Of a stretch of 31,581 nucleotides of DNA, positions 1 through 31,581 are shown piece after piece. The position numbers and the translations under genes are program-made. The notes under the pieces were generated by a model, which had not been told where the DNA came from, ran no database searches, and saw nothing but the letters and a program-made list of their open reading frames with translations. This DNA is from a virus. The stretch is from UHGV virus genome UHGV-1546770; one strand, given 5' to 3'. The first letter of the stretch is position 1, and every line of letters begins with the position of its first letter.

Positions 1-1
1 G

Positions 2-86
2 TGGGACAGGGGGTCGGATTCGAACCGACGTGAGCAAAGCTGGCGGCTTACAAAACCGCTCCAATCGACCACTATGGGACTCCTGC
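2..86 (-). tRNA. tRNA-like gene, type-II-like body (13-nt variable arm), anticodon loop UUUGUAA (UGU), encoded CCA
   Basis: Hand fold of minus strand: acceptor GCAGGAG/CCCCTGT (6 of 7 pairs), D-arm CCA-TAGTGGTCGAT-TGG, anticodon stem GCGGT/GCCGC, T-arm GTCGG-TTCGAAT-CCGAC, discriminator C plus CCA. Confidence 0.5.
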
Positions 87-164
87 AGATCTCTGTGTCT
101 TTCCACAGCGCCAGCTATGCTTTGTTTGGTGGCGGCGCGCGACGTGCATAGCATCCACATTTTT

Positions 165-235
165 CTAACGCAACTTGAATCGAACAAGTATCTCCCTCTG
201 ATAGTGAGGGCGCTTTCCCATTAAGCTATACGATA
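165..235 (-). tRNA. degenerate tRNA-like gene, anticodon loop ACUAUCA (C at position 33)
   Basis: Hand fold: acceptor TATCGTA/TGCGTTA (one T-T mismatch), D-arm GCTT-AATGGGA-AAGC, anticodon stem CCCTC/GAGGG, perfect T-arm ACTTG-TTCGATT-CAAGT; no CCA. Confidence 0.35.
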
Positions 236-292
236 ATATAATTTTAAACACTGGCAGGGCGGCGTATCCTGCATCTCAGATTCCCTATAAGA

Positions 293-350
293 GGAGCGTC
301 GGGAGCCTTTCCGACCTCAGTGTTTCATTTATGTTTCAACAACCGCTGAT
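293..350 (-). pseudogene. tRNA pseudogene fragment related to the 2-86 tRNA-like gene
   Basis: Minus strand AGCGGTTGTTGAAA...GTCGG-AAAGGCTC-CCGAC resembles the anticodon and T-arm of the 2-86 gene (same GTCGG/CCGAC stem) but the T-loop is degenerate and no acceptor pairing is found. Confidence 0.25.
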
Positions 351-481
351 GATTAGTAGCGATAAGCATTTATGCTTTGCTTAAAGCAGTTTCTGAGGAA
401 TTATATGAAAAAAATGCATCAAGTCGCTAATTTATATGCCGCCACACGACAGGTCGGCAATCTTTGTTGTTGACTTTAATT

Positions 482-572
482 TGGTCCCCCCGGAATGGAT
501 CGAACATTCATATACCTTGTGAGGGCCTCTCCGTTATAAGCAGAGGGCTATAACCAATTTAGCTACGAGGGG
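482..572 (-). tRNA. tRNA-like gene with ~19-nt variable region, anticodon loop CUUAUAA (UAU), encoded CCA
   Basis: Hand fold: acceptor CCCCTCG/CGGGGGG (7 pairs incl. one G-U), D-arm GCTA-AATTGGTTA-TAGC, anticodon stem CTCTG/CGGAG, T-arm GAATG-TTCGATC-CATTC, discriminator A plus CCA. Confidence 0.5.
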
Positions 573-760
573 AGATATTAATTTGCCGTCTTTCCGAGCT
601 GTCACCGTTTCTGCCGATTTGTAGGGTTCGTTCGAACAGTTTAAGCAACTTATCCCTTGGTAATGATAGCAAGCGAGGCCGCGTATGACCCCTAACAGAC
701 TTAAAAGTTACTGGTTCTATCTTCACTCAAATCTGACATTGTACGCTACTCACTATCATT

Positions 761-843
761 TGGTGGGCAGGGTGGGTGTCGAGCCCACTACCCCGAAGGA
801 ACGGATTTACAGTCCGCCGCGTTTGCCGATTCGCTACCTGCCC
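761..843 (-). tRNA. tRNA-Tyr (anticodon GTA), type II, encoded CCA
   Basis: Hand fold: perfect 7-bp acceptor GGGCAGG/CCTGCCC, D-arm GCG-AATCGGCAAA-CGC, anticodon loop CUGUAAA, 12-nt variable arm with CC-TTCG-GG hairpin, T-arm GTGGG-CTCGACA-CCCAC (C at position 54). Confidence 0.7.
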
Positions 844-854
844 ATATTTATTTG

Positions 855-930
855 GTTGCTGAAGCTCTGGAATTGAACCAGATTAAAACGACTTATGAGG
901 CCGCTTGAGATACCTACCTCCCACCAGCAA
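855..930 (-). tRNA. tRNA-like gene with Met/Ile2-type anticodon loop CUCAUAA (CAT); acceptor stem imperfect
   Basis: Canonical core GCGGC-CUCAUAA-GTCGT, 5-nt variable loop, T-arm TCTGG-TTCAATT-CCAGA; no clean 7-bp acceptor pairing found by hand, so possibly a pseudogene or a misfold. Confidence 0.4.
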
Positions 931-983
931 TATGTTGCAACTTTAGTATTTTATATAGGTCGTACAGTTGCCACAAAGACCTG

Positions 984-1060
984 TGGTACGCCACCTCGAA
1001 TTCGAATCGAGACTTGATGCATTTTGAGTGCATTTCCTCTGCCAATTGGGATAGTGGCGC
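984..1060 (-). tRNA. tRNA with anticodon CAA (Leu by anticodon) but type-I body with 5-nt variable loop, encoded CCA
   Basis: Hand fold: acceptor GCGCCAC/GTGGCGT (7 pairs incl. G-U), anticodon arm ATGCA-CTCAAAA-TGCAT, T-arm CTCGA-TTCGAAT-TCGAG, discriminator A plus CCA. Confidence 0.6.
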
Positions 1061-1071
1061 ATATTAAAGAA

Positions 1072-1145
1072 TGAAAACGATAAGACTTGAACCAATGTCT
1101 TCCTCGTTCGTAGCGAGGCACTCTATACAACTGAGTGACGCTTGC
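1072..1145 (-). tRNA. tRNA-Arg (anticodon ACG), partly degenerate
   Basis: Anticodon arm CCTCG-CTACGAA-CGAGG matches the canonical Arg-ACG loop; D-arm ACTC-AGTTGTATA-GAGT; T-arm ATTGG-TTCAAGT-CTTAT (one mismatch); acceptor GCAAGCG/CGTTTTC (one mismatch); no CCA. Confidence 0.5.
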
Positions 1146-1203
1146 ATATTTGACTCTTAGGTCAGTCAGCCACACATTACTTAACGCATTCCATTTGTTC
1201 GCG

Positions 1204-1290
1204 TGGTGCAGGTGAAGGGCCACGATCCCTCAATCCCATCTGGGCGACAGATTTTAAGTCTGTTCTGTATTCCAATTCCAGCACACCTGC
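1204..1290 (-). tRNA. tRNA-Leu (anticodon TAA), type II, encoded CCA
   Basis: Hand fold: perfect acceptor GCAGGTG/CACCTGC, D-arm CTG-GAATTGGAATA-CAG, anticodon arm ACAGA-CTTAAAA-TCTGT, 15-nt variable arm, T-arm GAGGG-ATCGTGG-CCCTT, discriminator A plus CCA. Confidence 0.65.
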
Positions 1291-1771
1291 ATATCAATGG
1301 GCAGTTTTCAGAGATACCCAGCTCTGCCAGTACTCAAAATTCTATCTATCTCACACATTAACCTATTTTCACATAAGGATGGCTACCATTCAGCCTTGTG
1401 GATAACCTATGGTCATTGAACTTGAAACCAAACCATTGCTCAAGGATTTTGTAAAACTTTGTGGGCACACAATTTTAATTAACAATTATCTAAAAGCCCT
1501 CTTTACAACTTTAAGACTTAAACTTTGACGAAAAAATAATCTTTGAGCATTGATCTCTGAACATTGATATTTAAACTTTAATCTTTACAGTTGAAAAATA
1601 TATGTACATCTTAATTTTAAGTCAATCCATATATTAACTTTCTTACTATATTATTAGCATTAGTAAAAATATTGTTGAAGACCAATTTTTTTATTATTTC
1701 ACATCAATGTATCGGTCAAAACCATCGAAGCAAGTCCGTTCTAGGTTTTCGAATGGCAGCAAGTTAGCTGC

Positions 1772-2428
1772 TTAATACTCGATATCAAGCACAGTTAGTG
1801 CGTTACTAACCGAAAGCGCCGCATCAACTTCAGTAATGAAACTAGAAATCTCATTGTCAAGCTGTTCAATGGCATCCTTGACACCAATAGGATCAATGAT
1901 GTCATAAGTGTTGTCCTTGATGTACTGAGCACGAAGATTCTTCATCGCTTCCGAATCAACAGCCATCTTAGAATCCTTCGGCTGTGCCTGAATGACACTA
2001 AGAACATAATTCTCTGCTCTCTTCTCAAGAGGATCACCACTGTTCTTATCAAGCTCATTCTTTGCTACAGCATACTGAGATTCAAGACACTTCTTAAATG
2101 TGTTCTTGAACTCCATCCCATGGTTCTTCATCTCAATTGCGGTAGCAACTGTGTATTCGTTGTCACCAACCTTAACCTTCGTTACTGCATTAGATGCAAC
2201 AACCGCCTTCTTGATTGCATTACGTCTTGCAATCAGATCAGACACCTTCTGGAAATCTGACTTCATGCTGTTCTTAAACTCATTAATGGTCACTCCATGA
2301 ATCTTCTCATTAGAATGCTTATTCGCAACTACAAACGTACCAGAACAAATCGCATTATTGATACGTGAATCAATAACCTTAAGTTCTGCAAGAGCCTTGT
2401 GGACTGTCATCTGTTCCTTCGTTGCCAT
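1772..2428 (-). CDS. hypothetical protein (218 aa)
   Basis: Intact minus-strand ORF; AAAAGGAG RBS before the ATG; last gene before the tRNA array; no recognisable motif. Confidence 0.6.
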   Translation of the reverse strand: MATKEQMTVHKALAELKVIDSRINNAICSGTFVVANKHSNEKIHGVTINEFKNSMKSDFQKVSDLIARRNAIKKAVVASNAVTKVKVGDNEYTVATAIEMKNHGMEFKNTFKKCLESQYAVAKNELDKNSGDPLEKRAENYVLSVIQAQPKDSKMAVDSEAMKNLRAQYIKDNTYDIIDPIGVKDAIEQLDNEISSFITEVDAALSVSNALTVLDIEY

Positions 2429-2602
2429 AATTCATAATCTCCTTTTAGTGATTTTTAATTATTAACTATAATTATGTACTATCTAGCGTGTTTACATATT
2501 ACCACATTACTTGTCATATGTCAAGTCCATCTTGTGGTTTTTCTTTTTATGTATTCAAGCGGCTCAATCAATCAAGTTGGCTCTCTCTTGACTACATTCT
2601 GA

Positions 2603-2631
2603 ATTATACCACAATAATTTCGTATTGTCAA
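2603..2631 (-). promoter_or_regulatory. sigma70-type promoter, exact consensus TTGACA-N17-TATAAT
   Basis: Minus strand TTGACA atacgaaattattgtgg TATAAT; the -35 hexamer overlaps the TGA stop of the upstream gene. Confidence 0.6.
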
Positions 2632-2972
2632 GGGGTATTTTCAAGAATTTCTACTGGAGTTTCAAATACACGACTGTTTAGTGCAATCAGATCTGCTCTA
2701 AACATATCAATTCGCTTATCAAAAGCACTATAATACTTCTTCATAAGCTTTTCCTTTGCAAGCATCTTACCCTTCTCCTCGTCGTACACATCACCTTTCG
2801 CAAGCTTGACCTTGACCTTAAACTGCTTAGGCATCATGTACTTCTCACGAATCATATAACAGTCAAACTCATTGAGAAACTTATCAATCTTATTAATTGC
2901 ATCAAGCTCAGTTCCTCTTAGAACAGCGAACGTTTCCTTCGTGTTTGGGTTGCTATAATACTGAATAGCCAT
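2628..2972 (-). CDS. hypothetical protein (114 aa)
   Basis: Intact ORF in the co-directional series; preceded by tandem promoters at 3032-3060 and 3114-3142. Confidence 0.6.
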   Translation of the reverse strand: MAIQYYSNPNTKETFAVLRGTELDAINKIDKFLNEFDCYMIREKYMMPKQFKVKVKLAKGDVYDEEKGKMLAKEKLMKKYYSAFDKRIDMFRADLIALNSRVFETPVEILENTP

Positions 2973-3031
2973 TTTTTCTTTTGTCCTTTCTTTTTTAAAT
3001 AATTTTTTATTGTCTTTTGACTTATGCTTGA

Positions 3032-3060
3032 ATTATACCATATGTTTTTCTGTTTGTCAA
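3032..3060 (-). promoter_or_regulatory. sigma70-type promoter, exact consensus TTGACA-N17-TATAAT
   Basis: Minus strand TTGACA aacagaaaaacatatgg TATAAT; tandem with the 3114-3142 promoter. Confidence 0.6.
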
Positions 3061-3113
3061 TATCTTTTTTCGTTTTTTTGAATCACATATTGACTTCTTT
3101 CAACTATGCTTGG

Positions 3114-3142
3114 ATTATATCACAATAATTTCTGTTTGTCAA
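3114..3142 (-). promoter_or_regulatory. sigma70-type promoter, exact consensus with TGn extended -10
   Basis: Minus strand TTGACA aacagaaattattgtga TATAAT; -35 overlaps the TGA stop of the 3139-3669 gene. Confidence 0.6.
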
Positions 3143-3669
3143 GTGGCACTTTTTAAATATGCCCTACTATTCGCAAGTAATCCAAGTAATTTTACGGCTG
3201 TATTACAAATACAATCTCCATCTTGCCACCACATACACTTCTCCTCTGAACACATCAACGTTTTTGACGACGTTGCAGTATCAGAAAGACAATAGCATAG
3301 TGGACAGTATTTTTTATCTTCCATGTCCGTCACCTCACATAAAAAATCAAAACTATCCATGAACTCATTATATTGTTCTACACAGCGCTCAAGACATGGA
3401 AAGTTATTAACTTCTTTCTTATATTGTTTTCCATAAAACTGCATATATGGCTGTCCAAACTCTTCATCAAGCACTAGCACATTATCAAAGTCATTCCAGT
3501 CAGAGATATCGTTTTTAAAGCAAATACTTACACTCAGCGCATGGTCAATACTCTTTGTTACATACCACGCCGCATCATGATTAATCCAGCTTCCGCCTTC
3601 TCTAAAATGTGCTTCAATAAGCTGCTCTTTAGTTGGCACATACTTAAGTTTATAGCTTTTTGCTTTCAT
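3139..3669 (-). CDS. hypothetical Cys-rich protein (176 aa)
   Basis: Intact ORF; start ATG overlaps the stop of the upstream ORF; C-terminal CPLCYC and CMWWQDGDCIC motifs. Confidence 0.6.
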   Translation of the reverse strand: MKAKSYKLKYVPTKEQLIEAHFREGGSWINHDAAWYVTKSIDHALSVSICFKNDISDWNDFDNVLVLDEEFGQPYMQFYGKQYKKEVNNFPCLERCVEQYNEFMDSFDFLCEVTDMEDKKYCPLCYCLSDTATSSKTLMCSEEKCMWWQDGDCICNTAVKLLGLLANSRAYLKSAT

Positions 3670-3893
3670 TATTTCACCTCATCCATCTTCGCGCCACAGT
3701 TGTGGCAGTAATTATGCGTATATTCTTGAGGGCATCCGCAATCGTTGCACCTATACTTCCACGACAGCCATGTTGCGATTTGATTTATTGCGTTCCAATT
3801 TCGGCGGCTGTTTGAGCCAATCCTCAACACCGTGTAAACATTTATTGAAACATTTCGGTGATTCGCACTCATTGATTTCTGCACAGCACTCAC
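3669..3893 (-). CDS. hypothetical zinc-ribbon protein (start uncertain)
   Basis: C-terminal CNDCGC...CHNCG motif; stop overlaps the start of 3139-3669; no RBS seen before either candidate start; overlaps 3751-4080 in another frame. Confidence 0.3.
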   Translation of the reverse strand: MSAVQKSMSANHRNVSINVYTVLRIGSNSRRNWNAINQIATWLSWKYRCNDCGCPQEYTHNYCHNCGAKMDEVK

Positions 3894-4080
3894 AAACAGT
3901 GGTCATTGATGCAATCCATGCAGCTAATTCCTCATCGCTCATCGCCCGGATGTGGTCGGCGTTGGTTCGCTTTTTCCTCCGGTACTCGCAAAAAGAAGCT
4001 GTGCATTCTCCTCTGATAAAATAAGTGCAATTTGTTTCTGCTTCTTCTGGTGTTCCAGCACCACATGTGTACTTAATCAC
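3751..4080 (-). CDS. hypothetical Cys-rich protein (109 aa)
   Basis: GTG start preceded by AAGGAG; multiple Cys (CECCAEINECESPKC). Confidence 0.45.
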   Translation of the reverse strand: MIKYTCGAGTPEEAETNCTYFIRGECTASFCEYRRKKRTNADHIRAMSDEELAAWIASMTTVCECCAEINECESPKCFNKCLHGVEDWLKQPPKLERNKSNRNMAVVEV

Positions 4081-4312
4081 TTGTACGCTCCTTAATAAAT
4101 TTTTCCCTGATTGCTTCTTTCTCTGGGTCTTCGTATGATGTCTGCCAATACGCTTGCAGCCATTGGATATGCCTTATTTCTTCGTCAGATAGCAAGTACA
4201 GATGATCCAAAACAACCTGTCTGCGCTTGTATCGGTCTGGATGGGCGTTCCCTGCATAGATGCACTGGCAGCTTTCATACTCACAGATTGGACACTTAGC
4301 CATTGTCAGCAC
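4073..4312 (-). CDS. hypothetical zinc-ribbon protein (79 aa)
   Basis: N-terminal CPICEYESCQC motif; intact ORF in series. Confidence 0.5.
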   Translation of the reverse strand: MLTMAKCPICEYESCQCIYAGNAHPDRYKRRQVVLDHLYLLSDEEIRHIQWLQAYWQTSYEDPEKEAIREKFIKERTSD

Positions 4313-4562
4313 CTTCTTTCCGTTCTCCGTATGAGCAGAAATCGTTGTCCTCAGTCCAGTTAAATGACAGTCTCATAGGGCAAGGCGGCTTGTTATGGTA
4401 CTTGCACTCCCGACATCTGACCACTTCCACGGCATCCTTTTCCAATAGCAATGCCGCTTTTCCATAAACGGAATGCTCATATACTCCCGGTGTAAAATCA
4501 GCATCGTGAATCATTTTTAATGCCGTTGCTACCGTCCGTCTATCGGCATCAATCGGCCGCAT
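4296..4562 (-). CDS. hypothetical protein (88 aa)
   Basis: Intact ORF; CRECKYHNKPPCP motif; short overlap with neighbours. Confidence 0.55.
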   Translation of the reverse strand: MRPIDADRRTVATALKMIHDADFTPGVYEHSVYGKAALLLEKDAVEVVRCRECKYHNKPPCPMRLSFNWTEDNDFCSYGERKEGADNG

Positions 4563-4818
4563 CTATAATCTCCTCCAAACCTGCAATATGTTCAATCATC
4601 ATTTCTTTCGCAAACAATTCTCCTTTATGCAAGCATTCTCTCGCTTGAATAGATGCATCGACCAATTCATCAATAAGCTGCTTTAGGTTATTCGCATCAC
4701 TATACCCGTCATAATCGAAACCGATGTCCCATATAAATTGTAACCATTCATCTACACAATTTGGCTCACACATTTTACATCCTGTCTGTTCATCAATCCA
4801 ATATTTCATTTTATTCAC
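4549..4818 (-). CDS. hypothetical protein (89 aa)
   Basis: Intact ORF; CKMCEPNC motif. Confidence 0.55.
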   Translation of the reverse strand: MNKMKYWIDEQTGCKMCEPNCVDEWLQFIWDIGFDYDGYSDANNLKQLIDELVDASIQARECLHKGELFAKEMMIEHIAGLEEIIDAAD

Positions 4819-4834
4819 TCAAAATCCTTAGTTA

Positions 4835-5167
4835 TTATTTATCCTCTAACACCCAAATGTCACCGCGCTGCTCTACAATTTTATAATTCTCAACAACCTC
4901 GTTATAAGACACAGAATCATCAATAATACATTCGTATCGGTATTCACCGGTTTTAACAATACATGTTAAAATTCCACAAGTAACCATAATGGATAAACCA
5001 ATAATAAGAGAAGATGTAGTTGCCCAAACAGGCCCATCAAGGATCATAGACACAGCAAATACAATTAATCCAGTAACAAATATTATGAATGCCAATACTG
5101 ATACCCACGTGGGCAAACCAGTAACAGCCGTTTTATTTAATATAGTTATCCCTTCTACCATTCTCAT
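4835..5167 (-). CDS. hypothetical membrane protein (110 aa)
   Basis: Two hydrophobic stretches (VSVLAFIIFVTGLIVFAV, LIIGLSIMVTCGILTCIV) consistent with transmembrane helices. Confidence 0.6.
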   Translation of the reverse strand: MRMVEGITILNKTAVTGLPTWVSVLAFIIFVTGLIVFAVSMILDGPVWATTSSLIIGLSIMVTCGILTCIVKTGEYRYECIIDDSVSYNEVVENYKIVEQRGDIWVLEDK

Positions 5168-5397
5168 TCCTCCACAAAATATTGAATATACAATTGAATT
5201 ACATCACCTTCTGCCTCAATTCTCTCAGCTTCTTCAATTAATCCTTGCGCTTCCCAATATTTTTCCTGTTTAAATTTTTCTAACTGTTCACGAGTTGCTA
5301 ATTCTATTTCAGGATACTTCCTAAAGAGGTCAAGCAAATCTTCTTTTTGCCACCATGTGAGATTCGTAGATTCCATTTCTTTTCTAGTCATTACCAT
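5164..5397 (-). CDS. hypothetical protein (77 aa)
   Basis: 4-nt start/stop overlap with downstream gene; charged helical composition. Confidence 0.55.
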   Translation of the reverse strand: MVMTRKEMESTNLTWWQKEDLLDLFRKYPEIELATREQLEKFKQEKYWEAQGLIEEAERIEAEGDVIQLYIQYFVEE

Positions 5398-5687
5398 AAA
5401 TCCTCCGAATATAATTCACAGACAATCCTCTCTGCTAAATCATCGCATGCCGAACGCGCCACACTCCAATTCATTGCCTTTCTATGACAATCTTCGCAAT
5501 GATAATAAAAATTATCCGTATCGTCATATCGACAGCTATCACAATAAATATCATCGAATGCTTTATAAATAAGGTTGCTTATTGCCTCTTTATTCTTTTC
5601 AAGTTTTTTGACTGGTACTACTCTAACATATGAAGGACAACTATCGTCACAAAGAGCACAATGTCTACCATCTTCACATATCATCAT
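5391..5687 (-). CDS. hypothetical Cys-rich protein (98 aa)
   Basis: CALCDDSCP, CDSCRYDD and CEDCHRK motifs. Confidence 0.55.
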   Translation of the reverse strand: MMICEDGRHCALCDDSCPSYVRVVPVKKLEKNKEAISNLIYKAFDDIYCDSCRYDDTDNFYYHCEDCHRKAMNWSVARSACDDLAERIVCELYSEDLW

Positions 5688-5692
5688 TTTTA

Positions 5693-5950
5693 TTATTCTC
5701 CTTTTATCTCATATTTTTCTATTAGTTCGTTTAATTTACTTAAGCCATTCTTAGAAATTAAATCGTTTTCATAAAGGAAATCACATAATGCTTCAAGTTC
5801 AGAGACAGGGATGACCTCTATTGTAGGAAATTTATCAAGAAACGCTTTCTGCTTGAGGCAGTATTCTCTGATAACAGCAACATTCATATTTTCATTATCT
5901 TTATCAAATATGATTACTTGATTTACCACATCAGTATCAATTGGTCTCAT
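5693..5950 (-). CDS. hypothetical protein (85 aa)
   Basis: Intact ORF in series. Confidence 0.55.
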   Translation of the reverse strand: MRPIDTDVVNQVIIFDKDNENMNVAVIREYCLKQKAFLDKFPTIEVIPVSELEALCDFLYENDLISKNGLSKLNELIEKYEIKGE

Positions 5951-5965
5951 TTTATTTAGCCCTCC

Positions 5966-6235
5966 TCAAATCTTTCTCCCCAAACAATCAACTTCAACAA
6001 CATCATTGTCGAGCACATCTGTTTCATAAAGCATCTCTTCTAGCGCATGAAGCTCATCAAAATAATATGCAAGTTTCTTCTTTAGGTTTTCTATAGCTTC
6101 TTCTTTTGTTTCGCCATATCCATAAATATTTGTTAAGTCAAAATTATGATATCTATCAGCATCATTAAATAAATAACAAGTATGTGACTGAGACTTTTCC
6201 TTTCCATCATTATGATGTGCGATTTTCATTAACAT
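5966..6235 (-). CDS. hypothetical protein (89 aa; start trimmed from track ORF 5966-6298)
   Basis: Internal ATG at 6233-6235 preceded by AAAGGAG at about 6 nt; the longer track ORF would overlap 6210-6410 by 89 nt. Confidence 0.5.
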   Translation of the reverse strand: MLMKIAHHNDGKEKSQSHTCYLFNDADRYHNFDLTNIYGYGETKEEAIENLKKKLAYYFDELHALEEMLYETDVLDNDVVEVDCLGRKI

Positions 6236-6410
6236 AATTTGCTCCTTTCGGATCGTACATGTCACAAGCACCTGTGTCCTCATAACACAAATGCCCAACT
6301 ATAAAAGTCATCCCCATTTCTTTTTCTTTAGGAGTTGGATGTGGGATATCACAGCATAAATTCCAATCTCCACAACCAATATAATGCTTGCATGTCCCGC
6401 ATTTATCCAT
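6210..6410 (-). CDS. hypothetical zinc-ribbon protein (66 aa)
   Basis: CGTCKHYIGCGDWNLCC motif; downstream of promoter at 6535-6562. Confidence 0.45.
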   Translation of the reverse strand: MDKCGTCKHYIGCGDWNLCCDIPHPTPKEKEMGMTFIVGHLCYEDTGACDMYDPKGANYVNENRTS

Positions 6411-6534
6411 TTATCTTACGCCTCTTTCGTAAAAAATAGATACATATAAGCCAATCCTTATATTCATTTGACATTTGTTGATTGCTCCTTTATAAATTTG
6501 TTGCCTTAATGTACTATAATTTTATACTGTAGCC

Positions 6535-6562
6535 AGTATATCATATATCTGCTATTTGTCAA
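6535..6562 (-). promoter_or_regulatory. sigma70-type promoter (TTGACA-N16-TATACT)
   Basis: Minus strand TTGACA aatagcagatatatga TATACT in the 6411-6734 intergenic region. Confidence 0.4.
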
Positions 6563-6607
6563 TATGGCAAATTGTACAAAACTGTAGTTTATATTTTGCA
6601 ATTTTTA

Positions 6608-6643
6608 TATAAAAAAATAACTCCCACTATATAAGTGGGAGTT
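6608..6643 (-). terminator. putative intrinsic terminator
   Basis: Hairpin AACTCCCAC-tatataa-GTGGGAGTT followed on the minus strand by a T-run (complement of A7 at about 6611-6617); downstream of the helicase gene. Confidence 0.5.
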
Positions 6644-6734
6644 TATGTATAATTAAATCAATACATTGCTAAATATTATTTAATTAATACTATCAATCTT
6701 AAGACTATATCCAAGGATCTCACCTTTGTTGGCT

Positions 6735-8282
6735 TTACATTTTCTTCTTAAGTACACCAATTTCTTTCCAAACATTTCCGTCCATATCTACTTCAAAGCA
6801 GATCAAATCATTCTTAGAACCAACTCTGTTCTTTACAATTCTTAATCCAACATAATTTTTATCATATCTTAAATCATGTTCTATTGGCTCTCCCCAAGTA
6901 TCATCTTCACAGACATATACATATTTTTGCTTGTCGTCTGCTGTTAGGTGTTTCCACATTTGCATTTGGTCAGTAACATGCATCATTCTCTTTGAACTTG
7001 CGATCTCTTGAGAATTTAAGTTTTCAATGGGGATATCATGCGCTGAATCTGTAAGCTGGAAAGTACAAATACAATACATTTTTGTTTCATGAATCCACTC
7101 TGTAATTTTTGTAGCAGTTGCGGCTAACTTTGCAAAGTCTTCAAGTCCAGAACATTTAAGTGTATCATATGCTACACCATCACACTTGTAAATTGTATTG
7201 GCTTTTTTGATTTCCATTTCAAGCACTTCATCTTCATAGCAAGAGCCGATATTCTTAAACAAGAATTTGCCACTACTTTCAGATTCAACCCATTGCATAA
7301 TTCGTTGCACCTTACGATATTCAGAAGATGTTTCATAAATTCTCTTTTTATAAGACTCTTCATCTTCTGTATACACACCATTATCATCCATTTGTCTATA
7401 GATATACTTTCCGTTATCATCTTTATATGATCCGAGTGCAATTTCTCTTTCTGGTTTATAAATATCTTTAATTCCATGTAGCTCTTGAATCTCTGGAGAA
7501 TTAATGCATGTAACTAAGAAGTTCAATTTAATGCTCTCTGCTGACATTTCGTTTGCAAGCAATAGAATTTTTTGCTTTTGAACAAGGACTAGATACGCAA
7601 TAAGATAAACGAGATTTCTGCCCTTACCACTATTGCTCAAAGCTCCTGTCATCAAAACGTTTCCGGGAAGTAATCCTCTATAATACTTCTGAAGATATGG
7701 CCATGGCCCAGCAACACCCATAGATGGCATGCACAAGAATTGGTCAATACATGAAACTGCGTTCTCTGTAAGAACAACAGGTTCATCAATTGCTTGTACT
7801 TTATTAGCTACCTTGTCAATTCGACCACGAACAATTCTACAAATATCATCTGGCGTTAATGCATTGAAATTCTTAATTGCCAAGATTTTTGATACGTCAT
7901 ATCCAGTCTCATTAAAAGCCCTTAGTAATGAAAACTTTTTAAATATTGAAAGATAATTCTTAATATCATGAGGGTCACTCATTGCCATTAATTCTTTAAT
8001 TGTCTTATATCCACCATACTGTCTGTATTGTTTAAAACGCTCTTTAGACATGCTACAGAACGTATTAATTTTCAATTCAGTAAAATCTTCAGAATATGAA
8101 ACATAATAATCAGAAAATAACTGATAAAAAAACTCACATGCCTTGTCCGAAAAATCATATTTTGGGACAATTGAGGTTCCATATGTTAGATATAATGTTG
8201 GCTCTTTATAAAATGATCCAACTACCAGCATTTCGGACTGGCTATTAGTTAATTCAAGTTCCATATTTTCACTTCCTATCAA
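6735..8282 (-). CDS. DnaB-like replicative helicase family protein (515 aa), divergent P-loop
   Basis: P-loop-like GALSNSGKGR, and C-terminal LRIVKNRVGSKNDLICFEVD resembling the DnaB-family KxRxG motif; sits in a replication-type gene neighbourhood. Confidence 0.5.
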   Translation of the reverse strand: MIGSENMELELTNSQSEMLVVGSFYKEPTLYLTYGTSIVPKYDFSDKACEFFYQLFSDYYVSYSEDFTELKINTFCSMSKERFKQYRQYGGYKTIKELMAMSDPHDIKNYLSIFKKFSLLRAFNETGYDVSKILAIKNFNALTPDDICRIVRGRIDKVANKVQAIDEPVVLTENAVSCIDQFLCMPSMGVAGPWPYLQKYYRGLLPGNVLMTGALSNSGKGRNLVYLIAYLVLVQKQKILLLANEMSAESIKLNFLVTCINSPEIQELHGIKDIYKPEREIALGSYKDDNGKYIYRQMDDNGVYTEDEESYKKRIYETSSEYRKVQRIMQWVESESSGKFLFKNIGSCYEDEVLEMEIKKANTIYKCDGVAYDTLKCSGLEDFAKLAATATKITEWIHETKMYCICTFQLTDSAHDIPIENLNSQEIASSKRMMHVTDQMQMWKHLTADDKQKYVYVCEDDTWGEPIEHDLRYDKNYVGLRIVKNRVGSKNDLICFEVDMDGNVWKEIGVLKKKM

Positions 8283-8944
8283 ATTAAGTCTTCCAAAAGA
8301 TCGCTAATATCCCCTAATCCATCATTCTGTTCAACTGCTTTAATTTTGCTATAATCAATGTTTACACTCTTTTTAACGCGACTTTGTTCCTCTTTCTCTT
8401 CTGCTTCTTTCTTTGCTTTTTCCTTGGCTTTTGAATATTTTACATAATTACTCATTAAAATAGCAAGATCATAGTTAACTCTTACCTCTCCGTCAATCAT
8501 CTTGCCATGATGCTTGTTCCATGCATTTGTTTTGTCTAGTTCTTTCTGATAGTCCTTCCACATATCAAACAATGTTTCTAAGTCAATTGGCTTGCACCGT
8601 TTTCCATTATATTTTCCAGATTGAATGTCTGCAATCATTGACCAAAAACGACGACTTAATGCCCCAACATCATAATGTGCAATCAAATACTCATTGAATT
8701 CGTCTTGCACAAAACGATGCATTAATTTCTTTTTTGCTTCTAATTCTAGTTGATCTAAATTCTGTAAGGCATCTGAATAAATGGACGAGTACCTGTTGTT
8801 TTTTAGTACTCGCCCATTACACATTGTTTTAAAACATTCAGTATGATAGCTTTTCTGTTTGTAAGAAACCATATGCATATCATTTTTTGTCAAAACAATA
8901 TCTTCCCCACAGAACGCGCATTTTCTAATTAAAGTGGCGCTCAT
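8279..8944 (-). CDS. hypothetical zinc-ribbon protein (221 aa), possible replication accessory factor
   Basis: N-terminal CAFCGED...HTEC ribbon; K/E-rich C-terminus; 4-nt overlap with the helicase gene start suggests coupling. Confidence 0.5.
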   Translation of the reverse strand: MSATLIRKCAFCGEDIVLTKNDMHMVSYKQKSYHTECFKTMCNGRVLKNNRYSSIYSDALQNLDQLELEAKKKLMHRFVQDEFNEYLIAHYDVGALSRRFWSMIADIQSGKYNGKRCKPIDLETLFDMWKDYQKELDKTNAWNKHHGKMIDGEVRVNYDLAILMSNYVKYSKAKEKAKKEAEEKEEQSRVKKSVNIDYSKIKAVEQNDGLGDISDLLEDLI

Positions 8945-8956
8945 TGTTATGTCTCC

Positions 8957-10033
8957 TTACTGTGAAACTACTTCAAGAATCTGGTTTAGAATAGCAATAT
9001 CTGTAACCTTGGCGAACTGGTCTGGAAGTCCTGCTTCCTTTATGGCAGCACGTTTGGCTTTCTTGTCTTCAGGAGAAAGAGATGACAGAACTCCCTTAAT
9101 TTCTGCCTTAAGGTTCTTGCATTCTTCGTCTTTTCTAATTTCCACATCCAACTCGTCTGTTTCCATTAGATCCTCTTTATGTGAATTATAATAGTCTTCC
9201 TTTTCTTTTTTCTCCTGCTTTGATTTGCTCTCAATATATTCGTCTGTTGCGTCATGAGACTTAATAGAGTTCTTAATTGCATCCTTGACAGTATCAATAT
9301 AATTCTTTGCAGAAACTTCTACTCTGTCAGCAATATCTTCAAATCTACCACCTGCATCAATATATCCATTTCCACGAAAGTACATCCATCTGCTAACACC
9401 ATCTACATGCCCATCAGTAATTTCTCTTTCAATAACACCCATCATACAAATATCTGCCTTGTTAGCAAAAATCGAATCATAATCTGTTGAAAGATTAGAT
9501 GTAAGCATCTGGTATTCATCGCCATTTTTCTCTTTAATATCCTTAATCTTAGTGTGCCCAATAAACACTAGACAGTACCCACTAGATTCTAGTCTGGTAA
9601 TAACGGAATTAATTAGCTCATCCACTTTTCTACGCCCAGCTCCATAACCTCCAAAACACGCATTAAATTCATGCTTGGTGCCAGACTTCTTATAGTCAAG
9701 ACGCACAATTTCCTTTTGAGCCATAGAAATCCATTCGTCAACGGTATCAAATGCAATAATAGAAAACGAATTTTCGTCCTTATTTTCTACTAGTTCGTCA
9801 ACGACTTCCATTAGTGTAGCCCAATCTGGGCAATCAGCAACCATTAGATTGTCAATAGCAAGATAACCTCTCTCATTTCCACAGCTAATCAATAGGCCAT
9901 GACTCATGTCGCCATATAGTTCTTTAATTAAATTTGCAAACAATGTAGTTTTGCCCCATTTTTTTGGTGCTCTCCAATAGTGGCGATAGTTAGTAATATC
10001 TACTGTTACCTCATTTTTCTTCCATAAAGCCAT
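8957..10033 (-). CDS. P-loop ATPase, RecA-like (Sak4/AAA_24-like)
   Basis: Walker A APKKWGKTT, Walker B-like SIIAFDTVDEW, and LVFIGHTK motif; K/E-rich C-terminal extension. Confidence 0.5.
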   Translation of the reverse strand: MALWKKNEVTVDITNYRHYWRAPKKWGKTTLFANLIKELYGDMSHGLLISCGNERGYLAIDNLMVADCPDWATLMEVVDELVENKDENSFSIIAFDTVDEWISMAQKEIVRLDYKKSGTKHEFNACFGGYGAGRRKVDELINSVITRLESSGYCLVFIGHTKIKDIKEKNGDEYQMLTSNLSTDYDSIFANKADICMMGVIEREITDGHVDGVSRWMYFRGNGYIDAGGRFEDIADRVEVSAKNYIDTVKDAIKNSIKSHDATDEYIESKSKQEKKEKEDYYNSHKEDLMETDELDVEIRKDEECKNLKAEIKGVLSSLSPEDKKAKRAAIKEAGLPDQFAKVTDIAILNQILEVVSQ

Positions 10034-10040
10034 AATAATA

Positions 10041-11051
10041 TCAGTCTCCTTTACCTTTTAAACTATTTATATATCTATCTAACTCTTCTTGTGTGATATA
10101 TCCTTTTTCAATTGCATCTTCCGCATACAACCAATGCAATGCCTCGCCTGTTTGTGGATGTTTATACGTATAATTTTGTTTACCTCTACAGCACTTTGTA
10201 ATAGAGCTTGGATCACATCCATATAAATTTTGTACTTCTTTTGCTCCCCAAAAAATTTGATTTAATTCTATACAATATATTCTTCTACATTTCCACCAAT
10301 TACTACCTTTACGAGAATCACTCATCTTTTTCTTTGCTTCTTCTGTGTGATGTTTCCCATACATTGGATGATTGCTTGGATTTATAAATCTTTCTTTTGC
10401 TTTTTCTGATAGATTTAATTTTTGTTCATCTGACAATTTTTTACCTAAACTGGGATGTTGTTTTCCTATCCATATATGTTTGCCTTTAGTTGTTGGATTT
10501 GCCCAATATAATTTATGTTTTTCATACCATTGTTTATATGTTTCTTCATCCATGCGTTCTTTTGGAGAAACTTTAAACTGTGGATTATTCTCGCCTACTA
10601 ATCCTGCTCTTCCATACATTGGATGATTATTTGGATCTGAAAGTCTTTCTTTTGCAGCTTTTGATATCTTTTTTCTTGTTTCTTTACTTGGAGTCCATCC
10701 TTGCGTTGTTCCTCCACCATAAACAAGATTATACCAATTGTTAGATTCAACAGCATTAAAGAAAACACTATAATTATATTCCATTTCATTTAATTCTTCT
10801 GCAGAATAAGCAATATCAATTACATTTCTTACAAAATTTTCTTTTCCATATTTGTCAATTGCTTGTTTAAATGCTGCACCACTACCAAGATATTCTTGCC
10901 AATTTCCATAGAATTTTCTTTGGCCTAAATATCTTTTGCCATCAATCAAATTCGTTGTGATATAAATAAATCCATATGGATCTTTTACTTCCGTATATGT
11001 TGTATCTTGTAGCCCATCAACGGAAGAATTCATTTCTTTTAATTCTTCCAT
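10041..11051 (-). CDS. GIY-YIG homing endonuclease with NUMOD3 repeats and NUMOD1-like HTH
   Basis: N-terminal YGFIYITTNLIDGKRYLGQ (GIY-YIG), repeated NHPMYG...K..S motifs, C-terminal ELNQIFWGAKEVQNLYGCDPSSITKCCRGK helix-turn-helix. Confidence 0.7.
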   Translation of the reverse strand: MEELKEMNSSVDGLQDTTYTEVKDPYGFIYITTNLIDGKRYLGQRKFYGNWQEYLGSGAAFKQAIDKYGKENFVRNVIDIAYSAEELNEMEYNYSVFFNAVESNNWYNLVYGGGTTQGWTPSKETRKKISKAAKERLSDPNNHPMYGRAGLVGENNPQFKVSPKERMDEETYKQWYEKHKLYWANPTTKGKHIWIGKQHPSLGKKLSDEQKLNLSEKAKERFINPSNHPMYGKHHTEEAKKKMSDSRKGSNWWKCRRIYCIELNQIFWGAKEVQNLYGCDPSSITKCCRGKQNYTYKHPQTGEALHWLYAEDAIEKGYITQEELDRYINSLKGKGD

Positions 11052-11124
11052 CTATTATCACTTCGCTGTCTATAATTTAGTATTGTCTAGGGAAGCTTTA
11101 ATTCTTCCCTAGACTTATGGATTC

Positions 11125-12201
11125 TTACCATGGCTCATCTTCGTCGTCAGATTCATCGTCGCCCCAATCATCATCCACATTGGATGTTGACTCTGCCTTA
11201 CCAGTGAAATCCTGTTCTGCTTTCTTTGATGCATTTACCTTCTTAATTGCCTCATCAATTGCCTTTTCAGTATATGTTTCTTTGTCAATAGTTGATGGCT
11301 TTGCACCTGTAATAATAAGTTCTCGATGAGTCGGTGCAAAAACTCTCTTATTGTCCATATCATTAGATTCGCCCCAGCAATCATCGTCTTCCTCATCATT
11401 CACGTCTTCAACATTATTAACAACATTGATGTGTCCATGAACCTGAATGGAATTATAAGGCTTTAGCCCACTACGCATCTGCTTTGCGAGTTTTGCATCT
11501 TCAATAATAAATTCAGCAGACTCAATAGAGTTATAATTCACAATCTTTGCATCTACCACAAATCGACCAGTTGGCTTGTCGTTTTCTCTTTCCTGATCAA
11601 TACCAACAAAAACAATTGTCTGCGTAAAATCATGAGCGGGAGCATAATCCTCCGCCTCAAAGTCAACATCATTCTGACATAGAGAAATTTGTGTTGGGAC
11701 AAACTTTGTGGTACGAGAGACTTCCCCATCTTTGTTAGTATAACTGCCAAATTCTAGATTTCCTTTAACAAAAACAGAATCACCATCCTGAAGATTCTCG
11801 CTAATGTATTCACATGCGTCATACTCAGTAAGCGTCTTGTTGTCGTTTCTTACCTTTCCGTTTTCGTCCTTGATCTTCTGAAGTCCAGTAAGCACACCAA
11901 TCATACGATAGCCTTCAGGAGCCTTCTTAATTCTGTCTTTCCATGCAATTGCCTTTGTATCAGTATTGCCAGTGTCTTTATCCTTCTTACTAAAATACAC
12001 CTTGTCACGCGGCATACCATTAAGCGTTGGGAAAATTGTCTTCTTGTCATCATACTCCACGCCAAAATTAATCATTCTGAACTCTTTGCCAGTTCTTGTC
12101 TGCTTTTCTACGTAGAAACTATCCTTTTCTACTCCGCTTACAATTCCTCTAACCTGAAAAGTTCCCTTGGTTTGTGGAAGTTCAAAAAGTTTGTTTGCCA
12201 T
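11125..12201 (-). CDS. putative ssDNA-binding protein (358 aa) with acidic C-terminal tail
   Basis: C-terminus DDDWGDDESDDEDEPW (acidic tail ending in an aromatic residue, as in SSB/gp2.5-type proteins); lies in the replication module. Confidence 0.4.
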   Translation of the reverse strand: MANKLFELPQTKGTFQVRGIVSGVEKDSFYVEKQTRTGKEFRMINFGVEYDDKKTIFPTLNGMPRDKVYFSKKDKDTGNTDTKAIAWKDRIKKAPEGYRMIGVLTGLQKIKDENGKVRNDNKTLTEYDACEYISENLQDGDSVFVKGNLEFGSYTNKDGEVSRTTKFVPTQISLCQNDVDFEAEDYAPAHDFTQTIVFVGIDQERENDKPTGRFVVDAKIVNYNSIESAEFIIEDAKLAKQMRSGLKPYNSIQVHGHINVVNNVEDVNDEEDDDCWGESNDMDNKRVFAPTHRELIITGAKPSTIDKETYTEKAIDEAIKKVNASKKAEQDFTGKAESTSNVDDDWGDDESDDEDEPW

Positions 12202-12253
12202 ATTTTATTAGTCTCCTTTTCCTATAATTTTGTATTGTTTAATAAAATAAAAA

Positions 12254-12463
12254 TTAATACTTATAATATCTTTCATCCATGACCGCATTATAATATGTGT
12301 ATTTGTCTAAAATGTCTTTCCCTATGTTCAACATATAATTTTCGTGCTCACAGCATGGACATCTCGCTTGTATATATAAATACTCAATGTAATTATTTTG
12401 TTCATCAACCTGAAAAATTGTTCCACATTTCTGGCATTGAACATTGACGCTCTTTGATTTCAT
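12254..12463 (-). CDS. hypothetical zinc-ribbon protein (69 aa)
   Basis: CQKCG...CPCCEHEN motifs; downstream of two consensus promoters. Confidence 0.5.
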   Translation of the reverse strand: MKSKSVNVQCQKCGTIFQVDEQNNYIEYLYIQARCPCCEHENYMLNIGKDILDKYTYYNAVMDERYYKY

Positions 12464-12532
12464 TCATCATTCATCCCCCTTTCTCAACAATTGAAAAGAC
12501 TATAATTTTATATTACATCTCATTACGATTGC

Positions 12533-12561
12533 ATTATACCATAACAATTGCGTCTTGTCAA
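12533..12561 (-). promoter_or_regulatory. sigma70-type promoter, exact consensus TTGACA-N17-TATAAT
   Basis: Minus strand TTGACA agacgcaattgttatgg TATAAT. Confidence 0.6.
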
Positions 12562-12735
12562 GTTTTTTATCGAAGATCGAAAAATTTTGTATTTCACTTT
12601 TACTTTATATTAATTCGCTGCTGATTATTGCGCAATTTCCATTTAACTCGATATTCGCAATTCCATTGTTCTTTTATTTTTTGTACCAATCATAACGTAT
12701 TGTGATTCTTACATTATAAATTTTTCGCTTATTTT

Positions 12736-12764
12736 ATTATACAGTACAAAATTATCATTGTCAA
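12736..12764 (-). promoter_or_regulatory. sigma70-type promoter, exact consensus TTGACA-N17-TATAAT
   Basis: Minus strand TTGACA atgataattttgtactg TATAAT, immediately downstream of the recombinase stop codon. Confidence 0.6.
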
Positions 12765-12770
12765 ATCTTA

Positions 12771-13745
12771 TTAAACCATATCATCCAAAATATTCGCGGC
12801 TTGCTGCTTTTTGTCTTTAGACATATTTGCATATCTCATAGTAGTAGCAATATTTTTATGATTAAGAACTGACGCACAAAGATAAATATCTCCAGTCTTT
12901 TCGTACAAATTAGTTGCACAAGAATGTCTCAACACATGTGGTGTAACATGCTTACTTGTCACATCCTTACTATATTTTTCTAGCATCACCCTAATGCCGT
13001 CTCTTGTAATTCTCTTTTTAAAGCTAGAAATAAACAAGGCATCTGTATTCGCCATGCTAAAATATTTGTTTCTATCCTGTAGCCACAATTCTAGCTGCTT
13101 CTTTACTCTATCGCCAAATAGAATATTACATGTTTTTCCTCTTTTTTCGATTACCTTAATAGTATTATTTTCGAAATCAATATCACCAATATCAATTTGC
13201 GTGATTGCAGATACACGCAACCCAGTAGTTAGTCCAAGCATAATAATGGCTAGATCCCTATTTTTCATCTTTTTGCTTGCAAGCTTATCAACATTTTCAA
13301 GAATCATTTGCATTTCTTTTTCTGTTAAATAAGCAACATCTGGTGTATCTTGCACTTTAGGACGTTCTGTTCTCTCCATTGGATTTTCTTTAATATAATC
13401 ATTTTCTTTAAGGAACCCAAAAAACGTATTCAATGCAGACCACTTTGTCGCACGAATACTATCACTTGTATTATAATGTCCATTGATAGTTTCTTTATTC
13501 TTCAATGCGGCAAAATATTTATTAATATCCAAAGGTGTTACCTTTTTATAAAAATCATTTGAGATTCTATTTTCATTAATAAATTCTGCAAATTCCTTCA
13601 CATATGCTACATATCTCTCAACTGTTGTATAAGATTTAGTTATACACATATAATAATAAAATTCAGAAAAAATTTTAGGAAGTCCTGTTAATTTTGCCTG
13701 CATCTTATTTGTAGCAACAATTTCCTTTTCCATTCTTCCTGTCAT
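12771..13745 (-). CDS. tyrosine recombinase / integrase (XerC/XerD-like)
   Basis: Catalytic-domain motifs TGLRVSA (Arg), HVLRHSCAT (His-x-x-Arg-His) and TMRYANM (Tyr) in the expected order. Confidence 0.85.
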   Translation of the reverse strand: MTGRMEKEIVATNKMQAKLTGLPKIFSEFYYYMCITKSYTTVERYVAYVKEFAEFINENRISNDFYKKVTPLDINKYFAALKNKETINGHYNTSDSIRATKWSALNTFFGFLKENDYIKENPMERTERPKVQDTPDVAYLTEKEMQMILENVDKLASKKMKNRDLAIIMLGLTTGLRVSAITQIDIGDIDFENNTIKVIEKRGKTCNILFGDRVKKQLELWLQDRNKYFSMANTDALFISSFKKRITRDGIRVMLEKYSKDVTSKHVTPHVLRHSCATNLYEKTGDIYLCASVLNHKNIATTMRYANMSKDKKQQAANILDDMV

Positions 13746-13747
13746 TT

Positions 13748-14230
13748 TTAACCCTCCTTAATTTTCTTTTTTCTCCATTTAACAAAAGTATATGTCGCCA
13801 ATGCCCAGATGAAAAGTCTTCCATTCAAAATTGCTGCAATGCCAATAATGAAAACATACCACATCCATCCAATAAGAAGGCAATCTGGCTTCTGCTTGTA
13901 GCAATCTTCTCCATCTTCTACCCAATGATAATATTCCTTATTATTTTTATATACTTTATTTCTATCGACAACAACGTCTCTTGTTTTTGGGGCAATAACA
14001 CTAACAATATTATTCGTAAAAGCATCAAGTGAAAACATAAAATCACATGCCGCGATATTGCTATGGACAAAACATGTATCTGATTTTTTATTGTATTTAA
14101 TAAATGTAATTTCAATTTCTGGGAAAAGTGCAACATCTTTCTTGATGAAATTTTTACATTTAAATTTTGATCCAGTGTAATATCTAGTTCCGTTATAGTC
14201 AAAGTAATCGCACATAACACCGTTGTTCAT
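13748..14230 (-). CDS. hypothetical membrane-anchored protein (160 aa)
   Basis: C-terminal hydrophobic helix WMWYVFIIGIAAILNGRLFIWALATYTF then basic tail; only 3 nt upstream of the recombinase gene. Confidence 0.55.
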   Translation of the reverse strand: MNNGVMCDYFDYNGTRYYTGSKFKCKNFIKKDVALFPEIEITFIKYNKKSDTCFVHSNIAACDFMFSLDAFTNNIVSVIAPKTRDVVVDRNKVYKNNKEYYHWVEDGEDCYKQKPDCLLIGWMWYVFIIGIAAILNGRLFIWALATYTFVKWRKKKIKEG

Positions 14231-14231
14231 A

Positions 14232-14477
14232 TTAAGACATTACCTCCTCAATAATATCAACTACTTCACTAAGCAAATCAATGCATTCTTCAAGATGTTC
14301 ACAACACTCTTCTGCCTTGCTATACCTGTCAGATCCTTGCAAATTCTCAGGCATATTATCTAGGCACTCCTGTTCTTCGTCATAAATATCTTGAATACGA
14401 CTATTAAGCTGTTCAATTTCTGTGGATAGGGTTTCTAGTTTTTTTCTGCGTTTATTATTCATAGAAAATACCTCCAT
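14232..14477 (-). CDS. hypothetical acidic coiled-coil protein (81 aa)
   Basis: Intact ORF, strongly acidic; downstream of consensus promoter at 14510-14538. Confidence 0.5.
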   Translation of the reverse strand: MEVFSMNNKRRKKLETLSTEIEQLNSRIQDIYDEEQECLDNMPENLQGSDRYSKAEECCEHLEECIDLLSEVVDIIEEVMS

Positions 14478-14509
14478 TCAAAAATTATAATTATTTATTT
14501 GTTATTATG

Positions 14510-14538
14510 ATTATAACGCTATAATTTTGTTTTGTCAA
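14510..14538 (-). promoter_or_regulatory. sigma70-type promoter, exact consensus TTGACA-N17-TATAAT
   Basis: Minus strand TTGACA aaacaaaattatagcgt TATAAT; -35 overlaps the TGA stop of the methyltransferase gene. Confidence 0.6.
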
Positions 14539-15059
14539 GTATTTTGTTGAGTTTTCTTTACCCTCCATACGGGCGCGGATTTAGTTCCACCAACTCGCTC
14601 AACAGAATCAAACATCGAAAGCAAAATCTCCTCGATATCTGTTCCTTTTAGATCCATCTTTCGAGGGCTTTGAGGATAATTACAAACAAATTCTCCATTA
14701 TTTTCCATTACTAGTTTAATTTGATTCAATGTTTCAAAAAGCATTTGCAGAGAACTCTGCACATTAAGCACATTAGAAGCGAATACGATATCATACTGTC
14801 TATTCAGTGCAAATTTATCGAGTAGTACATCTCCATTGCCAACCCATAGATCATATGCTACCACATCAAATCCTTTGCTTAGAAGATATTTTGTACTAGT
14901 AGCTCCCTTCCCCGCACCAAAGTCGAGAATTGTTTTACTCTTATCCACATTACTTTCCACCCAAAGAGGAACTATTGCACGAATCTTTCCATCCTTAATA
15001 GCCGAAGCGCCTGCACTCCGACTAGTTGCTTTTGCAATTTTGATCTCCTGAGCTGTCAT
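14535..15059 (-). CDS. class I SAM-dependent methyltransferase (174 aa), substrate unknown
   Basis: Motif I ILDFGAGKGATS, acidic post-I residue in VVAYDL, and IVFASNVLNV block. Confidence 0.6.
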   Translation of the reverse strand: MTAQEIKIAKATSRSAGASAIKDGKIRAIVPLWVESNVDKSKTILDFGAGKGATSTKYLLSKGFDVVAYDLWVGNGDVLLDKFALNRQYDIVFASNVLNVQSSLQMLFETLNQIKLVMENNGEFVCNYPQSPRKMDLKGTDIEEILLSMFDSVERVGGTKSAPVWRVKKTQQNT

Positions 15060-15090
15060 ACTTTAATGTCCTTTCTATTACAAAGCTAAT

Positions 15091-15120
15091 TAAAAAGAGA
15101 CCTGCCTATTCGTAAGTCTC
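15091..15120 (-). terminator. weak putative intrinsic terminator
   Basis: 5-bp stem GAGAC/GTCTC with large loop followed on the minus strand by TTTTT. Confidence 0.3.
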
Positions 15121-15520
15121 AATTTCTACCAACTTTAAGCCCAAGTTTATAATACTCAATATTTCTCTTAATAGAATGCTTTCTATTCAACAGAGAAAAC
15201 GCCAGTTTATGAGCTTTAATTTCCTTTTTAATTTTATTCTTAATTTTCCCAACATCATTCTCAAATCTGCACTTCCAACAATCCGTATAGTCAAACGAAT
15301 CCCAACCGTCATACGTGTAAAAGTAATGATTGGAATAAAAATTCAAACGATGATACCTTCCACAACTATCACATTTCCCATAAAACCATTCCCATCTCGC
15401 TTCATCGTGTGGAAGCTCTTCAATAAGATAATCATACTGGCCATAATCATTGTCTTCTCCCTGTAATATCGGATTCTTCCACCAATTTTCCATAATTAAT
15501 CTCCTTTTAATTAGAACCAA
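15119..15520 (-). CDS. hypothetical protein (133 aa)
   Basis: Intact ORF; CDSCGRYH...CWKC motifs. Confidence 0.5.
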   Translation of the reverse strand: MVLIKRRLIMENWWKNPILQGEDNDYGQYDYLIEELPHDEARWEWFYGKCDSCGRYHRLNFYSNHYFYTYDGWDSFDYTDCWKCRFENDVGKIKNKIKKEIKAHKLAFSLLNRKHSIKRNIEYYKLGLKVGRN

Positions 15521-15765
15521 CAGTCATATTTTCCCGCAATTTCATTCGCTTCTTCAATAGATACAGCATATCCACAAAATCGCTCACACCACTTATTTGT
15601 TTCTTTTTCTACTTCTTTATAATTGTTGTTAGGACTGTTCTTTTTCCAAGTTTCCCATATAAAAGAACAAATTTTTGCTGTAACATCATAAGTATCTTCG
15701 TTCCAGACTAATACAACAGGGATGCCCGTAACTGGACACTGGAAATCACTGCTTGTAAAATTCAT
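15511..15765 (-). CDS. hypothetical protein (84 aa)
   Basis: Intact ORF in series; short overlap with downstream gene. Confidence 0.5.
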   Translation of the reverse strand: MNFTSSDFQCPVTGIPVVLVWNEDTYDVTAKICSFIWETWKKNSPNNNYKEVEKETNKWCERFCGYAVSIEEANEIAGKYDCWF

Positions 15766-15780
15766 AATTAATCTCCTTTG

Positions 15781-16158
15781 TTATTTTACAAGTTTAACTC
15801 CAGATGATAATTTATAAGCACTTTCTTTTTTCTTCTTGGGAATTAAAATTGTATTTTGTCCTGCTATAAATTTGATATCTCCTCTGTGTGATAACAATTC
15901 TTTTGTAAGTTTAATGATGTGAGATGTTTGTGCTGCATTCATGTCTGCCATACCAATTATATGATACAAATCATCTTTCACAAACTTATCCATTTCGCTA
16001 ACTGCTGTTCTGCAAGACAAAATTGATTCATTAAGATCTTTTATTGTCATCTTACTTGTATCACGTGCATTTAAATTATACTTCGACAAGATAGTTTCAC
16101 ACTGCTCTATCTGCTTAGAAATATTTTCTACTATAATTTGATATTCTGAGTGCCTCAT
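15781..16158 (-). CDS. hypothetical protein (125 aa)
   Basis: Intact ORF in series. Confidence 0.5.
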   Translation of the reverse strand: MRHSEYQIIVENISKQIEQCETILSKYNLNARDTSKMTIKDLNESILSCRTAVSEMDKFVKDDLYHIIGMADMNAAQTSHIIKLTKELLSHRGDIKFIAGQNTILIPKKKKESAYKLSSGVKLVK

Positions 16159-16173
16159 TATTAATTCCCTTTC

Positions 16174-16458
16174 TTATTCCCAAATCACCTTCTGTTTAAG
16201 ACAGCCTTCATAAACATCTGGATAACTTACTTCTTCAATATTTGGCTTGTCTTTCCCTTTAAAGTTATTCCAAGCGGATCTTCCAAATGTAGTATGGCAC
16301 ACAGGACAACAATAATTTGCCATATCAATCTGATAACTATAAAGCAGGTCATCATCAGTCATGTCCATTCCATGGAACCAATTTTTACATTCTGGACACT
16401 GTACTGCAATATGCCGAATGGGAATGGGTTCATATTCAACTCTTACATTAAAATTCAT
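16174..16458 (-). CDS. hypothetical zinc-ribbon protein (94 aa)
   Basis: CPECKNW...CCPVCH motifs. Confidence 0.5.
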   Translation of the reverse strand: MNFNVRVEYEPIPIRHIAVQCPECKNWFHGMDMTDDDLLYSYQIDMANYCCPVCHTTFGRSAWNNFKGKDKPNIEEVSYPDVYEGCLKQKVIWE

Positions 16459-16636
16459 TACTTATGTCTCCAATTTTTAATTTTGATATTTGCGTATTCC
16501 ACGATCTCACAATATTCTTTATTTGTAATGCTGTCATCAAAGGCAGCACGTTCCTCAACTATTTCAGTCAATTCGTCAATATCATTTGCTTTATCAATCA
16601 AATCAAAATATTCTTGCATTTATTTTTTTACATCCT

Positions 16637-17266
16637 TTATTTCAATTTTTCATTCACATAAAATTCAGTACCCTTATGATAACACATCTGACATCCAAGA
16701 CAACTTTTTGCTCCACAATTCACACTTACATTATTCTCTTTAATATATTCTTTGTCATATACAGTAAAGACATGATCAACAAACCAAAATCTTTCCATAT
16801 TAAGTTTCATTACCTCATTCATCTTTGGGCTGCTAACTACCAAAGAAAGATTATCAGGTTTTGCAATTTTTCTTTCATTGAACACTCTATCACAAATTGC
16901 ATAATTCTTTGTCCAAATACCAAATGAGGTATATGGATTTCTATTACAAATGTTTACATAATTAATCAACTGTGTCTCATTTTCAATATCTCCAAACGCC
17001 TCAAATCTATAAATCAGATCATTTGTAACAGGGATTTCGTTCCCTTGCAGGATCTTGGTCTTAAGAATATGTCCATTCTCAATCAAATGCTCTTTCAGTG
17101 ACTTGCGCATCTTCATATAGGTGCTTGCATAACAATGACAGCACACTCCATCTTTATCCTTCTGTCTTGCAAGACAAAATTTATTATTTGCACAGCATGT
17201 CCCAATGCTCTTCATCCCATGTAGTTTTCCAGAATGATTTGTTTCCCAAACGATTCCGTTCATCAT
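16637..17266 (-). CDS. hypothetical Cys-rich protein (209 aa), possibly Gp37/Gp68-like
   Basis: N-terminal GTCCANNKFC...GVCCHCYA cluster and C-terminal CGAKSCLGCQMC; family assignment from memory only. Confidence 0.5.
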   Translation of the reverse strand: MMNGIVWETNHSGKLHGMKSIGTCCANNKFCLARQKDKDGVCCHCYASTYMKMRKSLKEHLIENGHILKTKILQGNEIPVTNDLIYRFEAFGDIENETQLINYVNICNRNPYTSFGIWTKNYAICDRVFNERKIAKPDNLSLVVSSPKMNEVMKLNMERFWFVDHVFTVYDKEYIKENNVSVNCGAKSCLGCQMCYHKGTEFYVNEKLK

Positions 17267-17284
17267 GATATATCCTTCCTTTCT

Positions 17285-17312
17285 ATTATATAATAATTTT
17301 ATATTCTGTTAA
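17285..17312 (-). promoter_or_regulatory. sigma70-type promoter (TTAACA-N16-TATAAT)
   Basis: Minus strand TTAACA gaatataaaattatta TATAAT directly after the terminator hairpin. Confidence 0.35.
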
Positions 17313-17343
17313 TAAAAGAGGCATAGATTTCTCTACGCCTCTT
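17309..17343 (-). terminator. putative intrinsic terminator
   Basis: 7-bp stem AAGAGGC/GCCTCTT followed on the minus strand by TTTTATT; downstream of 17354-17590. Confidence 0.45.
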
Positions 17344-17353
17344 GATATTTATT

Positions 17354-17590
17354 TTATTTAATTTTACTTACTGCTTCTTCTCTTGTTTTCCCGAAATTTG
17401 CTTCCTGAAGAATGCCAAGATAAGGGATGAATACCCAAATGTCATCATTATAATCACACCATTCAATAACTTTTTCTTTTAGAAGGTCTTCTACAGTTCC
17501 AACCAGTCCAAAACACACTTCCTTATCGGCAGTCCATACCTTACGAATGGTGCCATCGTAACCACGTTTCTTAAAAAATTTAAGTTCCAT
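17354..17590 (-). CDS. hypothetical protein (78 aa)
   Basis: Intact ORF in series. Confidence 0.5.
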   Translation of the reverse strand: MELKFFKKRGYDGTIRKVWTADKEVCFGLVGTVEDLLKEKVIEWCDYNDDIWVFIPYLGILQEANFGKTREEAVSKIK

Positions 17591-17603
17591 TTTTTAAATC
17601 CTT

Positions 17604-17990
17604 TCAGAATTTCAAAGTGTTTTCTGCAATCTCCGAAAGCATATGCGTAAAGTCTTCAACAACTTTACTCAACAGATATACATCTACCCAATCACCTTCA
17701 GACGTTGTGACCATATACCATCCGTCGCCTGAGTATTCTTCAATTCCATAAATGTCTCCATAATTGTAGCGCAAATATGTCATCAACATATTAAATTCAT
17801 TTTCCGAATTTACCTTATACGCAATATGAGTATACAGCCCATCATCTCCATAAGGAATTGGAACAACAAAATGTTTTAGATTAATGCTCTTGAATGTGTT
17901 CGCTTCATATTCCATACAGTCGCTATAGTTTGTAAATTCTTTTCCGTCAAGTGCCTGATATACAATGGTTTCCTTTTTAATTTTTTCCAT
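17604..17990 (-). CDS. hypothetical protein (128 aa)
   Basis: Intact ORF; AAGGAGACAAAGTAA before the ATG. Confidence 0.5.
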   Translation of the reverse strand: MEKIKKETIVYQALDGKEFTNYSDCMEYEANTFKSINLKHFVVPIPYGDDGLYTHIAYKVNSENEFNMLMTYLRYNYGDIYGIEEYSGDGWYMVTTSEGDWVDVYLLSKVVEDFTHMLSEIAENTLKF

Positions 17991-18063
17991 TTACTTTGTC
18001 TCCTTATTCAATTTAAATCCATCAAAGTTGTCAATTGTATCATATTAAAATTACATTTTTAAT

Positions 18064-18231
18064 TTACTGCCGTACTGCTGTAATATTAATATCGTTTTTC
18101 TTTGCTTTATACTTTCTGCTTGCCTTTGTTTTTGCTTTGTCCCATGCTTCGTCAAGGCCATTCGCCTTTACTTTAATATCTTCTCTAAACATAGGCTCAT
18201 AACAGTTACAAGTCAGAATAAATTCTTTCAT
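18064..18231 (-). CDS. small hypothetical protein (~55 aa), below the ORF-track cutoff
   Basis: ATG preceded by AAACGGAGGATTTAATT; reads MKEFILTCNCYEPMFREDIKVKANGLDEAWDK...; coordinates hand-counted. Confidence 0.3.
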   Translation of the reverse strand: MKEFILTCNCYEPMFREDIKVKANGLDEAWDKAKTKASRKYKAKKNDINITAVRQ

Positions 18232-18246
18232 AATTAAATCCTCCGT

Positions 18247-18477
18247 TTAATTATCTCCATCACTATCATCCATCTGATTTCCGTTATACCATTTTCTCAA
18301 ATAGTCAATATCGGTACAATCCACTTCCCAAGTGCCGCCCATAAACATTCCATCATCAGGGATTGGGATAATACCTGCATCATCTTTTGCGATTTCAATT
18401 GCCTCATCAAGTGTCTTCGCTTCTACATTTACCGTTCCCATCATTGTCCAGCACACAGGGATATTCCAAGTTTTCAT
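18247..18477 (-). CDS. hypothetical protein (76 aa)
   Basis: Intact ORF; stop adjacent to the start of the downstream gene. Confidence 0.5.
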   Translation of the reverse strand: MKTWNIPVCWTMMGTVNVEAKTLDEAIEIAKDDAGIIPIPDDGMFMGGTWEVDCTDIDYLRKWYNGNQMDDSDGDN

Positions 18478-18966
18478 TTACTCATCCTCCTCAAGAATCC
18501 AGTCATATCCAAGCCATTTAATTTCATCATCAGAAAAACCAATCGCATACACATCTCTACGAGCAATTTCAAGTTCTACATTTCCATTGTCTGTACAATA
18601 ATCAATTGCATTTTGGAGCAATTCCATGGCTCTTTTATGTGTAATATATCCCAAATTATTTGTCTTGTCTGGAATGATTTCATTTCCATCCTCGTCTTCA
18701 TCGCCTTCAACCCACCAAGACTCCCACATATTATAGGTCTCACTTAGACGTTCCATCATAAACTCTTCACAGCAAGAATCTTCAACATATGCTCTATAAT
18801 CAGGATCTTCAATTTCTTCTGTGCTATGCCATTCATAATAATATCCATCCAGCATATCAAGGATCTCTTTTTCGAGATATTTATATGCATCATCCCATTT
18901 AATGCACAATTCTCTTTCAAAACAATTTACAAAATATCGTGTAATCATATTATTTGCTCCTTTCAC
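18478..18966 (-). CDS. hypothetical acidic protein (162 aa)
   Basis: Intact ORF, acidic and Trp/Tyr-rich. Confidence 0.55.
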   Translation of the reverse strand: MKGANNMITRYFVNCFERELCIKWDDAYKYLEKEILDMLDGYYYEWHSTEEIEDPDYRAYVEDSCCEEFMMERLSETYNMWESWWVEGDEDEDGNEIIPDKTNNLGYITHKRAMELLQNAIDYCTDNGNVELEIARRDVYAIGFSDDEIKWLGYDWILEEDE

Positions 18967-19162
18967 TCTTAATAAATGCTTTCTTTGCTTCTACATCCAA
19001 CAGTTCACCACATGGTTTATATGGATCGTGCTTAATGCACTCAATATCTTTAAGCATCAGTTCAAATGCATCCTTGTGGCTTTTCCCTTGCTTCATCCAG
19101 AAGTTGTAACACTCTTGCGAGAATTGATTTAATATTTCCATTGTGTTTTCTTTACTCAACAT
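18950..19162 (-). CDS. hypothetical protein (70 aa)
   Basis: Intact ORF; AGAAAGGAGATTAATAA before the ATG. Confidence 0.5.
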   Translation of the reverse strand: MLSKENTMEILNQFSQECYNFWMKQGKSHKDAFELMLKDIECIKHDPYKPCGELLDVEAKKAFIKSERSK

Positions 19163-19180
19163 TTATTAATCTCCTTTCTA

Positions 19181-19212
19181 TTTTATAAAAGGGGCTTTGT
19201 TCAAGCCCCTTT
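19181..19212 (-). terminator. putative intrinsic terminator or attenuator hairpin
   Basis: Perfect 10-bp inverted repeat AAAGGGGCTT/AAGCCCCTTT with 5-nt loop, followed on the minus strand by TATAAAAT. Confidence 0.45.
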
Positions 19213-19231
19213 AAGAATAATTTTGTATTGT

Positions 19232-19912
19232 TTACCAGCTACTCACGTAATAAATAGCTTGCGTTTCAAAGTCAGTGATTGCAAGAACATTTTCAATAAT
19301 CTTAATGGTGTCAACAATATCGTTTACATAATACTCGTCGTAATCGCACCCTCCGAAAAAGAATCCATCACAACAAGGAAGCAACTCATCTGCAACACTT
19401 GCATCAATTACGACTTTGCCATCTTCATAAATCGGTTCCCATCCATTAGGAGTTCCCTTATCTCCGTTATGCACTTTCCCATAAGTCATTGTGCAAGAAT
19501 CAAGCACTGTTTTACAGACACCGAGAAGGTTTTCAAGGATCTCCTTTGTACACTCATGATGATAATCACAATCATCATCTCCGTCTTGAACGTTGGTTAC
19601 GAACCAATTATGAATCTGATTTGCTTTTCTCCAATATCCAACCTGCTCCATAATTCTGCTATATCCATACTTATGTTCAGTGTCCCAAGCGGAATAGCGT
19701 TTCTTATAGAAAGATTTATAAAATTCAATTACATCCTTGCCCGGAAGCTCGCTTTCATCAATACCGCACCATTCCTTAAATGTGCAGTCTGCGTATTTAC
19801 TTCCTTCTCTCTTTGCTTTCATCCAATCGAAATAATTTTCAATTGCACTTACCTCGCTTGCAGTAGTGTTTTTGTAACGAGGCATCCTATTGAGATACTG
19901 GTCAAGTCCCAT
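19232..19912 (-). CDS. hypothetical protein (226 aa)
   Basis: Intact ORF; plus-strand ORF 19223-19918 is its shadow. Confidence 0.6.
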   Translation of the reverse strand: MGLDQYLNRMPRYKNTTASEVSAIENYFDWMKAKREGSKYADCTFKEWCGIDESELPGKDVIEFYKSFYKKRYSAWDTEHKYGYSRIMEQVGYWRKANQIHNWFVTNVQDGDDDCDYHHECTKEILENLLGVCKTVLDSCTMTYGKVHNGDKGTPNGWEPIYEDGKVVIDASVADELLPCCDGFFFGGCDYDEYYVNDIVDTIKIIENVLAITDFETQAIYYVSSW

Positions 19913-19932
19913 TTTTAAATCCTCCTTTTATT

Positions 19933-20349
19933 TTAACCGAAATAAGTACCAACAATATGACAAATATGTTTTCTATAGTCGAAATCATTGGGAAAATATT
20001 TATTGAACTTATTTCTAAATTCGCTTTCAAGTTCTTCCATATTTGCATATGCAGTTTTGAACAAAGTGCCATAATTTTGTGTCGGTACATAATAGATCGT
20101 ATCGTCATTATATGCTTCACTGGAATTATAATCGTCGTTTCCGTTGTCATCAATTACCATTGCTTCGCCAGTAAATCCACTGATATACTCTATGACTCCT
20201 TCTTCGTACAATGCATCATTAAAGCTATATTCGTCATCATTATATTTCTCTTCTGTGTATTCTCTATAATACTTTGAACAAATAGTTTTCAACATCTCCC
20301 TTGTCATCACAAGACCGTAATCATTAACTGCATAATATCTCATACTCAT
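19933..20349 (-). CDS. hypothetical protein (138 aa)
   Basis: AAAGGAGG RBS before the ATG; acidic, Tyr-rich. Confidence 0.55.
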   Translation of the reverse strand: MSMRYYAVNDYGLVMTREMLKTICSKYYREYTEEKYNDDEYSFNDALYEEGVIEYISGFTGEAMVIDDNGNDDYNSSEAYNDDTIYYVPTQNYGTLFKTAYANMEELESEFRNKFNKYFPNDFDYRKHICHIVGTYFG

Positions 20350-20363
20350 AATAAAATCCTCCT

Positions 20364-20573
20364 TTAATATTTTATTTCTCTTTCATTCATTAGCCAGCCA
20401 ACGCCTTTGCTATGATTCTCGTCAAACCAATGCCAAATTTCTTCTCTATGAGTTCCTTTACTCCAATTACGCCAATCAATGTCAATACATTCATTCTCGT
20501 CGATAGGAACATCTTCAAGTTCATCCCACATGGATTCAAGAAATTCATCATTATATTTGTGATAAATACTCAT
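20364..20573 (-). CDS. hypothetical protein (69 aa)
   Basis: Intact ORF in series. Confidence 0.5.
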   Translation of the reverse strand: MSIYHKYNDEFLESMWDELEDVPIDENECIDIDWRNWSKGTHREEIWHWFDENHSKGVGWLMNEREIKY

Positions 20574-20587
20574 TTACTTTTCCCCTT

Positions 20588-20788
20588 TTAAATTGTAATC
20601 ACAAGACAATCCCATCCGTCAAAGTCAATGCAAGATGAAATTCTATTAACTTCTATTTCTCCATATTCCTGCATAATATATTCGATAAACCATTTGTCAA
20701 CGTCTTTGTTCTTTTTACAATCATAGATAATTGCCGTTTGAATCCGCTCTCTGCTACACAGGATAGATTTAAGTTCTTTTAGTTTCAT
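20588..20788 (-). CDS. hypothetical protein (66 aa)
   Basis: Intact ORF in series. Confidence 0.45.
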   Translation of the reverse strand: MKLKELKSILCSRERIQTAIIYDCKKNKDVDKWFIEYIMQEYGEIEVNRISSCIDFDGWDCLVITI

Positions 20789-20815
20789 TTGCCGACTTCT
20801 TTAATTTTGTTTTGT

Positions 20816-21388
20816 TTAAACTACAATCTTAAATCCACGACGTTCGGCTTCTGCAATTAGGTCATAATCTGAAATATCTTTAAGACTTCGAATACGCATT
20901 CCGTATTTAACGGTTACTACATTATCCTTGACATAAATCGTACCGAAATCATTTATGTCCTCTCCCTGAAACTCGATCTCTCCGTTACAGATATATCCGC
21001 TTGGAGCAATGAAATTATCAATCAGATACACAAGCCATTCTGCATAATTATAAAACTTATCTCCGCCATCCCATACCAAGTTTTCATCGTCATCAATCAT
21101 CCACTGACACCAAAGACTAGGCTGCGTTTTAGGAGGGGCATTATACCCTACAATTGAATCATCTACATCTTGCCCCAGAAATCCATTTCCGCCAACGAAG
21201 TACTCACCATCGACTCCAAGATTTCCATTGAAACAATTTTTATCCCAATCAGGGAAGATTTTCTTAATCTTTTCCACATCTCGCTTCATGCGACGAGTTG
21301 CACTAAATTTGTTGATGTAATTTTTAAGTTCATCAGCAATAGGCTTATTGAAAGACACGCTACCGTAGAAATCCGTAGAATAACCCAT
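20816..21388 (-). CDS. hypothetical protein (190 aa)
   Basis: Intact ORF; AGGAGG-type RBS. Confidence 0.55.
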   Translation of the reverse strand: MGYSTDFYGSVSFNKPIADELKNYINKFSATRRMKRDVEKIKKIFPDWDKNCFNGNLGVDGEYFVGGNGFLGQDVDDSIVGYNAPPKTQPSLWCQWMIDDDENLVWDGGDKFYNYAEWLVYLIDNFIAPSGYICNGEIEFQGEDINDFGTIYVKDNVVTVKYGMRIRSLKDISDYDLIAEAERRGFKIVV

Positions 21389-21407
21389 ATTAAATTTCCT
21401 CCTTTAA

Positions 21408-21890
21408 TTACTTACAAACTTTTTCAATATATGCGTAAAATTCTCTTTCAAACTCATCAAACTTCTTAATGAAGGTCTCCATGTGATACAACCTAGGTTC
21501 TACAATTGCCATTGTTTTTCTGTTCAATCCAGACGTATACTCTCCGTTAGTTCTAAAATCTACATCTCCGCAGGCACCTCCTGCATCAATTCCAAGCATC
21601 GTAATCGGATTCCCATATAAAAATCCTACAAGATGCGACCAACTGTTTGTGTAGAACATACCAGTATCATATCCTTCATGTCCTCCCCATCCTCTTTTAT
21701 TGAAGTCAATTCCGTTGTCCTTTGCATAATTTGCAAGTTTAATTAAATCGTCAATTCTTGGCTTGAGTTCTTTAATTTTTGCAAGCGCAATATCAAATCT
21801 GTTCTTTGTTTCGATTTCCTTTTGTCTTGCCTTGTCTTTATCATTACCTACCTTTTTGTCGATCATGCTCATCATTTCATTAACATTCAT
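21408..21890 (-). CDS. hypothetical protein (160 aa)
   Basis: Intact ORF in series. Confidence 0.55.
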   Translation of the reverse strand: MNVNEMMSMIDKKVGNDKDKARQKEIETKNRFDIALAKIKELKPRIDDLIKLANYAKDNGIDFNKRGWGGHEGYDTGMFYTNSWSHLVGFLYGNPITMLGIDAGGACGDVDFRTNGEYTSGLNRKTMAIVEPRLYHMETFIKKFDEFEREFYAYIEKVCK

Positions 21891-21905
21891 TTTTTAAATC
21901 ATCCT

Positions 21906-22217
21906 TTAATTTTCTTCAGAACAAATATCCATGATTGTATCAACCAAATTCTGCAAAGAATTCACTCCATACCCATGTAGCAGAATCATTAACTCTCCAG
22001 TTTCATGATTTCTCAGTTCACAACAATGTGTCCATCCATCTTCATCAAGATAATCGAAAGAAATGTCAAGTTCGTTTCCGTTAATAGAATTAATGTCATA
22101 AGTCACAATCCTTGTGTCAAAAGATTTCGGTCTTCTTCCTCCCCCATTCCAATTAGTAGGATTCATTTTATCCAAAAAATCATTTGCAATTTTTTCTGTC
22201 TTTTCTCTGTTGAACAA
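21906..22217 (-). CDS. hypothetical protein (103 aa)
   Basis: Intact ORF in series. Confidence 0.5.
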   Translation of the reverse strand: MFNREKTEKIANDFLDKMNPTNWNGGGRRPKSFDTRIVTYDINSINGNELDISFDYLDEDGWTHCCELRNHETGELMILLHGYGVNSLQNLVDTIMDICSEEN

Positions 22218-22253
22218 AATTAAATCCTCATTTAATTTTATATCGTTTAATAA

Positions 22254-22694
22254 TTAATAATCGCATCGTGTTGTATAATCAGGATTATTAAGCATTTGCT
22301 CTGCCATTTCCATGCCAACATCTGTAATGTCTCTATACTTATATCCTTTGCTGGTTATTACAGCTACACTACCAACAACATAACGTAACTTTTCATTACC
22401 TGATTCGAAAATCAATATTGCATCATCTTCCGTTACATTCGCCATCAATCCATCAATAAAGTTATCGTATGCAATATCCCATGCTTCATCATTATCCGCA
22501 TAATCTTCTTTGCTATTAAAATATCCACTAATTCCGCCATAACATCCAAATCCATAAGTTTGATTTCCGTTGGAATCTATTCCGTTAAATACTTTCAAAT
22601 CCTCTCCATAAACATGGGACATAAATTCTTCGAATTTCTTATTGTCTTTTACATGAAAGTAATTTGTTCTAATTGTGCAATTATAATTTGCCAT
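22254..22694 (-). CDS. hypothetical protein (146 aa)
   Basis: AAGGAG RBS before the ATG. Confidence 0.55.
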   Translation of the reverse strand: MANYNCTIRTNYFHVKDNKKFEEFMSHVYGEDLKVFNGIDSNGNQTYGFGCYGGISGYFNSKEDYADNDEAWDIAYDNFIDGLMANVTEDDAILIFESGNEKLRYVVGSVAVITSKGYKYRDITDVGMEMAEQMLNNPDYTTRCDY

Positions 22695-22784
22695 AAAATC
22701 ATGCTCCTTAAATATTCATTATTTACACACTAATCACAATGTAGTTTCATTTGTTTTTTATCCTTTCTAATAAGGGCTGGAGCA

Positions 22785-23762
22785 TTAAGCTCCAACCCCA
22801 ACCTTTGCGTTAATCAGCTTGACGAACTCGTCCATCCATGCATGACCATCCATAATCTTTCCCCACCGGTTTTCTTCATAGTTTGCAGTGTTTCTGTTCG
22901 GAGCGCTATGACCAATCATATCACTCATCGCATTCACAGCGCCCCATGCAGTTCCTTTGAACTTAGCAATATCGGGCATGAAGTAGCAGATAGAATAGTT
23001 ATCTTTTACTTTCTGAATGTTTGCTTTCTTGCGATCAGAATCATTTTCCGTTACAGGGAACATCTGGTCAAGGATTTCATTGATCTGCTCAAAGTCAAGT
23101 TTGATATTCGCAAGTCTATCTGCCTCTTCGTCAAGTGCATCCATATAAAGATTTGCCATGCCCAAACAATGTCTCGCTTCTTCAAGCTTCTCGTCAAGAT
23201 TCCCAATATGCTTTGTGCTCCAAGAACGCTGAGCAGTATTGAGTGCAAGTGAGAGAGTATTATTGCAAACGACTCGAATTGGAGTCATGCCAATCTTGAT
23301 CGCTCCAGTTCCGTCATGAGAATTAGAGAACACCATATAAGGTTCCACATCATCATCAAGCACTTTCTTAGTCGGCATCTTTGCAAGCAGCCAAACTCTT
23401 TTCCCTCCGTTGAGAGAACCTGCGGTTTCATAGCGAACAATTCCATCTTCCGTTTCACCAACAATTGCATCAGTGAAAGAAAATGCGTCTACATTCTGTA
23501 CAATTTTATATCTATTCGTTACAATGCCAAGCACAGTTTTATCATCACTTCTGATGTTTGCTTTGTAGTTCTTGATTTCCGTTCCATCATCCATAAAGAC
23601 AGGAGTCTGTTCAACAGTCCAATCAAGCCCTGCCAGTTTGAGCGCTTCTGCACTGTTGGGAGCATCCGCAAGGATTTTGCATCTATCCTGCGTCTCCATA
23701 TAATGCCAAGGTTTCTCGCGTACACTAAACATGCTGTCGTTCATTTCAATGCAATGAGCCAT
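22785..23762 (-). CDS. DUF932 / TIGR03299-like phage-plasmid protein (start trimmed from track ORF 22785-23882)
   Basis: Motif MVFSNSHDGTGAIKIGMTPIRVVCNNTL matches the family signature as recalled from memory; internal ATG at 23760-23762 preceded by AAAGGAG. Confidence 0.55.
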   Translation of the reverse strand: MAHCIEMNDSMFSVREKPWHYMETQDRCKILADAPNSAEALKLAGLDWTVEQTPVFMDDGTEIKNYKANIRSDDKTVLGIVTNRYKIVQNVDAFSFTDAIVGETEDGIVRYETAGSLNGGKRVWLLAKMPTKKVLDDDVEPYMVFSNSHDGTGAIKIGMTPIRVVCNNTLSLALNTAQRSWSTKHIGNLDEKLEEARHCLGMANLYMDALDEEADRLANIKLDFEQINEILDQMFPVTENDSDRKKANIQKVKDNYSICYFMPDIAKFKGTAWGAVNAMSDMIGHSAPNRNTANYEENRWGKIMDGHAWMDEFVKLINAKVGVGA

Positions 23763-23994
23763 AATTCTTATCTCCTTTAACAAAATACATATTGATTCTT
23801 GCTTTTCTTGCTTTTCTTTTTTTCTTTTTTGCCGCACGCTGTTTCCAAACAGGATGGTCTGGGTACATTTCAAAACAATCACATTGTTTTTGCAAGCATC
23901 TTTTTCGTTCTACTTGATTCCATGTCGCTCCCTTGTCATGAAAATGGCAGTAACCACACACATTGTCGCTTTCTGACCCATACAAGCAAAGCAT
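23746..23994 (-). CDS. hypothetical zinc-ribbon protein with basic tail (82 aa)
   Basis: AAAAGGAGG RBS; CGYCHFHD...CDCF motifs and a KKKKRKARKAR stretch; 17-nt overlap with the downstream gene. Confidence 0.5.
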   Translation of the reverse strand: MLCLYGSESDNVCGYCHFHDKGATWNQVERKRCLQKQCDCFEMYPDHPVWKQRAAKKKKRKARKARINMYFVKGDKNYGSLH

Positions 23995-24105
23995 TATATA
24001 CCTCCTTTTCTTTGCAATATTTTTGTATTGTATAAGACAAGGTGCAAAAGCCTCATCTTCCTTAACGACTCTTATATCAAGAACAGATGTTTCTTATAAA
24101 TCATT

Positions 24106-24519
24106 TTACGCAATGCGTACAAGTCCACCAAATCTGCCTTGCACCGCAATGCTGCCAAACTCACTGAAATAATCTACTGTTGTGTTCCACACATAGGCGA
24201 ACACATATCCATCTTTGATGTCTTCATTTTCCATTTCCCACTCCTCATCATAATCAGACACAAACAAGAAATTGTACATATCCATTTCCATTGTAGGAGT
24301 ATGAATTACATGATACACAAGTGCATTATGTTCCTTTTCAAACTCATGCACTTTTTCTGTGAGTTCTTTGTTGCTACTAAATTCATACAAGCCACCTGTC
24401 TGTTCAGTAAGCTGCACTTCATCTCTGTTCTTAAATGCCTTAATGCATGGAGCAAAGAGTCCAAGTGCTTCCATGCGTTTTATAGCTTCTTCTTTTTTAA
24501 TTTCTCTTGATATGTTCAT
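24106..24519 (-). CDS. hypothetical protein (137 aa)
   Basis: Intact ORF; start 3 nt from the upstream gene stop. Confidence 0.55.
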   Translation of the reverse strand: MNISREIKKEEAIKRMEALGLFAPCIKAFKNRDEVQLTEQTGGLYEFSSNKELTEKVHEFEKEHNALVYHVIHTPTMEMDMYNFLFVSDYDEEWEMENEDIKDGYVFAYVWNTTVDYFSEFGSIAVQGRFGGLVRIA

Positions 24520-24521
24520 AT

Positions 24522-24980
24522 TTATTTCCTCCTTTTAATATCGTACTCATCAAGTACATCAACACATTCATCGTAGCCATCAGTGCATTCACACTTCTCA
24601 AGCTGTATCTTCCAGCATGCAACTTCGTAGGGAGTGTTCTCAAAGAACTCATCAATGAACTCCTCTGCTTCACTTACAACTTCGTCAAATTTATCCTGTG
24701 CTTCATCTTTGTCGTCGAAGTCTCCGAAGCTGCGTTCATAATCGGTGATACGACCGTTAGTATCATAGCCAAGTCCACAGACGAAATAACGGATTTCCGT
24801 TTCTTCTTCCTCCTCGTCATCAAAAATATCATATCCTTCTCTTTCTGCCCATTCTCTTACTTTGTCATCGCTCATCCAACCAAGAAGTGACTTTGCAATG
24901 TCTTCCCAGTTAACGCATATTTCCTCGAAGTAATTAATGAGTGCAGTTTCGTTAGGTCTTGCGTTTGCGTAACTAAACAT
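24522..24980 (-). CDS. hypothetical highly acidic protein (152 aa)
   Basis: Long Asp/Glu runs (DIFDDEEEEETEIRYF, FGDFDDKDEAQDKFDEV, VDVLDEYD). Confidence 0.55.
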   Translation of the reverse strand: MFSYANARPNETALINYFEEICVNWEDIAKSLLGWMSDDKVREWAEREGYDIFDDEEEEETEIRYFVCGLGYDTNGRITDYERSFGDFDDKDEAQDKFDEVVSEAEEFIDEFFENTPYEVACWKIQLEKCECTDGYDECVDVLDEYDIKRRK

Positions 24981-25127
24981 ATTTGTTCTTCCCTTTAATT
25001 ATTATTTAAGTTCTAAAACCAAAAGCTTCATCTACTCAGACAAACCGCCATCTGATTAAACTCTTTCATTTTATCTTTAGTGATTAAAAGGATGTCTTCA
25101 CTTTCACACATAATAACCTCATATTTT

Positions 25128-25292
25128 TCAACAATCAGTCGGTTCAATCACAATATCGAAATTTTCAAATTTACCTTCTTCGTCAATGCGGTCAATTTCC
25201 TCACTAAGATACTGTAGAAATTCTTCTTTGCTTTCACAAATGATACCAGAAGCATTTGCCTGACCAATGTAGAATGACTTGATATTTTTCAT
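25128..25292 (-). CDS. small hypothetical protein (~54 aa), below the ORF-track cutoff
   Basis: ATG preceded by GAGGAGAAATAAGAA; reads MKNIKSFYIGQANASGIICESKEEF...; coordinates hand-counted. Confidence 0.3.
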   Translation of the reverse strand: MKNIKSFYIGQANASGIICESKEEFLQYLSEEIDRIDEEGKFENFDIVIEPTDC

Positions 25293-25295
25293 TTC

Positions 25296-25622
25296 TTATT
25301 TCTCCTCAATAATAACTATATATTCGTTTCCGTTATCCTCAAAACCATACTCTCCATTAAGTGTATCTGCACAATCAAGTACACATACTTCGTATCCATC
25401 TTTGTTAAAAAGTACGGGATCACAGAAGAAATTGTTTTGTCCACTACAAATTTTAATATCTGCAAAATGTCCATCTGCAAACTGTGCTGTAAAACACTCG
25501 ATAGTGGAGTCTTCGTCATACCCAGCATTGATGACACCATCGTCTTCGGACGGCATATCAAGCAAAATATTATATTTGTCAATTTCATTTTTGTCGATCT
25601 TAATGGTTGAAATGAATTTCAT
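25296..25622 (-). CDS. hypothetical protein (108 aa)
   Basis: Intact ORF; translation checked by hand against the supplied track. Confidence 0.55.
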   Translation of the reverse strand: MKFISTIKIDKNEIDKYNILLDMPSEDDGVINAGYDEDSTIECFTAQFADGHFADIKICSGQNNFFCDPVLFNKDGYEVCVLDCADTLNGEYGFEDNGNEYIVIIEEK

Positions 25623-25668
25623 TTTTATTCCTCTTTAATTTCTTTTACATTAAAGCCGTTATGACAAT

Positions 25669-25806
25669 TTAGATTTTTACCAGCGTGTCGGCAAGCTGGA
25701 TAGCAATACCTAAGATTGTTAAAATGAGAACAATAATCCCGTCTTTCCTGTCGTCATCTCCGAATAGCAGTACACAAGCAATGATGATAAGCAAAATAGC
25801 AATCAT
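25669..25806 (-). CDS. small single-pass membrane peptide (~45 aa; start trimmed from track ORF 25669-25893)
   Basis: Internal ATG preceded by GGAG; sequence MIAILLIIIACVLLFG...ILTILGIAIQLADTLVKI is almost entirely hydrophobic. Confidence 0.45.
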   Translation of the reverse strand: MIAILLIIIACVLLFGDDDRKDGIIVLILTILGIAIQLADTLVKI

Positions 25807-25951
25807 TTGTTTTACTCCATATACTTTTGTATTGTTTATTGTTTTTGTATTAATTTTCCATGTTATATTCGCATTTTTTGATAGTGGCTTCATTTACATT
25901 GCAAACTATACTGCTCAAAATTGAAATTATATTTTGCGTTCTATATACGCA

Positions 25952-26095
25952 TTAAATGATGCCACATGAACTTGCAATCATTGCAATAATTGCAAGGAAC
26001 AAGATGCCTCCGAGCAAGCTCCCGATACCAGATTTGGTAGCATCTTTTCCAAAAAGCAGTACACAAACAATAATGATTAGCAGAATAACAATCAT
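25952..26095 (-). CDS. small membrane peptide (~47 aa), paralog of 25669-25806; below the ORF-track cutoff
   Basis: GGAGGTAAAATCA before the ATG; MIVILLIIIVCVLLFGKDATKSG... resembles the neighbouring peptide; coordinates hand-counted. Confidence 0.4.
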   Translation of the reverse strand: MIVILLIIIVCVLLFGKDATKSGIGSLLGGILFLAIIAMIASSCGII

Positions 26096-26116
26096 TGATT
26101 TTACCTCCTTTTTTTA

Positions 26117-27067
26117 TTAATAATACTTGTATGCATCTTTGTCAACATTTACGTCAGTGATATCTCCATATGTGATATCAGAATGTGCCATCAAGAATCT
26201 ACCAATTGCCTCTTCCATTGAATATGCGTCCGTGTCGTACCACTCTGTGTTTCCGTTAGTGTTAACATACTCAATCAGATAATAGCCATAATTGTATTCT
26301 GGCTCATCACGATTATTGTCTTCAAGATATCTGTCAATGTCAAACAGAGAATCATATCGCACAGGTGCTTCCACATAATCGAATTTGTCATTCTCCGTTG
26401 TGCGCTCAAGGATTTTACATGCCTCCTTAATGCTTCTTTCCATTTCAGAAAGAATGACATATTCACTTTTTGTATGTGCTTTGTAATAACCACAAGAAAG
26501 ATTCACTGCTGCACAACCAAGAGCGGGAGCGATTTCACAGATATCAGAATAAGATCCATACGCTGTTTTATAAAATTCCTTTGTAATAAAGTCCTCGAAC
26601 TCATCATTTGCACAGGAATAAAACACTGCATCATTTGCGTTGGCACGATCAAATTCAATGATGTAATTGAACTCAAGATTTCTTGCCAGCTCAGAGTCTG
26701 CAAACTTACTTGAGCCTACGCAACCAACCTCTTCGTCCTCGCAGAACAGAACAGAGCAGTTAAACTTTTCAAGAATCTTGAAAATCATATAGACACCGCA
26801 TCTATCGTCGCCTCCGATTCCGTTAGGGCTTGAAACTTTATTGTTCTTTTTACTATACATGAACATATTAGGAAGCTTTTCATGCACAGTATCAAGATGT
26901 GCAACCAGCAGCACAGGAAATTTCCCTTGTGCATATACATACCCATCTCTGTTAAGAACTGTTCCATGAGTCTTTTGCAGCTTCTGTCTAACATGATTCT
27001 TTAGACTTGCTTGAGACATCTTGCAAATTTTTTCAAACTCTTTATTCATAATTGATTTTACCTCCAT
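26117..27067 (-). CDS. putative co-catalytic zinc metallopeptidase-like protein (316 aa)
   Basis: Ordered motifs VLLVAHLDTVHE, GIGGDDRCGV and FCEDEEVGCVGS resemble the His/Asp, Asp-Asp and Glu-Glu metal-ligand blocks of M20/M28/M42-type enzymes; assignment from motif memory only. Confidence 0.45.
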   Translation of the reverse strand: MEVKSIMNKEFEKICKMSQASLKNHVRQKLQKTHGTVLNRDGYVYAQGKFPVLLVAHLDTVHEKLPNMFMYSKKNNKVSSPNGIGGDDRCGVYMIFKILEKFNCSVLFCEDEEVGCVGSSKFADSELARNLEFNYIIEFDRANANDAVFYSCANDEFEDFITKEFYKTAYGSYSDICEIAPALGCAAVNLSCGYYKAHTKSEYVILSEMERSIKEACKILERTTENDKFDYVEAPVRYDSLFDIDRYLEDNNRDEPEYNYGYYLIEYVNTNGNTEWYDTDAYSMEEAIGRFLMAHSDITYGDITDVNVDKDAYKYY

Positions 27068-28869
27068 TAAACCGCTTCATCAATGTCTGTTTCATTCTCA
27101 AGAATTTCTCTCAGGCAATCTTCGCAGTACATCTTTCCTTTGTGTTCTCTCAAATTGTTGTTTCTAAAACATTCTCCACACTCTTCACAGCAACTATAAT
27201 AATAATCACAACAATCGTCGCACACATATTCATCCTGAGATTCAATATAGTTCATACACTCTCTTGGATAATATTCTCCACATTCCGCGCAATACTCATA
27301 ATATTCGTCTCTGCAATTTTCACAGACACAAATTTCATAGCCTCTTGAATTATGAACATATGTCCCTTCGCCAACGTAATATTCATCACAGTCATTGCAA
27401 TGGAAAACACAATCTCCACAATAAGGCTCTCCGTCAATATAGATGGCATCATCTTCATCGACATATTCGCCGCATGCAGCACATTTAACTCCGTGATGAC
27501 AGCAAGAAATATTGTCGTCGCAATCATGCTCATAACCACATTCGATGCAAATTGGTGTATGTCCAACAGTAATGCAATTCTCGTTGTCGTTTCCTTTAGG
27601 ACGGCTAAGAGTGCAATTTCCAAAGTTGTCGTAATCTCTATAATGAGTACCTTCAGACTCAATATATCTGCCTGCTTCGCTAGTTCCCTTACTCACAGTC
27701 CAGAAGTTCGGGAAATCAAAAATTTCAGACATGATTTTCTGAACAATTGCTCTGAAAGCGGTGTAGCCGGTGCTGCATCCATCATTGTCTTGCGGATAAA
27801 GTCTGCCCTGAATCAGTTTGTCTTCTCCCCAGTGATACATCTGACGGTTAATCTTTGGCTCATTCCAGAAATCGTTTCCATCATAAGATGCATCCACAGT
27901 GTAAAACACCATAGAAGGAGAATCGAGCATATAACTAATAGTACCAGAAGAATACATTCCCTGATAACTATTAGGCATGCCTCTTTTGTTTTGCTTATCA
28001 ATTGTATGACAGCTCGCCCAGCTATTGCCAAAGCTCATTGTGAGATAATCAAGAGGATTCACAGAAAGAATAGTATGCCTTGTAATCTTGAGCGGATTGA
28101 GCGCGTCAGCATACTTTGCGAATTCCCTATTGTACTCAGGATGCTTGCTAATACCAATGTAAGCAAGAAGCTTATTGATAACACGACTCGTCTTCTGCCC
28201 GTCATGTGCATGAATTTCAGGACAAATTCTGTTTAGCTCATCAGCAAGTTCGCTATCAATATACTGAGAAGTATAGGCTGGAATTCTAATCAAGAAAGCA
28301 AAGATATTTGTTGGGTATTTCTGTCCATTCAGTGAAGTTTCTTTCTTCATGCTTTCGGGCATAAAATTATTTTCTTTTACATATTCGACCACATCACCAT
28401 CAATCACCCATGACTTGAATCTCTCCAATGCATTACGATCAGTTACACGTTCAAAATCATGGCTAAATACAATCATGAATTTGCCTTCCAGATAGTTCGG
28501 ATGCTTCTTAAATGCGGCAATCAGGTCTTTCTTGTTATTCGCCCATGTGTCAATGATTTTGTTCAGTGCCCTGTCCGTATATTCATAGTCATATTCATCA
28601 AGCAAGTTTTCCATCTGGTCAAGAAGAATTTCTCTTTCTTCTTCAGTGATAATATTACTTACATCCATTTTACTTTCTCCTTCCTTTTCATCAAGCAAAT
28701 CAAAGTATTGCGCATCTACCCAATAGCCTTCGCCGTTTATGTTTTTAACAAAAATGTTGTCGTCAGTATATTTACTAATCTCTACAACACGCCCTCTCCA
28801 ACCGTTTGTTGTGATGCCATAAGGAGCACCACGCTGTGCAATTACTCTATCACCAAGTTTAAATTTCAT
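27067..28869 (-). CDS. large hypothetical protein (600 aa) with C-terminal tandem zinc-ribbon array
   Basis: Longest ORF in the window; C-terminal ~150 aa contain at least 8 CxxC pairs in repeated units (CAACGEYV, CNDCDEYY, CENCRDEYY, CAECGEYY, CEECGEC); plus-strand ORF 27352-28236 is its shadow. Confidence 0.65.
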   Translation of the reverse strand: MKFKLGDRVIAQRGAPYGITTNGWRGRVVEISKYTDDNIFVKNINGEGYWVDAQYFDLLDEKEGESKMDVSNIITEEEREILLDQMENLLDEYDYEYTDRALNKIIDTWANNKKDLIAAFKKHPNYLEGKFMIVFSHDFERVTDRNALERFKSWVIDGDVVEYVKENNFMPESMKKETSLNGQKYPTNIFAFLIRIPAYTSQYIDSELADELNRICPEIHAHDGQKTSRVINKLLAYIGISKHPEYNREFAKYADALNPLKITRHTILSVNPLDYLTMSFGNSWASCHTIDKQNKRGMPNSYQGMYSSGTISYMLDSPSMVFYTVDASYDGNDFWNEPKINRQMYHWGEDKLIQGRLYPQDNDGCSTGYTAFRAIVQKIMSEIFDFPNFWTVSKGTSEAGRYIESEGTHYRDYDNFGNCTLSRPKGNDNENCITVGHTPICIECGYEHDCDDNISCCHHGVKCAACGEYVDEDDAIYIDGEPYCGDCVFHCNDCDEYYVGEGTYVHNSRGYEICVCENCRDEYYEYCAECGEYYPRECMNYIESQDEYVCDDCCDYYYSCCEECGECFRNNNLREHKGKMYCEDCLREILENETDIDEAV

Positions 28870-28884
28870 TTTCTATTTCCTCCT

Positions 28885-29343
28885 TTATCCGACCAATGCA
28901 CTGTAGCATCTGTCAAATCTTTCTTTATAGCTGTTAAGCTCTTCCTGAAGCTCTCTGTTCTTGAACTGAAGCATAGTCTTTTCCGTTTCAAGCTCGTCAT
29001 TTCTCATCATGGCAGCATCGTAATCTTCTCTTGACACACCGTTCCGTTTCATTTCAATGATACTTGCGGAAATAGCGGCTACATTATAGCCCATTTCAGA
29101 AATGTAACAGAACTGCTTTCCATTTCCTGTGTGATTATGTGAAGTGCCACCACAAGTTTTCTGTCTTCCAGCAATCTGATTAAGAAGGGACGAATAACTA
29201 ATGCCATAACAATTAGCCGCATCACGTGCCGACTTGAACACCTCACCAGTCGTGATGCACATGACCGCTTTTCCTTTGTGGATGTCTTTGTTTTCTGGGA
29301 TGATGTCGTACTTTGCGCGGCTAACAATAACGTTCTTTTTCAT
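28885..29343 (-). CDS. NUMOD1-like HTH DNA-binding protein with C-terminal coiled coil (152 aa)
   Basis: KAVMCITTGEVFKSARDAANCYGISYSSLLNQIAGRQKTCGG resembles the NUMOD1 module of homing endonucleases; no nuclease motif seen. Confidence 0.45.
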   Translation of the reverse strand: MKKNVIVSRAKYDIIPENKDIHKGKAVMCITTGEVFKSARDAANCYGISYSSLLNQIAGRQKTCGGTSHNHTGNGKQFCYISEMGYNVAAISASIIEMKRNGVSREDYDAAMMRNDELETEKTMLQFKNRELQEELNSYKERFDRCYSALVG

Positions 29344-29397
29344 GATGTAAATTCCCTTTCTGCCTTATAAGGCTATAATTTTGTGATGTATTCCTCT

Positions 29398-29643
29398 TTA
29401 AACTTCTTCAAATTCCTCGCAATCAGTAACTTCAATAGGAGTTACATCTTGCATATAATACTTTGAGTCGCCACAGTTGCAATAATAATGCTTTATCGCA
29501 TCCGTGTCCTTATTCTTGTTTGCCTCGTAAAAGGTCTCTCCAAAGCTCTTGCAGTCACCAAGATAACCACAATCTACACACTTTAAGCTCATTTTTCTTA
29601 CTCCTCCACTTGTTCTATGATGTTGAGTTGTTTGAAAATGCAC
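29398..29643 (-). CDS. hypothetical zinc-ribbon protein (81 aa)
   Basis: CVDCGYLGDC...CNCGD motifs. Confidence 0.5.
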   Translation of the reverse strand: MHFQTTQHHRTSGGVRKMSLKCVDCGYLGDCKSFGETFYEANKNKDTDAIKHYYCNCGDSKYYMQDVTPIEVTDCEEFEEV

Positions 29644-29783
29644 TCCAAATCTGCCTTTGGATATGTGTCTTTATACCAATACACAGCGCCTCGCTGCAAG
29701 TAGTAAGTCAAGGCACAGTTGATTAGCTGCGCCTCGTCTTTGTTAATGTTGAGCTCCATTTGCCTTACCTCACTCTTACACAA
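29598..29783 (-). CDS. hypothetical protein (61 aa)
   Basis: Intact ORF; overlaps the downstream gene by about 46 nt so the start is uncertain. Confidence 0.4.
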   Translation of the reverse strand: MCKSEVRQMELNINKDEAQLINCALTYYLQRGAVYWYKDTYPKADLECIFKQLNIIEQVEE

Positions 29784-29956
29784 AGTTCGTCATCATAGAA
29801 GCCGAAGGCAACAACCTCCTTTTCATAGACATTTTTATAAGACAAAGCAACCTCAACTTTGTCTCTAACAATCGGTTTAAGATTGTCGTCATTTACAACC
29901 AGAATGCCATTCCAATTGTCATAGAGATCCACAAAGTCACACAGTTTCATTTGCAT
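29765..29956 (-). CDS. hypothetical protein (63 aa)
   Basis: Intact ORF in series. Confidence 0.45.
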   Translation of the reverse strand: MQMKLCDFVDLYDNWNGILVVNDDNLKPIVRDKVEVALSYKNVYEKEVVAFGFYDDELCVRVR

Positions 29957-30240
29957 TACCTCGCTATTACATATTTTTCAAAGGGAAATTTTGCTCTATC
30001 ATCACACATGATGGTATAAGCGTTGATGCCTTTCAGATAAGGTTCTCTTTCTTTGACATCATCCCAATGGATGGTTTCCGTTCCGCCAAAAGCAAAAGCA
30101 AGTTCTGCCATAGGTTTATATCCATCTTTAAGATAGATATGAACCGCAATTATAGCACCATGTGTCATAGGATTATAGATTTCTCTTGTAGCGTTACAGT
30201 CCGTAAGGAACTGTTTCGCTTGGGCTTCATACTCAGTCAT
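29956..30240 (-). CDS. hypothetical protein (94 aa)
   Basis: Intact ORF in series. Confidence 0.5.
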   Translation of the reverse strand: MTEYEAQAKQFLTDCNATREIYNPMTHGAIIAVHIYLKDGYKPMAELAFAFGGTETIHWDDVKEREPYLKGINAYTIMCDDRAKFPFEKYVIAR

Positions 30241-30489
30241 TTATAATACCTCCATTTCCCTTAATACCGCTTTTGCGGCAGTAGTGATGTGGTCATCGTG
30301 ACAGTTGTATTTATCAAACCAGTCACAAACAGTTTCGATTGGGATAGTTGCACGAATGCAGTCCCATGCAAGTCTTGTGCCGAAGTCTTTGTAGTTGCCA
30401 GTTGCCTTGAGCTTTTCAGCATACTCAGGCAAGTTAGTGATCTTGCTGAAGCTTTCCCTTATGAAAGGGATTTCGTTTTTGAGTTTCAT
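30241..30489 (-). CDS. hypothetical protein (82 aa)
   Basis: AAGGAGGG RBS; immediately downstream of palindromic repeat copy 1. Confidence 0.5.
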   Translation of the reverse strand: MKLKNEIPFIRESFSKITNLPEYAEKLKATGNYKDFGTRLAWDCIRATIPIETVCDWFDKYNCHDDHITTAAKAVLREMEVL

Positions 30490-30496
30490 TTATTTC

Positions 30497-30575
30497 CCTC
30501 CTTTGTCATTTTGGCAAAGCCCTTAATGATACCCACGATAGATTCTAATCGTGGGCATGATAAAGGTTTCGCTTA
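30497..30575. repeat. palindrome-containing repeat element, copy 1
   Basis: gcaaagccc-taat-at ACCCACGAT n8 ATCGTGGGCAT ...aggtttcg; shares conserved flanks and an 8-9 bp inverted repeat with copy 2. Confidence 0.5.
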
Positions 30576-30770
30576 TTCAGTTCTCCATTCACCAACGAGA
30601 TTTCCGTTGCTATCAAAGAGGAATCCATTGCGATATCCGCATGTGATTTTGGCAGGGATTGTGCGCAAGATTTTTTCCAGTTCATTTGCGAGTGCATAGT
30701 TGTCCATGAATGCATCTTTGCTTTCGCTTTTGAATGCATCATTGCTGGTGTAGATTTTTACTTCAAACAT
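30573..30770 (-). CDS. hypothetical protein (65 aa)
   Basis: Protein-like composition; preferred over overlapping ORF 30545-30742. Confidence 0.45.
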   Translation of the reverse strand: MFEVKIYTSNDAFKSESKDAFMDNYALANELEKILRTIPAKITCGYRNGFLFDSNGNLVGEWRTE

Positions 30771-30773
30771 TAT

Positions 30774-30953
30774 TTACTTTCCCTTCTTTTCCATTTCTAC
30801 TGCAATATATGACATTGCAATTGCGTTGGACAGTGAAATGATGATACCGAGAACTGCGAAGAATGGAGTGATTGTTGCGCATCTCCATGCAAGCACCAAT
30901 GTCAGAGATACGGCGGCACTCAGTGCAGCCATGCAAATGCAGATATTTTTCAT
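30774..30953 (-). CDS. small membrane protein (~59 aa; start trimmed from track ORF 30774-30995)
   Basis: Internal ATG preceded by AAAAGGAGAAGGCAAA; two hydrophobic segments. Confidence 0.45.
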   Translation of the reverse strand: MKNICICMAALSAAVSLTLVLAWRCATITPFFAVLGIIISLSNAIAMSYIAVEMEKKGK

Positions 30954-30972
30954 TTTGCCTTCTCCTTTTCGC

Positions 30973-31125
30973 TTACTTGTCGAGCCAATTAGCAATCAAG
31001 CTATGGCAAATATTGTCCATCTGGATTTCGCTTGTGCAGCGTTTCAGTTTTGCCTTTGTTCGTTCCGTAACAGGAACCCCAAAATCTTCAAGCAGTTTCA
31101 GTTTCTCTTTGTAATAGGCTTTCAT
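30973..31125 (-). CDS. hypothetical protein (~50 aa; start trimmed from track ORF 30973-31176)
   Basis: Internal ATG preceded by AAGGAG; downstream of palindromic repeat copy 2. Confidence 0.4.
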   Translation of the reverse strand: MKAYYKEKLKLLEDFGVPVTERTKAKLKRCTSEIQMDNICHSLIANWLDK

Positions 31126-31149
31126 TATGTGAAACTCCTTTCTCTTGAT

Positions 31150-31230
31150 GTGTGCAAAGCCCATAATAATACCCACGAGTTTTCGCTCGTGGGCATTGGT
31201 TATAGGTTTCGATTACCGGAACATCCCAAT
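31150..31230. repeat. palindrome-containing repeat element, copy 2
   Basis: gcaaagcccataataat ACCCACGAG n6 CTCGTGGGCAT ...aggtttcg; followed on the minus strand by TATTAT and an RBS. Confidence 0.5.
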
Positions 31231-31581
31231 TCCGTACTTTTCAGTCAGTCCCGCTTTTCGCTGTAGCTTGCCCTTTACGCTCAACTGACACGGTTTTCAA
31301 TGGACTTTCGTCCCCACTTGCTATGACTAGAACCATCTTATGGGCAATAATCTTAATCAAAAAACACTCGCAAGTGCTCACTTCTAGCATTTTGCCCATA
31401 AAGCGAATATGTTTGTTGCACATATTCAAGCCCTAAGAGTCTAAGCCACTCTCACTCTTTGCTCTGTTGATATTCTTCCACCGTCAACAGTCGGAGACTC
31501 GGACTAATGCGGCAACTTGGTTCAGTGTGTTCACACCTATCCACTCACGCCACGTGGAGGCGTTGCCATGTGAGCGCGGGG

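Follow-up and report, generated by a model that had tools for sequence, protein, structure and literature searches.

What the non-coding right end of this virus sequence encodes, and whether the genome ends there, was investigated in the window, i.e. the whole analyzed stretch of 31,581 nucleotides. A preliminary description of positions 31230-31581 had noted nested inverted repeats and left a structured RNA, a replication or packaging site, or a genome junction as options. We infer, with a probability of about three in four, that the region is transcribed and forms a spacer within a large operon of a gut phage, where a very likely ribozyme precedes a conserved, folded RNA element that brings its own terminator. 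Because all genes of the window lie on the minus strand, the region was read on that strand. The preliminary description had recognized repeats and structure but missed the minus-strand reading, hairpin H1, and the nested terminator-like hairpin. Its view that the region has no convincing ORF holds: the sole frame, a 62-aa TTG frame (31241-31429, minus strand), crosses a deletion junction and stretches that are non-coding in relatives. The distal segment was indeed GC-rich, with a G+C content of 0.61 (31510-31581) compared with 0.44 (31230-31509) and 0.36 in the whole window, and in the suggested folding check each of the two strands gave a better fold than shuffled sequences (minus, z = -4.5; plus, z = -3.7). 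No sigma-70-like promoter was seen in the region on the gene (minus) strand. TTATGGGC was considered as a recurring promoter or operator word and rejected as unenriched (22 matches versus 19.7 expected). When the region was queried by blastn, none of 50,697 phage records matched. Rfam searches yielded nothing in the region at the gathering score (window and six relatives) or at E ≤ 10 (region, and positions 5950-6800 of relative L012). Such a negative Infernal result had been named beforehand as speaking against a structured RNA; it was overridden because of the covariation and the descriptor match described below.

The region was placed in the contigs of related phages via exact-protein look-up and pattern scans. 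There the same sequence is internal to contigs of 105-168 kb and flanked by ordinary genes; L002, for example, represents positions 37.7-58.0 kb of a 151-kb contig. The order in relatives is the 232-aa gene, a hairpin, module A (ribozyme), an optional 56-aa gene, module B, module C where present, an optional 153-aa gene, a hairpin, and the 50-aa gene. Because the sequence is internal in the related phage contigs, the region is not a terminus, and as judged by this comparison the window end is an assembly break, which is of practical use for reading the contig. The contig breaks within hairpin GGGGACgcgauaaaGUCCCC, which in relatives comes after the stop codon of the 232-aa gene (predicted -12.7 kcal/mol; also recovered in the fold of L004). 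The upstream sequence of relatives that completes this hairpin is ...UAGUCAGGGGACGCGAUAAAGU. Joining of the right end to the left-end tRNA array in a circle, which would hide a large RNA of the ROOL/GOLLD type, was rejected, as relatives have ordinary genes upstream.

The internal position also bears on the idea that the region is a genome terminus, a pac/cos packaging site, or a replication origin with inverted repeats acting in DNA. The window does end here in non-coding sequence rich in inverted repeats, and the core of element B is unique, invariant, and present once or twice per genome, as a DNA recognition site would be. However, the modules can be separated by optional genes, iterons and an AT-rich unwinding element are lacking, and the ribozyme accounts for the GC-rich tip. 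Moreover, stems vary yet keep pairing, G-U pairs included, and together with the hairpin and U-tract this points to an RNA of the gene strand. We consider a terminus or origin very improbable, and the genome-junction and replication/packaging options were abandoned.

The window lacks two small genes that relatives carry. Its deletion removed the 3' part of element C along with the 153-aa gene, and the junction was located at a shared AAGU; L002 and L011 have different deletions of the same 153-aa gene. In relatives, intact element C spans 124 nt, with CAUAGCAAGG/CCUUGCUAUG as the closing stem of its predicted structure. A scan with the C core found seven close relatives only, and an exact 24-mer of the element had no match in IMG/VR because the window has a substitution. 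RNAalifold gave a consensus structure of element C without a compensatory pair; one such pair supports a different helix. The gene-end hairpin (31168-31197) belongs to the same non-coding stretch, lies outside the finding reported here, and has a paralogous copy at 30498-30575. The 50-aa gene is preceded by the ribosome-binding site AAAGGAG (31141-31135, minus strand). No function was assigned to the neighboring small proteins by Pfam or PHROGs. The host is probably a Firmicute, because Shine-Dalgarno sites are strong and the nearest cultured relatives of the helicase are from Geobacillus/Bacillus phages. The features of the region are collected in the table.

Table. Features at the right end of the window, from the 5' to the 3' side of the minus strand
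Feature	Coordinates	Strand	Basis
CCCC, last four bases of the 3' arm of hairpin GGGGACgcgauaaaGUCCCC	31578..31581	-	comparison with L002, L004, L005, L008, L009
HDV-like self-cleaving ribozyme, predicted, 66 nt	31510..31575	-	descriptor scans, family covariation, published matches
P1: GCUCAC with GUGAGU; first pair G1-U wobble (G31575-U31543)	31575-31570 with 31548-31543	-	
P2: UGGCAAC with GUUGCCG	31568-31562 with 31516-31510	-	
P3: GCC with GGC	31561-31559 with 31551-31549	-	
L3: UCCACGU	31558-31552	-	
P1.1: CC with GG	31557-31556 with 31542-31541	-	
P4: GGUGU-GAAC-ACACU	31537-31524	-	
J4/2: CCAA, presumed catalytic C at 31520	31520-31517	-	
Hairpin H1: CUGUUGA-13 nt-UCAACAG (7 bp; 31464-31470/31484-31490), directly 5' of conserved core	31464..31490	-	
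Element B core: invariant AGCAAAGAGUGAGAGUGGCUUAGACUCUUAGGGCUU, then hairpin H3	31397..31465	-	covariance model R1
Hairpin H3: GAAUAUGU-GCAACAA-ACAUAUUC	31427-31420 with 31412-31405	-	
Outer stem: UUAUGGGCAA (31401-31392) with UUGCCCAUAA (31347-31338)	31338..31401	-	
Terminator-like hairpin GAGCACU-ugcg-AGUGUUU and U-tract, enclosed by outer stem	31379-31362; U-tract 31364-31359	-	
Element C, 5' two-thirds, truncated	31241..31326	-	comparison with relatives
Remnant of relatives' 153-aa gene, last 8 codons and stop (..KYGIGMFR*)	31213..31240	-	comparison with relatives
Gene-end hairpin CCCACGAG-cgaaaa-CUCGUGGG, then UAUUAUUAUGGGCUUUG, then ribosome-binding site	31168..31197	-	
First downstream gene, 50 aa, also called as 50-aa gene in relatives	30973..31125	-	

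Positions 31575-31510 are very likely a self-cleaving ribozyme of the HDV type, a candidate predicted from its sequence. In the window, both the strict and the relaxed descriptor scan hit this minus-strand site and no other. The strict descriptor had 0 matches in 200 shuffles, and the match was lost once the catalytic C was replaced by A, G, or U. The strands follow the order of the nested double pseudoknot (P1-5', P2-5', P3-5', L3, P3-3', P1-3', P1.1, P4, J4/2, P2-3'), and P2, P3, and P4 were recovered by a pseudoknot-free fold. The complementary GGCAAC (31511-31516) and GTTGCC (31562-31567), to which the preliminary description had drawn attention, are both present and make up the P2 helix. 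Cleavage is predicted between 31576 and 31575, and the ribozyme starts 2 nt past the hairpin that closes the upstream gene in relatives. The upstream cleavage fragment would end ...GUCCCCGC, and the 3' fragment would begin with G31575. With the relaxed descriptor, no further ribozymes were found near the tRNAs of the window.

Support from the family was assessed with the P3/L3 core alone, which had 99 distinct matches in IMG/VR. A perfectly complementary P1 was in the right place in 60 of the 99, compared with 2-4 of 99 at decoy offsets. Although this was no condition of the search, 44 of 51 unique family sequences have a J4/2 with C at its first and A at its last position. In an alignment of 27 sequences, all members have the G1-U wobble, which is also found at the start of P1 in HDV and CPEB3, and compensatory changes occur at five of the six pairs of P1 and at every one of the seven pairs of P2. 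Since these 27 sequences were preselected by a pairing-demanding descriptor, their 100% pairing is partly circular, and the decoy-offset test therefore serves as the independent evidence. The Rfam HDV-family models, which were built from animal and HDV sequences, gave no window match at the gathering score or at E ≤ 10; their best score was 13.9 bits (drz-agam-1, E = 9.2) in relative L012.

A further reading considered was that the fold resembles a ribozyme by chance or as an inactive relic, and that the whole stretch is decaying gene-deletion debris. The two lost genes, the truncated element C, the lack of recognition by Rfam, and a P1 of 6 bp instead of the classical 7 would agree with decay. 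However, module A is 96-100% identical across relatives, whereas neighboring genes are 73-93% identical to the reference, and its changes are confined to the free J4/2 position or preserve P4 pairing; in close relatives J4/2 differs solely at this second position (CCAA, CUAA, CAAA). A chance match is also at odds with the empty shuffles. Modules A and B were retained through three independent deletion events (window, L002, and L011), and 6-bp P1 helices occur among published active-type phage ribozymes (PMC10879173). A relic is, on balance, unlikely.

The hairpin directly before the ribozyme is a recurrent arrangement. In 13 of 41 distinct related ribozymes from IMG/VR, the cut site was preceded, at a distance of 0-4 nt, by a perfect hairpin with a stem of 6 bp or more. 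The same was true of 32 of 1065 decoy positions (p = 1e-9, odds ratio 15), so that the arrangement is about ten times as frequent as in the controls (3%). This strict test replaced a laxer one, which 43% of the decoy positions passed.

Positions 31490-31338 are a conserved RNA element without an Rfam family. Together with the ribozyme fold, this element and its compensatory base changes bear out the structured-RNA option. Element B occurs in ~70 gut phage contigs (~36 IMG/VR viral contigs and 33 metagenome stretches). Covariance model R1 scored 78.2 bits at 31397-31465. It detected the element once in the window and once or twice in each relative, and the idea of a repeated intergenic cassette was rejected on this result. 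The invariant core of 34 nt includes GACUCUUAGG (GGCUCUUAGG in most relatives) and was invariant in 36 of 36 IMG/VR loci, which were anchored on the 5' half of the core only. AGCAAAGAGUGAGAGUGGCUUAGACUCUUAGGGCUU may form a hairpin H2 (31459-31454 with 31440-31435), for which no covariation was found. A boxA-like 7-mer, GCUCUUA in most family members and ACUCUUA in the window, was noticed post hoc and can pair into H2; it did not vary among the 36 loci. The position of H1 is occupied in relatives by hairpins of other sequence (CUAUGAA/UUCAUAG, GCACGG/CUGUGC, GCAUG/CAUGC). H3 is the hairpin previously given as 7 bp; it is present with a stem of 8 bp (GAATATGT/ACATATTC, 31405-31412/31420-31427). 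Compensatory changes were found in all 7 modeled pairs of H3, with 97% of cells paired over 35 distinct sequences, and the A-rich 7-nt loop is conserved as AGAAYAA or GCAAYAA.

The outer stem corresponds to the 10-bp inverted repeat reported earlier, which was found again as a perfect repeat TTATGGGCAA/TTGCCCATAA with 44 nt between the arms (31338-31347/31392-31401). An arm of that length at this spacing appeared in 0 of 300 mononucleotide shuffles of the 71-nt segment. In relatives, five other versions of the arms occur (UGCAUGGAU/AUCCAUGCA, GUAUUGGAC/GUCCAAUAC, GCCCAC/GUGGGC, GUGCCCACA/UGUGGGCAC, and UGCCCACA/UGUGGGCA), giving six sequence versions with one layout, each of which encloses a hairpin and a U-run. 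The nested hairpin of the window, GAGCACUugcgAGUGUUUUUUGAUU, has a 7-bp stem with two G-C pairs only and yielded no call in the terminator scan; at the equivalent position the other versions have stronger hairpins of up to 12 bp with U7-8. Both the U-tract and the G-U pairs are as expected for an RNA of the gene strand. Several single substitutions produce A-C mismatches on the sense strand that are G-U on the antisense strand, namely in the outer stem of L004 and L012, in H3 of L005, and in the gene-end hairpin.

Such uncompensated substitutions on the sense RNA, and perfect palindromic arms in a regulatory spacer, could suggest that dimeric DNA-binding proteins use the inverted repeats of 10 bp and 8 bp as operators. 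Yet the arm sequences differ wholly between close relatives while the flanks are nearly identical, and a protein would need repeated changes of specificity. The 44-nt spacing is unlike that of an operator, and a conserved loop on a variable stem, as in H3, is the signature of an RNA hairpin. Operators are accordingly given little credence.

A small-RNA gene or a ligand-sensing attenuator (riboswitch-like leader), formed by element B and the terminator, deserves more weight, although we consider it rather unlikely. An invariant core with covarying hairpins and a terminator is the usual appearance of riboswitches and small RNAs. In one group of relatives (L025 type) the core lies directly before a ribosome-binding site with no terminator, and riboswitch classes likewise switch between transcriptional and translational platforms. 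On the other hand, an anti-terminator pairing between core and terminator was not found by eye, no promoter was seen before element B, the neighboring genes give no ligand hint, and the element occurs in one or two copies in a single phage lineage. The B pattern had no match in 185,579 bacterial species genomes, which hence gave no prophage or host clue. The genes next to element B have no assigned function, and its role is a guess. We favor an antitermination or RNA-processing signal.

In our preferred reading, an uncultured ~150 kb phage from gut metagenomes has a long operon on the minus strand, whose genes are small and probably early, and the region would be a non-coding spacer within it. 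Anatomy, conservation, covariation, and the internal genomic position were observed directly in the sequences; transcription, self-cleavage, and all functions are predictions. The upstream gene, outside the window, closes with a stable hairpin, and two nucleotides later the ribozyme begins, whose predicted cut lies at its own 5' end and would divide the transcript. Of the two products, the upstream mRNA would close with the hairpin and carry a 2',3'-cyclic phosphate, and a 5'-OH and a compact fold would mark the start of the downstream RNA; both new ends should resist exonuclease entry, and the two messages would be uncoupled. Element B follows (31490-31397) with a variable hairpin, the invariant 34-nt core, and a covarying hairpin, and next comes a putative weak intrinsic terminator nested in the 10-bp stem (31401-31338). 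Element B may act as a recognition signal controlling terminator read-through, similar to nut/put sites. Alternatively, the nested stem could be a cleavage site for a double-strand RNase in read-through transcripts. The remainder appears to be deletion debris, namely truncated element C and the last codons of the lost gene.

HDV-like ribozymes are known to be common in gut phages, with a role proposed only for tRNA-adjacent copies; the isolated ones were left unexplained in the 2024 theta-ribozyme paper (PMC10879173). In the literature searched, no description of a hairpin followed by an HDV-like ribozyme as a device for mRNA ends was found. A testable idea for orphan ribozymes is 3'-end formation and uncoupling of neighboring messages. 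As a joint and tentative proposal, doubtful in this combined form, (a) hairpin-then-ribozyme might be a general phage device that provides defined, protected mRNA ends without stopping transcription, and (b) element B might be a new class of cis-acting RNA that governs terminator read-through in large phages of Gram-positive gut hosts. If true, the first part would give isolated HDV-like ribozymes a function. Element B, as a covariation-supported motif of unusual design with a long-range stem enclosing a terminator, merits a family description.

Earlier work on HDV-like ribozymes is reportedly that of Webb and Riccitelli. Gut-phage HDV-like ribozymes, including minimal drz and theta ribozymes, were described by Kienbeck et al. 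(2024, PMC10879173). The candidate has the same helix order and nested double pseudoknot (P1, P2, P3, P1.1, P4). Its L3 string U-CC-ACGU is identical to that of published gut-phage theta ribozymes, GG directly follows P1, and J4/2 reads CNAA, its first base being the catalytic C. Matches to published theta and minimal HDV-like ribozymes were noted for L3, P3, and P1.1. The published ribozymes also include 6-bp P1 helices and small P4 inserts. The setting is likewise shared, i.e. non-coding sequence of a Caudoviricetes-type phage on the sense strand relative to genes. In contrast to minimal theta ribozymes, a 20-nt stretch that includes a 5-bp P4 separates P1.1 from J4/2 (6-7 nt in the listed theta examples), and P3 is GCC/GGC instead of the ACC/GGU of those examples. 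The exact sequence of the window ribozyme was not among the supplementary-table entries of PMC10879173 examined. The theta cleavage site is at most ~5 nt from a tRNA 3' end, whereas a 232-aa ORF and a hairpin lie upstream here; ARAGORN found no tRNA in six relatives in which the upstream sequence is present.

The lambda nut sites (boxA and boxB) and the HK022 put RNA are cis-acting signals for processive antitermination. The boxA core (CGCUCUUA-like) is identical or near-identical to the conserved, single-strand-like 7-mer noticed post hoc in most family members or in the window. A few nucleotides past this motif comes the hairpin of element B, whose stem varies and whose purine-rich loop is conserved, and a putative intrinsic terminator follows directly, within a long one-directional operon of small genes. 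Different from nut boxB, the H3 loop has 7 nt and is not a GNRA-like pentaloop of the kind bound by an N protein, and different from nut boxA, the motif of element B can pair into H2. No N-like protein was identified among the neighboring proteins with Pfam and PHROGs.

In T7 and in the Bacillus phage SP82, early genes are separated by RNase III processing hairpins. Similarly, the outer 10 bp, internal loops, and inner 7 bp described here form an irregular duplex of about two turns between cistrons of a probably early operon, and cutting of the nested stem would leave hairpin-protected ends. Unlike the T7 sites, the structure encloses a terminator-like hairpin with a U-tract. RiboJ is an engineered ribozyme insulator of the hammerhead type. 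The candidate ribozyme would resemble it in lying between expression units, removing upstream RNA, and leaving a structured 5' end; unlike RiboJ, it is natural, HDV-like, and paired with an upstream 3' hairpin.

Open reading frames (ORFs) are densely packed on the minus strand of the window and point one way; their products include a DnaB-like helicase, a Sak4-like annealing protein, a GIY-YIG endonuclease, an SSB-like protein, a tyrosine recombinase, DUF932 and a tail-fibre protein. The right-end region (31230-31581) is to be read on this strand. By exact-protein look-up, assemblies from pig gut, human gut and elsewhere have the gene at 30241-30489 (82-aa product) on contigs of 105-156 kb, and pattern scans recovered further IMG/VR contigs of 87-168 kb. 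Among cultured phages, the helicase is closest to that of Geobacillus virus E3 (31% identity), with a weaker match to SPbeta-like Bacillus phages, and genes of the window have strong Shine-Dalgarno sequences as ribosome-binding sites. The window therefore belongs to a large phage that is uncultured and probably infects a Gram-positive gut bacterium.

Several features elsewhere in the genome were recorded. The left end, whose edge lies 1 nt past a tRNA-Thr, holds seven tRNA genes (Thr, Ile-like tat, Tyr-like ata, Tyr, Met, Leu, Leu), among which lies a skipping-rope RNA (77.9 bits). Near-perfect sigma-70-type promoters (TTGACA-17-TATAAT) form a small family with a common 45-nt context; no such promoter was found within the right-end region. 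The 600-aa protein with a long C-terminal CxxC run keeps this length in all relatives and had no Pfam or PHROG match. Two neighbouring small genes for hydrophobic, membrane-like products (74 and 47 aa) share a 62-nt stretch of 82% identity, which points to local duplication. In relatives, a gene-free gap of 1.1-1.7 kb between divergent gene blocks (L004 5690-7358; L001 2820-3910), about 0.7-5 kb upstream of the ribozyme described below, is a candidate control or origin region; it gave no Rfam match at gathering score.

Coordinates of features in the window
Feature	Position	Strand	Description
tRNA array	1-1290	-	seven tRNA genes
Skipping-rope RNA	246-325	-	within tRNA array
Promoter family	2587-3142, 12517-12561, 12736-12764, 14510-14538	-	TTGACA-17-TATAAT
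Tyrosine recombinase	12771-13745	-	phage integrase family
Duplicated stretch	25754-25815 and 26043-26104		62 nt
CxxC protein	27067-28869	-	600 aa
Gene-end module, copies	31135-31215 and 30498-30575	-	first copy's hairpin, 31168-31197
153-aa gene, remainder	31213-31240		last eight codons
Module C remnant	31326-31241	-	truncated
Module B	31490-31338	-	elements H1 to outer stem
H1	31490-31464	-	hairpin, 5' part of module B
Core		-	invariant AGCAAAGAGUGAGAGUGGCUUAGACUCUUAGGGCUU, after H1
H3		-	GAAUAUGU-GCAACAA-ACAUAUUC, after core
Outer stem		-	UUAUGGGCAA, 44 nt including GAGCACUugcgAGUGUUUUUUGAUU, UUGCCCAUAA, after H3
Module A	31575-31510	-	HDV-like ribozyme candidate; predicted cut between 31576 and 31575

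The reverse complement of 31130-31581 was aligned to relatives. In these a 232-aa gene comes first, followed by the hairpin GGGGACgcgauaaaGUCCCC and module A (83 nt). Next are a 56-aa gene, which is optional and has an end hairpin of its own, and module B (about 170 nt). Some relatives then carry module C (124 nt); after it come a Cys-rich gene of 153 aa, also optional, a gene-end hairpin and a 50-aa gene. In the window, A, B and a truncated C are contiguous and both optional genes are absent, only the last codons of the 153-aa gene being left. L002 and L011 have also lost this gene, through deletions differing from that of the window, and L005 and L009 keep fragments of the 56-aa gene. The spacer is therefore a hot spot of small accessory gene loss in which A and B are retained. 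The preliminary description saw no convincing ORF here, and the sole ORF is indeed a 62-aa TTG frame that crosses non-coding sequence of the relatives and a deletion junction. The gene-end module (about 80 nt) has a paralogous copy, 75% identical, at 30498-30575. It consists of a hairpin (CCCACGAG..CUCGUGGG or CCCACGAU..AUCGUGGG), UAUYAUUAWGGGCUUUGC and a ribosome-binding site, and might serve as terminator, stabiliser or processing site. Several relatives show an A-C mismatch in the sense-strand hairpin, at a position where the antisense strand would have G-U.

The right edge of the window cuts through the hairpin preceding module A, leaving four bases of its 3' arm. The same point is internal in relatives, which continue past it (L002, for instance, is the 37.7-58.0 kb stretch of a contig of 151 kb), and the edge is an assembly break. 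The region is thus not a genome end, and the earlier proposals of a replication site, a packaging site or a junction were rejected. The remaining proposal, a structured RNA, held: an HDV-like ribozyme fold and a covarying RNA motif were found. Both strands were more stable than shuffles, and the GC-rich tip was confirmed (GC 0.61 in 31510-31581 versus 0.44 in the rest of the region and 0.36 in the whole window).

Because of a weak Rfam match in L012 (drz-agam-1, 13.9 bits, E = 9.2), an HDV fold was tested by hand. Module A was parsed as GCUCAC/A/UGGCAAC/GCC/U CC ACGU/GGC/GUGAGU/GG/AUA-GGUGU-GAAC-ACACU-GAA/CCAA/GUUGCCG, in the order P1-5', J1/2, P2-5', P3-5', L3, P3-3', P1-3', P1.1, P4, J4/2, P2-3'. 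The complementary GGCAAC (31511-31516) and GTTGCC (31562-31567) noticed earlier pair as P2 of this fold. The ribozyme descriptor matched module A as the single site in the window, and a relaxed descriptor left the result unchanged. There were no matches in the window with the catalytic C changed to A, G or U, and none on 200 shuffles. For the comparative scan, IMG/VR was searched for the P3/L3 core alone (GCCTCCACGTGGC-N6-GG). A perfectly complementary 6-bp P1 was present at the proper distance in 60 of the 99 distinct core matches with enough flank, compared with 2-4 of 99 at decoy offsets, and P2 was also present in 66 of 114 core matches. The search did not specify the four bases ahead of P2-3', yet 44 of the 51 unique sequences have C[ACU][AG]A there. 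In a 27-sequence alignment, compensatory changes were seen in 5/6 P1 pairs and 7/7 P2 pairs, with the G1-U wobble invariant; since these rows were picked by a pairing filter, the decoy-offset comparison is the independent test. Changes in close relatives were confined to the free second position of J4/2 (CCAA, CUAA, CAAA), one junction base and a G-U to A-U exchange in P4. On the descriptor and comparative evidence, module A was filed as a putative HDV-like ribozyme, with a probability of roughly 0.85-0.9.

The supplementary tables of the theta-ribozyme paper give gut-phage ribozymes in the same segment format, including 6-bp P1 helices beginning with a G-U wobble, GCC/GGC P3 helices and small P4-like inserts (PMC10879173). 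The window shares with these entries its L3 (U-CC-ACGU), the P1.1 GG and a CNAA junction, and the putative module A ribozyme is a further member of an already known kind. A strict theta ribozyme, of the tRNA-associated minimal subfamily, was rejected: no tRNA lies upstream of module A in six relatives, a short P4 is kept, and P3 is unlike that of the theta examples in the tables. None of the seven window tRNAs is followed by an HDV-like ribozyme; in L131, a ribozyme of theta type stands directly after a tRNA-like 3' end.

HDV-type ribozymes cleave at their own 5' end. The predicted cut site lies 2 nt past a hairpin of -12.7 kcal/mol, itself 25 nt after the stop codon of the upstream gene. Of 41 distinct ribozymes from the IMG/VR scan, 13 had a perfectly paired hairpin, 6 bp or longer, that ended 0-4 nt before the cut site; at decoy positions this was so for 32 of 1065 (odds ratio 15, p = 1e-9). 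A sense ORF stop was located at most 100 nt upstream at 25 of 60 loci. The arrangement is thus not peculiar to this phage. Cleavage would give the freed upstream message a 3' end shielded by the hairpin, while the RNA downstream would start with a 5'-OH and be compactly folded; the cut would uncouple the two messages and stabilise both. No paper describing a hairpin plus HDV-like ribozyme was found among the papers searched, and the 2024 theta-ribozyme paper explicitly leaves open the role of non-tRNA ribozymes (PMC10879173). The pairing suggests a testable role for orphan phage ribozymes. In a second group of HDV-like ribozymes (L048, L049, L058, L061, L070, L081 and others in IMG/VR), an upstream conserved string ...GUAGCAACGAAGCCCGU (or AAUAACGAAGCYC) replaces the hairpin, which suggests another conserved RNA with a ribozyme-defined 3' end.

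Module C is confined to the seven closest IMG/VR relatives. At full length (L012 6596-6746; also L013-L016 and L022) it is closed by a CAUAGCAAGG/CCUUGCUAUG stem at least 10 bp long, and a further GGGGA...UCCCC hairpin stands before it; this hairpin, GGGGAuuuauccaaaaaGUCCCC, resembles the pre-ribozyme hairpin. No Rfam match was obtained for C, and comparison yielded a single compensatory change (GUCAGU/ACUGAC to GUUAGU/ACUAAC), in a helix not chosen by RNAalifold. It is possibly a lineage-specific structured RNA, of which the window holds a remnant, because the 3' third is deleted.

The ribozyme fold, motif B and the roles proposed for them rest on sequence analysis. Both inverted repeats of the preliminary description belong to module B: the 10-bp repeat (31338-31347/31392-31401) was recovered, with no 10-bp arm at the same spacing in 300 shuffles, and the hairpin (31405-31412/31420-31427), which is H3, proved to have 8 rather than 7 bp. 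A core-based pattern matched 36 IMG/VR and 33 metagenome stretches. With the 5' half alone as anchor, the loci recovered were the same except for one added match in unrelated coding sequence; invariance of the 3' half of the core is therefore independent of the search. A covariance model of core and H3 scored 78 bits for the one copy in the window and found one or two copies per relative, always on the gene strand. In H3, 5/8 pairs were changed on both sides with 99% of cells paired (MAFFT alignment), or 7/7 with 97% paired (model-fitted alignment, 35 distinct sequences), and the loop was constant as AGAAYAA or GCAAYAA in these 35. The 5' side of the core is always abutted by a hairpin of variable sequence. 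H2 may not form, because it showed no covariation. Module B is an unclassified RNA motif backed by covariation. A scan of 185,579 species genomes of bacteria and archaea gave no hit to the core pattern; for this reason the tyrosine recombinase may have a role other than lysogeny.

Six unrelated arm sequences occupy the outer-stem position (UUAUGGGCAA, UGCAUGGAU, GUAUUGGAC, GCCCAC, GUGCCCACA, UGCCCACA), each pairing across 36-65 nt that hold a hairpin and then a U-run; by this comparison the 10-bp repeat behaves as an RNA helix. The inner-hairpin G-U pairs and the U-tract position are consistent with the gene strand only. The inner hairpin of the window is weak, with two G-C pairs, and was not called by a simple terminator scan; those of other versions are stronger, with up to 12 bp and U7-8. 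Several uncompensated substitutions in module B would be G-U on the antisense strand and are unexplained. In L017-L021, L030 and L038-L041, element B is followed by a hairpin, absent from the window, with the conserved loop UAG[GA]CUACCUUGACG[UC]GG. Its AUAGAC or AUAGGC can pair with GUCUAU or GCCUAU close to the following ribosome-binding site. Copies differ by a compensatory change, and this pairing may be a translational control structure.

Three functions were considered for module B. A riboswitch-like attenuator or sRNA would agree with one group of relatives in which the core directly precedes a ribosome-binding site without a terminator, and is improbable. The outer stem could form only in read-through transcripts, where it could make a double-strand RNase site like those of T7 or SP82 early RNAs; a pure processing signal is likewise unlikely. 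An antitermination signal ahead of its own terminator is the likeliest of the three, though still less likely than not. Such a signal would resemble the nut/put type: module B has a conserved motif of single-strand-like character that includes a boxA-like GCUCUUA (in the window, ACUCUUA), then a hairpin with conserved loop and free stem, and after it a candidate terminator, in a long one-directional operon.
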